A stretch of DNA of 64,000 bases from Phycisphaerales bacterium (GCA_003171335.1 PMYD01000089.1:34958-98957), one strand, 5' to 3'; shown: positions 1 to 64,000, counted from the stretch's first letter. Translations and numbers: made by a program. Notes: generated by a model not told the origin, from the letters alone.

Positions 1-1946
1 TAAGTTTGGCGATGACCAACAACACCATCCTGGGCGGCATCAGCAACTTTGCAATCAACGATTACGGCACGGGAAACACGAACCCCGCGGTCCCCACTTC
101 CGGCAAGAAGATTGTCGTCGAGCCCGACAAGTATGAAGCGGGCCGTGCGAACATCGCCATCTACAACTATGACCAGAGCTCGAGTGTTTCGGTAAACGTT
201 TCCTCCGCCGGCCTGGTCAGCGGCTGGAGCTATGAGGTTCGCGATGCGCAGAATTACTTCGGCGCTGCGGTGACCAGCGGCACGTACACCGGCGCGCCCA
301 TTTCCATTCCGATGACCACCGAGTTCCCGGCCATGCCCCTGGCATTGGTGAATCCGCCGCTGTCCACGTGCCCGGCCTTTGGCAGCTTCGTGATTCGTGC
401 GGTGAACAACGCGCCGGTGGTTACCGTCGCCGCCAACCAGACGGTCACCCTGCCCGTCAACTCGGCGACGATCTCCGGCACCACCAGCGACGATGGGCTG
501 CCGGCCGGCCATGCCGTGACCACCGCCTGGACCCAGGTCTCCGGTCCGGCGGCCGCCACCATCACCAATGCGTCGGCCCTGAGTACGACCGTGACCTGCC
601 CGAATGCCGGCACGTACACCTTCCGCTTGACCGCCAGCGATTCGGCCCTGACCGGCTATGGCGACCAGTCGATCACGGTCGTCGACCTCAACGCCAAACG
701 GCTCATGCAGCTGAGTTTCAGCGAAGGCACCGGCCTTACCGCCTTTGACTCCTCCGGCAGCGGAAACAACGGCACGCGGACCGCCGTCGGGGCGGCGCCG
801 CTGCCGACCTGGACCACCACCGGGCCGACCGGCTTTGGCGGCGCCATGCAGTTCGACTCCAACGGCACCCACGTGGATTACGTGGGCGTGCCTTCGTTCC
901 CCCTCACCAACCCCGCCACCGGCACGAACACGGACTTCACCATCGCGTTCTGGTTCAACCCCGGCAACAGTATCGACGCCAACCACAGCAGCTACCACTA
1001 CATGTTCAGTTGGGGCGGCCTGTCCACCGCCAACAGCATTAACGTGTGGCTGACATGCGCCAGCGAGACGCCATCCGGCATTGGAATTCGCACCTTGGCG
1101 TCGGACTCGGCCGGAACCCATCTGAGCAACGATCCGCCTTGGCAGGCGCCGACTCCCGGTGACACCCTGGACGTGTATGATACGTACACTGCCGGTACGG
1201 GCACTTATGCCACCTACCATTTTGCCGATGGCAACTGGCACCATTATGCCCTGACCTTCTCGGCCACTACGGGCAGGACGGTGTACATCGACGGCAACGC
1301 CTTGATCACCGACATGAAGGACGTCGGGCATTCCGTCGTGCCCAACACCTCGAAGCTCTATATCGGCTGCCGTTGCGACACCAATAACGTCCGAAACTAC
1401 GGCGGCCAGATGGACGAGGTGATCGTGATTAGCCACGCCCTGGACGCCAACAACGTTCTGGCACTCATGCAGGTCCAGAACTTGGCCCCCACGGCCAATG
1501 CGGGGCCCAACAAGAAGATCATGCTGTGCACCACCCCCCTCATCAATTCGGTGGCGCTGGCCGGCACGATCAGCGATGATGGCCAGCCCAACCCGCCGGC
1601 CACCTGCACAGCCGCCTGGAGCAAGTTGTCCGGCCCCCCCGCGGCTGTGACGTTCGCCAACCCGGCCGCGGCCAGCACCACGGCCACATTCACCAGCGCG
1701 GGAACCTACGTGCTGCAACTGACCGCCAACGACTCCGTGCTGACCGGCACGAGCAACGTGACGGTGATCATCCTGGCGCCGGGCGACTTCAACGGCGACG
1801 GCAGAGTCGACGGCGTGGACTTCCTGAACTGGCAGAGCCATTACCCCACCACCAGCGGCGGCACCTGCGATCACGGCGACGCCAACGGTGACGGCAAGGT
1901 CGATGGTGTGGACTTCCTGATCTGGCAGTCGCATTACCACGGCTAA
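1..1946 (+). CDS. Secreted multidomain protein with Ig-like repeats, a LamG/concanavalin-like domain and two C-terminal dockerin-type repeats; probably 5'-truncated by the window edge
   Basis: ORF 6..1946 shows no signal peptide at its first Met, so the N-terminus is probably upstream of the window. About 95-aa repeats carry the motif GT(I/V)SDDGLP...TWS.(V/L)SGP. The central region is laminin-G/lectin-like. The C-terminus has two DFNGDG(R/K)VDGVDFL.WQ calcium-binding dockerin type-I-like repeats. A strong terminator follows. Confidence 0.6.
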   Translation, partial: SLAMTNNTILGGISNFAINDYGTGNTNPAVPTSGKKIVVEPDKYEAGRANIAIYNYDQSSSVSVNVSSAGLVSGWSYEVRDAQNYFGAAVTSGTYTGAPISIPMTTEFPAMPLALVNPPLSTCPAFGSFVIRAVNNAPVVTVAANQTVTLPVNSATISGTTSDDGLPAGHAVTTAWTQVSGPAAATITNASALSTTVTCPNAGTYTFRLTASDSALTGYGDQSITVVDLNAKRLMQLSFSEGTGLTAFDSSGSGNNGTRTAVGAAPLPTWTTTGPTGFGGAMQFDSNGTHVDYVGVPSFPLTNPATGTNTDFTIAFWFNPGNSIDANHSSYHYMFSWGGLSTANSINVWLTCASETPSGIGIRTLASDSAGTHLSNDPPWQAPTPGDTLDVYDTYTAGTGTYATYHFADGNWHHYALTFSATTGRTVYIDGNALITDMKDVGHSVVPNTSKLYIGCRCDTNNVRNYGGQMDEVIVISHALDANNVLALMQVQNLAPTANAGPNKKIMLCTTPLINSVALAGTISDDGQPNPPATCTAAWSKLSGPPAAVTFANPAAASTTATFTSAGTYVLQLTANDSVLTGTSNVTVIILAPGDFNGDGRVDGVDFLNWQSHYPTTSGGTCDHGDANGDGKVDGVDFLIWQSHYHG

Positions 1947-1955
1947 GCGAGTTTC

Positions 1956-2007
1956 TTCCCGCCAGGGCGGCGGATCCACCCGGATCCGCCGCCCTGGGGT
2001 TTTTTGA
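1956..2007 (+). terminator. Rho-independent terminator
   Basis: GC-rich inverted repeat CCCGCCAGGGCGGCGGATCC / GGATCCGCCGCCCTGGGG followed by TTTTTTG immediately after the stop at 1946. Confidence 0.75.
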
Positions 2008-2365
2008 TTCCTGGAGGCTTCCGTCTGGACCCGTTGTGAGTTCCTTCCCACCCCGCCGGCGCTGGCAGCGGCCAGCCGGCGGCGATGGCGAAAGCTTTTT
2101 TGCACGCGCGTGATGGCTCGGCCCCAAATGACTGGACCTCTTCACGAGCCGATCTGTCTGTCGTAGGCGCACGGGTTATCAGTTGTCCGCCGAGGATGCG
2201 TCCGAAGGCACGATGGAGGTTGAAGCATTCCTGCCGCTTTGCCCAGCGCAAGAGGAAGGATCCCACCGTCCACCCTGCCAAAGACAGCCGTGCCAAAGGT
2301 GCGACCTTTGCGGCAGCCCTCGAAGTGATGTGTGAAACGCCGGCGTACCTCGAAAAGGATGCGAC

Positions 2366-5227
2366 ATGAAATCTGCAATCCTGCTGTCGGCCGGCGTATT
2401 GTGCATCTCCCTTCTGGTCTGCCCCGCAGTGGCCAAAGACTGGTACATCTCACCTTCGGGCCTGCCCGGCAATGCCGGCACACAGGCGTCGCCGTGGGAT
2501 ATCTCCTCGGCGCTCAATGGCAGCAAGAATGGCAGCATTATGCCCGGCGATACAGTCTGGATGATGGATGGAACCTACATCGGCGATCGCGCCGGCCTCA
2601 ACGGGAACCTGTGGGTCAAGCTGCTGGGCTCCCCCAGTGCGCACATCACCCTGCGACCTGTTCCCGGCGCGCATGCCAAGATTGACGGCGGCCTGGCCGT
2701 TGGCGAAGTCGAGAATTACGGCCAGGGAAACGTGTACACCCCCAGCGAATGGCTGGACATCCGCGATATTGAAATGGCCTCGACGCCGTGGCTGAACAAT
2801 GTCATTTCCCAGCAGTCCGGCCCCTGGCCGGGTGACATTCCCTTGCCATTTGGCGGCGCCAATTTCTTTTGCGGCACCGGCATCCGGGTGATCAACTGCG
2901 TTCTTCATGCCGGCTCGGAAGGCATCTCCTGCTGGCAGGAAGTCACGAACTTTGAGGCCTACGGCAACCTCATCTACGGCTGCGGCTGGGAGGCCCCTGA
3001 TCGCGGCCACGGTCACTGCATCTACACACAGAATGGCGACCCCAACGGCAAGTTCTACCGCGATAACTATTTATCCACTCGCTACCCCGCCGGGCAGCAG
3101 ACGATACAGGCCTATGGCAGCGGAGATGCCAATACCTCCCACTTCTGGGTCGAAGACAACATCGCCACCGATGGCGGTCAGTTCCTGGTGGGCGGCGGCG
3201 GTCCTTCCGATGACAACCACCTGCTGGGCAATATCCTCAATGGGTGCGCTATGTGGGCCGGTTACAGCTTCTCCGCCTACAACCTCAGGTACGAAGTGCG
3301 AGACAATTGGGTCGTTAATGAGAGCATTAATTACTGGCGGATTCAGAACCTGACGGCCAGCAACAACACGGTCATCAACGGAACGATCAACCTTTATCCT
3401 TATCCTGCCACGCCCAATGGGGTGGTCACGCAGGGTTCACCCGTTCCCAGCCAACCGACGATCTTCCTCAAGCCCAATGCCTACGACCCCGCGCGAGCCC
3501 ATCTGGTCATTTTCAACTGGCACAACGCAACGAGTGTCCCTGTAAACTTCGGCGGCCTGGTCGCCTCCGGCGGACCTTTCCGGCTGATGGATCCCAAGAA
3601 CTTCTATGGAACGCCCTTGTTTCAAGGCTATGCCGATGCGACCGGCAGCGCCAATGTTCCTACCGTGGATGCCAACCACAATCCCACGCTGTTCAATGTC
3701 TTCGTTGTGCTTGCCGGCGCCCTGGGCAACATGGCCCCGCAGGCGAATGCCGGGCTTGACCAGTCGGTCACGCCGCCGGCGAACACCGCGACATTGACCG
3801 GCACCGTGACCGACGACGGCCTGCCCACCGGCGCGGTTGTGACGCACACCTGGAGCCAGGTCTCCGGCCCCGCCGCCACGATCGCCAATCCTTCGGCCTT
3901 GTCCACGTTGGTCACCCTGTCGGGCGGCCCGGGAATCTACGTGTTCCGCCTCTCGGCCAGCGACACGGCCCTGAGCAGCTATGACGACTGCCAGGTCACG
4001 CTCATCGGCAATCGACCTCCCGTGGTGAGTGCTGGGGCCGACCAGCACGTCTCTCTGCCGGCGACGACGGCCACGTTGGCCGGCACGGTCAGCGATGACG
4101 GCCTGCCGCCTCCCGGCACCGTCACGTTGGCCTGGACCCTGCAAAGCGGACCCGGAACGGTCAGCTTCGCCAATGCGGCCGCCGCCGCCACGACGGCGAC
4201 GTTTTCCACGACCGGCACGTACGTGCTGCGCCTGACCGCCAGTGATTCAATCCTCCAGGGTTACGCCCAGTGCACCATCACCGTCCAGCCGCCCGGCTTC
4301 GGCGAGCAACCTTTTGCAGGGGTCCCCTGGCTTCTGCCTTGCCGCATCGAGGCGGAGAACTACGACCTGGGCGGGCAGAACGTCGCCTACTATGACACCA
4401 CCCCGGGCAACTCCGGCGGGGCGTATCGCACCGACGATGTCGACATCCGCGTCACCACGGATGTCCGCGGCGGTTACCTCGCCAAGGACATCGTCGCCGG
4501 AGAGTGGCTGAAATACACGGTCAACGTGCCCTGCCTGGGGGTCTACAGCATCAGCGTCCGCACGGCTGGAACCAACACCGGCAAGTATCTGCACATCGAG
4601 TGCGATGGCAACGACGTGACAGGGCACATCAACCTGCCCGCCACCGCGGATTGGGATAACGGAGTGACGACGACCGCGCCCAACTGTGTGCTTCCGGCCG
4701 GCATTCACATCCTCCGGGTGTACTTCGACACGAACGAGTTCAACTTCAACTGGTTCCAAATCGCCACGGTCAATGCCGCCCCAGCCGCCAGCGCCGGGCC
4801 GAACCTGAAGGTGATGATCTCCAACGCCCTGACGTTGGCCGGCTCGATCAGCGATGATGGCCACCCTAGCCCGCCGGCCGCCTGCTCGGCCGCCTGGAGC
4901 AAGCTCTCCGGGCCCGGCACGGTTACATTTACCAACCCGGCAGCGGCCCTCACGACGGCCACCTTCTCCACCGCCGGCACCTACATGTTGCAGTTGACGG
5001 CAAATGATTCGCAGTTTTCCAGCACGAGCACCACGACCGTGACCGTCCTGGCGCCCGGCGATTTCAATGGCGACGGCCTGGTCAACGGCGCGGATTTCCT
5101 CATCTGGCAGCAGCATTACCCGATGCTCAGCGGTGCGGCCGTAAGCGATGGCGACGCCACCGGCGACGGGAAGGTCGATGGCCAGGATTTCCTGGTCTGG
5201 CAGCAGAACTACAAGCCGATGCCGTAG
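2366..5227 (+). CDS. Secreted right-handed beta-helix (pectate-lyase-fold) protein with Ig-like repeats, a CBM6/CBM35-like carbohydrate-binding module and C-terminal dockerin repeats
   Basis: Signal peptide MKSAILLSAGVLCISLLVCPAVA, preceded by RBS AAAAGGA. The N-terminal domain has beta-helix-like repeats (NCVLHAGSEGISCWQ...). Three SDDGLP Ig-like repeats follow. A CBM6-like segment reads CRIEAENYDLGGQNVAYYDTTPGNSGGAYRTDDVDIRVT. The C-terminus has two DFNGDGLVNGADFLIWQ dockerin-like repeats. Confidence 0.7.
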   Translation: MKSAILLSAGVLCISLLVCPAVAKDWYISPSGLPGNAGTQASPWDISSALNGSKNGSIMPGDTVWMMDGTYIGDRAGLNGNLWVKLLGSPSAHITLRPVPGAHAKIDGGLAVGEVENYGQGNVYTPSEWLDIRDIEMASTPWLNNVISQQSGPWPGDIPLPFGGANFFCGTGIRVINCVLHAGSEGISCWQEVTNFEAYGNLIYGCGWEAPDRGHGHCIYTQNGDPNGKFYRDNYLSTRYPAGQQTIQAYGSGDANTSHFWVEDNIATDGGQFLVGGGGPSDDNHLLGNILNGCAMWAGYSFSAYNLRYEVRDNWVVNESINYWRIQNLTASNNTVINGTINLYPYPATPNGVVTQGSPVPSQPTIFLKPNAYDPARAHLVIFNWHNATSVPVNFGGLVASGGPFRLMDPKNFYGTPLFQGYADATGSANVPTVDANHNPTLFNVFVVLAGALGNMAPQANAGLDQSVTPPANTATLTGTVTDDGLPTGAVVTHTWSQVSGPAATIANPSALSTLVTLSGGPGIYVFRLSASDTALSSYDDCQVTLIGNRPPVVSAGADQHVSLPATTATLAGTVSDDGLPPPGTVTLAWTLQSGPGTVSFANAAAAATTATFSTTGTYVLRLTASDSILQGYAQCTITVQPPGFGEQPFAGVPWLLPCRIEAENYDLGGQNVAYYDTTPGNSGGAYRTDDVDIRVTTDVRGGYLAKDIVAGEWLKYTVNVPCLGVYSISVRTAGTNTGKYLHIECDGNDVTGHINLPATADWDNGVTTTAPNCVLPAGIHILRVYFDTNEFNFNWFQIATVNAAPAASAGPNLKVMISNALTLAGSISDDGHPSPPAACSAAWSKLSGPGTVTFTNPAAALTTATFSTAGTYMLQLTANDSQFSSTSTTTVTVLAPGDFNGDGLVNGADFLIWQQHYPMLSGAAVSDGDATGDGKVDGQDFLVWQQNYKPMP

Positions 5228-5468
5228 CGAATTTCAGGCCCCAGGGTCTGATGGGAAGACTCGCATGAACGAATAGTGGCGCCGCTGAGCCTGCCACGTG
5301 ATTCGCAGGCGAGGGAGCGTACGCTTGAACGTAGAGCCGTTACACATGGAGTTGCGTTTTCCTGACCTGTCACAGAAAGAGTCCCGAACTGGCGAAAGCC
5401 GTGGTATAATGTGGTTTACAACCTTCAGGCAGTAAGCCCGCCTGCACGCAACGAAGAAGGAGGAGGTT

Positions 5469-8400
5469 ATGTTCCGATCCGTGACCCTCATGAGCTTGTC
5501 GATGCTGCTGATTGCCCTTACGAACGCCCCGCCGATGGCCGGCGCGGCTATTGTGCTGAATGAGGACTTCGACAGCGGCGGCTTGAACGTGCCCCTGTGC
5601 ATAATCAATACGAGCAACCCCTCCCGGCCCGCCATCACCCTGGCCGGCCGGTATAACTGGCCTGAAGACCCCAGCCAGTGGGCGTGGATGATGTTCTCCA
5701 TGACCGGGGCAAATGCCACCACGCCCCAATTCACCGTGTTGGCAAGCAATATCGGCGGCGGGGTTTATTACCCAGCGAGCTGGACACGCTATGTCTACAG
5801 CTATGACCAGCAGAATTGGTTCTTCTTCGACAACGGCTCGCTGAATTCCGGGTCGCTCATTTACAGCTTCAGCAACAATTCCGCGTTCAATCAGAACACC
5901 GTGTATGTCGCCCTGGGCATTCCTTATCCCTGCTGGCGGACCGCGGCGTTCGTGGCCTCCATCAAGAGCAATCCCTACGTGAAACCCACCGCCAGCGCCG
6001 ATGCGAATTGCATTGTCGGGAACACCCCTGGCACCTACGGGCACGACGCCAACGGCAATCTGTATTACGATGACATGGGCCGAGTGGTCCCGTCCATGCC
6101 CGTTTTCGGCTTCATGATCAACGACGCCAACGCCACCGGCCCCAAGACCCGCGTGGTGATGCAGAGCGGCAACCACGGCGCTGAGCACTGGGCGCATTAT
6201 GCCCTGGAGGGTATGGTCCAGGCGCTGCTGTCGAACGATCCGAACATGGTCGCCCTGCGGCAGAAGGCGATCTTCTTCATCTATCCGGACGTCAATCCGG
6301 AAGGCAATTACTGCGGCTACTGGCGCTCGACGCCCGTCAACCCGGGTAACCTTCCTGGTCTTACCGCGGACCACAACCGGCTCTGGGCCGACCCCAACGG
6401 CCTGGCCGTCGGCTTTGGCGGTCCCACCAGGAATCCGGAAATTGCCATCGTCGAGAACGCCCAGCGCGCTGATGCTGGAAGCGCCGAATACTTCCTCGAT
6501 GTGCATGGCACCTGGGATCCCACTTCAGGTCCGGATTATCTGAATCTCACCTCCTACAATTCCGCCTTGGCGAACAACCTTCGTCTGATTGATCCGGGCG
6601 ATATCGGAGCGGAAACTTACTGGGGCGATCTGCGGTTTGCGATGGGGTACGCCTCGGCGCCGGTTTCTACCGGCGGCCTGGCCGCGGTCACCAGCCTCAC
6701 GCCCGAGATCGGCATGAAGGCCGGAGAGACCGCCGACTATAACCGGCAACTGGGCAAGTACTATATGATGGCCCTGTACGCCACGCTGAACGCCCCGGGT
6801 AACAATTTTCCCCCGACCGTCAGCGCCGGCGCCAACCAGACCATCCACCTGCCGACAAACACGGCAAGCTTGGCCGGCACCGTCAGCGATGATGGCCTGC
6901 CGACCGGCTCGGCCGTCACCGTTACCTGGAGCAAGGTCAGCGGCCCGGGCACGGTCACCTTCGCCAACGCCAGCGCCGCGGCCACCCGGGCGACCTTCTC
7001 GACCTCGGGCACCTACATCCTCCGCCTGACCGCCACGGACACGGCTTTGCCGACCTTCGCGCAAATGCAAGTCACGGTAGCCTCGGGCAATGCACCCCCT
7101 GTAGTCAACGCGGGAGCCAACCAGAGCATTACGCTGCCCATCAACACCGTCAACCTGGTCGGTACGGTCAGCGATGACGGTCTGCCCACCGGGGCGGCCG
7201 TGACGACCACCTGGAGCCGCCTGGGCGGCCCGGGCAGCGTCACCTTCGCCAACCCCAGCGCCTTGAGCACCACAGCCACGTTCTCAACGGCGGGCACCTA
7301 TGTATTGCAACTAGCGGCCAGCGACACGGCGTTGACTGGCACCAGCAACCTGCAGGTTACGGTTATCCCCGCGAATCAGGCTCCCGTAGTTAATGCCGGT
7401 GCGAATCAGGCCATCACGCTGCCGGTTAACACCGTCGCGCTGGCCGGTACGGTCAGCGATGATGGTCTGCCCACCGGGGCGGCTGTGACGACCACATGGA
7501 GCCGCCTCAGCGGTCCGGGCAACGTGACCTTCGCCAACACCAGCGCCTTGAGCACCGCGGCCACGTTCTCAACGGCGGGCACGTACCTGCTGCAACTGGC
7601 GGCCAGCGACACGGCTCTGACTGGCACGAGCAATATTCAGGTTACGGTTGCCCCCGGCGTTAATCAGGCTCCGGTAGTCAGCGCCGGTGCTAACCAGGGC
7701 ATCACGCTGCCGATCAACACCGTTGCGCTGACCGGTACGGTCAGCGATGACGGCCTGCCCTTCGGGGCGGCCGTGACGACCACATGGAGCCGCCTGGGCG
7801 GCCCGGGCAGCGTCACCTTCACCAACGCCAGCGCCTTGAGCACCACAGCCACGTTCTCAACGGCGGGCACGTACATGCTGCAACTGGCGGCCAGCGACAC
7901 GGCTCTGACTGGCACGAGCAACATGCAGGTTACGGTTGCCCCCCCGGGTAATCAGGCTCCCGTGGTCAGTGCCGGTGCGAATCAGACCATCACGCTGCCG
8001 GCCAACACCGTCGCGCTGGCCGGTACGGTCAGCGATGACGGACTGCCCACGCCTCCCGGCGCCGTCACGCTGGCCTGGACCCTGCAAAGCGGGCCCGGAA
8101 CGGTCAGCTTCGCCAATGCGGCCGCCGCCGCCACGACGGCCACGTTTTCGACGGCCGGTACGTACGTGCTGCGCCTGACGGCCAGCGACACGGCGTTGAC
8201 ATCGTATGGCCAGTGCACAGTCGTGGTGCAGCCGCCAGCGTCGCCGTCGCACGCAGAACGCATCCTGATTGATGTCGGTGACCCAACGACCGGCAGTGGC
8301 ACGGGTTGGAACAATTTCACCGTACATCCTCACTGGTCTGGCACTCCGGGCGTGGACCAGGATGGTTACGATGTGTACCTGCAAGAGCTTGCTCCTGGCG

Positions 8401-9335
8401 CCGTGGTTGACTCCAACAATGCCAATCTTCCCGGCGTGGCGTTCGGCGTCTCGAACCTCGACGATGTCAGAACCAATTCCGGCACGGCCAACAGCTACAC
8501 CGTGGATGGTCTGACCTATCCCCTCACCGCAACCGAGGACATCGCCCAGAGCGTTGACGCGACCCAAGGCGATATTAATGGCCCAACGACCGGTTACATG
8601 GCCAGACTCATCATCTCCGGCCTGACCGGCTCGTCCTATAATGTCCGCCTGCTGAGCGCGCGCGACAGCGGTGGCACTCGGTTGGGCTACTTCCGCATCA
8701 ATGGCGGCGCCATCCAGTCCGTTGACTCGGGCAATGCCCCGGCCCTTTTGACCTTCCCCAAATGTGCTCCGGCCGCCATTACCTGCGGCCAGACGAACCT
8801 TTCAAACGCCATCGAAGTGGAGTTCTGGGGCACAGTCGGTGGTACCGTGGACCTGAACCTGATCGATATGGTTGCCGTTCCCTCCAACACTCCCCCGACG
8901 GTCACCGCCAGCGCCGTGTACCCCAAAGTCATGATTCCCAACGGCCTGTCTCTGAGTGGCACGGTCAGCGATGATGGCCTGCCCGCCGGCAGCACGGTCA
9001 CGGTCGCCTGGAGCGAGGTCTCCGGCCCCGGCAACGTGACCTTCGCCAATCCGACCGCTACCAGCACGATGGCCACCTTCTCCTCGGCCGGCACCTACGT
9101 GCTCCAGTTGGCGGCCAGCGACACGGATAAGACCGGCACGGGCAACGTGACCGTGACCGTCCTGGCCCCTGCCGATTTCAACGGCGATGGCAAGGTCGAC
9201 GGCGTGGACTTCCTGATCTGGCAGAGCCATTACCCCACCGCCAGCGGCGGCAAGCCGGAGAGCGGCGATGCCAACGGCGATGGCAAGGTTGATGGCGTGG
9301 ACTTCCTGATCTGGCAGTCGCACTATACCGGGTAA
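5469..9335 (+). CDS. Secreted M14-family zinc carboxypeptidase-like domain fused to 8-9 tandem Ig-like repeats and a C-terminal dockerin module
   Basis: Strong RBS GAAGGAGGAGG and a signal peptide. An HxxE zinc motif (SGNHGAEHW) and a downstream LDVHGTW histidine are typical of M14 peptidases. Nearly identical ~95-aa repeats follow (APVVNAGANQ.ITLP.NTV.L.GTVSDDGLPTGAAVTTTWSRL.GPG.VTFAN.SALSTTATFSTAGTY.LQLAASDTALTGTSN.QVTV). The C-terminus has dockerin repeats, followed by a terminator. Confidence 0.7.
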   Translation: MFRSVTLMSLSMLLIALTNAPPMAGAAIVLNEDFDSGGLNVPLCIINTSNPSRPAITLAGRYNWPEDPSQWAWMMFSMTGANATTPQFTVLASNIGGGVYYPASWTRYVYSYDQQNWFFFDNGSLNSGSLIYSFSNNSAFNQNTVYVALGIPYPCWRTAAFVASIKSNPYVKPTASADANCIVGNTPGTYGHDANGNLYYDDMGRVVPSMPVFGFMINDANATGPKTRVVMQSGNHGAEHWAHYALEGMVQALLSNDPNMVALRQKAIFFIYPDVNPEGNYCGYWRSTPVNPGNLPGLTADHNRLWADPNGLAVGFGGPTRNPEIAIVENAQRADAGSAEYFLDVHGTWDPTSGPDYLNLTSYNSALANNLRLIDPGDIGAETYWGDLRFAMGYASAPVSTGGLAAVTSLTPEIGMKAGETADYNRQLGKYYMMALYATLNAPGNNFPPTVSAGANQTIHLPTNTASLAGTVSDDGLPTGSAVTVTWSKVSGPGTVTFANASAAATRATFSTSGTYILRLTATDTALPTFAQMQVTVASGNAPPVVNAGANQSITLPINTVNLVGTVSDDGLPTGAAVTTTWSRLGGPGSVTFANPSALSTTATFSTAGTYVLQLAASDTALTGTSNLQVTVIPANQAPVVNAGANQAITLPVNTVALAGTVSDDGLPTGAAVTTTWSRLSGPGNVTFANTSALSTAATFSTAGTYLLQLAASDTALTGTSNIQVTVAPGVNQAPVVSAGANQGITLPINTVALTGTVSDDGLPFGAAVTTTWSRLGGPGSVTFTNASALSTTATFSTAGTYMLQLAASDTALTGTSNMQVTVAPPGNQAPVVSAGANQTITLPANTVALAGTVSDDGLPTPPGAVTLAWTLQSGPGTVSFANAAAAATTATFSTAGTYVLRLTASDTALTSYGQCTVVVQPPASPSHAERILIDVGDPTTGSGTGWNNFTVHPHWSGTPGVDQDGYDVYLQELAPGAVVDSNNANLPGVAFGVSNLDDVRTNSGTANSYTVDGLTYPLTATEDIAQSVDATQGDINGPTTGYMARLIISGLTGSSYNVRLLSARDSGGTRLGYFRINGGAIQSVDSGNAPALLTFPKCAPAAITCGQTNLSNAIEVEFWGTVGGTVDLNLIDMVAVPSNTPPTVTASAVYPKVMIPNGLSLSGTVSDDGLPAGSTVTVAWSEVSGPGNVTFANPTATSTMATFSSAGTYVLQLAASDTDKTGTGNVTVTVLAPADFNGDGKVDGVDFLIWQSHYPTASGGKPESGDANGDGKVDGVDFLIWQSHYTG
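7081..8230 (+). repeat. Intragenic tandem array of ~290-300-bp near-identical DNA repeats, each encoding one Ig-like domain
   Basis: Consecutive units at about 7081, 7376, 7672, 7966 are ~85-90% identical at the DNA level. One repeat type (8000-8200) is ~90% identical to 4070-4260 in the neighbouring gene. Confidence 0.75.
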
Positions 9336-9392
9336 CAGCCTGATGAGAGACCGGCGCTGACGGCGGACTAAATCAGAACCGTCGCGTGTCCA

Positions 9393-9434
9393 AAAAGAGA
9401 GACCCGCAAGCTCTGGACTTGCGGGTCTTTTTTT
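9393..9434 (+). terminator. Rho-independent terminator (bidirectional-looking: A-run, stem, T-run)
   Basis: AAAAAGAGA GACCCGCAAGCTCTGGACTTGCGGGTC TTTTTTT immediately after the 1288-aa gene. Confidence 0.8.
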
Positions 9435-9439
9435 GCGAT

Positions 9440-9510
9440 CTGGGGAACTAGGATTCGAACCTAGACTAACTGATCCAGAGTCAGTTGTGCTGCCGTTACA
9501 CTATTCCCCA
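9440..9510 (-). tRNA. tRNA-Gln (anticodon CTG)
   Basis: The reverse complement reads TGGGGAATAGTGTAACGGCAGCACAACTGACTCTGGATCAGTTAGTCTAGGTTCGAATCCTAGTTCCCCAG. The acceptor stem is 7 bp, the anticodon stem is ACTGA/TCAGT with loop CTCTGGA (anticodon CUG), the T arm is CTAGG-TTCGAAT-CCTAG, and the discriminator is G. No CCA is encoded. Confidence 0.85.
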
Positions 9511-9661
9511 GTAAGGCTTAGGGGTCGCACGGCCGACACCAAAAGGGGCGTCAGCTGGACGCCCAGAGACACCAGAAGTGTAGTCATCCTGGCGGGCAAG
9601 TCAAGTATCTGGCCGCGGCAGGTGGACAGCTTTGAACTGGCCCCGTTCCGGCAGCCGACCC

Positions 9662-10009
9662 CTATGCGGCGACCGCGATGATGGGTTCGTCGGCGCAGAG
9701 CGTGGCCATGGGCCGTTCGAATTCGATGCCCAGCTGGTGCATGCCGTCGGCCATGTGGCACCGGCGAATGATGCCGCAGATGTTCCGCACGCTCATGCCG
9801 GCTCCCGGCAGGCGGACCATGACCCGCTGGCCCGGGTAGTGCCAGCGGCCCGCCAGGGCGCCCAGGCCCCCGCGGCTGATGTCTACCATTTCAACCTGTT
9901 CCACCACGTCCCCGCCGTCGGGGTCCAGGCGGGTTAATTGCACGGGCATGCGAACTTGCGTCCGCGGGTACAGCCGCCGCTCGGCCAGCAACGTTTCAGT
10001 GCCTAGCAT
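9662..10009 (-). CDS. PilZ domain protein (c-di-GMP receptor-like)
   Basis: RxxxR (ERRLYPR) and D.S.GG (DISRGGLG) PilZ motifs. The longest ORF would overlap the divergent cobA start, so the internal Met at 10009 (MLGTETLL...), which puts RxxxR near the N-terminus, is preferred. Confidence 0.6.
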   Translation of the reverse strand: MLGTETLLAERRLYPRTQVRMPVQLTRLDPDGGDVVEQVEMVDISRGGLGALAGRWHYPGQRVMVRLPGAGMSVRNICGIIRRCHMADGMHQLGIEFERPMATLCADEPIIAVAA

Positions 10010-10124
10010 ATTTCGCGCTCCACGAGGGATTTGCCTCGTTGGTCGCATCGACCGACCAGAGGGGCAACTTGATTTGTGCGTAACGGTTTTGCGGTCTGTA
10101 GGGTTGGCCCTGTAGAATGCGACC

Positions 10125-11660
10125 ATGGCCATTACGCCGTCAGAAGGCGAAGTTGTGCTCGTGGGCGCCGGTCCGGGTGATCCTGGGTTGATTACCCTAG
10201 AGGCCCTGCGCTGGCTTGCCCGGGCCGACGTGGTTTTCTACGATCGCCTGGCCCCACCGCAGTTGCTGGACTTCACGCCGGCGGCGGCCACTCGTGTCTA
10301 CGTCGGCAAGTCCAGCGGCGAAAAGGGCTTATCACAGGAAGAGATCAACCACCGGCTGATCGACGCCGCCCGGGCGGGAAAACTGGTCGTCCGACTCAAG
10401 GGCGGCGACCCCTTCCTCTTCGGCCGCGGTGGCGAGGAAGCCTCAGTCCTCAAAGCGGCCGGCGTGAGCTACCGCGTAGTGCCGGGCATCACGGCGGCCT
10501 GCGGTGCGGCCGCATGGAACGGCCTGCCGCTGACCGACCGGCGGCTGGCAAGTACCGTCGCCTTTGTCACCGCCGAGGAAGACCCGGCCCACGCTTCGGG
10601 CCGGGTGAATTGGGCGGCGCTGGCGGGTATCGACACGGTGGTTCTTTACATGGGCGTCAAGACGCTCGATGGCGTGGCCGCCAGGCTTATCGCCGCGGGC
10701 AAAGCGGCCGACACGCCGGCCGCGATCATCGAGCGCGCCACGTTGCCCGGCCAGCGAGTGATTTCGGCGACGCTCAAAACGATCGCTCAGGCGGCCGCCG
10801 CGGCGGATATTCAGCCGCCGGCCATCACCATTGTCGGACCGGTGGTCTCGCTCGCCGCCCAGCTTGATTGGCGCTCGGCCTTACCGCTGGCGGGGCGAAC
10901 GATCGTGATCACCCGGCCGGCGGACCAATCGATGCGGCTGCGCGACCAGTTGTCTGACCTGGGCGCCGATGTGCTGACCGCCCCGGCAGTCGAGGTTCGC
11001 CCGGCGGAGGATCTCGCGGCCGTGGATGCGGCACTGAGACAAATAGACCAATATGCCTGGATCTGCTTCACCAGCGCGCATGGCGTGGCCGCGTTTCTCC
11101 AGCGGGCGGTGTCGCTGGGGCTTGATGGCCGGGCGTTTGGCGGTGTGAAGATCGCCGCCATCGGCCCGGCGACGGCCGAGGCGCTGGGCCGGCATTTCCT
11201 GCGACCCGACCTGCTGCCGCATCGCTACACCGGGCAGGATCTGGCCGAGGAAATCCTCGCCCGCGATGGCGCGCCAGGCGGCGGCCGCGTGCTGCTGGCC
11301 CGCTCCGACCTTGCCCAGCCGGAACTGCCGGCGGCCCTCCGCCAAGCGGGGGTCGTTGTCGACGATGTGGTCGTCTACCGCAGCGTTTGCCCCGCTTCTT
11401 TGCCTGTGGATGTCGTGGCCGCCCTGGCCGCGGGCAAAGTGAACTGGGTGACATTTACCAGCGGGTCCACCGTTCGGAATTTCCTGGCGCTGGCCCGCCG
11501 GCAGGAGGTGGCGCTGGATGGTGTGAAGCTGGCCAGCATCGGCCCCTCGACCTCTGCCGCCTTGCGTGAGGCGGGCCTGGAGGTGCATGTCCAGGCGCAG
11601 CCGCACACCGCTGAGGGGCTGTGCGCCGCCCTGCTGGCGGCCGAGGGCATCAGCCCATGA
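10125..11660 (+). CDS. cobA-hemD: Uroporphyrinogen-III C-methyltransferase / uroporphyrinogen-III synthase fusion
   Basis: The N-terminal SUMT motif VVLVGAGPGDPGLITLEALRWLARADVVFYDRL and the GGDPF block identify the methyltransferase half. The C-terminal half is HemD-like (TIVITRPADQS...). Confidence 0.85.
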   Translation: MAITPSEGEVVLVGAGPGDPGLITLEALRWLARADVVFYDRLAPPQLLDFTPAAATRVYVGKSSGEKGLSQEEINHRLIDAARAGKLVVRLKGGDPFLFGRGGEEASVLKAAGVSYRVVPGITAACGAAAWNGLPLTDRRLASTVAFVTAEEDPAHASGRVNWAALAGIDTVVLYMGVKTLDGVAARLIAAGKAADTPAAIIERATLPGQRVISATLKTIAQAAAAADIQPPAITIVGPVVSLAAQLDWRSALPLAGRTIVITRPADQSMRLRDQLSDLGADVLTAPAVEVRPAEDLAAVDAALRQIDQYAWICFTSAHGVAAFLQRAVSLGLDGRAFGGVKIAAIGPATAEALGRHFLRPDLLPHRYTGQDLAEEILARDGAPGGGRVLLARSDLAQPELPAALRQAGVVVDDVVVYRSVCPASLPVDVVAALAAGKVNWVTFTSGSTVRNFLALARRQEVALDGVKLASIGPSTSAALREAGLEVHVQAQPHTAEGLCAALLAAEGISP

Positions 11661-12508
11661 GCCCTACACTGGAGATTACCTTCATGGGCACCGGCACCAG
11701 TCACGGCGTGCCGATGATCGGCTGCGACTGCCGCACCTGTCGGTCGGAGGATCCGCGCGATAAGCGGAATCGCGCCAGCGTGTCGATTCGGGTGAAGCCG
11801 GATCGCGCTGAATCGGCGCCGCCGACGGCGGCTGTGCCACATCGAGAAGCCGCGGATGACGAGGCGGTCTTGCTGATCGACACGCCGCCGGAGCTTCGCC
11901 TGGCGGCCATTGCCACGAGCTTGTCGCGGGTGGATGCGGTACTCATTACACACGCCCACGCCGACCACATCCTGGGGATGGACGACCTGCGGCGGTACAA
12001 CGATTTGCGCGGCGGCCCCATCGACGTGTATGGGGCGGCCGACTCCATAACCATCATCCGCAAGGTATTCGGCTATGCCGAGGCGCCTTATGATAATTTT
12101 GATCGGCCGAGCCTGCGCTTCCGCGAGATGGCCGGCGCGATCTGTGCGGCGGGCGTGGGGGTAACGCCCGTGCCCCTGGTCCACGGCCAGCGGATGATCC
12201 TGGGCTACCGCATCGGCCCGGTCGCCTACTGCACCGACTGCTCGGCCATCCCCCCCGCCAGTTGGCCGCTGCTGGAGGACCTGGAGCTGCTGATTCTAGG
12301 CTGCCTGCGCTACACGCCTCACCCGGCCCACTTCAACGTCGAGGGGGCGTTGGCCACTATCGAGCGCCTGGGCCCCCGGCGGACGCTGCTGACGCACATC
12401 GCGCACGAGATCGGCCATGCCGAGCTTTCGGCCCGGCTGCCCGACAACATCCAGCCCGCGTTTGACGGGCAGCGAGTCGAGCTGCTCGGCTTGCAGGCCA
12501 GCAGGTGA
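11657..12508 (+). CDS. MBL-fold metallo-hydrolase (PhnP/GPMDE-like)
   Basis: HAHADH zinc motif (VLITHAHADHILGMDDL) and an FMGTGTSHGVP N-terminus. The ATG overlaps the upstream TGA (ATGA), indicating translational coupling with cobA-hemD. Confidence 0.7.
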   Translation: MSPTLEITFMGTGTSHGVPMIGCDCRTCRSEDPRDKRNRASVSIRVKPDRAESAPPTAAVPHREAADDEAVLLIDTPPELRLAAIATSLSRVDAVLITHAHADHILGMDDLRRYNDLRGGPIDVYGAADSITIIRKVFGYAEAPYDNFDRPSLRFREMAGAICAAGVGVTPVPLVHGQRMILGYRIGPVAYCTDCSAIPPASWPLLEDLELLILGCLRYTPHPAHFNVEGALATIERLGPRRTLLTHIAHEIGHAELSARLPDNIQPAFDGQRVELLGLQASR

Positions 12509-12551
12509 ATATCGCGGCAGCACCGGTCGGAAAGCAGCCGCGGGGGCAATC

Positions 12552-14114
12552 TTACGCCGCACGGCGCCAGTCGGCGCGGGCGGTCAGCGTGATCCGGGTG
12601 CCCCGGTCCGGAGCGCTTTGGATGGACAGCTCGCCCCCCATCGCGGCGACGCGCTGGTTGATGCGAAGCAGGCCCGTTCCGCTGTACAGGTCAGGCGCCG
12701 CGCCAGCGGAAGGCTCAAAGCCCTTGCCATGATCCTCGACGAAGACCTGGATGTGCTCCTCATCAGCGCGCAGCAGTTCCACGCGCGCCGAATCGACGCC
12801 GGCATGTTTGGCCACATTCAGCAGCAGCTCCCGGACGGAGTCGAACACGAAGTAGCGCAGCTCCTGGCTGGGCGGCTCGGCGGCGGGGTCGGCCTTGAGG
12901 TCGACCTGGAGGTTGTATTTTTCGGACACATCCCGGCACAGCCAATCCAGTGCGGCGGCCAGTCCGTGCGATTCCAGAACGGGCGGGCTCAGCTCCGCGG
13001 TCAGCGAGCGCGCCACCTGCAACGCCTCGGCCAGCATGGCGCTGGCGCGCTGGGCGGCCTGACCGTTTTCCGTATCCTTTGGTTTCTTGGCCATCAGCTC
13101 AATGCTCACCTTGGCCGCGACCAGCAATTGCTGAAGATTATCATGCATGACTCGGCCAATGCGCCGGCGCTCGCGCTGCTCGGTGGAGACCAGTTCATCC
13201 GCCAGGGCGCGGAGCTGCCCGGCCTGCTGTTCCTGGGTCTCATTGGCGGCTTCCAGTTGCGCCGTCCGTTCCTCGACGCGCAACTCCATTTCGTTGTACA
13301 GCCGCAGGACTTCCTTCTCCACGCGCCGTTGCTCGGTGATATCACGCAGGGCCGTCAGAACCGCCGGCCGTCCTTGAAAATAGATGCGGGCCGTGCTGGC
13401 CTCGACGTCGACCACCTTGCCGTCCAGCCGGAACAGCGGCATCTCCAGCGGCGGGACAACTCCTCCTTTGGCCAGCACAAGTTCGCGGCGCCGCCGCGCC
13501 AGGTCGCTGAAATCCGGCGAGGTAAACTGGGCCAGGTCGCGCCCCAGGAGTTCCTCCATGCTGGCGGCCCCGGCCAGATGAACGCCTACCGGGTTCACGT
13601 ACACCAGCTTGTCATCAATGCTGACGATAATGGGACCCGGTGACAGTTCCACCAGGGCACGGTAGCGTTCCTCGCTCTCCCGCAGGGCGTTTTCCAGGCG
13701 CTTGCGCTCGGTGATGTCGCGGTCGATGCCGCCGTAGCATTCCAGGCTGCCCTTGGGCCCGAATATCGGCGCCCCGCTGGTCTCCAGCACCACCAGCCGG
13801 CCATCCTTGCGGATATGCATGTTCTCCAGTTGAACGATCTCGCTGCCGCGCTGGACGGATTCCTCAAAAATCGGCCGCACCCGCCGCGCTTCCTCGGGCG
13901 GCATGAAATCGAACGGCGTCTTGCCGATGACTTCGCGCGGCTCGTATCCCAGGACCTCGCGCACGCCCTGGTTGCAGTAGATGTACTGCCCGGCCGAACT
14001 GACCTCCCAGACCCAGTCGGATACCGACGCCACCAGCCTGGGAAGTGTCGCCGCGTACGGCGGCACTCTGCGGCCATCGCGGTCCTGCCATTCTCTTGCC
14101 ATGCCCGAGCTCAT
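12552..14114 (-). CDS. PAS-domain sensor histidine kinase (HisKA_3/NarL-type H-box)
   Basis: Two or three PAS-like segments, an H-box MHDNLQQLL, and a HATPase C-terminus (GTGLLRINQRVAAMGGELSI). The ATG at 14114 has a purine-rich RBS; the longest ORF begins at GTG 14135. Confidence 0.75.
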   Translation of the reverse strand: MSSGMAREWQDRDGRRVPPYAATLPRLVASVSDWVWEVSSAGQYIYCNQGVREVLGYEPREVIGKTPFDFMPPEEARRVRPIFEESVQRGSEIVQLENMHIRKDGRLVVLETSGAPIFGPKGSLECYGGIDRDITERKRLENALRESEERYRALVELSPGPIIVSIDDKLVYVNPVGVHLAGAASMEELLGRDLAQFTSPDFSDLARRRRELVLAKGGVVPPLEMPLFRLDGKVVDVEASTARIYFQGRPAVLTALRDITEQRRVEKEVLRLYNEMELRVEERTAQLEAANETQEQQAGQLRALADELVSTEQRERRRIGRVMHDNLQQLLVAAKVSIELMAKKPKDTENGQAAQRASAMLAEALQVARSLTAELSPPVLESHGLAAALDWLCRDVSEKYNLQVDLKADPAAEPPSQELRYFVFDSVRELLLNVAKHAGVDSARVELLRADEEHIQVFVEDHGKGFEPSAGAAPDLYSGTGLLRINQRVAAMGGELSIQSAPDRGTRITLTARADWRRAA

Positions 14115-14364
14115 AGATATGCTCTCTCTCTTCACTCGGGGCAGACTAAACCCGTGTTGGGACCCCTATATTTATCTTAGCGCCGCCGCCCGCGCAGGCA
14201 ACGGGATCGGCCGGAAAACCTGGTCTTGACGGAAAGCCGCACTTGCATCTGGCGTCCTTCAAAAATACATTCATGTCCAATTCGCGGCCAGCGCAGATGT
14301 CGGGCCGCATCGGGAAAGATCGTCCAAGCGCCGCCGCCGTTACGGCCCGTGCGCTCTCGCCAGG

Positions 14365-15780
14365 ATGGGTGCCATGATTAAGTTGATGTTTCTCGACTAT
14401 CGCGACCTGGAAGTCGTCACAGCCTTCACGCGGCAGGCGCATCCGCCCATCAAGCACGCGGGCGACCCCTTGCTGCGGTCGGACCTGCCCACCGAAGACA
14501 ACCTGATGAGCATGTTCGGCACCGTCATCCGCCGGCCCACCGACGGGTTGTGGCAGTACTGGTACAAGTGCTTTAACCCGAACGAGAAGGGCCCGGCCCT
14601 GGGATACGCCCAGAGCCGCGACGGCGTGAAGTGGGAACGCCCCGGCATGGGCGTGGTCAGCTTCAAAGGCCAGGACACGCACATCGTTTTCGATGCGGGG
14701 CCGCACGGGACGGCGGTGATCTACGATGAGCAGGAAACCCGCCCCGCCTGGCGCTACAAGATGGTGCACGGCTCCAACCCCACCAAGCGGATCTCCGCCC
14801 ACCGCAGCCCCGACGGCATTCACTGGACAGCGGCCGGCGAGAACCCCGTCGTGTGCGCCACCGCCGGCGGCCCCCTGGGGCTGATGCGGGCCCAGGATGG
14901 CCGGTACGTGATGTACATCCGGCCTTGCAAGGGCGATCGCCGCGTGGCCCGAGCCGAATCGTGGGATTTCATCCACTGGACCGAGCCGGTGGTGGTGATC
15001 GACCAGGATCCTATCGACCCCGTCCAGGTGCAGTTCTACGGCATGGATGCCTGGCCCTACGGCGGCTACGAGATGGGGCTGCTGTGGATCTACGACACCG
15101 ACGCCGACGACCTGGCCTTCCACAAGCCGCGCGGGCGGATGTTCCCCGAGCTGGCGTATACCCGTAGCGGCTACGCCTGGCACCGCGCCAGCGTGGGCAC
15201 GCGCTGGATCGACCTGGGCGCCCCGGGAACCTGGGACCACGCCCAGATCCACCCTTCCAGCCTGCCGGTCTACCTCGACGATGAAGTCCGCTGGTACTAC
15301 ACCGCCTGTTCCGTGCCGCACGAGTTCGTGGCCCGCGGCGGCGAGCCTACCTGGGCCTTCGGCTACGCCTCCAGCCGGCCCGATCGCTACATCAGCCTGA
15401 ACGCCGGCCAGCAGGAGGCCCAACTGCTCACCCGGCCGTTCTGGAGCGAGGTGGGCGAGTTCTTCGCCAACGCCCAGATCGACCGCGGCGGTTACGTGAA
15501 GGTGGAAGTCACCGACACGGCGGGTGCGGCCGTCGAAGGCTTCTCGCTGGCTGATGCCCAGACGCTCCAGGGCGACGATCTGCGGCATCGTCTGGCCTGG
15601 AGCAAAGGCAAGCCGGCCGCACTGGCCAATAAACAGATCCGCCTGCGCATCCGCGCCAAGAACGCCAAGCTCTTCTCCCTGGCCGGCGGCACGGAAGCCC
15701 AGGCCAAGCAATACTGGCGATTCCGAATCCCGCATTTCATGCCCATGGATGAGGAAAAGGCCCTGGTGGGCATCGGCTAG
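14365..15780 (+). CDS. Glycoside-hydrolase-like 5-bladed beta-propeller protein (GH43/GH32/GH130-clan-like)
   Basis: Recurrent D-G-x-x-W blades (SRDGVKWERP, SPDGIHWT, WDFIHWTEP). No signal peptide. Family assignment is tentative. Confidence 0.5.
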   Translation: MGAMIKLMFLDYRDLEVVTAFTRQAHPPIKHAGDPLLRSDLPTEDNLMSMFGTVIRRPTDGLWQYWYKCFNPNEKGPALGYAQSRDGVKWERPGMGVVSFKGQDTHIVFDAGPHGTAVIYDEQETRPAWRYKMVHGSNPTKRISAHRSPDGIHWTAAGENPVVCATAGGPLGLMRAQDGRYVMYIRPCKGDRRVARAESWDFIHWTEPVVVIDQDPIDPVQVQFYGMDAWPYGGYEMGLLWIYDTDADDLAFHKPRGRMFPELAYTRSGYAWHRASVGTRWIDLGAPGTWDHAQIHPSSLPVYLDDEVRWYYTACSVPHEFVARGGEPTWAFGYASSRPDRYISLNAGQQEAQLLTRPFWSEVGEFFANAQIDRGGYVKVEVTDTAGAAVEGFSLADAQTLQGDDLRHRLAWSKGKPAALANKQIRLRIRAKNAKLFSLAGGTEAQAKQYWRFRIPHFMPMDEEKALVGIG

Positions 15781-15922
15781 GGCGCTTTGTTTTCGAGCCC
15801 GCAGGGTTTTTGACCATTAGGGCACTCTGTTTTGGAGCCCGTAGGGCGGTTGACCATTAGCCCCGGGTGCTGCCGCGAGCGGTAGCGAGCGGCAAACCCG
15901 GGGAATACGTGGCCCCATATTC

Positions 15923-17734
15923 TCAGAGTCCGTCAGGGCGACTGAGCCGCGCAGACTCAAACGCTCCGATCTCATCACGTGACAAGCCCGCCTGCTCGGC
16001 CTTCCCGTAATTGGACCTGATCCAGTCTGCCGGATCTTGCGTAAGGGTAATGCGGACAACCACCAGTTGACTCTTTGTTGGACCCTTTGTGGCCAACGTC
16101 TCCATTTGTATTCCCTTGAGCGTGTCAAGCAGGCTCACGCGGTCCAGGCCGCTGATGATGCCGTACGCCTCGCCCTCCTTCCAGAGCCAGCGAACCAGCT
16201 TGTCCGGCATGCGGTCCTCGAAACGGATGGGGCTGGGCCAGCCGGTGTAGAACTGGAAGGAAAACCGCTCGGCGGACCAGAGGAAATATCGCGCCGGTTT
16301 GACCGGCACGGCCGCCTTTGTCTGGTCGGCAAGTTCGCGGCAACTGGCCATGCGGTAGGTTGGGGCCACCCACCCAATTGCGCCCAACCAGCCCACGAAG
16401 ACCGCCGCCACGACCATGGCCAGTGCGGCAGGCCGGCCTTCTTTTCGCATCAGCCGCAGCGCCGCCAACGCCAGAATTCCGACCGCCGCCGGCGCGATCG
16501 CCATCCACGGGCTGAGCTCCTTCGACCACGGCGCCAGGATCATCGGTAGCGCCGCGACGCCCACCGCGCTGATCGCCAGGGCGGGCAGGCCCAGCCGCAT
16601 CAGCCGATGCGGCTGCGCGGAGTCCGACCAGTTGCCCAGGAAGACGCCGATCAGAACCGCCAGCGGTGCAAAGAGCGGCATCAGATATTGGGCTTCCTTT
16701 CCGGAACTCACGGCCACCACACCCAGTGGTAAAAGCACGGCCAGCCACAGCAACAGCACCTGGCCTCGCTGCGACACGGCCAGGCCGCCGCGGCGGATGG
16801 ACCGGACGATCACGCCGGGCAGCAGGAGCGTCCAGGGCATCAGCCCCCCCAGCAGCAAGGGCACGTAGAGGATGCCCGGCCAATGCCGGCCGACGCTGAC
16901 GGTGGCAAAGCGTTCGAGATTATTCCTGATGAAGAAATACTGGAAGTACGACGGATCTCGCCACATGGCCGCCACGTACCACGGCGCCGCGATGGCCGCG
17001 AACAGCGCCAGCCCCAGCGGGCTCAGCGCTCCGGTCAGGCGGCTGTATTGCCGGCGGGCGATCATCCACACCAGGATCACCAGCAGCGGCAACGCCAGCC
17101 CCGCCGGCCCCTTAAACAGCACGGCGAGGGCCGCAAAGCCGTAAAAACCGATCCAACCGGCTCGCCGGGCCTTGGCCGAGGGATCTTCAGCGGCGGCGGC
17201 CTGGCCCCGCGCCAGCCACCACAGGGCGGCCCACATGGCGGCCGTGAAGGCCATGTCCATGCGGTACCAGTGGGCGACGAACAGAAACTCCCCCGCCGTC
17301 GCCAGGGCCGCCCCCGCCGTCAGGCCGGCCGCCCGACCCGCCAGCCGCCGCGCCCAGGACCAGGTGATCAGCACGGCCAACCAGGCCGCCAGGGCCGAGA
17401 CCAGCCGCCCGCCCAGCTCGGCGCTGCCGGTCAGCTTCTGGCTCGCGGCGGCCAGCCAGAAAAATGGGGCCGGTTTATCGTAATACACCTGGCCGGTCAG
17501 GTGCGGCATGAGCCAGTCGCCGCCCTGGAGCATCTCCTTGACGACCAGGGCGCAGCGCGATTCATCCGGGTCCATCAGCGGCAGGCTGGCGGATTTGAAC
17601 AGGAACAGGCACAGCACCGCCGCCGAGAGCCACAGCCAATCCAGGCGGCCGCTGGCCAGCCGCGCGAAAATGGCGCGGCGGCGCATACGGACGGCAGGCT
17701 GAGTGGCTTCTACAGGCATTGTAATTGCGGGCAT
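15923..17734 (-). CDS. PMT/ArnT-like membrane glycosyltransferase (GT39/GT83 family), polyprenyl-phosphate-sugar dependent
   Basis: Polytopic membrane protein with the family-typical N-terminal block DPDESRCALVVKEMLQGGDWLMPHLTGQVYYDKPAPFFW and a ~150-aa C-terminal soluble extension. Confidence 0.7.
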   Translation of the reverse strand: MPAITMPVEATQPAVRMRRRAIFARLASGRLDWLWLSAAVLCLFLFKSASLPLMDPDESRCALVVKEMLQGGDWLMPHLTGQVYYDKPAPFFWLAAASQKLTGSAELGGRLVSALAAWLAVLITWSWARRLAGRAAGLTAGAALATAGEFLFVAHWYRMDMAFTAAMWAALWWLARGQAAAAEDPSAKARRAGWIGFYGFAALAVLFKGPAGLALPLLVILVWMIARRQYSRLTGALSPLGLALFAAIAAPWYVAAMWRDPSYFQYFFIRNNLERFATVSVGRHWPGILYVPLLLGGLMPWTLLLPGVIVRSIRRGGLAVSQRGQVLLLWLAVLLPLGVVAVSSGKEAQYLMPLFAPLAVLIGVFLGNWSDSAQPHRLMRLGLPALAISAVGVAALPMILAPWSKELSPWMAIAPAAVGILALAALRLMRKEGRPAALAMVVAAVFVGWLGAIGWVAPTYRMASCRELADQTKAAVPVKPARYFLWSAERFSFQFYTGWPSPIRFEDRMPDKLVRWLWKEGEAYGIISGLDRVSLLDTLKGIQMETLATKGPTKSQLVVVRITLTQDPADWIRSNYGKAEQAGLSRDEIGAFESARLSRPDGL

Positions 17735-17913
17735 CCTAAAGCACGCCCCGCCGCTTGTACAGGCAAAGTGAAGTCCTGAGGTGGCATGCCCTCACGCCGT
17801 GGGCCGCCAAGGCGGCCAAGGCGAGTGGGCATGGCTCATCCAGCAAGCCTGTCCGGCCGCATAAAATGGGTTGGCCTATGCGATTTCTCCTTTCGCTGCC
17901 AAAGGCGCAACCG

Positions 17914-18972
17914 ATGATGGTGAAACGTTCCGACGCCAATCCGTTGATCAGCCCCGCTTCGGTCGTACCCACGCGCGAGGATGTCGAGATCTACTGCACG
18001 ATCAACCCGGCCGCCACGTGGCTTAGTAGCGGCGAGGCGCTGCTGCTGGTCCGCGTGGGCGAGCGGCCGCTGCCGGTGGAAGGCACGGCCGCCGCACTGG
18101 TCTTCGATTACGCCAGCGGGAAGACGGAGGTCCGCCGGTATCGGCTCGACGACCCAAAGGTGGACATCCAGGATGGTCGAACCTTTCATTACGAAGGCCG
18201 CCGGCTGCTCACCAGCCTGTCGCACCTGCGAATCGCCCGCAGCCGCGACCTGCGCTCCTGGCGGCTCGATCCGCAGCCGGCCATCGCCCCGACCACCGAG
18301 TGGGAGGCGTACGGCTGCGAGGATGCCCGCATTACGCCGCTGGAGGGGCGATACTACATCACCTACACGGCCGTCAGCCACCTGGGCATCAACGCCATGC
18401 TGGCGGTGACGGATGATTTTGTGCGCTTCGAGAAGCTGGGCATCATCATCCCCACGTACAACAAGGATGTGTGCATCTTCCCGGAGCGCATCGGCGGGCG
18501 GTATGTCTGCCGGCACCGGCCCTACCGCAGCGAGTTCAACGAGCCGAACATCTGGACCGCCTGGTCGCCGGACCTGAAACACTGGGGCGACCATTCCGTA
18601 CTGCACCGGCCGGTGCACGGCACGTGGCAGTCGGAGCGCGTGGGCGCCGGCGCCCCGCCCATCCGCACCGAGGCCGGCTGGCTGGAAATCTTCCACGGCA
18701 GCGACCCGGCCGGCCGCTACGGCCTGGCGGCCATGCTCTCGGAACTGGACCACCCCGAGCGGCTGATCGGCTACTCCGAACCTGTGCTCCAGCCGCAGGA
18801 ACTCTATGAAACGGCAGGCATTTACGGCCAATGCGTCTTCAGCAACGGCCTCTTGACCCATTCCGACGGCCGGCTGACCATCTTCTACGGCGGTGCCGAC
18901 ACGATCGTCGCCGCAGCGCAAACGACGGTTCAAGAAATGGTTAACGCGGTGAAAGAAGCGAACCGTCGCTAA
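17914..18972 (+). CDS. GH130-family glycosidase/phosphorylase (DUF377/BT_1033-like beta-mannoside phosphorylase family)
   Basis: GH130 motifs GCEDARITPLEGRYYITYTA, IFPERIGGRY..HRP, GAPPIRTEAGWLEIFHG, and FYGGADTIVAAA at the C-terminus. The start was chosen at ATGATG 17914, which has RBS AAAGG. Confidence 0.75.
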   Translation: MMVKRSDANPLISPASVVPTREDVEIYCTINPAATWLSSGEALLLVRVGERPLPVEGTAAALVFDYASGKTEVRRYRLDDPKVDIQDGRTFHYEGRRLLTSLSHLRIARSRDLRSWRLDPQPAIAPTTEWEAYGCEDARITPLEGRYYITYTAVSHLGINAMLAVTDDFVRFEKLGIIIPTYNKDVCIFPERIGGRYVCRHRPYRSEFNEPNIWTAWSPDLKHWGDHSVLHRPVHGTWQSERVGAGAPPIRTEAGWLEIFHGSDPAGRYGLAAMLSELDHPERLIGYSEPVLQPQELYETAGIYGQCVFSNGLLTHSDGRLTIFYGGADTIVAAAQTTVQEMVNAVKEANRR

Positions 18973-20260
18973 TGGCTCCGGACGCTGCCGCGTAGCCAGT
19001 CTTGAGATTCCTTGCTTATTCCTGCATTCATAAGCAGTTAAGCACCAATCTCGGGTGCCAAAACAGGCCAAAACAGGCCAAAACAGCAATTAACCTTCTT
19101 TAGCACTTATGCTTATGCGCAAGTCCTTATCACACAAAGGCCCATGCAAAAGTGCATAATGCTTAAGATGCATATGCCCCTTTTTGTGCAGCTTGTGCAA
19201 TTTCGCAAACTGCCCCATGCCGACCTCGCATCGTCGCTATTCACTTGTCAAGCCACACGCAGCCCTCAGCGGCCGCCAGCGTCGCGATTAACGCGCCAAC
19301 AAGTATTAAGGGGCAAATTGCGTGCCAGACTGTGAACATTCCAAGACGAATTTTTGCACATTTCACAACCGATGTTCATTACAAGCGTTATGAGATCAAA
19401 ATAACAGAACTAACTTTGCAACTCGCGACTTTGGCCGGCCGTGGCCTGCCAAAATGTGCGCATTTCGTTATCTTGGCGACCCGCACCTGCCATTCTTGGC
19501 ATGCGTTGGGTGCCGTGGCTGCGTTTTTCTGCAGCCACGCGTCAGTGCAAGTTGCTCCCCTTCTCGCGCATCAACGCGGCTCCGCAAGTTCTTCCTGATG
19601 ACGCGTGGCTGCGAAGAGAAGCAGCCACGGCACCCGGCTCGATTAGAGCAGTTAAGCCTTGCATATTTACGTCCGGCTTAAAGAAGGTTATGGAAACGAC
19701 CGAGAATCGCTGGAGCCACGAATTTCCAGGGGTATCCCCTGACCGGCAAGTTCTTTAGCCTCCGCAGGAGGCGTTTGATAGTAGCACGACAGCGCTAGTT
19801 TGATCGTAAGTCCTTATTTCTCCGTCGGACCGTTCGGAGTCGTTGTGCGAGTTTCCTAAGGTTCTTGAACATCGAAAGTGAAACTAGCGCTGTCGTGGTA
19901 GGCCCGGCGCGCTGCCCCCAAGCGAGCGCCAGCGAGCGTGGGGGCGAGCCCGGGGGACAGGGCCCTCCCAGAAAAAGAGCCCCGTCAGGGGCGATTGAAC
20001 GGTGCAACCGGGGACACTGCTGCGGCCGCATCGCTCAATCGCCCTGGCGGGCTCCCAGAAGAGGGGGTCCTTCCTTTCCCCAGGCTCGCCCTTCGACTCG
20101 CTTCGCTCGCTCAGGGCAGCGCCAGGGGCTACTGGTCAGACGCCCTGGCGGGCTCAAGAACCGGAGGAAACTCAGGCCGCCCGCTCCGGCTCGGTCGGCG
20201 CCGAAGCCTTCTTAAGCCGGATGTAAACATGCAAAGCTAAACTGCTATAGCCTAGCCTTC
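18973..20260. other. About 1.3-kb lower-GC structured noncoding region with hairpins and short repeats (candidate ncRNA(s) or decayed element)
   Basis: No credible ORF. 3x tandem GCCAAAACAG (19060-19090). Two near-identical hairpins CGTGGCTGCG-loop-GCAGCCACG (19511-19540, 19603-19632). Long-range inverted motifs TAACCTTCTTTA (19093) / TAAAGAAGGTTA (19679). ACGACAGCGCTAGTT inverted pair (19783/19877). GC-rich nested stem 19915-20115 enclosing a GGGCGATTGA...TCAATCGCCC hairpin. Confidence 0.3.
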
Positions 20261-20782
20261 TCACAGCATTTCCTCCAGCGGGCGGACAACCTTGCGAAAC
20301 GGCTCGGTGGGCATGGTGAGCGTCTGCCAGCGGGCGCTGCGGGGCTTGGCGGCGGTGCAGTAGTCATCCAGGGTGACGGCGGCGAAGATGTAGTGCCGGC
20401 CGCGATGCACGTGGACGTCCTCGAAGGGAGAACGCTCCGGCGAGCCCAAAAGCCAATAGACGAAAACCAGCACGGCACGGAAACCCGGGCCAAAGACCCG
20501 CTGCCACTGGTGCAGGCCGTCGATATCCTCGCGCGTGACCCAGTTCTCCCACGGCCGGCCGATGCGCCGCCGGCCGACGGCCGCCAGGTCGGGAAACTTG
20601 CGGCCCTTGACGTCCACCAGGAGATTGGCGCCGCGGGTGGAATAGACGATAAAGTCGAAATTCTTCAACTGCGCCGCCGCAAAGGTCTTCTTCTTGGCTT
20701 CATCCACCGCCACGTACGGGCACTGCCGGGCGCGGAGGAAGTTTTCGAAGGCATCTTCGTAATGGTCGCGGCGATGGGCCAT
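20261..20782 (-). CDS. Hypothetical protein, possible PD-(D/E)xK nuclease fold
   Basis: D...(D/E)xK-like arrangement (NFDFIVYS ... LLVDVKGRK). No recognised family. No obvious RBS. Last gene of the ykgJ-hisS minus-strand run. Confidence 0.4.
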   Translation of the reverse strand: MAHRRDHYEDAFENFLRARQCPYVAVDEAKKKTFAAAQLKNFDFIVYSTRGANLLVDVKGRKFPDLAAVGRRRIGRPWENWVTREDIDGLHQWQRVFGPGFRAVLVFVYWLLGSPERSPFEDVHVHRGRHYIFAAVTLDDYCTAAKPRSARWQTLTMPTEPFRKVVRPLEEML

Positions 20783-20789
20783 GGAAGAA

Positions 20790-20836
20790 TTTCAAATAGC
20801 CAATTTCCAATTGCAAATTAGCAATTGGCAATGGGT
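20790..20836. repeat. Short AT-rich palindromic element (CCAATT/CAATTG units)
   Basis: CCAATTTCCAATTGCAAATTAGCAATTGGCAATGG between the hisS stop and the downstream gene start. Same periodic style as the elements at 22683, 24848, 29328, 61210. Confidence 0.5.
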
Positions 20837-20838
20837 TG

Positions 20839-22152
20839 TCATCGGGCTAGTCCCCGCGGACGCGATTGAAGCTCCCTCGCCAGTTCGGCCCTCGCCACGG
20901 GCGCCTGCTCGCCCGTCGCCATGTCCTTCACCACCACCTCGCCGCGGTCGCGCAGCTCCTGGCCCACGATCACCGCGATGGCGGCGCCTTTCTGGCCGGC
21001 GGCGCGAAGCTGCTTGCCCAGGGCCTGGCGCTTATAGGAGAAGCCGGCCGCCAGGCCCGCGCGGCGAAGTTCAGCCACGATCGCCAAGGCGTCGTCAAAC
21101 ATGCCCTCGCCGGCGTCGATGATGAAGCAGTCGCAGCGCTCGGCGAAATCCGGCAGCTTGCCCTTTTCCGCCAGCAAGATGCCCAGCACGATATCGCCCA
21201 TGCCAAAACCGGTGGCGCCGATCTTGGGGCCGCCCAGGAGTTCCAGCAGGTTGTCGTACCGGCCGCCGCCAGCCAGGGCCCGCAAGGCGCGGCCGCTGTC
21301 GAAGGCCTCGTAGACGACGCCGGTGTAGTACGCCAGGCCGCGCACGACGTGCAGGTCGAGCTTCACGTAATCCCCGGCCCCCATGGCGCCGAGCAGCTTG
21401 AGCACCTCTTCCAGCGCAGCGCGCGCTGTGGCCACCGCGTCGGTGGGTTCCAGATAGCCGATGGCCTCTGCCAGCGTCGTGGAATCCTGGAATCGCCGCA
21501 GCCGGTCGATCTGAGCGGCCTCCAGGCCGGCCTTGAGCGCCATCTCCTCGAACGCCTCGGGGGGGACCTTGTCGCGCTTGTCCAGGACCGGCAACACGGC
21601 CTCGTGTTTTTCATTCGCCACGCCCACGGAAGCCAGCGCCGCCGCCAGCAGCGACCGGCTGGAGAGAAAGACCGCCGCATCGGCGGGCGAAAGGTTCAGC
21701 TCGGCCAGCAGGTCCACCAGCGTGAAGATGCATTCGGCATCGGCCAGGACCTCGTCGGAGCCGACGACATCCACGTTCCACTGGTAAAACTCGCGGCCCC
21801 GGCCTTTTTGGGGATTTTCCGCCCGGCACACGTGCGGGATGCTGAACCACTTGATCGGTCGGGGCAGCCCGCCGATGCGGGCGTTGATCATCCGCGCCAG
21901 CGAGGGCGTGATTTCCGGCGCGATGGCCAGCTCGCGGCCGCCGCGGTCCACCAGGCTGAACAGTTCGCTGACGATGCCCTCGCCGCTCTTGACGCGGAAA
22001 AGATCGAGGTACTCCAGCATGGCCGCCTCGTACTCGACGAAACCGTTGCGGATGGAGACCCGTCGCCAGGCGTCGACGAGGTAGTTGCGCAGGGCCATCT
22101 GCTCGGGGTAAAAGTCGCGAAAACCTTTGACGGTCTGAAAACTTCCGGCCAT
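20839..22152 (-). CDS. hisS: Histidine--tRNA ligase
   Basis: Start MAGSFQTVKGFRDFYPEQMA... (class II aaRS motif 1 region) and a HisRS anticodon-binding C-terminus. ATG at 22152. Confidence 0.9.
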   Translation of the reverse strand: MAGSFQTVKGFRDFYPEQMALRNYLVDAWRRVSIRNGFVEYEAAMLEYLDLFRVKSGEGIVSELFSLVDRGGRELAIAPEITPSLARMINARIGGLPRPIKWFSIPHVCRAENPQKGRGREFYQWNVDVVGSDEVLADAECIFTLVDLLAELNLSPADAAVFLSSRSLLAAALASVGVANEKHEAVLPVLDKRDKVPPEAFEEMALKAGLEAAQIDRLRRFQDSTTLAEAIGYLEPTDAVATARAALEEVLKLLGAMGAGDYVKLDLHVVRGLAYYTGVVYEAFDSGRALRALAGGGRYDNLLELLGGPKIGATGFGMGDIVLGILLAEKGKLPDFAERCDCFIIDAGEGMFDDALAIVAELRRAGLAAGFSYKRQALGKQLRAAGQKGAAIAVIVGQELRDRGEVVVKDMATGEQAPVARAELARELQSRPRGLAR

Positions 22153-22220
22153 GAATCTCGTTCTCCGGGTGGCACAGGCTTTTAGCCTGTGTCGGGCCGC
22201 AGGCTCAAGGCTGTGCCAAC

Positions 22221-22616
22221 TCACTTCGCTTTTCGTGCGCCCTTGCCCTTGGCCTTCTTCGGCACTTTGGTTTTTCGTTTCAGCCGCTTCCGGGCATACT
22301 CGACGATCTGCTCGGGATGCGTGAAGAACAGCTTATACTCGTAATCCCCGCCGCGATAGTCGCAGCCGTCGCTGCTGTATTCCCGGCAGATCTGCGGCCG
22401 CCGGGCATAGATCGTGCAGCGGCTCTGGGCATCCAGGTGCCGGCAGGGCGTCGTGACGCTGACATACCACTGCCCCTCCGTCACAAACACCGTGACGCCC
22501 TCATGCATCAGAAACCAGCGCACCTCCTCGAACGCCTCGGTATCCTTCGGCTCGTCGAACGGCAGCGCAATGTAGCGGCAGCACGCGGCCGGACAGCGAT
22601 GGCAGAGGGATTTCAT
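22221..22616 (-). CDS. YkgJ-family cysteine-cluster protein (UPF0153, CxxCxxCC)
   Basis: MKSLCHRCPAACCRY... plus a second Cys cluster and a basic Lys-rich tail. Confidence 0.7.
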   Translation of the reverse strand: MKSLCHRCPAACCRYIALPFDEPKDTEAFEEVRWFLMHEGVTVFVTEGQWYVSVTTPCRHLDAQSRCTIYARRPQICREYSSDGCDYRGGDYEYKLFFTHPEQIVEYARKRLKRKTKVPKKAKGKGARKAK

Positions 22617-22682
22617 GGGGCTGGATTATAGGCCGCGAGGCTTTCGATTAGAAGGTTAGGTCTCTCGTGAAGGGGAGAGAAA

Positions 22683-22853
22683 AAATCCCAAATCCAAAAT
22701 TCCAAATCCCAAACAAATCCCAAGCACCAAATTCCAAACGGGGATGTGCCTGGGGCACTCCTCGACGCGCTGGGCAGATGCTCCGGCGCGGAGTTTGGAA
22801 TTTGGAATTTGGTGCTTGTTTGGGATTTGGAATTTGGGATTTCCCCGCCGCCT
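22683..22853. repeat. Composite palindromic intergenic element: ~55-bp AT-rich arms built from CCAAAT(T)/GGATTTG heptads around a GC-rich palindromic core
   Basis: Left arm ATCCCAAATCCAAAATTCCAAATCCCAAACAAATCCCAAGCACCAAATTCCAAAC. The right arm is its near reverse complement (GTTTGGAATTTGGAATTTGGTGCTTGTTTGGGATTTGGAATTTGGGATTTCC). The core contains GTGCCTGGGGCAC. It sits in the divergent promoter gap between ykgJ-like and cimA. Confidence 0.8.
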
Positions 22854-23231
22854 CCGCAGTTTGATTACCGGCCAAGGCGAGCCATTGACACCCGAAAAGC
22901 ATTGCCTATAATTTTTCCTGTACCTTCGGCACGAAGCGCAGGAGACCCTGGTGCGGACGCCCCTGACAGGTCAAGCTGCCAGCGAGGCCGGCCCGAGCGG
23001 CCGGACGGGCGATCTCCGCGCCGGCATCATTGCCGCTGTCCCTGTACGCTGCGTGCCTTAGGGCTTGCCTCGTGCATCTGGCATGCCGGCCCTGAGGCGT
23101 GATGGCTTCGGGGCTTTTTTTCTTGCCCCGCGGCGATTTGACGGTCGCCCGGCTCGCTGGAAACGGGCCTGAACGGCTCGGCCGGCCGCGACCGATAAGA
23201 AACCCATGTGCCCAGGAGGCATCGAACAACC

Positions 23232-24830
23232 ATGGGCAAGACCGACAAACGCAGAATCGAGATCTACGACACCACGCTGCGCGATGGCACGCAGGGCGAG
23301 GGCGTCAGCCTGTCGCTGGAAGACAAGCTGCGCATCGCCGAGAAGCTCGACACGCTGGGCGTGGATTACATCGAGGGCGGCTACCCCCTTTCCAACCCCA
23401 AGGATGCCGGCTTTTTCCGCGAGATCACCCGGCGCGCCATCCGCCAGGCGAAGATCGCCGCGTTCGGCATGACCCGCCGGCGCGATGCCAAGGCGGATGA
23501 AGATGCCGGCATGAAGGCCCTGCTGGACTCCCACGCGCCCGTCTGCACCATCGTGGGCAAGAGCTGGGATCTGCACGTCCGCGAGGTGCTGCGAGTCAAC
23601 GATGATGAAAACCTGGCGATGATCGCCGACAGCGTGGCCTTCTGCGCCAAACACGGCCGCGAGGTGATCTACGACGCCGAGCATTTCTTCGATGGCTACC
23701 GCGCCAACGCGCCGTACGCCCAGGCCACGCTGAAGGCGGCCCTGGAGGCCGGGGCCACGCACCTGGTGCTGTGCGACACCAACGGCGGCTCGCTGCCTGG
23801 CCAAGTGGCCCAGATCGTCGCCGAGGTCCTGGCGGCACTGCCGGCGGCGCGGCTGGGCATCCACACGCACAACGACAGCAACCTGGCCGTGGCCACCGCC
23901 CTGGCCGCCGTCCAGGCCGGGGCCGTGCAGGTCCAAGGCACGGTCAACGGCGTGGGCGAGCGCACGGGCAATGCCGACCTGACCAGCGTCATCCCCAACC
24001 TGGTCCTGAAATGCGGCTTTGACTGCCTCCGGCCCGGCTCGCTGTCGCACCTGACGGAGGTGAGCCGTTTCGTGTACGACGTGGCGAATCTGAACTTCCG
24101 CAGCGACCAGCCGTTCGTCGGCCGCTCGGCCTTCGCCCACAAGGGCGGCATGCACGTGCACGCGGTGACGCGCAACACCCGCACCTACGAGCACATCGAC
24201 CCGGAGGCGGTGGGCAACACGCGGCGAATCCTGGTGAGCGAGCTATCGGGCGCGAGCAACATCGCCGCCACCGCCGGCGAAAAGTTCCATATTCTCGATA
24301 ACCGGGCGGCCCAGAAAAAGGTGCTCGACGAGGTCGTCCGCCTGGAGGCCGAGGGCTACCAGTTCGAAACGGCCGAGGCGAGTTTCCAACTGCTGGTGCG
24401 AAAGACGCTCGGCGGGGAGTGGTGGCCCGGGCAGTTCTGGGAGCTGGGTCACTTCCGCTGCAACATCTACCGCCAGAACGGCCAGCCGGCCGAGACCGAG
24501 GGCGTGGTCTGCCTGACCATCAACGGCTGCCAGGAGCACACGGTCTCCAGCGGCGATGGCCCGGTCAACGCCCTGGATGGCGCGCTGCGCAAGGCCCTGC
24601 GCCCCCACTACCCCTGCGTGGACCAGATCCACCTGGATGACTACAAGGTCCGCGTGGTCAACGCCGTGGAAGAGACGGCCGCCAAGGTGCGCGTCACCAT
24701 CAGCTTCCACGATGATCAGCACGCCTTCGGCACCGTCGGCGTCAGCACCAATATCATCGAAGCATCCTGGCTGGCCCTGACGGATGCGTTTGAGTATGAG
24801 CTGGTGAAAGCGATGGAGAGGGACGGGTGA
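23232..24830 (+). CDS. cimA: (R)-citramalate synthase / LeuA-family 2-alkylmalate synthase
   Basis: IEIYDTTLRDGTQGEGVSLSLEDKLRIAEKLDTLGVDYIEGGYP is the DRE-TIM aldolase signature of the LeuA/CimA family. A ~530-aa length with a C-terminal regulatory domain fits CimA. RBS AGGAGG precedes the ATG at 23232. Confidence 0.75.
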   Translation: MGKTDKRRIEIYDTTLRDGTQGEGVSLSLEDKLRIAEKLDTLGVDYIEGGYPLSNPKDAGFFREITRRAIRQAKIAAFGMTRRRDAKADEDAGMKALLDSHAPVCTIVGKSWDLHVREVLRVNDDENLAMIADSVAFCAKHGREVIYDAEHFFDGYRANAPYAQATLKAALEAGATHLVLCDTNGGSLPGQVAQIVAEVLAALPAARLGIHTHNDSNLAVATALAAVQAGAVQVQGTVNGVGERTGNADLTSVIPNLVLKCGFDCLRPGSLSHLTEVSRFVYDVANLNFRSDQPFVGRSAFAHKGGMHVHAVTRNTRTYEHIDPEAVGNTRRILVSELSGASNIAATAGEKFHILDNRAAQKKVLDEVVRLEAEGYQFETAEASFQLLVRKTLGGEWWPGQFWELGHFRCNIYRQNGQPAETEGVVCLTINGCQEHTVSSGDGPVNALDGALRKALRPHYPCVDQIHLDDYKVRVVNAVEETAAKVRVTISFHDDQHAFGTVGVSTNIIEASWLALTDAFEYELVKAMERDG

Positions 24831-24847
24831 GCTGGCTTGGCTACCCC

Positions 24848-24951
24848 TGGTCAATTGGTCAATTAGTCAATTGGTCAATTCGGGGGGGGGAAGCGCCTGC
24901 CTCTCTACTAATTGACGAATTGACTTGTTGACTAATTGACCGATTGACGAC
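24848..24951. repeat. Palindromic intergenic element of GTCAATT octamer units, ending 2 nt before the valS ATG
   Basis: Left arm GGTCAATTGGTCAATTAGTCAATTGGTCAATT, spacer GGGGGGGGAAGCGCCTGCCTCTCTAC, right arm TAATTGACGAATTGACTTGTTGACTAATTGACCGATTGACGAC. Confidence 0.75.
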
Positions 24952-24952
24952 T

Positions 24953-27900
24953 ATGCCAACACAACTGGACCCTGTCTACGACCCCAAACGTTTCGAGGCC
25001 GCCGCCTACCAGCTCTGGGAGCAGGCAAAGAGTTTCCATGCCGAGCCAGGCGATGGCGAGAAGTACTCGATTGTCATCCCCCCGCCCAACGTAACGGCCC
25101 CGCTGCACCTGGGCCACGCCCTCAACAACACGCTGCAGGATATCCTCATCCGCTGGCAGCGGATGACCGGCAAGGCGACGCTGTGGATGCCCGGCACCGA
25201 CCACGCCGGCATCGCCACGCAGACGGTCGTCGAGAAGCGCATCCTCGCCGAAGAGGGCAGGCGGCGGACCGATTTCGCCCGCGAGGAGTTCGTCGGCCGC
25301 GTGCAGGCGTGGAAGGATGAGTACGAGGCCCGCATCGTGGGGCAACTCAAAGCGATGGGCTGCTCATGCGACTGGGACCGCAGACGTTTCACCATGGACG
25401 AGATGTGTACCCGCGCCGTCCGCGCGGCGTTCTACCAGCTTTTCGCCGATGGGCTGATCTACCGCGGCAAGCGCCTGGTCAACTGGGACCCGGCGACGCA
25501 AACCGTGCTGGCCGATGATGAGGTCGAGCACGAGACGATCAAGGGCTTCTTCTGGTATCTGCGCTATCCGCTGGTCGAGGGTGCGGAGATCGACGGCAAA
25601 CGCGTCGAATGGGTCACCGTCGCCACGACGCGGCCCGAGACCATGCTCGGCGACACGGCCGTGGCGATCAACCCGCGCGACCCGCGCGCCAAAACCCTGG
25701 TGGGTAGGCAGGTGCGCCTGCCCATCGTGGGGCGAATCATCCCCATCATCGCCGATGACTACGTCGTCATGAGCGACCCCACCAGCGAGGATGCCAAGGC
25801 TCGCTTCGCCACCGGCTTTCTCAAGGTGACCCCCGCCCACGACCCCAACGACTGGGAGATCGGCCGGCGGCACAACCTGCCCGTGATCAACGTCATGGCC
25901 CCCGATGGCAGCATCTCGGACAAGCATGGCTGGACCGACGCCACGGAACCGGAGGCCCAAAATCTCCTGGGCATGGATCGTTTCGAGGCCCGCGAGGCCA
26001 TCGTCGAGTACTTCCGCGAGGAGGGCCTGCTCGAAGAGGTGCGCGATTACGAACACGAGGTCGGCCACAGCTACCGCAGCCACGTGCCCATCGAGCCGTA
26101 CCTGTCAGACCAGTGGTATATCGCGGTGAAGAAGCCGCTTGCCCTGAGCGAGCGCAGCGAGTCGAAGGGGATTGTAAATTGTAAATTGCAAATTGCAAAT
26201 TGGGAACGGGAACATGCGGAGTTGGTTGAAAAACAGGGCGACCTGACGGTGCTGAAAGGCACCGACGTGCCGGTTAATTCGCTGGCTGGCATGGCGCTGA
26301 TGCCGCTGCTGGATGGGCGGCTGAAGTTCGTGCCCGACCGCTACGCCAATACCTACCGCGCCTGGCTGGAGAATCTGCGCGATTGGCCCATCAGCCGACA
26401 GCTCTGGTGGGGACATCGAATTCCCGTCTGGAGCATAGAGTTCTCGCAGGCCCATCATGGCAAAGAAGCCGATGGCAAGCGTCCAGAGCATGTGGCCAAC
26501 GAGATGCGTGACTTTTTCGCCAAGCGCAGCGTCACCACGCAAGTTGAACTGCGATGGCCGCCTGTTCTAGTGGAAGGGAAATGGTTTTTCCATGTCAGCG
26601 CGATGACGCCTCGTGCCAGTCGCCTGCTTGAGTTGCTCGGAAAGGTGCTGAAGCATCACCCGCCCGACAAGAGTGAACTCATGCATGAGATGTGGGATGA
26701 GAATAGGGAACTCCGGGAGGAATTTGGCGAGGAATCCCTTGCAGGGGTGACCAAACTGCGCGAGTGTCTAAATGGTTGCCAACAGGACCCCGACGTCCTC
26801 GACACGTGGTTCTCCTCCGGCCTGTGGCCCATCTCCACGATGGGCTGGCCGGAAGAAACGCCGCTGCTGAAGGCGTTCTATCCCACCAGCGTGCTGTGCA
26901 CGGCCCGCGAGATCATCACGCTGTGGGTCAGCCGCATGGTGATGTTCGGGCAGTATTTCCGGGGCGACATTCCGTTTGCCGATGTGTACATCCACGCCAT
27001 GATCCAGGATGGCGAGGGTCGAAAGATGTCCAAGAGCCTGGGCAACGGAATCGACCCCCTGGACATCATCGACAGCCACGGCGCCGACGCCCTGCGGTAC
27101 ACGCTGGCCGCCATGACCACCGAGACGCAGGATGTGCGCATGCCCGTCGAGCACATCAAGCTGCCCGATGGGCGGGAGATGAACAGTTCGCCGAAATTCG
27201 ACATCGGCCGCAACTTCTGCAACAAGCTGTGGAACGCCTCGCGCTTCGCCATGATGAACCTGGAGGCCCTGCCGGCCTTCGGCGACATCGACTGGCGGGG
27301 CAACCTGGCCGACCGCTGGATCCTCAGCCGCCTGCACTCGACCATTCGCGATACGACGGCGGCCCTGGCGGCGTATCGCTTCAATGACCTGGCCTCGACG
27401 CTCTACCGCTTCATGTGGGATGACCTGTGCGACTGGTACCTGGAGATCGCCAAGGGCCGCATCAACGCGGGCGAGACTGCGCCCAAGGCCATCCTCGCCT
27501 ACGTGCTGGATGGCCTGCTGCGGCTGCTGCACCCGATCGCCCCGTTCATCACCGAATCCATCTGGCAGCACCTCAACGAGGTGGCGCCTTCGCGCGGCCC
27601 GGCCGGCAGCGCTGCCGAAAAACTGCTCATCACGGCGGCCTGGCCGACGGCCAATGCCGACTGGATCGATGCGGCGGTCGAAACCCAGTTCGGCCTGCTC
27701 CAGGATCTCATTCGCTCCATTCGCCAGGTCCGCACGACGCACAACGTACCGCCGGCGCGGGAGCTTTCCGTGCTGGTTCGCGCCAGCGGCGAGCCGGCCG
27801 CACTGGTCGGGGCAAACGCCGGGCTTATCCGGTCGCAGGCCCGGCTGGCGGAACTGACGGTTCGCGCCGACGCCCAGCGCCCCGACTCCAAGGCGGCCAC

Positions 27901-28141
27901 GGTGGTCGCCGCCGGCCTGGCCGCCTTCGTGGCCGACGTGGTGGATGTCCCCGCCGAGCGGGCCCGCCTGTCCAAGGAACGCCAAACGGTGGCCAAGGGC
28001 ATCGCCGGCGCCGAGGGCAAGCTCAACAACGAGAAATTCCTGGCTAAGGCCCCGCCGGAGGTTGTGGCCTCGGAGAAACAGCGACTTTCAGAAATGAAGG
28101 CGCGGCTGGAACAGATCGAGAAGGCGCTGGGCGAACTGTAA
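24953..28141 (+). CDS. valS: Valine--tRNA ligase with two lineage-specific in-frame insertions
   Basis: HLGH motif (PLHLGHALNNTLQD), a KMSKS-region (GRKMSKSLGN) and a C-terminal coiled coil identify ValRS. Relative to canonical ValRS there are extra segments at about 26150-26290 and 26460-26790. Confidence 0.9.
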   Translation: MPTQLDPVYDPKRFEAAAYQLWEQAKSFHAEPGDGEKYSIVIPPPNVTAPLHLGHALNNTLQDILIRWQRMTGKATLWMPGTDHAGIATQTVVEKRILAEEGRRRTDFAREEFVGRVQAWKDEYEARIVGQLKAMGCSCDWDRRRFTMDEMCTRAVRAAFYQLFADGLIYRGKRLVNWDPATQTVLADDEVEHETIKGFFWYLRYPLVEGAEIDGKRVEWVTVATTRPETMLGDTAVAINPRDPRAKTLVGRQVRLPIVGRIIPIIADDYVVMSDPTSEDAKARFATGFLKVTPAHDPNDWEIGRRHNLPVINVMAPDGSISDKHGWTDATEPEAQNLLGMDRFEAREAIVEYFREEGLLEEVRDYEHEVGHSYRSHVPIEPYLSDQWYIAVKKPLALSERSESKGIVNCKLQIANWEREHAELVEKQGDLTVLKGTDVPVNSLAGMALMPLLDGRLKFVPDRYANTYRAWLENLRDWPISRQLWWGHRIPVWSIEFSQAHHGKEADGKRPEHVANEMRDFFAKRSVTTQVELRWPPVLVEGKWFFHVSAMTPRASRLLELLGKVLKHHPPDKSELMHEMWDENRELREEFGEESLAGVTKLRECLNGCQQDPDVLDTWFSSGLWPISTMGWPEETPLLKAFYPTSVLCTAREIITLWVSRMVMFGQYFRGDIPFADVYIHAMIQDGEGRKMSKSLGNGIDPLDIIDSHGADALRYTLAAMTTETQDVRMPVEHIKLPDGREMNSSPKFDIGRNFCNKLWNASRFAMMNLEALPAFGDIDWRGNLADRWILSRLHSTIRDTTAALAAYRFNDLASTLYRFMWDDLCDWYLEIAKGRINAGETAPKAILAYVLDGLLRLLHPIAPFITESIWQHLNEVAPSRGPAGSAAEKLLITAAWPTANADWIDAAVETQFGLLQDLIRSIRQVRTTHNVPPARELSVLVRASGEPAALVGANAGLIRSQARLAELTVRADAQRPDSKAATVVAAGLAAFVADVVDVPAERARLSKERQTVAKGIAGAEGKLNNEKFLAKAPPEVVASEKQRLSEMKARLEQIEKALGEL

Positions 28142-28261
28142 AGATTGCCAATTTGCCATTCCCGAAAAAAAGTGCCCCATCCGGTGAGTCCCGGACGGGG
28201 CGTCCCTCCCTCCGTCGCCAAGGAAGGATCCTCAGCGCGGGGTCTTACAACTGGGAAAGGA

Positions 28262-29242
28262 TCAGGGAACCGGCGCATCGGCCCCGCGCCGGGTCATCAC
28301 AGGTATCGGTGCGATCGGGTACTCGGGGCGCGTGCGAACCAACAGCGTGACGGGCACCAGAGTCAGCAGCATGGTGTACACCCAGATCGAGACGCCCACC
28401 GTGGCCGTCTCCGGCCCGGCGCGCCACACCGGTACGACCTGGCTGACCATCAGCCAGCCCACCAGGAAACCGAGCAGCGACAGCCAGTACAGCACAAAGG
28501 GAAATACCAGGCCCCGGCCGCCGTGGCGGTAGGCCACCACGAGCATCACCAGCCCCAGCAGCAGCGACAGGCCGTAAAACGCCGGCGAATACACCATCAG
28601 GATCGCGCCGGCCAGGGCCGGGCTGTCGGCGGGAACTGAATCCAGCCCCACCATCTCGGGGAGCGAGTGTGAAAACCCGACGCGGGTATCCAGCGCGCTG
28701 CAAACGCAGGCGTGGGTGCTGTGCACGATGACCTGCCATCCCAACAGCGGCGTGACCGTCAGCGGCCCATTCCCGGAGACCCCCTGGGGCATGTTGTACC
28801 AGGGCAGGAAAATGAAGCCCCCACACACGATCAGGATGAGCGAGCGAAGAATCATCCAGCCCATCGGCGGCGCCGGGTCGGATTGCGCCTTGGCCCAGGC
28901 CTGCGGCCAGCGCGTCACATGCTCGGCGACCTCCGCATCCGGCCCGGTAACCACCACCGGCACCTCGGCGGATGGGTCTTCGGCCGTCGCCGCCAGAGTC
29001 GAGGTCCGCGCGGCGGCCAAGCCGGCTGGCGGCGGCTGACCTTTGGCCTGGCCCTCGGCCAGATGCGCCGTCCCCTCATGCGCCAGCACGACCGGAGGCA
29101 CCTGGGACGGCGGCACCGCCCGGGGCGACCCGACCGGCAGATTCACCAGGGCGCCGCATACCTTGCACGTGAAGACCTGGCCCGCCCGGCTGTCGTCCAG
29201 CCGGTATTCCGATCCGCAGTGGCATTTGACCTCGATTGCCAT
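28262..29242 (-). CDS. Membrane protein with N-terminal cytoplasmic zinc-ribbon (CxC...CxxC), Pro-rich linker and polytopic C-terminal domain
   Basis: MAIEVKCHCGSEYRLDDSRAGQVFTCKVCGALV at the N-terminus, then a P-rich spacer and 5-6 predicted TM helices. RBS GGAG. Confidence 0.55.
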   Translation of the reverse strand: MAIEVKCHCGSEYRLDDSRAGQVFTCKVCGALVNLPVGSPRAVPPSQVPPVVLAHEGTAHLAEGQAKGQPPPAGLAAARTSTLAATAEDPSAEVPVVVTGPDAEVAEHVTRWPQAWAKAQSDPAPPMGWMILRSLILIVCGGFIFLPWYNMPQGVSGNGPLTVTPLLGWQVIVHSTHACVCSALDTRVGFSHSLPEMVGLDSVPADSPALAGAILMVYSPAFYGLSLLLGLVMLVVAYRHGGRGLVFPFVLYWLSLLGFLVGWLMVSQVVPVWRAGPETATVGVSIWVYTMLLTLVPVTLLVRTRPEYPIAPIPVMTRRGADAPVP

Positions 29243-29327
29243 CGCTATGCTCCATGCGGCTGCTGCGCAAGAAAACGGTACGGAAAGCTCATCGGGTTAT
29301 TACGCGGGAGACTTTTGCAGTGTCTCA

Positions 29328-29487
29328 GGCCAAAAATCCCAAATCCCAAATCCCAAACAAATCCCAAGCTCCAAATCCCAAAGGGGAACAAGAGGCCCGC
29401 TGGACAGCAGCGCGAGTTCCCGTACGGGGTTTGGAGCTTGGGATTTGGAGCTTGTTTGGGATTTGGAACTTGGAATTTGGGATTTGC
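29328..29487. repeat. Composite palindromic intergenic element of the same family as 22683-22853
   Basis: AATCCCAAATCCCAAATCCCAAACAAATCCCAAGCTCCAAATCCCAAAGGGG ... GC-rich core ... GGGTTTGGAGCTTGGGATTTGGAGCTTGTTTGGGATTTGGAACTTGGAATTTGGGATTTG. The shared core is CCCAAACAAATCCCAAGC. Confidence 0.8.
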
Positions 29488-29560
29488 CGTCCCAAAAGCA
29501 GCGGCAGGACGACCTGAAGCCATCCTGCCGCCGCCAAAAAGACACTCGACCCAGAAAAAG

Positions 29561-31144
29561 CTACGGCTGCGAGATTCCCTGGCTCTTGCCATTCTGGATA
29601 GACAGCGCCCGGTTCACCGCTGCCAGATACGCCCTGCCGGAGGCCTCGACGATATCGGTGGACAGGCCTCGGGCGCGGATCTTCCGGCCGCCCAGGTCCA
29701 CCTCGACGGTCACCTCGCCCTGGGCCTCCTTGCCGCCGGTGACGGCCCGGAGCTGGTAGTCGGTCAGCTTCAGTTCCACGCCCGTAATTCGGCCAATGGC
29801 GGAATAGATCGCATCCACCGGCCCATCGCCCGTGGCGGCGTCGGTGAATTGCTGTCCCTGTTTATCCAGGGTCACCGTGGCGGTCGGCATGGAATTCGTG
29901 CCGGCCATGGTCTGCAGCGCCACCAGCTTCCACGTCTCGACGATGCGCTCGGTCTGCGCCTCCAGGATCGACTCGATGTCCTCGTCGTACACGTTCTTCT
30001 TCTTGTCCGCCAGGCGGATGAACAGGTCGAAGGCGGCGTCGAGCTGCGCATCGCTGATTTTGTAGCCCAGCGCCTCCACGCGGTCGCGGAAGGCGTGGCG
30101 CCCCGAATGCTTGCCCAGCACCAGCTTGGAAGCGGGAATGCCCACATCCTCGGGCCGCATGATCTCGTACGTCTCGCGATTGGCCAATACCCCGTGCTGG
30201 TGAATGCCGGCCTCGTGGGCGAAGGCGTTCTCGCCGACGACCGCCTTGTTGCGCTGCACGTTGATGCCCGTGATGGACGAAAACAGCCGGCTGGTCGGGT
30301 AGATTCGCTGGGTCACGATGTTCGTTTCGGCGCCGAAGATATCCCGGCGCGTCTTGAGCGCCATGACCACCTCTTCCAGCGAGGCGTTGCCGGCCCGCTC
30401 GCCGATGCCGTTGATGGTGCATTCCACCTGCCGGGCGCCCGCGCGCACGGCGGCCAGGCTGTTGGCCACGGCCATGCCCAGGTCGTTGTGGCAGTGCACG
30501 CTGATGACCGTGCGCTCGATGCCCTTGACGTGCTCGCGCAGATAGCGGATCAGGTTGCCGAACTCATAGGGCACGGCGTAGCCCACGGTGTCGGGAATGT
30601 TCAGCGTGGTGGCGCCGGCCTCGATCACCGCCGAGAGCACCTGGGCCAGAAAATCCCACTCCGTGCGCGAGGCATCCTCGGGGCTGAACTCCACATCGTC
30701 GGTAAACGTCTTGGCCAGCTTGATCGCCTCGACGCTCATGGTGACGATCTGGTCCTTCGCCTTGCGCAGCTTGAACTTGCGATGCACCTCGCTGGTGGCG
30801 CAAAAAACGTGGATGCGCTTGCGGCCGGCCGGCGCCAGCGCCTCGGCCGCGCGCAGGATATCCTTCTCCAGGCTGCGGGCCAGGCCGCAGATGATGCGGC
30901 CGGTGATTTGCTCGGCCACGGCCTTGACGGCCTCGAAATCGCCGGGCGAGGCGATGGGAAAACCCGCCTCGATCACATCCACGTTCAGCGCTGTCAGGGC
31001 GCGGGCCATCTGGAGCTTCTCCTCGATATTCATCGAGGCGCCGGGGCACTGCTCGCCGTCCCGAAGCGTGGTATCGAAAATGATGATCTTGCCGGCCGGC
31101 TGGTCGGCCGGGGTTTCCGTTACGTTTTCTTGCTTCTCTGGCAT
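29561..31144 (-). CDS. leuA: 2-isopropylmalate synthase
   Basis: [44 protein letters not shown] and a LeuA dimerisation/regulatory C-terminus. The start MPEKQENV is at about 31143-31144. Confidence 0.85.
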
Positions 31145-31551
31145 GGCTGTTCTTCCTTCTGGGCCGGTCGCCCGCAGACGCCGGCGGTGGTTCCTTAGAG
31201 AATCTGTCGCACGCGTTTCGCACCACCACTTGATAGTCGAAACGGCCGAACCGGCCATTGGCGATCAGTCTTTTCAGTCATCATCATTTCCTTGCCACGA
31301 TGAAGGCATAAAAAAACCCGCGACATTGCAAGGTCGCGGGGCAAGTTCGTCAAGTCTGGCGTAATTCGATCAGCCCGAGCGACCCACTAGCACAGCAATA
31401 GCCCCAGTCGTAGGGCGAGGGTCAAAATATTGCTGCCGCAGGTCATCGGGTGCTCGCTTTTTCGGACTTCTATAGAGATAGTATCGTCCCGTTTGGCGAA
31501 AGCAAGAAGAAAAAGCAGGCTGCAAACCTTGGGGCAGACCGGAGCCGCACT

Positions 31552-31836
31552 ATGGATAAACCGTTAACCTCTTCCGACTACTCGCACTTGCGCAGCGAAG
31601 GCCGGCGGCTGACCGTCACCGCCACCGTGGGCAAGGCCGGTCTTACCGAGGCCGTCGCCCTGCAGATTTCGACGCTGCTGGCCCATCATGAATTGGTCAA
31701 GGTGCGGATACCACCATCCGACAAGGCCGGGCGAGCTGAAATGGCCCAGAAACTGGCTGCAAAAACCGCCGCCACGCTGGTGGAACTGCTGGGCCGGACG
31801 GTGCTGCTGTATAAACCGCTGCCAAAACAAGAGTAA
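31552..31836 (+). CDS. yhbY: YhbY/CRS1-family (CRM domain) RNA-binding protein
   Basis: LTSSDYSHLRSEGRRLTVTATVGKAGLTEAVALQISTLLAHHELVKVRI...AEMAQKLAAKTAATLVELLGRTVLLYK matches the YhbY family. Confidence 0.75.
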   Translation: MDKPLTSSDYSHLRSEGRRLTVTATVGKAGLTEAVALQISTLLAHHELVKVRIPPSDKAGRAEMAQKLAAKTAATLVELLGRTVLLYKPLPKQE

Positions 31837-31865
31837 CGTGAGCATCCCTTCTGGCGATGGCCTAC

Positions 31866-32300
31866 CGCGACTCCGACATTGTCGCAGTCAACTGCGGAAT
31901 TTCCGCAGTTGACCCCCGGCGCGACTCCATAATTTTTGGAGTCACCTCCTGATTCACGTCCGGAAATTCCGGACGTGAGTACGCCTCTGGCCGGGGAGCC
32001 GGGGCGCGACTCCGAGATTTTCAGAGTCGATCTTTCATTCAGTTCATTCCCGGAATGAACTGAGGACTGCCAGGAAGCCCCCAGGGACACAGCTCAACTC
32101 CGAAATTTTCGGAGTTGACTGGAGAAATTCTCCAGTTGGAGCTTGGCGCGACTCCGACTTTGTCGGAGTCAACTGCGGAAATTCCGCAGTTGTGCCCGGC
32201 GCGACTCCATAATTTATGGAGTCACGTCCGGAAATTCCGGACGTGAGTATCCCTTCTGGGTCCGACTTTGTCGGAGTCAACTGCGGAAATTCCGCAGTTG
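31866..32300. repeat. Array of about 12 short perfect palindromes (9-11-bp arms centred on AATT/AAATTT), organised as about 3 copies of a ~130-bp higher-order unit
   Basis: Examples: GACTCCGACATTGTCGCAGTC, CAACTGCGGAATTTCCGCAGTTG, GACTCCATAATTTTTGGAGTC, ACGTCCGGAAATTCCGGACGT, GTTCATTCCCGGGAATGAAC, CAACTCCGAAATTTTCGGAGTTG, ACTGGAGAAATTCTCCAGT, GACTCCGACTTTGTCGGAGTC. The higher-order unit recurs at about 31868-31995 and 32148-32270, with a partial third copy at 32265-32300. Confidence 0.8.
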
Positions 32301-32451
32301 AAGCCAGCGGTTGGAGTCAATGCAAGAAAATGGGGCCGTTAAGTGTTACACTCGTTATCATTTTCGGATGACTGTAACACTTACAATGCCAGCCTATGCT
32401 CAATTCCACCCTATGCGCCAATCCGAAGGAGCATCAAACTGACAGTAGCCA

Positions 32452-32589
32452 TCAGTTGAGAGCCAGGATTACGCTGTAGAAAACGCCGTTAACCCATTGG
32501 GCAACATGGTGCAGCATCATCACGGTCGGCACGGAAACGGCCGCTAGAATGAGCACCTTTTCGACTGCCGAGACACTCGTACCGGTCAT
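32452..32589 (-). CDS. Small hydrophobic protein (45 aa), hypothetical
   Basis: MTGTSVSAVEKVLILAAVSVPTVMMLHHVAQWVNGVFYSVILALN preceded by GGGAG 8 nt upstream. Lies in a lower-GC patch immediately downstream of the alpha/beta hydrolase and next to the palindrome array. Confidence 0.35.
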   Translation of the reverse strand: MTGTSVSAVEKVLILAAVSVPTVMMLHHVAQWVNGVFYSVILALN

Positions 32590-32667
32590 CTCTCGGCTCC
32601 CTCCTTCTGGCCCTACGGAATTAGAAACCGCCCCCAACATTCACCGCCGCGATCGGCGGTGCGGCCA

Positions 32668-33792
32668 TTACAGGTGCGGCGGCATCTTGGCGACTACCTT
32701 GGCGTGACTCTCCTGCTCGATGAGCATGCCGTCGAAGTACGAGACGACCATGCGGGCCACCGCCGGGCTGTTAGCCGCCTGGCCGTCGCGGGCGCCGGGA
32801 ACGATCAGCCGGGCGATATTGCCGCCGGCGCCGGCCACAATGGGCTCCAGGTCGGCCGGCGGCGTGCTCTCGGCCCTCGAGCCGGTGATCAGCAGCAAAC
32901 CGCGGTCGGTGTAATTGTGGGAGGAATCGACGGCGTTCTCATCGATGAGACGATGGCCGAAATACGCGCTCATGCCCCAACTGAAGGCGGTGCCAAGTTC
33001 CGTCGGCACGTGCATCCGATGGGCCATGTTCTCGAAAACCGCCGGCACCGAGGGATACGAATCGACCGCCACCACGCAGCGCACGCCCTTGCAGCGCGGC
33101 CCGGCCAGGATGGCGGCATAGCCGCCCATGCCCGTCCCCAGAATGCCGATACGCTGCTCATCTACGCCGGACTGGCTTTGGAGATATCGCACGGCGGCCA
33201 TCACGTCGGCCGCTTCGGTGGTGCCGAAGGAAACGGGGGCATCGGCGCTGAGCCCGTGTCCGCGGAAGTCCAGCAGCAGCAGGTCATAGCCGGCCTGGGC
33301 CAGTTCACGGCCCAGCGGATAGAGCAACTGATCGCGGTTGCCCCCGTAGCCGTGGCACAGGACCACCCCCGGGCGCCGCTGCTTCCAGTTCTCCGTCGTC
33401 AGCGGGCCGCCGGCTACCAATGAGTTGATGTACCAGCCCTTAATGATGACCCCGTCATCGCTGTTGAAACGCACATCGCGGCACACCAGCGAGAATTGGT
33501 CGGGCGTGACGGCAATCGCCTGGCGCGGCGGGTGCGTCACCGAGTAGATCATCACCAGCCAGGCGCCCATCACCACCAGCGGCAGCAGGGCCACGCGATA
33601 CAGCACGCCGCCCACAAAGCGCCACAGGTAGGGGTGCTTGGATTTGGAAGCCGGCATCATGGCGCCGAAGGGATGCCAGAATAAGATCTTGCGCATCGTC
33701 GGCCAGAAGATGTTCGTCACCTTTCCCACATGGTGAACCACGTAGGCCAAGGCGATCAGCATCCGTCGATACAGCGGCATTTGCGTAGCCAT
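32668..33792 (-). CDS. Membrane-anchored alpha/beta-fold hydrolase
   Basis: N-terminal TM helices, then VVLCHGYGGN...LLDFRGHG, a nucleophile elbow GTGMGG and a downstream His. RBS GAGG precedes the ATG at 33792. Confidence 0.7.
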   Translation of the reverse strand: MATQMPLYRRMLIALAYVVHHVGKVTNIFWPTMRKILFWHPFGAMMPASKSKHPYLWRFVGGVLYRVALLPLVVMGAWLVMIYSVTHPPRQAIAVTPDQFSLVCRDVRFNSDDGVIIKGWYINSLVAGGPLTTENWKQRRPGVVLCHGYGGNRDQLLYPLGRELAQAGYDLLLLDFRGHGLSADAPVSFGTTEAADVMAAVRYLQSQSGVDEQRIGILGTGMGGYAAILAGPRCKGVRCVVAVDSYPSVPAVFENMAHRMHVPTELGTAFSWGMSAYFGHRLIDENAVDSSHNYTDRGLLLITGSRAESTPPADLEPIVAGAGGNIARLIVPGARDGQAANSPAVARMVVSYFDGMLIEQESHAKVVAKMPPHL

Positions 33793-34123
33793 TTTGTTCG
33801 CCTCACAGACAGTCTGTTTGCGCGCTGGGCGCGCTGCGGGGCGCCCCGCATCAGAAAACCTACGATTCCACTCGGATGAATGAGATGCCGGGTTGGGTAA
33901 AAAACAGGCAAATCGCGGGTCGTGGGCATTGCGAGGCGCCTTGATAACGGCCTTGACCGTCCCACGAGGCGGGTGATAATTCGTTGTTAGCGGGGCGGAA
34001 CCAGCAGGTGCGCAGATGCGCACCTGAAAAACGCGCCCCCAACTTGCCGCCTTAGTCGTTGAAAAAAGGTTACGGCGATTCTAAAATCGCTGCTTACGCC
34101 GAGATCGGAAACGAGGATATCCA

Positions 34124-34579
34124 ATGGCGGATGAGAAACCGCAGCAGACGCCCAAGATCGTAGTGGATGATGACTGGAAGAGCCAAGCGCGCGCTGAGAA
34201 GGAGCGTCTTGCGGCCGAGCAGCAAAAGCCTCGGACCGCCGCCGCTGGCGCCGCAGGCGCACCCGCTTCCGGCGCCCCCGCCCGGGCTGGCGCCGCCGCC
34301 GGGGCCGAGCATGCCGGCGTGCCGGACGCCAGCTTCATCAGCCACGTGGCGACACTGGCGTCCCAGGCGCTGTTCGCCCTGGGAGCCTTACCCGACCCGC
34401 AGACAGGCCGGCGCTACCTCGATATCGAGCTGGCTAAGTATTACATCGACACGCTCAAGATGCTGGAAAGCAAGACGGCCGGCAACCTGAGCGCGGATGA
34501 GAAGAAGCAGTTGGATAGCGCGCTGTACCAGCTCCGGTCGGCGTACATCGAAGCGGCCTCGGCCGGAAATATCATATGA
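34124..34579 (+). CDS. Hypothetical protein (DUF1844-like C-terminal region), Ala/Gly-rich linker
   Basis: The conserved-looking C-terminal block FISHVATLASQALFALGALPDPQTGRRYLDIELAKYYIDTLKMLESKTAGNLSADEKKQLDSALYQLRSAY is the basis. The family name is recalled from memory and not verified. Confidence 0.45.
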   Translation: MADEKPQQTPKIVVDDDWKSQARAEKERLAAEQQKPRTAAAGAAGAPASGAPARAGAAAGAEHAGVPDASFISHVATLASQALFALGALPDPQTGRRYLDIELAKYYIDTLKMLESKTAGNLSADEKKQLDSALYQLRSAYIEAASAGNII

Positions 34580-34992
34580 GCGACCCGCGGACGGCGAGCG
34601 ATGCGGGCGAGGGCAGTCTGATGCGAAAAATGGCACTGGTTTGGGTCGTGGCGCTTCTGGGCCTGCTGACGTCCTCGTGCCAGCAGGAGGTTCTCAGCGA
34701 GACCTCCAGGCCCTTGGGCCCCAACATGAAAGCGAACAACAACCTGGCCCAGGGCCAGGCGCGCAACGGCCCGGTGCTCACCCCGCAGGCCCAGCCGTCG
34801 CCGCAGGAGGCGGCCGCTGCTGCTGCTGCTAAACCGGCCAGCCCGGACGTGTGGGATTGGCTGACCGGTGTTTTTGAAGGTCCTTCCAAGCCCGCCGCCC
34901 AGCCGGCGCCCATGATGTCGCAGCCCGTGCAGCCGGCCGCCTCCCTCGCCCCGGCGACACCCAAAGGCCAGGTGCAGACGGCGACGCCCTAG
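34576..34992 (+). CDS. Low-complexity secreted lipoprotein (Ala/Pro/Gln-rich), hypothetical
   Basis: Lipobox LLTSSC after a hydrophobic h-region. The ATG overlaps the upstream stop (ATGA). Confidence 0.45.
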   Translation: MSDPRTASDAGEGSLMRKMALVWVVALLGLLTSSCQQEVLSETSRPLGPNMKANNNLAQGQARNGPVLTPQAQPSPQEAAAAAAAKPASPDVWDWLTGVFEGPSKPAAQPAPMMSQPVQPAASLAPATPKGQVQTATP

Positions 34993-35013
34993 GCATTGAC
35001 GGCGGTGGCTTGA

Positions 35014-37062
<2,049 letters not shown>

Positions 37063-37675
37063 CAGCCACACAAAACGCCCAGGAAATCACTACCCGAGTT
37101 GACTTCGTTGATGAACTGCCTTGCTCAGCGCGGCCGGCAGAGCCGGCCCTTCGACTGCACAATCAGCACATCGCCGCGAAGCTCAGGATGATCAATATAA
37201 GAACTTTTCGTTTGTGACGCCAATTTTTCGGCCACATGGGATTACCTCCTGAGGCAATCTCGCACGCTTTTTCACTACAGCCTGAGTATACCCCGAGATG
37301 GCAAATCCGTGGGGACGCAAGTGGCACTTTTGTCGCAAAAAGGCCGCAAAAAGCGGCCCTCTTTGGTAAATTGCGCAAACTATTCCGACGGGGAAGGATT
37401 CGGGCGTAAGATGGGTAAACTCTATGAACTGCGTAATGGCAGGTTTCGCCTCAAAGGCCGTAAAATCAGGGCATTCACGTGGTCGATTCGACCACGTAAT
37501 CACGCCAAATGACCATCACTCAACCGTAACAATGTTACGGTTGAGGGTACCGAGATGAAGTTTTCGACCCGCCGGGGTCGCTATCCTTTCGTCGGGGACG
37601 GGGTTGCGAACGGCTGGCCGCAGGGTTAAAAGACAGTGAATATTGCCGCACATCAGAATAAGGTCCACGAAATTG

Positions 37676-38428
37676 AGTGACGCCACACCATCGCTGGCAG
37701 GCGTTGTCGCCCTGATCACCGGGGCCGGCATGCGGCTGGGCAAGGCCATGGCCCAGGCCCTGGCCGCACGCGGGGCCGACGTGGTGGTGCATTACCATCG
37801 CTCCGCCGAAGGCGCCAATCAGACCCTCAGCGCCGTCGAGGCCCTGGGCCGGCGGGCCTGGCCGGTGCAGGCGGATTTGGGCAAGAGCGACCAGGCCGAG
37901 GGACTTTTCAGCCGCGCCATTGCCGCGGCCGGCGCGCCGGTGGACATCCTCATCAACAGCGCCTCGTTTTTCGAGTCCAGCCGCATAACGACGGTCAGCA
38001 TCGAGGACATCCTGGCCAACCTCCAGGTGCACGCGTTTGCCCCGCTGCTCCTGTCGCGGGCCCTGGCGGCGCAAGGCCGGCCAGGACGAATCATCAACCT
38101 GCTCGATACCCGCATCGTCGATTACGATCGCGAGCACGCGGCGTACCACCTCTCCAAGCGCATGCTCTTTACGCTCACGCGCATGCTGGCGCTGGAGCTG
38201 GCGCCCCAGGTGTCGGTCAATGCCATCGCGCCCGGCGCCATTTTGCCCGCCGCCGGCGCCACGCCCGAGCAGTTCGAGCAGCTCGCCCAGGCGGCCCCGC
38301 TGGCCCGCGTGGGCAGCCCGGACGACATCATCAAGGCCATCCTGTTCCTGCTCGATAGCCCCTTCATCACCGGCCAGGTGATTTTCGTCGATGGCGGCAG
38401 GCACATGCGGGGGAACGTGTATGGCTGA
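37676..38428 (+). CDS. SDR-family oxidoreductase, likely pterin/folate-related reductase (FolM/pteridine-reductase-like by context)
   Basis: Rossmann motif ALITGAGMRLGKAMAQALAARGADVVVHY and a YxxxK (AAYHLSKRM). Translationally coupled (ATGGCTGA overlap) to folB. The start was chosen at TTG 37676 with RBS AAGGT; the longest ORF begins at TTG 37643. Confidence 0.65.
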   Translation, partial: SDATPSLAGVVALITGAGMRLGKAMAQALAARGADVVVHYHRSAEGANQTLSAVEALGRRAWPVQADLGKSDQAEGLFSRAIAAAGAPVDILINSASFFESSRITTVSIEDILANLQVHAFAPLLLSRALAAQGRPGRIINLLDTRIVDYDREHAAYHLSKRMLFTLTRMLALELAPQVSVNAIAPGAILPAAGATPEQFEQLAQAAPLARVGSPDDIIKAILFLLDSPFITGQVIFVDGGRHMRGNVYG

Positions 38429-38795
38429 ACAGCGCGGCGACCGCATCCACATCCGCGACCTGAAGCTGCGGTGCATCGTCGGCGTTTTTTCCGAGGAACG
38501 CCGCGAGAAGCAGGATGTGACGATCCAGATCACGCTCTTCGCTGACCTGCGCCCCAGCGGCCGCAGCGACAACCTGGCCGATACCGTCGATTACAAGGCC
38601 ATCAAGCAGCAGGTGGTGGCGATGGTCGAGCAATCCTCGTTCCAGTTGGTGGAGCGGCTGGCGCAGGCGATTGCCGACATCTGCCTGGCGCCGCCGCTCG
38701 TGCAGGCGGTGCAGGTGACGGTGGAGAAACCCGGCGCCTTGCGCTTCGCGCGGACCGTGTCCGTGGAGATCACGCGCCGCAGAAATGAAGGCTAG
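38421..38795 (+). CDS. folB: Dihydroneopterin aldolase
   Basis: DRIHIRDLKLRCIVGVFSEERREKQDVTIQITLFADL...DTVDYKAIKQQV matches the FolB family. Confidence 0.85.
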   Translation: MAEQRGDRIHIRDLKLRCIVGVFSEERREKQDVTIQITLFADLRPSGRSDNLADTVDYKAIKQQVVAMVEQSSFQLVERLAQAIADICLAPPLVQAVQVTVEKPGALRFARTVSVEITRRRNEG

Positions 38796-38803
38796 CCAAC
38801 ACG

Positions 38804-39367
38804 ATCGACAGCACCGCCTACATCGCCGTGGGGTCCAACATCGACCCCCAGAAGAACATCACTGGCGCCCTGTCGCTGCTGCGGCGGCAGGTGACCGTGA
38901 CGGCGAGCTCGACGTTCTACCGCAGTCGCGCCGAGGGCCGGCCCGAGCAGGGAAGGCCACAGGCTAAAAGCCTGTGCCACCAGGAATTCTCCAACGGAGT
39001 ATGGCGGATCCACACCGCCATCGAGCCATCTCCGCTCAAATTCGACGTGCTGCGCTCCATTGAGAACCACCTCGGCCGGCGGCGGGACGTGCGCGACAAA
39101 TTCGCCGATCGCACCATTGATCTTGACCTGATACTGTATGCCGAATGTATCATTGACGCGCCCGAACTGAGAATTCCCGACCCGGGAATCGTGCGGCCGT
39201 TCGTGGCCGTGCCGCTGCTGGAGCTGGCGCCGGGGCTGATCTTGCCCGATGGCCGGCCGCTGGCCGAGTTGCCTGGGGCGAACGATCCGACGGGGCTTGA
39301 GCCACTGGCGGAGTTGACGGCGATGCTGCGGGCGGCTCTGCGACGCGATGTGAGGACCACGGAATGA
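38804..39367 (+). CDS. folK: 6-hydroxymethyl-7,8-dihydropterin pyrophosphokinase (HPPK), start codon uncertain
   Basis: TAYIAVGSNIDPQKNITGALSLL...TFYRSRAEGRPEQ...RTIDLDLILY are HPPK motifs. The first canonical start (GTG 38828) lies inside the conserved beta-1 strand. Upstream in frame only ATC (38804) is available before a TGA at 38786. Confidence 0.75.
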   Translation: MDSTAYIAVGSNIDPQKNITGALSLLRRQVTVTASSTFYRSRAEGRPEQGRPQAKSLCHQEFSNGVWRIHTAIEPSPLKFDVLRSIENHLGRRRDVRDKFADRTIDLDLILYAECIIDAPELRIPDPGIVRPFVAVPLLELAPGLILPDGRPLAELPGANDPTGLEPLAELTAMLRAALRRDVRTTE

Positions 39368-39930
39368 ACATCGAACGTGTCGAACAACTGGTGCGCGAGC
39401 TCTTGATCGAGATCGGCGAAGACCCGACGCGCGAGGGCCTGCTCAAGACCCCCCACCGCGTGGCCAAGGCCTGGGAATTCCTCACGCGCGGCTACCGCCA
39501 GAACAGCGAGTCGATCGTCAACGGCGCGATCTTCCGCGCCGAGACGAACAACATGATCGTGGCCCGCGACATCGAGGTCTACAGCCTGTGCGAGCACCAC
39601 ATGCTGCCGTTTTTCGGCCGCTGCCACATCGGGTACATCTCCGACAAGCAGGTGATCGGCGTGAGCAAGCTGGCGCGGATCGCCGACCATTACGCCCACC
39701 GGCTCCAGATTCAGGAGCGGCTGACCGCCCAAATCGCCCGGGCCATCATGGACAGCGTCCACGCCGACGGCGTGGGCGTGGTCATGGAATGCCGCCACCT
39801 GTGCATGATGATGCGCGGTGTGGAAAAGCAGGGCTCTGTCATGACCACCTCGTCCGTGCTGGGCAGCTTCCACGATGACCAATCCACGCGGCTGGAGTTT
39901 TTAAACCTCATCAGCCGGCAAATAACCTAG
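39364..39930 (+). CDS. folE: GTP cyclohydrolase I
   Basis: CEHHMLPFFGRCHIGYI and MVMECRHLCMMMRGVEKQGS identify FolE. ATGA overlap with folK. Confidence 0.9.
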   Translation: MNIERVEQLVRELLIEIGEDPTREGLLKTPHRVAKAWEFLTRGYRQNSESIVNGAIFRAETNNMIVARDIEVYSLCEHHMLPFFGRCHIGYISDKQVIGVSKLARIADHYAHRLQIQERLTAQIARAIMDSVHADGVGVVMECRHLCMMMRGVEKQGSVMTTSSVLGSFHDDQSTRLEFLNLISRQIT

Positions 39931-40023
39931 TCAAGAAAGTCTGAAAACCGCCCTGGATGCATCCGATAACAAGATGAGGAGGTACTTGCGTCTGGCCAAG
40001 GCTCAGGGCGAGGAAAAGCGCAG

Positions 40024-40671
40024 ATGGACTTGGTGGGCAGCAGAAGAATGAACGCCAAACGCGTCAAAAGCAGCCGAATTGTCGCCTTGGCGCTGGCGCT
40101 GCTTGTCGCGGGAATTGCGGGATGGTTTCTGTATGACGAGTACCATGCCCACGCTGGCTGGCGCGTAGACGAGCAGATCTGCGCGAAGGCCATGTCGCAG
40201 ATTGGGGACGTGAAGCTGGACATGACCACCAGCTATGGACAGATCGAGAGGATCTTTGGCAAGCCACACTCGATCCAGGGATGGAACAGTGGCTTGGTGA
40301 AGAACGGGGTCACCGCCTATTGGTGGGGCGACAAAATCCAGGCCACCTTCATTGGCTTTGTCGGAAAGTTCCCTACCGCCGAAGACAGAGATAAATCTCC
40401 CGTCATTATGCAGGTCTCCCCTCCTTTCAATGGGTCGCTCTGCGGCGTGCATCTCGGGGATACGCCCGAGCATTTTCTTGGCGTAGCGCACCCGGTGGCG
40501 TCGAAAGATTTTACGGTATGCCCGGCCGGCAGTTGGCAGTGGCGCAATGGTAAGAAAGTGGACACGACCGGCGAGTGGCAAATGTCCCAGAATCGCGTCG
40601 ATTGCCAAGCGCGGAATGGAAAGATAATCCAGATACACGCCGAGAACTATACGCTGAAGATCCAGGAATAA
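40024..40671 (+). CDS. Hypothetical membrane-anchored/secreted protein in a low-GC island
   Basis: RBS GAGGAAAAG, an N-terminal TM/signal segment IVALALALLVAGIAGWFL, and Trp-rich motifs. GC is about 55%, against about 68% in the flanks. Confidence 0.5.
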   Translation: MDLVGSRRMNAKRVKSSRIVALALALLVAGIAGWFLYDEYHAHAGWRVDEQICAKAMSQIGDVKLDMTTSYGQIERIFGKPHSIQGWNSGLVKNGVTAYWWGDKIQATFIGFVGKFPTAEDRDKSPVIMQVSPPFNGSLCGVHLGDTPEHFLGVAHPVASKDFTVCPAGSWQWRNGKKVDTTGEWQMSQNRVDCQARNGKIIQIHAENYTLKIQE

Positions 40672-40733
40672 ATCGCACCGGCCGCTGCCGCGCCCAATCC
40701 CGCCTCCACCGGTGTGCAGCAAAAGTGCACACC

Positions 40734-41951
40734 CTAGGTAATCTCCCCGTCGGTGAGGTAGCACGCCGGATCATCACCCCAAATATCGCCGGCGGCCTCA
40801 GCGCGCGCCCGCAGGTTGCCGTTGCACACCTCCAGCCAGCGGCACCGGCCGCAGCGCCCAGCCAGCGGGCGGGGGCGCTGGCGAAGCTGGCAAAGCAGCG
40901 AGCCGGCCGGCACGTCGGTCCAGATGGCGCTGAACGGCCGGCGGCGGATGTTGCCCAGGCTGTGCTGCCGCCAGAACTGGTCGGGGTGAACCTCGCCGTT
41001 CCAGCTCACGCAGCCCAGCCGGCAGCCCGAGGCGTTGCCGCCGGCGGCGCGCAGGAGCGCTAAGGCCTGGGCGGCCAGCGCCGGATTTTCGCGCGCGAGC
41101 CGCATCAGGAGATACGGCCCATCGGCATGGTTATCGACGGTGAGCACCTCAGCGGGTTTGCCCGCGCGATGCAGGGCGGCGGTGCGATCGATGATCAGGT
41201 CAACCGCCGCACGTGTCTGGGCGTGCGACAGGTCCAGGCCCGAAGACGACTCGCCGCCGCGGCCGGCGTGAACGAGGTGGTAGAAGCACACGCGGCCGAT
41301 GTTCTCGCGCTCGACCAGGTCGAATATTCCGCCCAGCTCGGCGACGGTGTGGGCGGTGAGCGTCAGCCGCAGGCCCACTTTGAGCCCGCGCGACCGGCAG
41401 CGGCGAATGCCGTCAATCGCCGCGGCGAAGGCGCCACGGCGGCCGCGGAAGCGGTCGTTCGTATCCGCCAGGCCGTCGAGGCTGACGCCGACGTAATCGA
41501 CGCGAATGGCGGCCAGCCGCTCGGCGGTGGGCTCATCGATGAGCGTACCGTTGGTGGACAGCACGGCCCGCAGGCCGGCCGCACGGGCGTGGGCGATCAA
41601 CTCCAGCGTGTCCGCTCGCGCCAGCGGCTCCCCGCCGGAAAACAGCACCACGGGCACGCCGAAGGCCGCCAGGTCATCCAGCAGCCCGCGGGCCTCCTCG
41701 CCCGTCAGTTCATCGCCGTCGGCCGGCCCGGCGGAGGCGCTGTAGCAGTGGATGCACCGCAGGTTGCACGCCCGCGTGCAGTTGTAGACGACGATAGGCT
41801 TTTGCGCCCGCACAGGTGCGGCGGCATTGCCCGCACTCCCGGCGGCGTTCGATCCGCCCGCCGCATCTCCCGCGGCGGCGGCGGGCCGGCCGTAGCGCAA
41901 GCCATCGGTCGGCTCGGCCCTGCCGCAATACAACCTGGAGATTCCAATCAT
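40734..41951 (-). CDS. Radical SAM/SPASM-domain maturase (AhbD/NirJ/anSME-like)
   Basis: CxxxCxxC in VVYNCTRACNLRCIHCYS, a glycine-rich SAM motif VVLFSGGEPL, and a C-terminal SPASM Cys cluster (CRLGCVSW...CGRCRWLEVCNGNLRA). Strong RBS GGAGG before the ATG at 41951. Confidence 0.75.
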   Translation of the reverse strand: MIGISRLYCGRAEPTDGLRYGRPAAAAGDAAGGSNAAGSAGNAAAPVRAQKPIVVYNCTRACNLRCIHCYSASAGPADGDELTGEEARGLLDDLAAFGVPVVLFSGGEPLARADTLELIAHARAAGLRAVLSTNGTLIDEPTAERLAAIRVDYVGVSLDGLADTNDRFRGRRGAFAAAIDGIRRCRSRGLKVGLRLTLTAHTVAELGGIFDLVERENIGRVCFYHLVHAGRGGESSSGLDLSHAQTRAAVDLIIDRTAALHRAGKPAEVLTVDNHADGPYLLMRLARENPALAAQALALLRAAGGNASGCRLGCVSWNGEVHPDQFWRQHSLGNIRRRPFSAIWTDVPAGSLLCQLRQRPRPLAGRCGRCRWLEVCNGNLRARAEAAGDIWGDDPACYLTDGEIT

Positions 41952-42157
41952 GCCTATCCTCCGCCAATCGTGCATCTTACGCGACCGGCACAGCCGGAAC
42001 AACCGAGCCCGGGTAGCCCATTTGCCGCCTTCACGATTTGGCCGCCCGGGTGTAGAATGACTGTGGAGTTAGTAATTTCGCGTTGCGGAAGGGAGGCCGC
42101 GGCCGGTCGTTTTGGACGAGCGGAAAATGGATTTACCCCGCTCGCCGGCGTGCCGCG

Positions 42158-42547
42158 ATGACCAGACTGTGGTACATCTTCTGGGCCATGCCGCTTTTCT
42201 TTGCCGGCTGCGCCAACCACGCGAACGACTACGTCCTGCAATACCGGCCCGAATTCCTCATCCAGGAGACCGCCACGGCGCGGCCCCCCAGCGCCATCTT
42301 CGACCCGCCCTACCTAGCCGACACCGACGCCTTCGGCCGCGATGAAATCGCCGGCGTGAACCTCAACCACCGCACCGTGCCGCAATCCATCCGCGGCTAC
42401 AACCTGGGCGAAATCGAGAGCTACCAGTACTACTACACCGACTACGGGCCCGGCAACGGCTGCGGCGGCTGCGGCTCTGGTTACGGCTGGGGCGGCGGGC
42501 CTTCCAGTACGCTGTATTACTACCGGGCCGGGACGATGGTGCCGTGA
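42158..42547 (+). CDS. Lipoprotein with C-terminal Tyr/Gly/Cys-rich tail, hypothetical
   Basis: Lipobox MPLFFAGC. C-terminus YQYYYTDYGPGNGCGGCGSGYGWGGGPSSTLYYYRAG. Transcribed divergently from the radical SAM gene. Confidence 0.5.
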   Translation: MTRLWYIFWAMPLFFAGCANHANDYVLQYRPEFLIQETATARPPSAIFDPPYLADTDAFGRDEIAGVNLNHRTVPQSIRGYNLGEIESYQYYYTDYGPGNGCGGCGSGYGWGGGPSSTLYYYRAGTMVP

Positions 42548-42568
42548 GCAGAAGGGCGAGCAATTCCG

Positions 42569-43525
42569 TCAATGGCTATCTTGCCTAAGGGGTTCTCCCA
42601 CGGCTTCTTTCATTGCACGACGCATTCTGTACAAGACAACGGACATGGTTACTCCGACAAAAGGAGGTATCAGGGAGAGGCAAAGTGACAGCCACAAGAA
42701 CGCCCTGCCCCACCGAACTGAGACAACAATCAGTCCCTCAAAGAATTCCAACAATACGCTGAACATGCCGATAGCTACGACCAGCCAACGGCATAACCAA
42801 ATCCATCTGACGTTCATTTGCTTAGACCGCCGCGCTATTCTTTCCAAGCAAACCAAGGCTCCAAAAACTGCAATTGTGGCTAGAATCGCTTCCGGTAAAG
42901 TCCAAGAGGGGGCAATCGCACCTGGCCGGTGTAGACAATCTCTTGACGCATGAACAACCATTGACATTCCCAAGGCAATAGCTGGCCATTTGCGCCACTG
43001 GGGCATGAATAGAGGGCGTTCGGGATCATGCCTCGTCAACAAGACGATTCCGATTAGCAGGCCAATATTCGGAATGAAGTAAGAAACAATCTCAGTGAGC
43101 CGTGCATCCGACTCTATAGATAACAAGCTGCGAAGGACAAAGTCGCCAACGGCTGACGTAGAATCGTAAATTACCAATCCGGCGTAAAGAGCGCTCTCAA
43201 AGATCTCACCAATCAAGCCTGCTGCGAATGCCAACGCCAAAATGGCCAATCCCAAGAGCAGCCTGCGAACATACTTTGGATCGGCCTGGCTCCAGTGCTC
43301 GCTCTTGAGGCTGTCGGCCACGGCGCGGCCACACTCGGGACATCGGCCGTCGGGGCGCAGTCCCCGGAGGTTGTAGCCGCAGGCGACGCAGGCGACATCC
43401 TTGTCGAGGGTGGAGTTGGCGGCATCGGGGCTGGGCGGTCCGGCAGCGCCGGAAGCGCCGGCGGCCTGGCCGGCCGTGCCGGGCTGATCGGGAGGCTGGC
43501 CGGCCTTGGGTGCGGGCTCGCTCAT
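42569..43525 (-). CDS. Polytopic membrane protein with N-terminal CxxCGYxLxGLRxDxRCxxCG zinc-ribbon; chimeric GC composition
   Basis: The N-terminal 90 aa are GC-rich and Ala/Pro/Gly-rich and contain CVACGYNLRGLRPDGRCPECG. The membrane domain (42580-43250) is about 48% GC. The ATG at 43525 overlaps the stop of the upstream small zinc-ribbon gene. Confidence 0.55.
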   Translation of the reverse strand: MSEPAPKAGQPPDQPGTAGQAAGASGAAGPPSPDAANSTLDKDVACVACGYNLRGLRPDGRCPECGRAVADSLKSEHWSQADPKYVRRLLLGLAILALAFAAGLIGEIFESALYAGLVIYDSTSAVGDFVLRSLLSIESDARLTEIVSYFIPNIGLLIGIVLLTRHDPERPLFMPQWRKWPAIALGMSMVVHASRDCLHRPGAIAPSWTLPEAILATIAVFGALVCLERIARRSKQMNVRWIWLCRWLVVAIGMFSVLLEFFEGLIVVSVRWGRAFLWLSLCLSLIPPFVGVTMSVVLYRMRRAMKEAVGEPLRQDSH

Positions 43526-43851
43526 GCCGAGCCCTTCTTCTTCTTTTTGTCCTCGGCGGGGCGGGCCAGTTCGGCGGCCATCTGCGCATCGGCGGCCTGT
43601 GTGAAGAGGCTCGTCGGCGCGGTGTCGCGGACCCAGGTCTGCTCGGCGTAGCGCAGCAGGTTGCCCAGCGGGCTGCGCCCCACGGCCAGGCCGCAGTTGG
43701 CGCACCTTCGGTCGTTGCGCAGGCCCGTCAGCGAGGCCCCGCACGCCAGGCACGCCGGAAGCTCCACCTCGGCCTGGTACGGCCGGAATTTCAGCGCGGC
43801 GGCCGCATCGCGGTCGAAGGGGGGCAAAGGATGGTCACCGTCGCGGATCAT
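43522..43851 (-). CDS. Small soluble zinc-ribbon protein, paralogous to the N-terminus of the downstream membrane protein
   Basis: CLACGASLTGLRNDRRCANCGLAV ... W motif parallels CVACGYNLRGLRPDGRCPECGRAV ... W in the next gene. C-terminal KKKKKG tail. The genes overlap by 4 nt, indicating translational coupling. Confidence 0.5.
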   Translation of the reverse strand: MIRDGDHPLPPFDRDAAAALKFRPYQAEVELPACLACGASLTGLRNDRRCANCGLAVGRSPLGNLLRYAEQTWVRDTAPTSLFTQAADAQMAAELARPAEDKKKKKGSA

Positions 43852-44274
43852 GCCTGTTCTTCATGCCGCCGGTTGCCCGGGCGACTGGCCTCGCGCATCC
43901 ATACGCAGCGGCGAGCCGCCGGATGCCCCTATGATGCGCCCGCGCGGCCGCCAACGGAAGCGCCGAATGGGGTGCGCTCAGCCAGGATTTTTCGGGTCAG
44001 GTGGCATGCTCTCACGGCCGGGGCGGGAGCACCGGACGGGTGAGCATGGGCGGTCCGCAATGCGAACGACGCAGCGCCCAACACGAACGACCATGCCCAC
44101 CCGCCTCGGCCGCCTTTGGCGGCCTTCGACGTGAGGGCATGCCACCTCGGCCATATATTGGCCTTGCCCGCCGAAGCTTTTCCCTTGCGTGCCGGCCGCA
44201 CGAGGCCATAATGACCCGCGCACGTGTCATGGGATGAAGCATTGCGCGGACCTCAAGAAAACGAGGAATCAAGG

Positions 44275-45474
44275 ATGAGACGCGTACTGGCGGCGATACT
44301 GGTCACTTCTTTGGCGGTGGGGCTTGGCGGCTGTCGACACCGAAACACGGGGATGATTCACGAGGGCCTCGGCGAGCCCGACTACGGCCGGCAGTTGGCC
44401 CTCGGGCAGTTGGCGCTGGTGAAGATCACCGATCCCAACGAGATTCCCGACTTTTCCGCCGCCTGGGCCGATCTGTCGGGCCTGCACGAGGCCATCGCCC
44501 GCAGCCTGGATTACCTGGCCAAACCCTCTAGCGCACGCTGCTTCCCGTACGGCGATATCCCTCGCGACAAGGCCGTGGCCAGTCTGCGCGCCTTTGATGC
44601 GCTGATCGCGCAGCGCGTGCCCGCCTCGCAAATCAACCAGGTCATCCGCCAGCAGTTCGACGTGTACACCTCCGTCGGCTGGGATGGCCGCGGCACGGTG
44701 CTGTTCACCGGCTATTACACGCCCATCCTGGAGGCCTCGCCCGTGCAGACGGAGCGGTTCCGCTACCCGCTGTACCGCGCGCCGGCGGGAATCCTCAAGG
44801 ATGAGGAAGGCAACGTCCAGGGCGTGAAGATGGCCGATGGCAGCGTGCAGAAGATGGCCGACCGGGCGGGCCTGGAATCCTCGGGCCAGCTCAAGGGCCT
44901 GGAACTGGTCTGGTTAGCAGACAAATTCGAGGTTTACATCGCCCAAGTCCAGGGCTCGGCCAAGTTGCGCATGCCCGATGGCTCGCTGAAAACCGTTGGC
45001 TACACCGCCAACAACGGCTACGAGTACAAGAGCGTGGGCGAGGCGATGGTGAAGGATGGCAAGGTGGCCGAGAAGGATCTGAGCCTGCAGTGGATGATTC
45101 GCTACTTCCGCGCCCACGGCGATGAGCTGGACCGCTACGTGAAGGCCAACCCGCGCTTCGTCTTCTTCGCCGAGTCGGATGGCCCACCCCGCGGCTGCCT
45201 GAACGAGCCGGTGACCACCTGGCGCACGATCGCCACCGACAAGAGCATCTTCCCCCGGGCCTGCCTGGCGATGGTCCGCACCCGCCGGCCGCAGATGCAG
45301 GGCGCCAGCGTACAGATGACCGCCTTCAACAACTTCGCCTGCGATCAGGATGCCGGCGGCGGCATTCGCGCCCCCGGCCGCTGCGACATCTACATGGGCG
45401 AAGGCGACAGCGCCGCCGACCTGGCCGGAAGAACCAAGGAAGAGGGCAGGCTGTACTACCTCTTCCTGAAGTAA
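44275..45474 (+). CDS. mltA: Membrane-bound lytic murein transglycosylase A (lipoprotein)
   Basis: Lipobox LAVGLGGC. MltA motifs LVWLADKFEVYIAQVQGSAKLRMPDGS...VGYTANNGYEYKSVG and a 3D-domain C-terminus (FACDQDAGGGIRAPGRCDIYMG). RBS GAGGAA. Confidence 0.85.
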   Translation: MRRVLAAILVTSLAVGLGGCRHRNTGMIHEGLGEPDYGRQLALGQLALVKITDPNEIPDFSAAWADLSGLHEAIARSLDYLAKPSSARCFPYGDIPRDKAVASLRAFDALIAQRVPASQINQVIRQQFDVYTSVGWDGRGTVLFTGYYTPILEASPVQTERFRYPLYRAPAGILKDEEGNVQGVKMADGSVQKMADRAGLESSGQLKGLELVWLADKFEVYIAQVQGSAKLRMPDGSLKTVGYTANNGYEYKSVGEAMVKDGKVAEKDLSLQWMIRYFRAHGDELDRYVKANPRFVFFAESDGPPRGCLNEPVTTWRTIATDKSIFPRACLAMVRTRRPQMQGASVQMTAFNNFACDQDAGGGIRAPGRCDIYMGEGDSAADLAGRTKEEGRLYYLFLK

Positions 45475-45480
45475 CCTGAG

Positions 45481-45558
45481 TGTTCTGTCACACATCATGT
45501 GATGGGTGCTGTGGTTTGCGGAGGTCGCTACTGCGACCGAAGCAACCACGCTGGCTGT
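45481..45558. repeat. Left copy of a 78-bp inverted-repeat pair (partner at 49913-49990)
   Basis: TGTTCTGTCACAC.T.A.GTGATGGGT.C.GTGG..TGCG.AGGTCGCTACTGCGACCGAAGCAACCACGCTGG is ~87% identical to the reverse complement of 49913-49990. It contains the hairpin GGTCGCTACTGCGACC. It starts 4 nt after the mltA stop. Confidence 0.7.
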
Positions 45559-45743
45559 TGATCGCCGTCGGCGTGGGGGCATTCGCACGAAGGCACGTGC
45601 CGACTGCTCCGGACTGCTGGTTCTTTTCACAACCCCGGCAGGGGTTGAAACAGCTACGGTCCGATCCTGGTACATAGGTAACACTTTAGTCCAGGCACAT
45701 GGGTGACACTTTTGGTAAATGCGTGGGCAAAAGGAGTTCGCCT

Positions 45744-46300
45744 ATGCCCTGGCAGGAGACATCACCAATGGACGAACGTGTTCAATTTGTGGCTGCGTGT
45801 CAGCAAGGCGAGGGATCGATGGCCGAGCTTTGTCGGTTCTATGGCATTAGAGCAGGTTAACAAATCGTGTAGCGATGTTCTTGCTGGAAATGGCCTAAAA
45901 ACAGTCATTTTTAGGCCTTTCGACCGCTACAAGAAAAGCAAAAGTGCTCTAGTCGCAAGACGGGCTACAAGTGGCTCGGCCGATACGAGCAACAGGGGCC
46001 CGAAGGCCTGCGGGATGCCCGGCGGGCGCCGCGGCATCATCCCAACCAACTGGAAGCGCAGGTGCTGGCCGCGATCTTGAAGCATCGCGATGCGCATCCG
46101 ACCTGGGGGCCCAAGAAGCTGGTCGCATTGCTGGCGGCCCAGCGCCCCTCGTGGGCGGTGCCGGCCCGCAGCACGATCGCGCCGTTCTTAAGCTGCATGG
46201 GCGGGTGGTCGAGCGCAAGCGGCGTCGGCGAGTCCCGCCTCAGACCCAGCCCTTCGCCTCCTGCGAGGGTCCCAACGCGTTATGGTGCTGTGCAACCGGG
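45744..46300 (+). pseudogene. Decayed IS481/IS3-superfamily-like transposase (N-terminal HTH region only; MITE insertion, frameshift, 3' truncation)
   Basis: RBS AAGGAG, then MPWQETSPMDERVQFVAACQQGEGSMAELCRFYGI | ISRKTGYKWLGRYEQQGPEGLRDARRAPRHHPNQLEAQVLAAILKHRDAHPTWGPKKL... The frame shifts near 46180. It ends at ...ASCEGPNALWC, at the start of the DDE/rve domain. Flanked by ~38-bp direct repeats at 45671-45709 and 46300-46339. Confidence 0.65.
45850..45949. mobile_element. 100-bp MITE derived from the adjacent IS630-family element, flanked by TA duplication
   Basis: TIRs GAGCAGGTTAACAAATCGTGTAGCG / CGCTACAAGAAAAGCAAAAGTGCTC match the IS630 TIRs at 46464 and 47463. Removing the element plus one TA restores ...YGISRKTGYKWL... 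in the host transposase ORF. Confidence 0.75.
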
Positions 46301-46463
46301 CACATGGGTAACAGTTTAGTCCAGGCACATGGGTAACACATCTTGCTCCGGTGGCGAAGCTTCCTGGAGCGCAGCGGAAGGAAGCTTCGCCACCGGAGCG
46401 GCGGCCGCCGGGGCATCTCCTGCCGCCCATGTGCGATGGAGGCGGCGCTGCTGAGCCGCACTA

Positions 46464-47463
46464 GAGCACTTTAACTTTTCCTGTAGCGTTGTCCGATAGA
46501 ACTGTGATGGAAAGCTACTCGATGGATTTGCGTAAGCGAGTGGTCGAGGCGTGCGACTGTGAACAACGACGTGGATCCCGAGCACGGATCGGCGCGCAAT
46601 TCGGGGTCTCGACAGCCTGGATACGGCGATTGTTGCAGCGGCGTCGCCAACTGGGCCACTACAGGCCGCTGATGACCAAGCCGGGACGCAAGCCCATCTT
46701 CTTTGGCCGCTCAGCAGAGCAACTGGAGCAGTTGGTTCAGCAGCAGCCCGACGTGACGTTGGCCGAGTTGCGGGATCGCACCGGAGTGAACTGTTCGCTG
46801 GCGGCGATTTGCAAGACGCTGAAGCGCCTGGGCTATCGTCACAAAAAAAGACGCTCCGGGCCGCTGAGCAAGATCGACCGGACATTCAGCGGCAGCGTGA
46901 ACAGTGGCGGGTGAGAACGGCCACCGTTGACCGGTCGCGGTTTGTTTTTATCGATGAAAGCGGGGCCAAGACGAACATGACCCGGCTTCGAGACCGGTGC
47001 AAAGGTGGCAGCCGCGTGCACGACTCGGCGCCGCTGGGGCATTGGGAAACGACGACGATGATCGCGGCGTTGCGGCTGGAGGGTGCGACGGCCCCGATGG
47101 TGATCGAAGGAGCGATGGATGCGGCGGTGTTCCGGGCGTATGTCAAGCACGTGCTGGTGTCGGTATTGCGGCCGGGTCAGATCGTGGTGCTGGACAACTT
47201 ATCCAGTCACAAGGGCGGTGAGATCCGCCAGATGATCCAGGCCGCCGGGTGCGAGTTGTGGATGCTGCCGCCGTATTCGCCCGACTTCAACCCGATCGAG
47301 AAGATGTGGTCGAAAGTCAAAGAGTTCCTGCGTTCGGCCAAGGCACGCTGCACGGAAGAACTGGATCATGCCGTCGGCGCAGGGCTGCATAAGGTCACTT
47401 CGCAGGACGCGACGGGGTGGTTCGAGTCCTGCGAATATCGCTACACGAAAAGTTAAGCTGCTC
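46464..47463 (+). mobile_element. IS630-family (Tc1/mariner superfamily) insertion sequence, about 1.0 kb, with TA target-site duplication
   Basis: TIRs GAGCACTTTAACTTTTCCTGTAGCG (left) and GAGCAGCTTAACTTTTCGTGTAGCG (reverse complement of right). TA on both flanks. Internal orfA/orfB carry DDE motifs. Confidence 0.85.
46507..47456 (+). CDS. IS630-family transposase, orfA-orfB joined by programmed -1 frameshift
   Basis: OrfA (46507-46914) is an HTH region (MESYSMDLRKRVVEACDCEQRRGSRARIGAQFGVSTAWIRRL...). The slippery run ACAAAAAAAGACG lies at about 46843. OrfB (46809-47456) carries the catalytic triad context VFIDESG...VLDNLSSHK...PPYSPDFNPIE. Confidence 0.8.
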
Positions 47464-47743
47464 TAGAACGAGCCTCGCACCAGGAGGCCTCGGCCGGGGT
47501 CTGCCTGAGTCGATCATCGGCGACGGCCAGGTCCGTCAGAACTGCGCGAATGGACTTGTCGGGGTTCAGGGCACGATGGACCATCGACCTGATCGTAACC
47601 GCCGGCGTGAAAATTCTATCTCGCCACGTATGCCCCAGGTGGCGGCAGATCTCGTCGTCGCTCACAAGTTCTTGAAGGGCAGCAACTTGAATGCCGTGCA
47701 GAAATCCTGGATGAGAACCGGCTGACTTGTCGATACCATGCAC
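47453..47743 (-). pseudogene. IS4-family-like transposase N-terminal fragment
   Basis: ...DRIFTPAVTIRSMVHRALNPDKSIRAVLTDLAV... resembles the conserved N-terminal block of IS4/Tn5-like transposases. Only about 95 aa remain, abutting the IS630 right end. Confidence 0.35.
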
Positions 47744-48276
47744 GGCTGGCCTCCTTGCCTGATGAGTGAGGGACTCTATCCACCCTTCTCATCGACAAGG
47801 CAGGCCTTCATTTTTGATGGTTCCTGCCCTTATCCTAATGCCATTAGGAAGATAATCCCGTATAGCGCATCCAGTGGGTCACTCCCGTCAAGGCACACCC
47901 ACCGTCAAATCCACCCCAACGTCAAAGCCATCCCACCGGCATAGCAATTCCGTCAGCAACGCCCCCTGCGCCCTCTCCGCTCTTTCCCCCTCGTGGCCAG
48001 TGGCGAAAACCTGCACAGCCGAGGGCGGCTGTGCCACACAACCCTGCCGCTTCTAGCCCTGCCTCTGTCCTTTTCCGGCCGTTATCCCCTGCATCCCCTG
48101 CATCCCTGCCCTTTTCTTTCTTCGCTTGGGCCCGTTTTCCAATTCCGCGCGGCCGCGACTTTGCTCTTTCCTCTTCTTGCCCGCGCAGAGTAATATGGCG
48201 CATTCGTATTGACGATAATGCACGAGTAAGACTCTTCATGTGAAATCCCGAACACGGTCGTAGTCGAGGAAGTGCA

Positions 48277-49854
48277 ATGAGCGACGAACAGGGCAAGGAC
48301 CTCAACCTGCATCGGTCTGGGCCCGGGCTGGATGCCGACCTGCAGCAGGAAATCAACGAGGCCTTGGGCGGCAAGAGCGTCGAGGAGCTGCTCGAGGCGG
48401 AACAGGCCGCCGCCGGCGGCTCGCGTGGCGAGGCGGGCTCCAACATCCGCCACGGCCGCGTGGCCGCGGTGCACGGCGAGGACATCTTCGTCGACATGGG
48501 CGGCAAGAACCAGGGTCTCATCCAGGTGGCCCAGTTCGCCGAGGGCGAGGTGCCCAAGGTGGGCGACATCATCGAGGTCACCATCAAGGGCGTGGACAAC
48601 CAGGACGGCCTGCTGCTGCTGGCCAGGCCCGGGGCCGTGCAGGAGGCCTCGTGGGAAACGCTGGAGGTGGGCCAGGTGGTCGAGGGCCGCGTCACCGCGC
48701 TCAACACGGGCGGCCTCGAGCTGAACGTCAACAATATCCGCGCCTTCATGCCCATCAGCCAGATCGAACTGTACCGCGTGGAGGACCTCAAGCCGTACAT
48801 CAACACGCGGCTGTCGGGCAAGGTGATGGAGCTGAAGAAAAAGGGCAAGAACAGCTCGGTCGTCATCTCCCGCCGGCAACTGCTGGATGAGGAGATGGCC
48901 AAGATCCGCGAGGAGACGCTGGCCCAGCTCACCGAGGGCAAGACCGTCAAGGGCCTGGTCAAGTCGATCATGCCGTACGGCGCGTTCGTGGACATCGGCG
49001 GCGTGGACGGCCTGCTGCACATCAGCGACATGAGCTGGGCGCGCGTGGAGAACCCCTCCGACATCGTCAAGGAAGGCCAGCAGCTTGAGGTGATGATCCT
49101 GAAGATCAATCCCGAGACCCACAAGATTTCCCTGGGTCTCAAGCAGGTGGCCCCCGACCCGTGGACCGTTGTGGAGACCCGCTACGGGGCCGATTCCATC
49201 GTCAGCGGCCGCGTGACGCGGCTGACCGATTTCGGCGCGTTCGTCGAATTGGAGCCGGGCGTCGAGGGGCTCATCCCGATGAGCGAGTTGTCGTTTGAAC
49301 GGCGGATCAAGCATGCCTCCAGCGTCGTGAAGGAAGGCGACGTGGTGCGGCTGCGCATCCTGTCCGTCGACCTGGAGCGCAAGCGAATCAGCCTGTCGCT
49401 CAAGCGCGTGGGCGATGACCCCTGGACCGGCGCGCTGGCGCGCTGGCCGGTCGACAGCGTGGTCGACGGCATTGTCACGCGGACGACCGACTTTGGGGCG
49501 TTCGTGGAGCTGACGGCGGGCGTCGAGGGCATGGTGCACATCAGCGAGCTTTCCGACAAGCACATCAAGGCCGTCAACCAGGCCGTCAGCGAGGGCCAGA
49601 CCGTGAAGGCCAAGGTGCTGGCGGTGGATGAAGAGCGGCGGCGGATCAGCCTGTCGCTCAAGGCCCTGATCGTGCGAGCAGCACCTGAGCCCACCGCCCA
49701 GCCGGCCAAGACCGCCGCCGGTAGCGCCACACCGGCCGAAGCCGCCAAGGCCGCCGAGGCCGCCAAACGCAAGAAGCCACTCAAGGGCGGTCTGGAATTT
49801 CCGGGCGGCGGCATGAGTCTGGGCAACCTGCTCGGGCAAAAGCCCAGGGAGTAG
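48277..49854 (+). CDS. rpsA: 30S ribosomal protein S1
   Basis: Multiple S1 domains (GQVVEGRVTALNTGGLELNV, GRVTRLTDFGAFVELEPGVEGLIPMSEL, GIVTRTTDFGAFVELTAGVEGMVHISEL). RBS GAGGAAG. Preceded by a ~500-bp pyrimidine-rich, lower-GC leader. Confidence 0.9.
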   Translation: MSDEQGKDLNLHRSGPGLDADLQQEINEALGGKSVEELLEAEQAAAGGSRGEAGSNIRHGRVAAVHGEDIFVDMGGKNQGLIQVAQFAEGEVPKVGDIIEVTIKGVDNQDGLLLLARPGAVQEASWETLEVGQVVEGRVTALNTGGLELNVNNIRAFMPISQIELYRVEDLKPYINTRLSGKVMELKKKGKNSSVVISRRQLLDEEMAKIREETLAQLTEGKTVKGLVKSIMPYGAFVDIGGVDGLLHISDMSWARVENPSDIVKEGQQLEVMILKINPETHKISLGLKQVAPDPWTVVETRYGADSIVSGRVTRLTDFGAFVELEPGVEGLIPMSELSFERRIKHASSVVKEGDVVRLRILSVDLERKRISLSLKRVGDDPWTGALARWPVDSVVDGIVTRTTDFGAFVELTAGVEGMVHISELSDKHIKAVNQAVSEGQTVKAKVLAVDEERRRISLSLKALIVRAAPEPTAQPAKTAAGSATPAEAAKAAEAAKRKKPLKGGLEFPGGGMSLGNLLGQKPRE

Positions 49855-49912
49855 CCTACCTGCGATTGGGTGGAGCGGTTTGCGAAGCGCAGCGCAGCAA
49901 CCACGCGATGTC

Positions 49913-49990
49913 CCATACCAGCGTGGTTGCTTCGGTCGCAGTAGCGACCTTCGCAGCCCACGGTACCCATCACTTTAGGTGTGACAGAAC
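49913..49990. repeat. Right copy of the 78-bp inverted-repeat pair (partner at 45481-45558)
   Basis: The reverse complement is ~87% identical to 45481-45558. Contains the GGTCGCTACTGCGACC and AGCAACCACGC...GCGTGGTTGCT hairpins. Located about 55 nt after the rpsA stop. Confidence 0.7.
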
Positions 49991-50093
49991 ACGAGTTCCT
50001 TCCTTGACATTTCCGTCCCGCAGGCTTAGCCTCTCTCCGATCGAAAAGCGCGTTCATGGTGGAACGGCTGAGGGCTAACGGAAAGCACGGGTT

Positions 50094-51125
50094 ATGATCA
50101 AAAAGAGAAAAACGGCGGCACTGTTTGAGGTCATCGCCAAGGAGCAAGGCGGCCAACCGGTGCGTCTGCCCGGCTGGTTTCGGCGGAATCTCGTGGCCGT
50201 CGCCCCCGTGGCTCGGCCCAGCCCCCGACTGAAACAGCCGCCGGGGCTTGCCGGACTTAAAGCTGTCGGCCAGGCCGCTACGGCCACGGCCGTCGAGGAA
50301 GATCTTGAGGAACAGGCGGCCCAATCCGTGCCGGCGGCCGCTCCTCGCCCGGCCACGGTGCCGGTTTCCTCAGCCGCCCAGGCGCTGCGCCGACTCCAGA
50401 TGTCGCAGGCATCCGCCGTGGCCGCGGCCGCACCCAAGTCGGCAACCCCTGCGGCCACCGCCGCACCGGCGTTTCCTGGGGTCCAGACCACCGTTATTCC
50501 CGGCGCTGTCGTCAAGACGCCTGCGGCTTCGGCAGCGCCCGCGCCAGCTCCGGCCGCCGCCAGCACCGCCTCGCGCGCGCGGGAGGAAACCCGCCCCGTC
50601 GCCGAGCGTCTTGCCGCCGTCGTGGGCGGCCGCCTGCGCGTCAGCTTGAGTTATCCCATCTGCGTGGCCGCCGCCTTAGGGCTGGTGGTGCTGCTGGTGG
50701 GCGCATTCAGGCTCGGCAGGCACCAGACCAGCACAGCCGCACCGCCCGCCGCGGCCCAAAGCGCATCGCCAAACCCGATCGCCCCGGCGCCTGTGGCCGG
50801 CAATGGGTTCGATTTTGACAAGAGCCAAATTCTCGGCGAGGCACGCTATAATGCCGAGAAGCGTTACCTCATGGTTGAGCCCAGCGTGGCCAGCAAGGCC
50901 GATGCCGTCGCCATCTGTGAGTGGCTGTACAACAACGGCTTTGTGCCGTGGGCCGCCAACGACAACGACCGGATCGTGGTGATCGCGCTGCCGAAGGAAC
51001 CCGGCGGCAGCGCGGACACCTTTAACAAGCAGGCCGCCAGTCTTCGCGAGCTGGGCAAATCGCGCGGCTGGAAGCTGCGAGATCGTTACACGTTTGCCCA
51101 GGCCAGAGTAGAACCGAAAAAGTAG
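50094..51125 (+). CDS. Ala/Pro-rich single-pass membrane protein with possible SPOR-like C-terminal domain, hypothetical
   Basis: Long A/P-rich low-complexity N-terminal half, TM segment ICVAAALGLVVLLVGAF, and a C-terminal ~90-aa globular region (EARYNAEKRYLMVEPSVASKADAVAICEWLYNNGF...IVVIALPK). Confidence 0.45.
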   Translation: MIKKRKTAALFEVIAKEQGGQPVRLPGWFRRNLVAVAPVARPSPRLKQPPGLAGLKAVGQAATATAVEEDLEEQAAQSVPAAAPRPATVPVSSAAQALRRLQMSQASAVAAAAPKSATPAATAAPAFPGVQTTVIPGAVVKTPAASAAPAPAPAAASTASRAREETRPVAERLAAVVGGRLRVSLSYPICVAAALGLVVLLVGAFRLGRHQTSTAAPPAAAQSASPNPIAPAPVAGNGFDFDKSQILGEARYNAEKRYLMVEPSVASKADAVAICEWLYNNGFVPWAANDNDRIVVIALPKEPGGSADTFNKQAASLRELGKSRGWKLRDRYTFAQARVEPKK

Positions 51126-51146
51126 AACGGAAGGAGTCGTGAATTC

Positions 51147-51506
51147 ATGAGCGTTGACCGCACACTGCATATTCGTTCGGGCGGAACCCAGAAGCGCAAC
51201 GTCCTGTCGCGGGCGGAGCGCATCGCCATGCTGGCCGAAGGCGGCGAGGTGGACCTGGATGCCCTCAATCCGCTGGGACTGACCAAGACCAAGGTCCGTG
51301 TCTCCAAGGCCGGCACCAAGAGCAAGAAGGAAGAGAAGCCTGCGGAAGGCGCCGAAGGCGTGCCCGCGGCCGAAGGCGCCGCCCCCGCCGCCGGCAAGGA
51401 AGGGGCTGCGGCTGGCGCCGCCAAGCCCGCCGCCAAGCCCGCCGGCAAGGCCGAAGGCAAGCCCGGCAAGGGCGAAGCCAAGGCCGAGGGGAAGGGAAAG
51501 AAGTAG
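51147..51506 (+). CDS. Small basic protein with Lys/Ala/Gly-rich histone-H1-like C-terminal tail, hypothetical
   Basis: Strong RBS AAGGAG. N-terminal ~55-aa globular part, then KSKKEEKPAEGAEG...AAKPAAKPAGKAEGKPGKGEAKAEGKGKK. Confidence 0.5.
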   Translation: MSVDRTLHIRSGGTQKRNVLSRAERIAMLAEGGEVDLDALNPLGLTKTKVRVSKAGTKSKKEEKPAEGAEGVPAAEGAAPAAGKEGAAAGAAKPAAKPAGKAEGKPGKGEAKAEGKGKK

Positions 51507-51697
51507 GGCATTTGAGACCGTCCGCTCCAAACCGGCGGGCCGTCCCTTGAAGCGTTAATAGGTTAACTGGTTAATCGGTTAGCTGGCCATGCCGGCCAGG
51601 CCTAATCAGTTAATAGATGCATTTAGTGAGTCCTCCGCAAGCGGGGACGCGTTGCCTATTGTCCGATTAACCTATTACCTGCGTCGGAGCCATTTCA

Positions 51698-51922
51698 ATG
51701 AAACTGCGAGCTATCAGGATTGACTTTGCAAATGCAATTTCTTCCCAAGTAGTTTTTCTAGACGATAAAGAAAACCGGAAACTTCAGGCCGCTTGGGACA
51801 AGAAGAAGGGCAGAATCGCAGTGGAATGTCGGCATTCCCAAGAGGACAGAGAGGTGCATACAAAGCGTTTGGATTTGAACGGTGTCGTTCTTATAGAAGA
51901 CCTTTCAGGCAGCCGGGCCTGA
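51698..51922 (+). CDS. Small hypothetical protein in AT-rich patch (speculative)
   Basis: 74-aa ORF with GGAG about 10 nt upstream. GC is about 45%, against a ~68% background. Next to GTTAA/TTAATAG inverted motifs at 51555-51690. Confidence 0.3.
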   Translation: MKLRAIRIDFANAISSQVVFLDDKENRKLQAAWDKKKGRIAVECRHSQEDREVHTKRLDLNGVVLIEDLSGSRA

Positions 51923-51982
51923 TTCGCGGCTGGGTTTCGGCTGTCTTTGCCATTTTCAACTCTGTCGTCGGCATGAAACAGA

Positions 51983-53107
51983 ATGAAGCCACGAATGCCC
52001 AAGTCCTTCCCCATCGCCGAACGCATGGCCAAGCTGGATGCCAGCGGCATCCGCAAGGTGTTCGATCTGGCCGCCGCGATGAAAGACCCGATCAACCTGT
52101 CGATCGGCCAGCCGGATTTCGACGTGCCCGAGCCGGTCCGCCGCGAGGCGGCCGAGGCCATCGCCCGCGGCTTTAATAAGTACACCCAGACCCAGGGCAC
52201 CGCCGAACTGCGGGCGGCCGTGGGCAAGGGGCTGGCTGAGGAGTTCGGCTGGACGGATGAGCGGCCGGTGCTGATCACCTCGGGGGTCTCCGGTGCGCTG
52301 CTGCTGGCGTTCCTGTCAGTCATCAATCCAGGCGATGAGGTGATCATCCTCGAGCCGTACTTCGTGATGTACAGCCACCTGGTGAACCTGTGCGGCGGCG
52401 TGCCGGTGTGCATTTCCACCTATCCGAGCTTCCGCCCGGATGCCGATCGCATGGCCGAGGCCATCACGCCGCGGACGAAGATGCTGGTGGTGAACAGCCC
52501 CTGTAACCCCACCGGCGCGGTGTATACCCAGGCGGAACTGGAGGCCCTGGCGCAGGTGGCCCGCAAGCACGGCCTCTTAGTGGTCTCCGACGAAATCTAC
52601 AACAGCTTCTGCTACGATGCCCCGTTCGTTTCCATGGCCGGCCTGTACGAGCATACGCTGCTGATGCGGGGTTTCAGCAAGACGTACGCCATGACCGGCT
52701 GGCGGCTGGGCTGGTGCACCGGGCCCAAGAACGTGCTGGAGAAGATGACGATGCTCCAGCAATACAGCTTCGTGTGCGCCCCGAGCATGGCCCAGGCGGC
52801 GGGTATCGTGGCCCTCGGGGTGGATGTTTCCCAGCACCAGGACCAGTACCGCCGCAAGCGCGACATGGTCTTTGCCGCCCTGGCCAGACCCTTGGGCCTG
52901 GCCAAGCCCGGCGGGGCCTTCTACGCCTTCGTGCCGGCCCCCAAGGGCCAGACCGCCACCCAGTTCGTCACGCGGGCCATCCAGAACAACGTGCTGATCA
53001 TTCCGGGGAACGTCTTTTCCACCCAGGACACGCACTTTCGCCTCTCCTACGCCACCAGCGATGAAAAGCTGGCGCAGGGGCTGGGAATTCTGGTGAAACT
53101 GGCGTAG
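51983..53107 (+). CDS. PLP-dependent aminotransferase class I/II (aspartate/aromatic aminotransferase-like)
   Basis: FSKTYAMTGWRLGW (PLP-lysine region), NPCNPTGAVY and GNVFSTQ motifs identify the aminotransferase fold. Confidence 0.8.
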   Translation: MKPRMPKSFPIAERMAKLDASGIRKVFDLAAAMKDPINLSIGQPDFDVPEPVRREAAEAIARGFNKYTQTQGTAELRAAVGKGLAEEFGWTDERPVLITSGVSGALLLAFLSVINPGDEVIILEPYFVMYSHLVNLCGGVPVCISTYPSFRPDADRMAEAITPRTKMLVVNSPCNPTGAVYTQAELEALAQVARKHGLLVVSDEIYNSFCYDAPFVSMAGLYEHTLLMRGFSKTYAMTGWRLGWCTGPKNVLEKMTMLQQYSFVCAPSMAQAAGIVALGVDVSQHQDQYRRKRDMVFAALARPLGLAKPGGAFYAFVPAPKGQTATQFVTRAIQNNVLIIPGNVFSTQDTHFRLSYATSDEKLAQGLGILVKLA

Positions 53108-53236
53108 CGCACGACCCGCCGCCGCGGTGGTTTTGCCCCCTCATTACAGGCCTTTCTGCAGAAAACCCGCGACTTATCTAGGTCTCCTTGATACACTGCC
53201 GGTGTGAGCGTTTTTTCCGGCTACACACGACGCTAC

Positions 53237-55078
53237 ATGAATGCCGAAGCGGCGGGGAAAATTAATTTTCGCTGCCTGTGGCGGTACATCGGTCTGGCCT
53301 TGCCATACTGGTGGAACTTCCTTCTGGGCGCGGCCGGGGGAATGGGCCGGCAAGTGCATGGGCTATACGTTCCTTGGATGATGGCGTACCTGATTGACGC
53401 GGTCGGAACGCCCTACCTCAAGGGCATGCTCAAGACATCTGAAGTGTGGAGCCGGACCGGCTGGGTTATGGTGCTTTTCGCCGATCTGCTTGTTTTCCAT
53501 GTGTTGATGACAATGGCTCGCTTTTATTTCCCCTACCAGGGCAGCGGCAGTGTTTCCAGGGACTTACGTAAAGACCTTTTCGCCCATCTCCAGGGGCTGT
53601 CGCTGGCATTTCACACGCAACGGCCCGCGGGCGCCCAAGTGGCCCGTGTCATGGCCGATGTGGATGCGGCCCAAGGTATTTACGACAGCCTGTTCATTCA
53701 GCTTACGCAGCAGCTTTTCACCGGTGTCTGGGTTGCCGTTGCCCTGCTGCTGAAGGACTGGCAGTGGGCTGTGGTTGTGCTTATCGCTACGCCGGCCTTC
53801 GCCATGGTGGCACGCTTGATCGGCAAGCCGCTTCGCCTTGCCACACGCATGTATCGCCAGAGTTTTGAAGGGGCCAGCGCCCAAGCCCAGGAGCGCTTGG
53901 CGATGGTTCGCGAAGTGCAGGCCTTCACCGCCGAGAACCGTGAGGAAGAGAGTATTCGTGGCCGATTTGACGCCTTGCGTAAGTGGACCGTGCGACTGGG
54001 CCTGCTTGGCGGCGGCTTTCTGGGCGCATCGGAAATCGCCCGCTTCTTAGGCACGGCTTTAGTTATAGCCTTCGGTATTTACGGAATCGTGCACCACCGC
54101 CCGGGGGTCACGGCCGGTTCGCTGTGGCTCTTTGTCACCTACACGGACAAACTGCTCTTTCCGATCGAGTACTTTGCCGACCTGTACACCCGTCTTCAAA
54201 CCGCCGCCGCCCCGGCCGATCGTATCTTTGAATTCCTCGACACCCCGCCGGCAATTCGCGATCTCCCAGGCGCGCACAAGCTGGAGCCACAAGGCGCGCT
54301 GCCGGTGCAGTTTGACGCTGTCTCCTTCGCCTACCCCTCCAAGCCGTCGGTGATGGTTCTGCGCGAGGTAAGCTTCAGTGTGCCGGCCGGAGCCCGCGTG
54401 GTGATGGTAGGAGAAAGCGGGGCCGGCAAGAGCACCTTGGCCAGTCTCCTGCCCCGGTTTTATGACGTGCTGACCGGCCGAATCCTTATCGATGGGCAAG
54501 ACCTGCGCCACTTTCAACTCAAGTCGTTGCGGCAGGCGCTGGGCATCGTGCCGCAGGACCCGGTGCTGTTTGCCGGTACTATTGCCGACAATATTCGATA
54601 TGGGCGGCCGGAAGCCTCGCTGGAAGAAGTACGCCAGGCCATTCGTGACGCCAATGCCGAGCAATTCGTCCTGGAAATGGAGCACGGGCTGGAGAGCCAG
54701 ATTGGCGAGCGCGGTGTGGGGTTGTCGGGGGGCCAAATTCAGCGGCTGGCCATTGCCCGGGCATTCTTGAAAAACCCGCCGCTGTTGATCCTGGATGAGC
54801 CCACGAGCAACCTGGACGCCAGCAGCGAATCCCAGATCATGGAAGCTCTGGAGCGACTTTCGAGGGGCCGAACCACGTTTGTCATTGCCCATCGCCTCTC
54901 TTTGGGCCGCGACGCCGACATGATCATCTCCCTGGACAGGGGCCGGCTGGCCGAAATTGGCACGCATGAGGATTTGCTGGCCCGCGATGGCGTCTACCGC
55001 CACCTGTGGCTACAGCAGATGGGCGATGTGGACATTCCCGCTATCGAACCCGATGCGGCGGATTCCAGCCCGGCGTAG
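53237..55078 (+). CDS. ABC transporter, fused permease/ATP-binding subunit (MsbA-like exporter)
   Basis: Six-TM N-terminal domain; Walker A GESGAGKSTL, signature LSGGQIQRLAIARAF, Walker B LLILDEPTSNLD. Confidence 0.85.
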   Translation: MNAEAAGKINFRCLWRYIGLALPYWWNFLLGAAGGMGRQVHGLYVPWMMAYLIDAVGTPYLKGMLKTSEVWSRTGWVMVLFADLLVFHVLMTMARFYFPYQGSGSVSRDLRKDLFAHLQGLSLAFHTQRPAGAQVARVMADVDAAQGIYDSLFIQLTQQLFTGVWVAVALLLKDWQWAVVVLIATPAFAMVARLIGKPLRLATRMYRQSFEGASAQAQERLAMVREVQAFTAENREEESIRGRFDALRKWTVRLGLLGGGFLGASEIARFLGTALVIAFGIYGIVHHRPGVTAGSLWLFVTYTDKLLFPIEYFADLYTRLQTAAAPADRIFEFLDTPPAIRDLPGAHKLEPQGALPVQFDAVSFAYPSKPSVMVLREVSFSVPAGARVVMVGESGAGKSTLASLLPRFYDVLTGRILIDGQDLRHFQLKSLRQALGIVPQDPVLFAGTIADNIRYGRPEASLEEVRQAIRDANAEQFVLEMEHGLESQIGERGVGLSGGQIQRLAIARAFLKNPPLLILDEPTSNLDASSESQIMEALERLSRGRTTFVIAHRLSLGRDADMIISLDRGRLAEIGTHEDLLARDGVYRHLWLQQMGDVDIPAIEPDAADSSPA

Positions 55079-55172
55079 GGATAATCACGTGTGCGCCGCG
55101 AACATCTGCGGCGACCAGGTGGGCGTTGCCGGTCGACACGAATTCAATTGAAGTCGAATTTCGGCGAACCAT

Positions 55173-55925
55173 TCACTCCTGGCCCTGCAAGGCCGGTAGC
55201 TTCTGCCGGATAAACCGGATCGTATCCTGGATGTGCACATCCCAGTACGCCCAGTTGTGGTCGCCGGGGAACTCCGCGTAGCTGTGGGCGATGCCCAGTT
55301 GCTCGAGGTGGGCGTGGAAGTCGCGGTTGTCCTGGAGCAGAAAATCCTTGTCCCCGCAGTCGATGCGAATGGCCAGCTCCCCCGCCGGCCGCTCCTTTTG
55401 CTTCTGCGCCAGCGCAAAGCAGTCGTACTGGCTGATGTCAATCGCGGAAGAGAGATCCTGGAGCAGCGGCACCTCCGGCCGGGGGTGATGGAACGCCCCC
55501 ACCGCCCCCGAATGCGAGCAGGCGACGGAAAACAGATCGGCGTGCTTGAAGCCTAGCATCATGGCGCCGTAGCCGCCCATGCTCATCCCCGCCACCGCGC
55601 GGGCGCCGCGCTGCGGGATGGTGCGGAAGGTCGTGTCCACGAAACCGATCACATCCTTGATGATGTGGTCCTCGTACGGGCTGCCGCCGGGGGCGGGATT
55701 GTTCACGTAGAAGGAGCGGTGGGCATCGGGCATGGCCACGATCATGGGCACGTTGTCCATGTGCCGCTCGAGGCCCGTGCGGCGCAGCCAGCCGCTGTGG
55801 TCGTCGCTCAATCCGTGCAGCAGGTACAGCACGGGAAACGGTCCGGGCCCATCCGGCAGCAGCACGTACAGGCTGGTCATCTTGACCAGGACCATCGCCC
55901 GGAAATGCGCCTCAATCCATGCCAT
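55173..55925 (-). CDS. Esterase D / S-formylglutathione-hydrolase-like putative esterase
   Basis: LYLLHGLSDDHSGW..., nucleophile elbow GMSMGGYGAM, and acid/His residues downstream. Confidence 0.75.
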   Translation of the reverse strand: MAWIEAHFRAMVLVKMTSLYVLLPDGPGPFPVLYLLHGLSDDHSGWLRRTGLERHMDNVPMIVAMPDAHRSFYVNNPAPGGSPYEDHIIKDVIGFVDTTFRTIPQRGARAVAGMSMGGYGAMMLGFKHADLFSVACSHSGAVGAFHHPRPEVPLLQDLSSAIDISQYDCFALAQKQKERPAGELAIRIDCGDKDFLLQDNRDFHAHLEQLGIAHSYAEFPGDHNWAYWDVHIQDTIRFIRQKLPALQGQE

Positions 55926-58530
55926 GGGGACTCCTCGTTACCGTGGCCTGGGCGGCCGCAGCGGGGCCGGCCAGGCAAGATTTTTCGCTGCCCGCGCGGT
56001 CGAGCAGTTGCCGAACCGTGCGAAGCAGCTGGTTGTTGCTGAACGGTTTAAACAGCAGTTCGGCCTGGCTGTCAATACCGCGATGGGCCAGTGTTCGGTC
56101 GGCATAGCCCGAAACGTACAGCACGGCGATTTGCGGCCGCAAGGCCCGGATCTTGGCGGCCAAGTCCGCGCCGCTCGAGCCGGGCATGACCACATCGGTC
56201 ACCAGCGCGTCGATGGAGGCGGCGTGCTCGTTGAACAGCCGCAGGGCCTCGGCGCCGTCGGCGGCCTGAAGCACCCGGTAGCCCGCCTCCAGCAGCGATG
56301 CCGCCACGAGCCCGCGCACCGCCGGCTCATCCTCGACCAGCAGAATCGACTCGCTGCCGCGCGGTGCTTCATCATCGGCCACCACGGCGGGCGCCCCGGC
56401 CGCGGGCGCTTCGCTGAGCGGAAAGTACAGCCGGAATTCTGTGCCCTTGGCGACCACGCTTTCCACTTCCACCGCGCCGCCGCTCTGGCGGACGAAACCG
56501 TACACCATCGCCAAACCCAGGCCGGTGCCTTTGCCGACCTCCTTGGTGGTGAAGAAAGGTTCGAAGATCCGCGCGCGCACCTGATCGTCCATGCCGCACC
56601 CGGTGTCGCTCACCGAGACAACGGCGCAGGGCCCGGGGGCCATGTCCTGCCGCGCGGCCCTGCCTGTGTCGGCCTCCAGGCAATACGTGCGGATGATCAG
56701 CTTGCCGCCGCGCGGCATGGCGTCGCGGGCGTTGGTCACGAGGTTCATCAGCGCCTGCTGGAACTGGCCGGCATCGACCGTGGCGATGCAGGGCTGGGCG
56801 GCGGCGGCAATGGACAGCTCGACGTCCTCGCCGATCACCCGCTCCAGCGCGCCGGCGACGTCGCCGATGAGCTGGCTCAGGTCGGCCGGCTGCGGGTGCA
56901 GGATGTCGCGCCGGCTGAAGGCCAGCAGTTGCCCCGTACTGCGGGCGGCCCGGGCGGCGGCCTGGAGAATCTCCTCCAGCATGGTCCGGGCCTCCGGGCC
57001 GAGCGTCTGATCGCGCCGCAGCATCTCGCCGTAGCCCTTGATGACGGTCAGTTGATTGCGGAAATCGTGGGCGATTCCACCGGCCAATTGCCCGATGGCC
57101 TCCATCTTCTGGGCCTGGAGCAATTGCTGCTCCAGCCGCTTTTGTTCGGTGATGTCCATCGCGGCATGGACGGCGCCGATCACGCGCCCTTCGGCATCCG
57201 TGACCGGATTGGTGCGGACGGTAAGGATTCGTCCTCCTGGCGTGACCTTCTCGCCTTCCTGCGGCTGTCCAGTGGCCAGGGCACGCACCGCGATGCAGCC
57301 TTCGCAAGGCTCCTTGCGGCCGCGGACAATTTCAAAACAGCGCCGCCCGTCGATTTGCTCCCGCCTGATGGCCAGGTTCTCGAGCATGGCGTCGTTGGCC
57401 CACACCAGTTTCATGTCGGTGCCGAGGTACTCGATGCCGATGCTCATCAGCCCATCCAGGATGGCCGCCTTCTCGCGCTGGGCCGCGTGCAGTTCCGCTT
57501 CTCTCCGCCGCCGCTCGGTGACATCCTCGACCACCTCGATGAAGCCAGTCGGCTGGCCGCCCGCGTCCAGCAGCGGGAACGCCAGGATACGAGCCATCCA
57601 CGATGTGCCGTCGGCGCGAAACTGGAGGCGCTCGATCTCGGCCGAACGCCCAGTGGCCAGGGCTTTGGTCCCCAGGCAGTCTGGGCAGACCTGGTCCTGC
57701 CGGTGCAAGACACTAAAGCAATGCCGGCCGAGCAACTCCGTCTGCCTGGTCATGCGGGCCAGGCCGCTGTTGGCGGTGATAATTTGATACTGCGCGTCTA
57801 CCTGCAAAACACCCAAGTCGATGTTCTCAACCAATCCGCGGTATCGCTGCTCGCGCTGGCGGATTTCCTCTTCGGCCTGGCGGCGCTGCTCGGCGAGCTG
57901 CTCCAGTTGGCAGTGCGCCCGCTTGCGTTCGGTAATGTCCGTGGCCGTACCCAGCATACGGACAGGTTTGCCGGCCGGATCATAGGAGATGAACGCCCTG
58001 TGCAGCACCCAGCGCACGCTCCCGTCCGGACGGAGGATGCGGTGGTCGCCTTCCAGCTCCCGGAGTTTTTCACGAACGCACCGCTCATAGCCGGCCATGG
58101 CCGCCGCCAGGTCCTCCGGGTGAATCCTGTCCATCCAGTCCGTTGCGCCGTAGTAGCCCGCGCCCCGATTGACGCCGTAGATGGCAGCCAGTCCGGCGGA
58201 CCAGTAGCACCGCTTTTCGGCCACGCTCCAATCGAAAACCCCCACCTGCCCGGCCTGCTCGGCCAGGACAACTCGGGCCTCACTTTCGAGCAACTGCTGC
58301 TGGCCACGAAGGATGGTTCGCTGAGCCCCCCGCCGCTCCAGAAACAGCAGCAGGCCCGACATGGAGACGAAAGCCAGCCCTTGATATTCCACCACGCCAG
58401 GATGTGCACATTGTTCAGGAATCGCGTCAACAGCGAATTGGTCAAGAGGATCCACAAGACACCGAACGCCACGTACACCAAAGCCACGAAACGGGCCGAC
58501 CGAATGCCAGGGGATGCGGGCGGTTTCCAT
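55912..58530 (-). CDS. Multi-PAS hybrid sensor histidine kinase/response regulator
   Basis: At least four PAS-like segments, H-box IAHDFRNQLTVIKGYGEML, HATPase (DTGCGMD...GTGLGLAMV), and a C-terminal receiver domain (ILLVEDEPAVRGL...DVVMPGSSG). The 3' end overlaps the esterase gene by 14 nt. Confidence 0.8.
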   Translation of the reverse strand: METARIPWHSVGPFRGFGVRGVRCLVDPLDQFAVDAIPEQCAHPGVVEYQGLAFVSMSGLLLFLERRGAQRTILRGQQQLLESEARVVLAEQAGQVGVFDWSVAEKRCYWSAGLAAIYGVNRGAGYYGATDWMDRIHPEDLAAAMAGYERCVREKLRELEGDHRILRPDGSVRWVLHRAFISYDPAGKPVRMLGTATDITERKRAHCQLEQLAEQRRQAEEEIRQREQRYRGLVENIDLGVLQVDAQYQIITANSGLARMTRQTELLGRHCFSVLHRQDQVCPDCLGTKALATGRSAEIERLQFRADGTSWMARILAFPLLDAGGQPTGFIEVVEDVTERRRREAELHAAQREKAAILDGLMSIGIEYLGTDMKLVWANDAMLENLAIRREQIDGRRCFEIVRGRKEPCEGCIAVRALATGQPQEGEKVTPGGRILTVRTNPVTDAEGRVIGAVHAAMDITEQKRLEQQLLQAQKMEAIGQLAGGIAHDFRNQLTVIKGYGEMLRRDQTLGPEARTMLEEILQAAARAARSTGQLLAFSRRDILHPQPADLSQLIGDVAGALERVIGEDVELSIAAAAQPCIATVDAGQFQQALMNLVTNARDAMPRGGKLIIRTYCLEADTGRAARQDMAPGPCAVVSVSDTGCGMDDQVRARIFEPFFTTKEVGKGTGLGLAMVYGFVRQSGGAVEVESVVAKGTEFRLYFPLSEAPAAGAPAVVADDEAPRGSESILLVEDEPAVRGLVAASLLEAGYRVLQAADGAEALRLFNEHAASIDALVTDVVMPGSSGADLAAKIRALRPQIAVLYVSGYADRTLAHRGIDSQAELLFKPFSNNQLLRTVRQLLDRAGSEKSCLAGPAAAAQATVTRSPHGMD

Positions 58531-58624
58531 TGCATAGAGTCCCTTCCTGCAAATGGGAACGATCGATAGGTTTAACGATCATCCGACAACAGCCAGACCG
58601 CAGACCACACCTGGCCGACGGCGT

Positions 58625-59716
58625 TCAGTCTTCTCGCACCAATTCGTACTGCGTGCTTCCCAATCCGATCTGCTGGCCGTACGCGAGTTGGGTGTTGTGA
58701 TCTAGTTGCGGCCAGTACTCGCTGAAGACGTTGCGGCCGTGCCGCTCGTCCAGTAGTGCCGCGGAGGCGGCATCGACGGCGATCGGGTCGAACGAGCCCG
58801 CCACGCCCAGGTCCGGCAGCCGCGGTTCATCGGTTGCCATGCAGTCGCAGTTCTTCGTCACGCGCGTGATGAAGTTCAGATACGCCACGCGGCCGGCCTT
58901 TTCGCGGTGATACGCCAGGCAATACTCGGCCATCTTGTGCTGGAGATCGGTGCTGGTCGTGCTCCAGTCGAAGCCCACCGCCCCGTGCGGGCAGAAGGCA
59001 TAGCACTCGCCGCAACTGATGCATCGCTCCTGGTCCAGCACGGCCGTGTCCTTCATGGTGATGGCCCCGACCGGGCAATGCTTGATGCACCGCCCGCACA
59101 CCTTGCATTTGTCCTTCTTGAAGATCGGCTTGGCGGCGTGGTGTTGCTGGAGTTTTCCCGCCCGTCCGCCAAAACCCATGGCCACGTTCTTGATGGCCGC
59201 CCCCATGCCGGCGGCCAGGTGGCCCGTCACGTGCGTCAGAATGATGGCAGCGTCGGCCATGTAGCCGGCACCGGCGATAAAGACGTGCTTGAGCGTTTTG
59301 GCCGGGCCATCCAGCGTCACTTGCGATTCACCCTTGAGACCGTCGGCGATAATGACGGGAAAGCCGAGCGTCTCGTGCGAAAAACCGTGCTCGCGGGCCA
59401 GTTCGAGGTGATCGACGGCGTTGGCGCGCATGCCGTTGTACAGCGTATTGGAGTCGGTGAGGAAGGGCTTGCCGCCCGCCTGGCGGATCCGCTGGCCCAC
59501 CGCCTTGGCCACGGCCGGCGGGACGAAGTTCTGCCCGTTCTTCTCGCCGAAATGCTGCTTGATCGCCACCAAGCTCTTGTCGGCGATGATCGTATCGAGC
59601 TTCATCCGTTCCCAGAGTTTCACCGCCGCCGCGGCCATGTCCTGGGGCGTGGAGGATTCGGGCACAGGGACAAAATACACGGTAGAGCCGGCGGCGGGCT
59701 TCGACTTCTTACTCAT
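58625..59716 (-). CDS. DUF362-domain iron-sulfur protein with 2x[4Fe-4S] ferredoxin motifs
   Basis: CKVCGRCIKHCP and CISCGECYAFCP ferredoxin motifs inside a DUF362-like scaffold. RBS GGAG. Confidence 0.65.
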   Translation of the reverse strand: MSKKSKPAAGSTVYFVPVPESSTPQDMAAAAVKLWERMKLDTIIADKSLVAIKQHFGEKNGQNFVPPAVAKAVGQRIRQAGGKPFLTDSNTLYNGMRANAVDHLELAREHGFSHETLGFPVIIADGLKGESQVTLDGPAKTLKHVFIAGAGYMADAAIILTHVTGHLAAGMGAAIKNVAMGFGGRAGKLQQHHAAKPIFKKDKCKVCGRCIKHCPVGAITMKDTAVLDQERCISCGECYAFCPHGAVGFDWSTTSTDLQHKMAEYCLAYHREKAGRVAYLNFITRVTKNCDCMATDEPRLPDLGVAGSFDPIAVDAASAALLDERHGRNVFSEYWPQLDHNTQLAYGQQIGLGSTQYELVRED

Positions 59717-59887
59717 GATGGGCTCCGCACAGTGGTTGCGCCAAAAAATCGCAATACGATGCTGATCGTACCGCGATGGCAGAAAGGATCAAGCGGCAGG
59801 CGTCAAAAAGGCCGGAGGAATTCCCCGCGGGTATCCGCACCCTTCCGACTCCGAAATTCATGGAATCAAGCCCCGAACGGATTGCCG

Positions 59888-61177
59888 TCATTCGCCTGAA
59901 AACGCGGTCCCCGCCAGGGCCCCGCTGGCGAAGGCCCAGTGCAGGTTGAAACCGCCGGTCGGGCCGTCCAGATCAAGAATTTCGCCGGCGAAGGCCAGGC
60001 GGCCGATGAGTCTGCTGGCCAGTGTGCGCGGGTCCACTTCCTTCAAGGCCACTCCGCCGGCGGTGACCATGGCGTGCTCAAAACCTTCCGTCCGCGTGAT
60101 GGTCAGCCGCGTCGCCGCCAGTCGCTGCGCCAAGTCATCCTGCACCGGCCGCGGCAGCCGCGCCGCCGGCGTATCGGCCGCCACACCGGCCTGCTCGCAC
60201 AAGGCATCGACCAGCGCCCGCGGCAACTGACGGGCCAGCAGCGTGCGGACTTGACTGGCTCCAGCGCTGACCCGCCACCGCTCCAGGATGGCCGCCGCCG
60301 ACTCCCCCGGCGCGATGCCGGATGAAGCCAGCGGAAGACTCAGCAGAACGGGCACGGGCGAGGCCTTTATCAGCAGCCGCGAGATGCGGCCAGAGAGGTT
60401 CAGCACGGCCGGGCCGGACAGGCCGCGATGCGTGAAAAGAATGTCGCCCCGGCTGGCCGCCTGGCGCTCGTGCGGCAGGTCGATGCGGAGCGTCGCTTCG
60501 GCAACGGACACGCCAGCCAGCTTGGCGGGCCACGTCTCCTGCGTCACCAGCGGCACCAGTGCGGGTACAGGTTCAACGATCGTGTGCCCCGCCTTCCGGG
60601 CCAGCTTCAGCCCGGCGCCCGTGCCGCCCAGGGCCGCATAGCTGCACCCGCCGGCGGCCAGAATGATGCCGTCCGCCGGCCAGTCCTGCCCGTTGGCACG
60701 AATTCCCCGCACCGCCGCCGGTCGATCCGACTCGTGCACAGCCGAGGGCGACTGTGCCACATCTAGAACAAGTTCGTCAACCGCCACCCCGCACCGAATC
60801 TCCACCCCCAGCCGCCGGCACTCGCGAACCAGTGCGGCCGTCACATCGCCGGCCCGCTGCGAGGCAGGGTAGACGTGCAGGCCGTCGGGGCTGACCGTCG
60901 GCACGCCTAATCCGGAGAGAAAATCACATAGTCCCTGCGCATCCATCGCCTCCAGCGCTGCCAGCGCGAATCGCCCCTGCCGGCCGTAAGCCGCTGCCAT
61001 CTCCTTGGCCGCCAGGCGGATCGTCACATTGCCGCGCCCGCCGCCGCACACGGATAGTTTTGCCCCGGGCCGGTCGAGCTGCTCCAGAACCAGGACCTTC
61101 GCCCCGGCGCGCGCGGCAACGATGGCGGCGGTGAGGCCGGCAGGACCGGCTCCTACGATAATGAGGCGCCTTGGCAT
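59888..61177 (-). CDS. HI0933/BaiN/YhiN-family FAD-dependent oxidoreductase (aminoacetone-oxidase-like)
   Basis: LIIVGAGPAGLTAAIVAARAGAKVLVLEQLDRPGAKLSVCGGGRGNVT dinucleotide-binding N-terminus and the family-typical C-terminal GGFNLHWAFASG. Confidence 0.75.
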   Translation of the reverse strand: MPRRLIIVGAGPAGLTAAIVAARAGAKVLVLEQLDRPGAKLSVCGGGRGNVTIRLAAKEMAAAYGRQGRFALAALEAMDAQGLCDFLSGLGVPTVSPDGLHVYPASQRAGDVTAALVRECRRLGVEIRCGVAVDELVLDVAQSPSAVHESDRPAAVRGIRANGQDWPADGIILAAGGCSYAALGGTGAGLKLARKAGHTIVEPVPALVPLVTQETWPAKLAGVSVAEATLRIDLPHERQAASRGDILFTHRGLSGPAVLNLSGRISRLLIKASPVPVLLSLPLASSGIAPGESAAAILERWRVSAGASQVRTLLARQLPRALVDALCEQAGVAADTPAARLPRPVQDDLAQRLAATRLTITRTEGFEHAMVTAGGVALKEVDPRTLASRLIGRLAFAGEILDLDGPTGGFNLHWAFASGALAGTAFSGE

Positions 61178-61209
61178 GGTTTGATCGTCGCCTGTGCCCC
61201 AGAAACAGG

Positions 61210-61247
61210 CAAATTCCAAATTCCAAGATTTGGAATTTGGAATTTCT
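61210..61247. repeat. Compact palindrome of AAATTCC/GGAATTT units in a divergent promoter gap
   Basis: CAAATTCCAAATTCCAAGATTTGGAATTTGGAATTTC. Same motif style as the 22683 and 29328 elements. Confidence 0.6.
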
Positions 61248-61287
61248 TCTTCCCCTTCTGCATAATCCTTCAAAAGGAAGGAAACCC

Positions 61288-62370
61288 ATGCGAATTACCG
61301 AACCTTTTCACGGCGCCGTGCTGAACCACCACGACGGCCAGCAGACGAACGACAGCCTCACCATCGCCGTCCGCGGCGAAGCGCGGCTGAACGATCGCGT
61401 GATGATCAACGGCCAGCCGGCCACCCGCGTAGCGAATGAGTTTTTCGCCTCTGTCGCGCTGCGGCAGAAGGAGACGGACATCGTCGCCATCGCCGACGGC
61501 ACGCAGGGCCGAAGCGAACACCGCATTCGCGTGGTGTGGGACCGGTTCAGCCGCCGGCGCTACCGCGTCTCTATTGACGACAACAGCTACTTCCTGCGCG
61601 ATATCGCCCAAAAGAACTACAAGTCGCTCTTCGACTGCTTCTACCTGAAGATCCTGCGCGATCTGAATGCCAAGTACGGCACGAAGTACACGGTCAACTT
61701 GTTCTTCGAAACGCCCGATGCCGACTTCACGCTGGACACCTTCCCCGACCGGTACAAAGGCGAGTGGGCCGACAACGCCGACTGGCTGCGCCTGACCTTC
61801 CACGCCTGGCGCGAGTTCCCGCCCCGGCCGTACCAGTACGCCAACGCTGAAACACTGCTGCACGATCTGGACGGCGTGGCCCAGGAGATTCACCGCTTCG
61901 CCGGCGAAAAAGCCTGGTGCCCGCCGACGATCATCCACTGGGCGATGGTGCAGCCGGACTGCTTTGGCTCGCTGGCCACGCGCGGCGTGCGGGCCTTGAG
62001 CGCCCTGTCGATAAAGCTTTCCGGCGGCTGGGACCTCAACTACATGCTGGCCGATGCCCAGTGCGACTGGCTCAGCCGCCACGAAGCCCTGCGAGATTTC
62101 GGCTCGGGGATCACCTTCTCCAATTGCGACATCATTCTGAACGCCACGCCCATCGAGCGGGTCGTGCCCACGCTGGAAGCCTCCACGCGCTCGCCCCAGA
62201 CCTCTGACGTGCTGGACCTGCTAACGCACGAGCAGTATTTCTGGCCCTTCTACCACAACTACGTGCCCGATCACGCCCAACGGCTCGACACGGCCTTCGC
62301 TTGGGCGACTGAAAATGGCTACGAGCCCATCTTCTTCCACGAGGGGCTGCTGGGCGGGAAGGATTGGTAG
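61288..62370 (+). CDS. Hypothetical protein (no confident family)
   Basis: Good RBS AGGAAGG and 360 aa with even codon usage. No recognised motifs. Confidence 0.45.
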   Translation: MRITEPFHGAVLNHHDGQQTNDSLTIAVRGEARLNDRVMINGQPATRVANEFFASVALRQKETDIVAIADGTQGRSEHRIRVVWDRFSRRRYRVSIDDNSYFLRDIAQKNYKSLFDCFYLKILRDLNAKYGTKYTVNLFFETPDADFTLDTFPDRYKGEWADNADWLRLTFHAWREFPPRPYQYANAETLLHDLDGVAQEIHRFAGEKAWCPPTIIHWAMVQPDCFGSLATRGVRALSALSIKLSGGWDLNYMLADAQCDWLSRHEALRDFGSGITFSNCDIILNATPIERVVPTLEASTRSPQTSDVLDLLTHEQYFWPFYHNYVPDHAQRLDTAFAWATENGYEPIFFHEGLLGGKDW

Positions 62371-62493
62371 CTGTCGGTCCCTGAAGCCTGAATCACTTAT
62401 ATCGAGATTTCAGCATCCGCCGAGCTGAGCCTTCGCCCACGGGCCATACAAAGGCCATCAACTGAGGAAATTCCTCCATCGCTGATGGCTCGG

Positions 62494-63024
62494 CTATTCA
62501 ATGAGCACGAGTCCAAAGTAATGCTGCACATCCTGGCGGCTGCGAACGACATCGATCGTAAAGCCATGCTTGCGAACCGTGGCGAACACGTCGATGCCGC
62601 AGGCCTCCATGGCAGGACGGGCCTGCTCGGCATGGCGGCAGCCTTTCTCGAAAGCGCACGTCGGGCACAGCATGCACGGGCCGGCGCCCAGGCCGAAGGC
62701 TTTGTAGTAACCTTCCAGGAAAAATTGCTTTTCCAACGCCACGGCGATCTGTTTGGGTTCGCCCCTGCCCGCCTCGAAGAGCACAGCCGTCTTGTACCCA
62801 TCCAGCACCGCCCGCGTCTGGCTGGGCGGCGGAGAATGCGGCGGGCACATCCGACTGGAGCCAAAGCCGTCGCAGCCGAACTGGCATTTCCAGCGAACCC
62901 ATTCGGCCGTCTCGACGGAACGAGGATCAATCACCTTGGCCGCCGCCGCCCCGGCCGCCAGGGCGGCGTCCACAAAGTGGCGGTCGTTGCCAGTCCGCTG
63001 GCCCGATGATCTTTTCGCCGGCAT
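62494..63024 (-). CDS. DUF2284-like predicted metal-binding protein
   Basis: Cys clusters CQFGCDGFGSSRMCP and CMLCPTCAFEKGC. Confidence 0.5.
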   Translation of the reverse strand: MPAKRSSGQRTGNDRHFVDAALAAGAAAAKVIDPRSVETAEWVRWKCQFGCDGFGSSRMCPPHSPPPSQTRAVLDGYKTAVLFEAGRGEPKQIAVALEKQFFLEGYYKAFGLGAGPCMLCPTCAFEKGCRHAEQARPAMEACGIDVFATVRKHGFTIDVVRSRQDVQHYFGLVLIE

Positions 63025-63145
63025 GGAAATGCTCCTTCCCGACCGGTGAGATTCTAACAATTAGCACGGGCGTCTCGCCGCAAGAACGGCCCGTCGGCCG
63101 ACCTGCGGATGGGCGAGACGCCCGCGCCAGGGTACCTCTCTTTGC

Positions 63146-64000
63146 TTAGTGCGACGCTCCGACCAGGCCGCCGCCGCCGGCCGGCGCGGTGATGATGGTC
63201 GTCGTCCCTGTGCCGCGGGCGTCGCCGTAGAGCGTGCTGCCGTACATCTCGTAGTCGGCGCCGGCGCCAGCGCGGAAGTAGAGAACCTGGTTGAAGAAGT
63301 TCAGGATGCGGGTGCCGGTGGTATGCGGCACCCAGAGAATGTCACCCGCGGCCAGTTCCACGTCGGGGGCCTCGCCAGCGATGATCTTCTTCAGGTTCAG
63401 GTCCACGTGAACATCCTGCCCGTCGGTCCGGTGAATCAGCTCGCCCTTGCTGGGGAACAGGTACGGATGAAGGCCGCCGGCGGCCGCAATGGCCTGAAGA
63501 ATGGTCACGCGCGTGCCCGGCGGGTATTCCTGGCGGGCGGGCGCCACGACCAGGCCATAGACGAAGATCGCGTTGGGCCGGGCGCCTTCCACGGTGACGA
63601 TATCGCCATCCTCCAGCGGCTCGAGCATGAGCGCCTGCCGCAGCCCCTCGGGCTCGCGCAGGTCGTACGTCTGCGATCGCCCGCCCTGGCGGATCCGGCG
63701 CAGGTTGACGCGGCCGGAGGCATTGGCCACGGCCGTGACCGACACGGGACTGGTCGGTGCGGCGGCCACGGTCGCGCCCACGCCGCCGGCACTGGGCGTC
63801 GGCCCGCCGGCGCCGGCGATAGCGTGCAGAATGTCGCGGTTGCCGCGCTGCAAGGTCACCAGGCCCGGCGCGCCCACCGTGCCCAGGACGACCACGCTGG
63901 TGTATCTCGGCTCGACCATGCGAACCAGCACCAGGGCCTCGACCATGTAGGTGGGCACGTAGGTCTTGCGAATGGCGGCTTCGGCCTCTTCCAGCGTCAG
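63146..64000 (-). CDS. Polysaccharide export protein (Wza/SLBB-like), N-terminus beyond the window
   Basis: GDILWVP and SLBB-like beta-grasp segments (YDLREPEGLRQALMLEPLEDGDIVTV). The ORF is open to the window edge. Confidence 0.6.
   Translation of the reverse strand: MTLEEAEAAIRKTYVPTYMVEALVLVRMVEPRYTSVVVLGTVGAPGLVTLQRGNRDILHAIAGAGGPTPSAGGVGATVAAAPTSPVSVTAVANASGRVNLRRIRQGGRSQTYDLREPEGLRQALMLEPLEDGDIVTVEGARPNAIFVYGLVVAPARQEYPPGTRVTILQAIAAAGGLHPYLFPSKGELIHRTDGQDVHVDLNLKKIIAGEAPDVELAAGDILWVPHTTGTRILNFFNQVLYFRAGAGADYEMYGSTLYGDARGTGTTTIITAPAGGGGLVGASH

Follow-up and report, generated by a model that had tools for sequence, protein, structure and literature searches.

A helically phased array of phage-type palindromes in a lineage-specific insert between convergent genes of a planctomycete: a putative docking or decoy site for ParB-like proteins

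What is a dense array of palindromes doing between two convergent genes on the chromosome of a planctomycete? The window, i.e., the whole stretch of 64,000 nucleotides that was analysed, comes from a planctomycete that is Phycisphaerae-like as judged from its LeuA neighbours. The array is contained in a non-coding insert, with the following genes around it.

31552–31836, plus strand: yhbY, coding for a CRS1/YhbY RNA-binding protein of 94 aa (Pfam PF01985, E 5.9e-21); a called gene in L001; its stop codon adjoins the insert
31837–32451, no strand: the non-coding, lineage-specific insert of 615 bp between two convergent stop codons
32452–32589, minus strand: a 45-aa hydrophobic ORF, a called gene in L001, convergent with yhbY and downstream of the hydrolase gene
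32668–33792, minus strand: an alpha/beta hydrolase gene (context)

The match to PF01985 confirms the identity that had been assigned to yhbY from the sequence alone. The small ORF, for which no Pfam match was found, is conserved in relatives, with homologues of 44 aa in L003 and 43 aa in L005 that share an invariant SVPTV..LH.VA.WV motif. The ORF is encoded on the minus strand, in convergence with yhbY, so that the adjoining AT-richer 150 nt, originally described as its leader, are its 3′ flank. The comparison of synteny in relatives, as proposed in the original prediction, was informative. In L003 and L004 (LeuA 91% identical) and in L005 the gene order is the same, but yhbY overlaps the small ORF by 4 nt and the array is absent, while the same junction in L244 has a gap of 77 nt containing an unrelated hairpin of heptamer repeats. 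The 615-bp tract is therefore a lineage-specific insert. Its G+C content is 0.47–0.57, compared to a window mean of 0.64. For the same species, three independent short-read assemblies agree with the window as far as the insert, with each contig ending between positions 31988 and 32021. Several other large intergenic hairpins are observed in the window; these are of another type, consisting of heptamer repeats. Together with the unrelated hairpin of L244, they suggest a generic niche for hairpins.

When the window is scanned for perfect hairpins (stem of at least 8, loop of at most 7), 10 of them appear in 31887–32301, versus 26 across the other 63.6 kb. The number expected per 415 nt is 0.17 (Poisson P = 4.7e-15). 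When near-perfect copies are counted as well, 14 palindromic units, 10 of which are perfect, are located within 31866–32301, and the existence of a dense array, as originally reported, is thereby confirmed. The units measure 19–27 bp and lie in non-coding DNA between convergent genes, with stop codons in every frame of the tract. The perfect units have arms of 9–13 bp and a centre of 1–3 nt, and the dyads combine AT-rich centres with GC-rich arms. Their centres are at 31879, 31900, 31933, 31966, 32018, 32051, 32106, 32127, 32160, 32181, 32213, 32234, 32268 and 32289. The elements of the array are listed below from left to right; only the first is assigned to a strand.

31836–31854, plus strand: tail copy 0, ACGTGAGCATCCCTTCTGG; family D6, 95% identical to 32241–32259; right end of a Z unit that has no palindrome; marks the left edge of the array
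31869–31889: X1a, GACTCCGACATTGTCGCAGTC; class A (GACTCC...GGAGTC arms), one mismatch
31887–31913: Ya, GTCAACTGCGGAATTTCCGCAGTTGAC; class B, GGAA-N-TTCC core, perfect 13-bp arms, centre base flipped with respect to Yb and Yc; inverted repeat I20
31923–31943: X2a, GACTCCATAATTTTTGGAGTC; class A, one mismatch
31954–31978: Za, TCACGTCCGGAAATTCCGGACGTGA; class B, perfect 12-bp arms, followed by tail copy 1 at 31973–31990; inverted repeat I3
32008–32028: X3, GACTCCGAGATTTTCAGAGTC; decayed class A, two mismatches
32039–32063: W, TCAGTTCATTCCCGGAATGAACTGA; perfect, 12-bp arms, inverted core TTCC-C-GGAA
32094–32118: Y2, TCAACTCCGAAATTTTCGGAGTTGA; perfect, in the class A position of its 54-bp unit; I24, D1/D2
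32118–32136: Y3, ACTGGAGAAATTCTCCAGT; perfect, differing from Y by two compensated pairs
32150–32170: X1b, GACTCCGACTTTGTCGGAGTC; class A, perfect 9-bp arms, 3-nt centre
32170–32192: Yb, CAACTGCGGAAATTCCGCAGTTG; class B, perfect; an identical stretch of 23 nt occurs in the phage HTH genes of L070 and L090
32203–32223: X2b, GACTCCATAATTTATGGAGTC; class A, perfect
32222–32246: Zb, TCACGTCCGGAAATTCCGGACGTGA; class B, perfect, followed by tail copy 2 at 32241–32259
32258–32278: X1c, GGGTCCGACTTTGTCGGAGTC; class A, left arm truncated
32277–32301: Yc, TCAACTGCGGAAATTCCGCAGTTGA; class B, perfect, the last full unit; I25
32302–32451: right part of the insert (I21, D7), with a degenerate half unit TTGGAGTCAATGCAAGAAAAT at about 32311–32331, an inverted repeat TAAGTGTTACA / TGTAACACTTA at 32340–32383 and a 17-nt direct repeat at 32384–32417

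The 14 units belong to two alternating classes. Class A, characterized by GACTCC...GGAGTC-type arms, comprises X1 (three copies), X2 (two copies), X3 and Y2, and class B, with a GGAA-N-TTCC-type core, comprises Y (three copies), Z (two copies), Y3 and W, the core being inverted in W. X3, W, Y2 and Y3 occur once each, giving about eight distinct sequences; the 12 different palindromes mentioned in the original prediction overestimate this diversity. One class A and one class B palindrome, together with a GC-rich linker of about 10 nt, form a repeat unit of about 54 bp. Seven such units are present, with start-to-start spacings of 54, 85, 88, 54, 53 and 55 (direct-repeat family D3), in line with a TRF period of 53–54, and there are two good copies of a 108-bp super-unit. 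The earlier division of the array into three super-units of about 130 bp under-counted this periodicity. The tail GTGAG(T/C)A..CC.TCTGG, earlier assigned to each super-unit, is indeed found three times (31836–31854, 31973–31990 and 32241–32259), with copies 1 and 2 directly after Za and Zb, but the first copy adjoins the yhbY stop codon without its Z palindrome, so that the left edge of the array cuts a unit. GGA motifs are present in every unit, where they are placed in the stems and not in the loops.

The arms of the palindromes have changed in concert. Across 13 aligned units 94.5% of the cells are paired, and eight of the ten pairs have been changed on both sides, in 21 cells; the observed pairing is approached in none of 500 shuffles and by no slid register. 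Copies 1 and 3 of the super-unit show 4 differences over approximately 90 palindrome positions, whereas their linkers differ by substitutions and a 12-nt indel. The palindromes are thus conserved relative to the linkers, which is a robust result, and the array preserves self-complementarity rather than any given arm sequence. The presence of several perfectly self-complementary arm sequences in one array fits a hairpin or cruciform constraint better than a single sequence-specific dimer.

The spacing of the dyads shows a second regularity. Centre-to-centre distances are 21, 33, 33, 52, 33, 55, 21, 33, 21, 32, 21, 34 and 21 nt, and the 14 centres yield a Rayleigh R of 0.944 at 10.8 bp, which is the global maximum for periods of 2–120 bp. 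All 14 are within ±1.4 bp of a single phase, and when the linkers are randomised the observed phasing is reached in 0 of 20,000 simulations. Phased signals in bacterial DNA usually show a value of 10.8 bp per turn. Tandem duplication of the 54-bp unit accounts for some of the periodicity (54/5 = 10.8). The diverged middle of the array nevertheless retains the phase through four independent indels of +12, +19, +12 and +22 nt (randomisation P = 0.0013 for the first nine units, which include them). The dyads are kept on one helical face, and this observation is robust. Because helical phasing is a property of duplex DNA, it points to a constraint on duplex DNA, and it is not predicted by RNA-hairpin or neutral models. 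The closest analogous phage array (L130) is not helically phased.

To what kind of site the palindromes may correspond is suggested by their occurrence elsewhere. A scan with GGAGTCANNNNCGGAAATTCCG of 185,579 species genomes, a collection that does not include the source genome, gave 32 single matches, roughly the number expected by chance, and no other locus with two or more matches. Five of the 32 are located in homologous coding sequences from Planctomycetota and one Eisenbacteria MAG (L007, L021, L026, L019 and L024). The encoded phage protein consists of a ParB-like N-terminal domain and an HTH, and matches PHROG 1033 ('ParB-like partition protein', E 3e-20). Many members of the family, which numbers 412 proteins at E ≤ 0.001, carry a PF02195 assignment. 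A search against solved structures and NCBIfam reveals only weak similarity to Spo0J/ParB, and homologues in cultured phages are annotated only as ParB-like or as 'streptomycin operon regulator'. The genes are part of a conserved phage replication module that further includes a DUF3799 exonuclease, AAA_24, DUF669, a RusA-like nuclease, a helicase, a dGTPase, a PrimPol primase and a ParB_N-methyltransferase; the modules are without ParA.

The Y unit of the array with its 5′ flank (GGAGTCA-ACTGCGGAAATTCCGCAGT) matches a palindrome situated just after the HTH in these ParB-like genes. The heptamer GGAGTCA is a non-palindromic flank that the Y unit and the phage genes have in common, and combined with ACTGCGGAAATTCCGCAG it matches 24–26 of 25–28 nt in the ParB-like HTH genes, including loci that were found by protein homology only (L045–L047). 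The 23-nt Y unit is identical in L070 and L090, where it encodes ELESTAEIPQL, while Ya differs from the palindrome in the phage gene of L021 by compensated pairs only. Ya, Yb, Yc, Za and Zb all share the features of the phage class, being perfect, with arms of 8–13 bp, a GGAA-N-TTCC core and GGAGTCA as 5′ flank; the array itself is non-coding and thus differs from the phage palindromes in their coding location 24–62 nt after the HTH. The viral scans for the Z-type and X-type palindromes gave numbers of matches close to chance, with 2 + 2 cases in HTH genes. The Z-type viral palindromes are mostly non-coding, some resembling ordinary terminators, and two are found in RhuM-like HTH genes in another frame; X-type palindromes are located at the equivalent place behind the HTH in L234 and L239, in a scan with about the chance number of matches. 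A firm tie to the phage gene family exists only for the Y unit.

In viral contigs, a scan for CTKCGGAAATTCCGMAG retrieved 117 stretches, and 116 of 122 matches are the palindromic combination. Approximately one third of the GGAA-A-TTCC viral palindromes are located in HTH genes, and about two thirds are neither in nor near an HTH gene within the stretch fetched. Many of the other copies lie just after stop codons, before late genes or in intergenic gaps of late operons; in some cases two different palindromes are paired there, and A/T tracts accompany some copies, as in terminators. In L130, an HNH gene and the gene for the large terminase are separated by a stretch with seven different perfect palindromes that have AT centres, and one of these palindromes includes 21 of the 23 nt of Y. 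The orientation of the central A/T base with respect to transcription was uninformative for the phage copies in this high-GC DNA. No gene of the ParB-like/HTH family was detected in the 64-kb window with tblastn and an HMM of the phage family, and the whole 615-bp insert gave no blastn match to cultured phages and none to plasmids. An identity as pseudogene relic of a ParB-like gene was rejected, as the HMM matches only an ESTAEIPQL-like pseudo-peptide encoded by the palindrome, without an HTH, and all frames contain stops.

Within the phage family the palindrome behaves as a feature of the gene. Among 16 loci collected by protein homology alone, 13 have a perfect palindrome (arms of at least 9) starting 24–62 nt after the HTH. 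Its arms vary from phage to phage, and it is retained despite a change of the peptide in L039, where the centre is shortened and the peptide reads LTCGIRKS, and in L056, with core GCGCAAATTGCGC. The residues flanking E-I-P co-vary as the palindrome demands, such that a preceding S is accompanied by a following K or N, and a preceding A by Q or H. Copies in the same phage have common arms (L044, L045, L060, L155, L122 and L145). L044 and L045 each combine a copy within the gene with a second one directly beyond its stop codon, L060 carries a copy in its ParB-like gene and another in that for the primase, and L155 has three. Arms that are common within a phage and different between phages represent the pattern expected of cognate protein-site pairs, and we infer that the phage palindromes are probably the binding sites of the proteins whose genes carry them. 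A literature search found no paper with the core sequence and nothing relevant on ParB sites within coding regions.

The match of its commonest palindrome to those of phage ParB-like genes makes the array look like a putative docking or decoy site for proteins. Our preferred reading, which is tentative and held at somewhat less than an even chance, is that the array offers phage-type binding sites in helical phase, as a platform or decoy with a docking, titration or centromere-like role for ParB-like winged-HTH proteins. The array would have grown by local duplication inside the lineage-specific insert between the two convergent genes, and would work on duplex DNA; with their AT-rich centres and GC-rich arms, the dyads can extrude as cruciforms. 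Dimers of a winged-HTH ParB-like protein, similar in kind to those of phage replication modules and presumably present in the host, may then dock on the dyads. A single large nucleoprotein complex could in this way nucleate, sequester or titrate that protein, with a function comparable to that of a centromere, iteron array or decoy locus. In support of such a platform, a role as RNA receives no backing from an Rfam family, a sigma-70-like promoter or a U-tract terminator. On the other hand, eight different self-complementary arms would need many proteins or a reader that senses shape and not sequence, the window has no gene of the family, two thirds of the viral palindromes are away from HTH genes, L130 is unphased and intergenic hairpins are general in the window. 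The original idea of repeated sites to which a dimeric protein binds, as in partition sites or centromeres, is thus strengthened by the 10.8-bp phasing and by the identity of Y with the palindrome of phage ParB-like genes, but weakened by the diversity of the arms and by the lack of a cognate gene in the window. Independent of the choice between readings, the robust core is a lineage-specific, locally amplified, hairpin- or cruciform-capable array of a phage-associated palindrome class.

The alternative that survives best, although we consider it somewhat unlikely, is a BIME/REP-like cluster of extragenic palindromes with a role mainly in RNA or transcription. The array would then act as a bidirectional terminator or insulator and as a 3′-end stabiliser for yhbY and the operon of the small ORF, with at most generic nucleoid proteins bound, and its likeness to phage sequences would reflect a shared hairpin 'genre' or a single capture. 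Its position is what such a role would require, between convergent genes whose 3′ ends overlap in relatives, and the strong compensatory covariation of the arms indicates a structural constraint; the predicted RNA fold has a z-score of −18. The large hairpins in other intergenic regions of the window and the different hairpin at the L244 junction are in agreement with it, as are the many phage copies just after stops or in late-operon gaps, some with terminator-like A/T tracts. In contrast, U-tract terminators are absent, and the 10.8-bp phasing, the GGAGTCA flank in common with phage genes and the sharing of arms within a phage, which is not expected of generic hairpins, are all left unexplained. 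REP elements are defined as short (20–40 bp) extragenic stem-loops, often clustered, with an unpaired GTAG or CGTC at one end (PMC3733652). No GTAG is adjacent to any unit of the array, and CGTC occurs only inside the paired stem of Z. The BIME-2 elements of E. coli consist of two alternating palindrome types with fixed short linkers, in tandem up to about a dozen and typically between convergent genes; they bind gyrase and IHF and stabilise mRNA 3′ ends. The array resembles them in its short, clustered, extragenic palindromes of alternating types, its fixed linkers and tandem repeats and its position between convergent genes. Unlike in BIME-2, its units are near-perfect palindromes and thus have no head-to-head orientation, they match a palindrome embedded in phage genes, and their centres are helically phased. 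Moreover, the array is a single locus in 64 kb, since with up to 2 mismatches allowed the other 63.5 kb contain no further copy of a unit, only partial matches at chance level. The original assertion that the array is unlike REP arrays is therefore too strong with respect to its BIME-2-like architecture, yet it stands as regards the missing GTAG/CGTC tags and the missing local dispersal.

It is unlikely that the array is non-functional DNA in which a short palindromic seed, perhaps a copy of phage-gene sequence or of an old terminator, was multiplied through slipped-strand or unequal recombination and tolerated at a harmless site, the perfection of the units being due to quasi-palindrome (template-switch) correction and not to selection. 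Decay is evident in the units X1a, X2a, X3 and X1c, in the degenerate half unit at the right edge and in the Z unit cut at the yhbY stop codon, and the absence of the array from a relative with 91% identical LeuA implies that it is dispensable. The break of three independent assemblies inside the array is compatible with instability or heterogeneity in copy number, and the lack of a second such array among the 185,579 species genomes, from which the source genome is missing, would also agree with a neutral origin. However, neutrality does not account for the stronger conservation of palindromes compared to linkers, nor for the four independent indels that retain the helical phase (P about 1e-3), and with 94.5% pairing and 21 double-sided changes the correction would need to be very efficient.

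A more specific form of the preferred platform reading, to which we give a slim chance, regards the array as a decoy or 'sink' on the host chromosome. It would be a phased set of the palindromes that phage ParB-like HTH replication or partition proteins would normally bind in their own genomes, also within their own genes, and would collect several of these specificities, titrating or mislocalising the proteins and thereby hampering the replication or segregation of phages or prophages. The corollary, that the members of a large and so far undescribed phage ParB-like family have their cognate site directly behind their HTH, in the DNA coding for the linker, shares that slim chance jointly with the decoy.

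Very improbable is a structured non-coding RNA, in the form of a multi-hairpin sponge or an sRNA derived from the yhbY 3′UTR that binds an RNA-binding protein. The predicted fold is very stable, the tract lies directly 3′ of yhbY without an intervening terminator, and every unit has its GGA motif; these motifs are nonetheless in stems rather than loops, the phasing is a property of duplex DNA, and perfect palindromes are strand-symmetric, so that nothing marks a sense strand. No Rfam family was found in the array at gathering score, with only sub-threshold miRNA-like noise at E < 1, and 31400–32800 contains 0 terminator-like sites (GC-rich hairpin with U-tract); a sigma-70 promoter was not found either. 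Several other identities were dismissed: a CRISPR array, in agreement with the original prediction, because units abut or have repeated linkers, spacers are lacking and no cas genes lie within ±10 kb; an integron attC array, type III toxin-antitoxin repeats or a retron, for want of spacers, cassettes or partner genes; CsrA-type sponge sites, as the GGA motifs are in stems; and an iteron-type origin or incompatibility array, defined by direct repeats of 17–22 bp at about two helical turns beside a rep gene and an AT-rich unwinding element, which the 21/33-bp spacing and phasing would fit, whereas the units are palindromes that differ in sequence and neither a rep gene nor an AT-rich DUE lies next to them.

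Clusters of extragenic palindromes are a known kind of element, as are iterated binding sites arranged in arrays. New in the present array are the match to a palindrome embedded in phage genes, the helical phasing and the lack of a linked partner gene. ParB binds to P1 and chromosomal parS, and the sopC centromere of F consists of 12 repeats of 43 bp (43 = 4 × 10.75). Like these centromeres, the array has iterated dyad-symmetric sites and a repeat of whole helical turns (here 54 = 5 × 10.8). A further parallel concerns gene order: parS and sopC sit just downstream of parB and sopB, and the site type of the array is tied to ParB-like genes, with extra palindrome copies just downstream of the gene in L044–L046. 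Unlike ParB centromeres, the array has heterogeneous arms, is situated in a housekeeping chromosomal region and has no adjacent parA/parB; the gene table for ±10 kb lists no parA-parB or parB-like operon. The array may also be likened to E. coli datA and the P1 incA iteron array, in which a cluster of sites away from the target sequesters an initiator or partition protein. This likeness is purely functional, and the array has no sequence relationship to either. By itself the array is moderately surprising. Should the array serve as a binding platform, it would represent a rare instance in nature of a chromosome with a helically phased battery of phage-type sites unlinked to the gene of the protein, and it would allow a direct test of titration, decoy-defence or centromere-capture ideas in Planctomycetota, whose phage biology is almost unknown. 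If it is only a BIME-like hairpin cluster, it is a clear, yet ordinary, example of compensatory palindrome evolution.

Independently of the array, a widespread family of phage ParB-like HTH proteins keeps a perfect palindrome in its coding sequence, even where this costs amino-acid changes. It provides concrete candidate protein-site pairs and is a more general lead than the array. The iterons of the lambda origin lie within gene O, and a parS site lies within spo0J of B. subtilis. By analogy with the lambda origin in O, the phage palindrome may be regarded as a site in the linker-coding DNA that follows the DNA-binding domain of its presumed binder; this analogy covers the phage genes and not the array, which is non-coding and unlinked to such a gene. 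The phage palindromes also resemble Rickettsia palindromic elements and intragenic REPs, which are tolerated in-frame inside unrelated genes. Among ParB-like, primase, RhuM-like and terS-proximal ORFs, one and the same palindrome is translated as EIP, RKFR or GNS. Unlike the Rickettsia elements, the palindrome of the ParB-like family is fixed in position across deep divergence and co-varies with the protein, rather than being scattered by recent insertions.

Phage ParB-like HTH proteins form a large family (phage and metagenome loci L039-L062 and L064-L180) whose genes retain a perfect palindrome within the coding DNA directly behind the HTH. The core of this palindrome is GGAA-N-TTCC in most cases. 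The arms vary by compensation, and extra copies are sometimes located directly downstream of the gene or within the primase gene. A literature search found this core sequence in no paper. In addition, ParB_N-methyltransferase fusions are encoded in phage modules bearing the palindrome. A palindrome of the type of Z, a class B unit of the array, is present within RhuM-like HTH genes on two viral contigs, where it is translated as VVRKFRTT, immediately ahead of a DGK wing motif. The same DNA palindrome thus occupies the equivalent post-HTH position in a second protein family, in a different frame.

Palindromes in phage and viral loci
L044 3441-3467, example from the ParB-like family
L060 4966-4986, example from a locus of the ParB-like family
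L060 10136-10154, example from a locus of the ParB-like family
L188 about 2454, Z-type GTTGTCCGGAAATTCCGGACAAC within a RhuM-like gene
L217 about 3708, Z-type GTTGTCCGGAAATTCCGGACAAC within a RhuM-like gene

On the viral contig L130, seven different perfect palindromes, all AT-centred, are clustered at 495-723, with an HNH endonuclease gene on one side and terL on the other. They are positioned within or 5′ of a terS-like ORF, which remains open across all seven, and one of them, AACTGCGGAAATTCCGCAGTT, comprises 21 of the 23 nt that make up the main class B palindrome of the array (the Y unit). The region may represent a packaging site.

Three independent short-read assemblies of the same species (L002, L181 and L182) agree with the window as far as positions corresponding to 31988-32021, where their contigs end, all in the first third of the array. 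These ends could be caused by problems in assembling the palindromes and repeats, or by copy-number heterogeneity in the population. GANTC sites are approximately 10-fold enriched at 31837-32320 (12 observed versus 1.15 expected), a side effect of the GACTCC/GGAGTC arms in the class A palindromes.

The right part of the insert contains repeats of its own, and its GTAACA/TGTTAC motif recurs in one of two perfect palindromes further downstream. The latter two lie immediately upstream of an ORF with a start near 37556 and have the appearance of operators.

Repeats in the right part of the insert and downstream palindromes
within 32340-32417, inverted repeat TAAGTGTTACA / TGTAACACTTA, arms 16 nt apart
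within 32340-32417, 17-nt direct repeat CAATGCCAGCCTATGCT / CAATTCCACCCTATGCG
37477-37497, intergenic perfect palindrome ACGTGGTCGATTCGACCACGT
37519-37545, intergenic perfect palindrome CTCAACCGTAACAATGTTACGGTTGAG, 21 nt from the preceding one, with GTAACA/TGTTAC

Outside the array, long intergenic hairpins are observed that consist of tandem 7-8-nt repeats and inverted copies of these, such as (AAATCCC)n ... (GGGATTT)n directly 3′ of leuA. In this lineage such heptamer-repeat hairpins are a class of their own, separate from the array palindromes, and apparently dispersed. Another hairpin, CACAGGCT-NNN-AGCCTGTG, with a stem of 8 bp, occurs twice in the window, each time downstream of genes. 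It could be a dispersed element, either a terminator or REP-like.

Hairpins outside the array
20788-20832, heptamer type, intergenic
22683-22842, heptamer type, intergenic
24848-24950, heptamer type, intergenic
26171-26202, heptamer type, intergenic
29334-29486, heptamer type, intergenic
61210-61245, heptamer type, intergenic
L244 3259-3345, heptamer type (ATTGACA/ATTTACA)n, at a relative's counterpart of the array junction
22173-22191, 8-bp-stem hairpin
38958-38976, 8-bp-stem hairpin
L005 about 1090-1115, similar to the 8-bp-stem hairpin, in a relative

The left part of the window contains a tandem repeat at 6819-8050 (285-bp unit, 4.3 copies, 81% matches). The two ORFs analysed in this part lie at 6-1946 and 2366-5227, and their products are large, repetitive proteins with dockerin-like C-terminal motifs.
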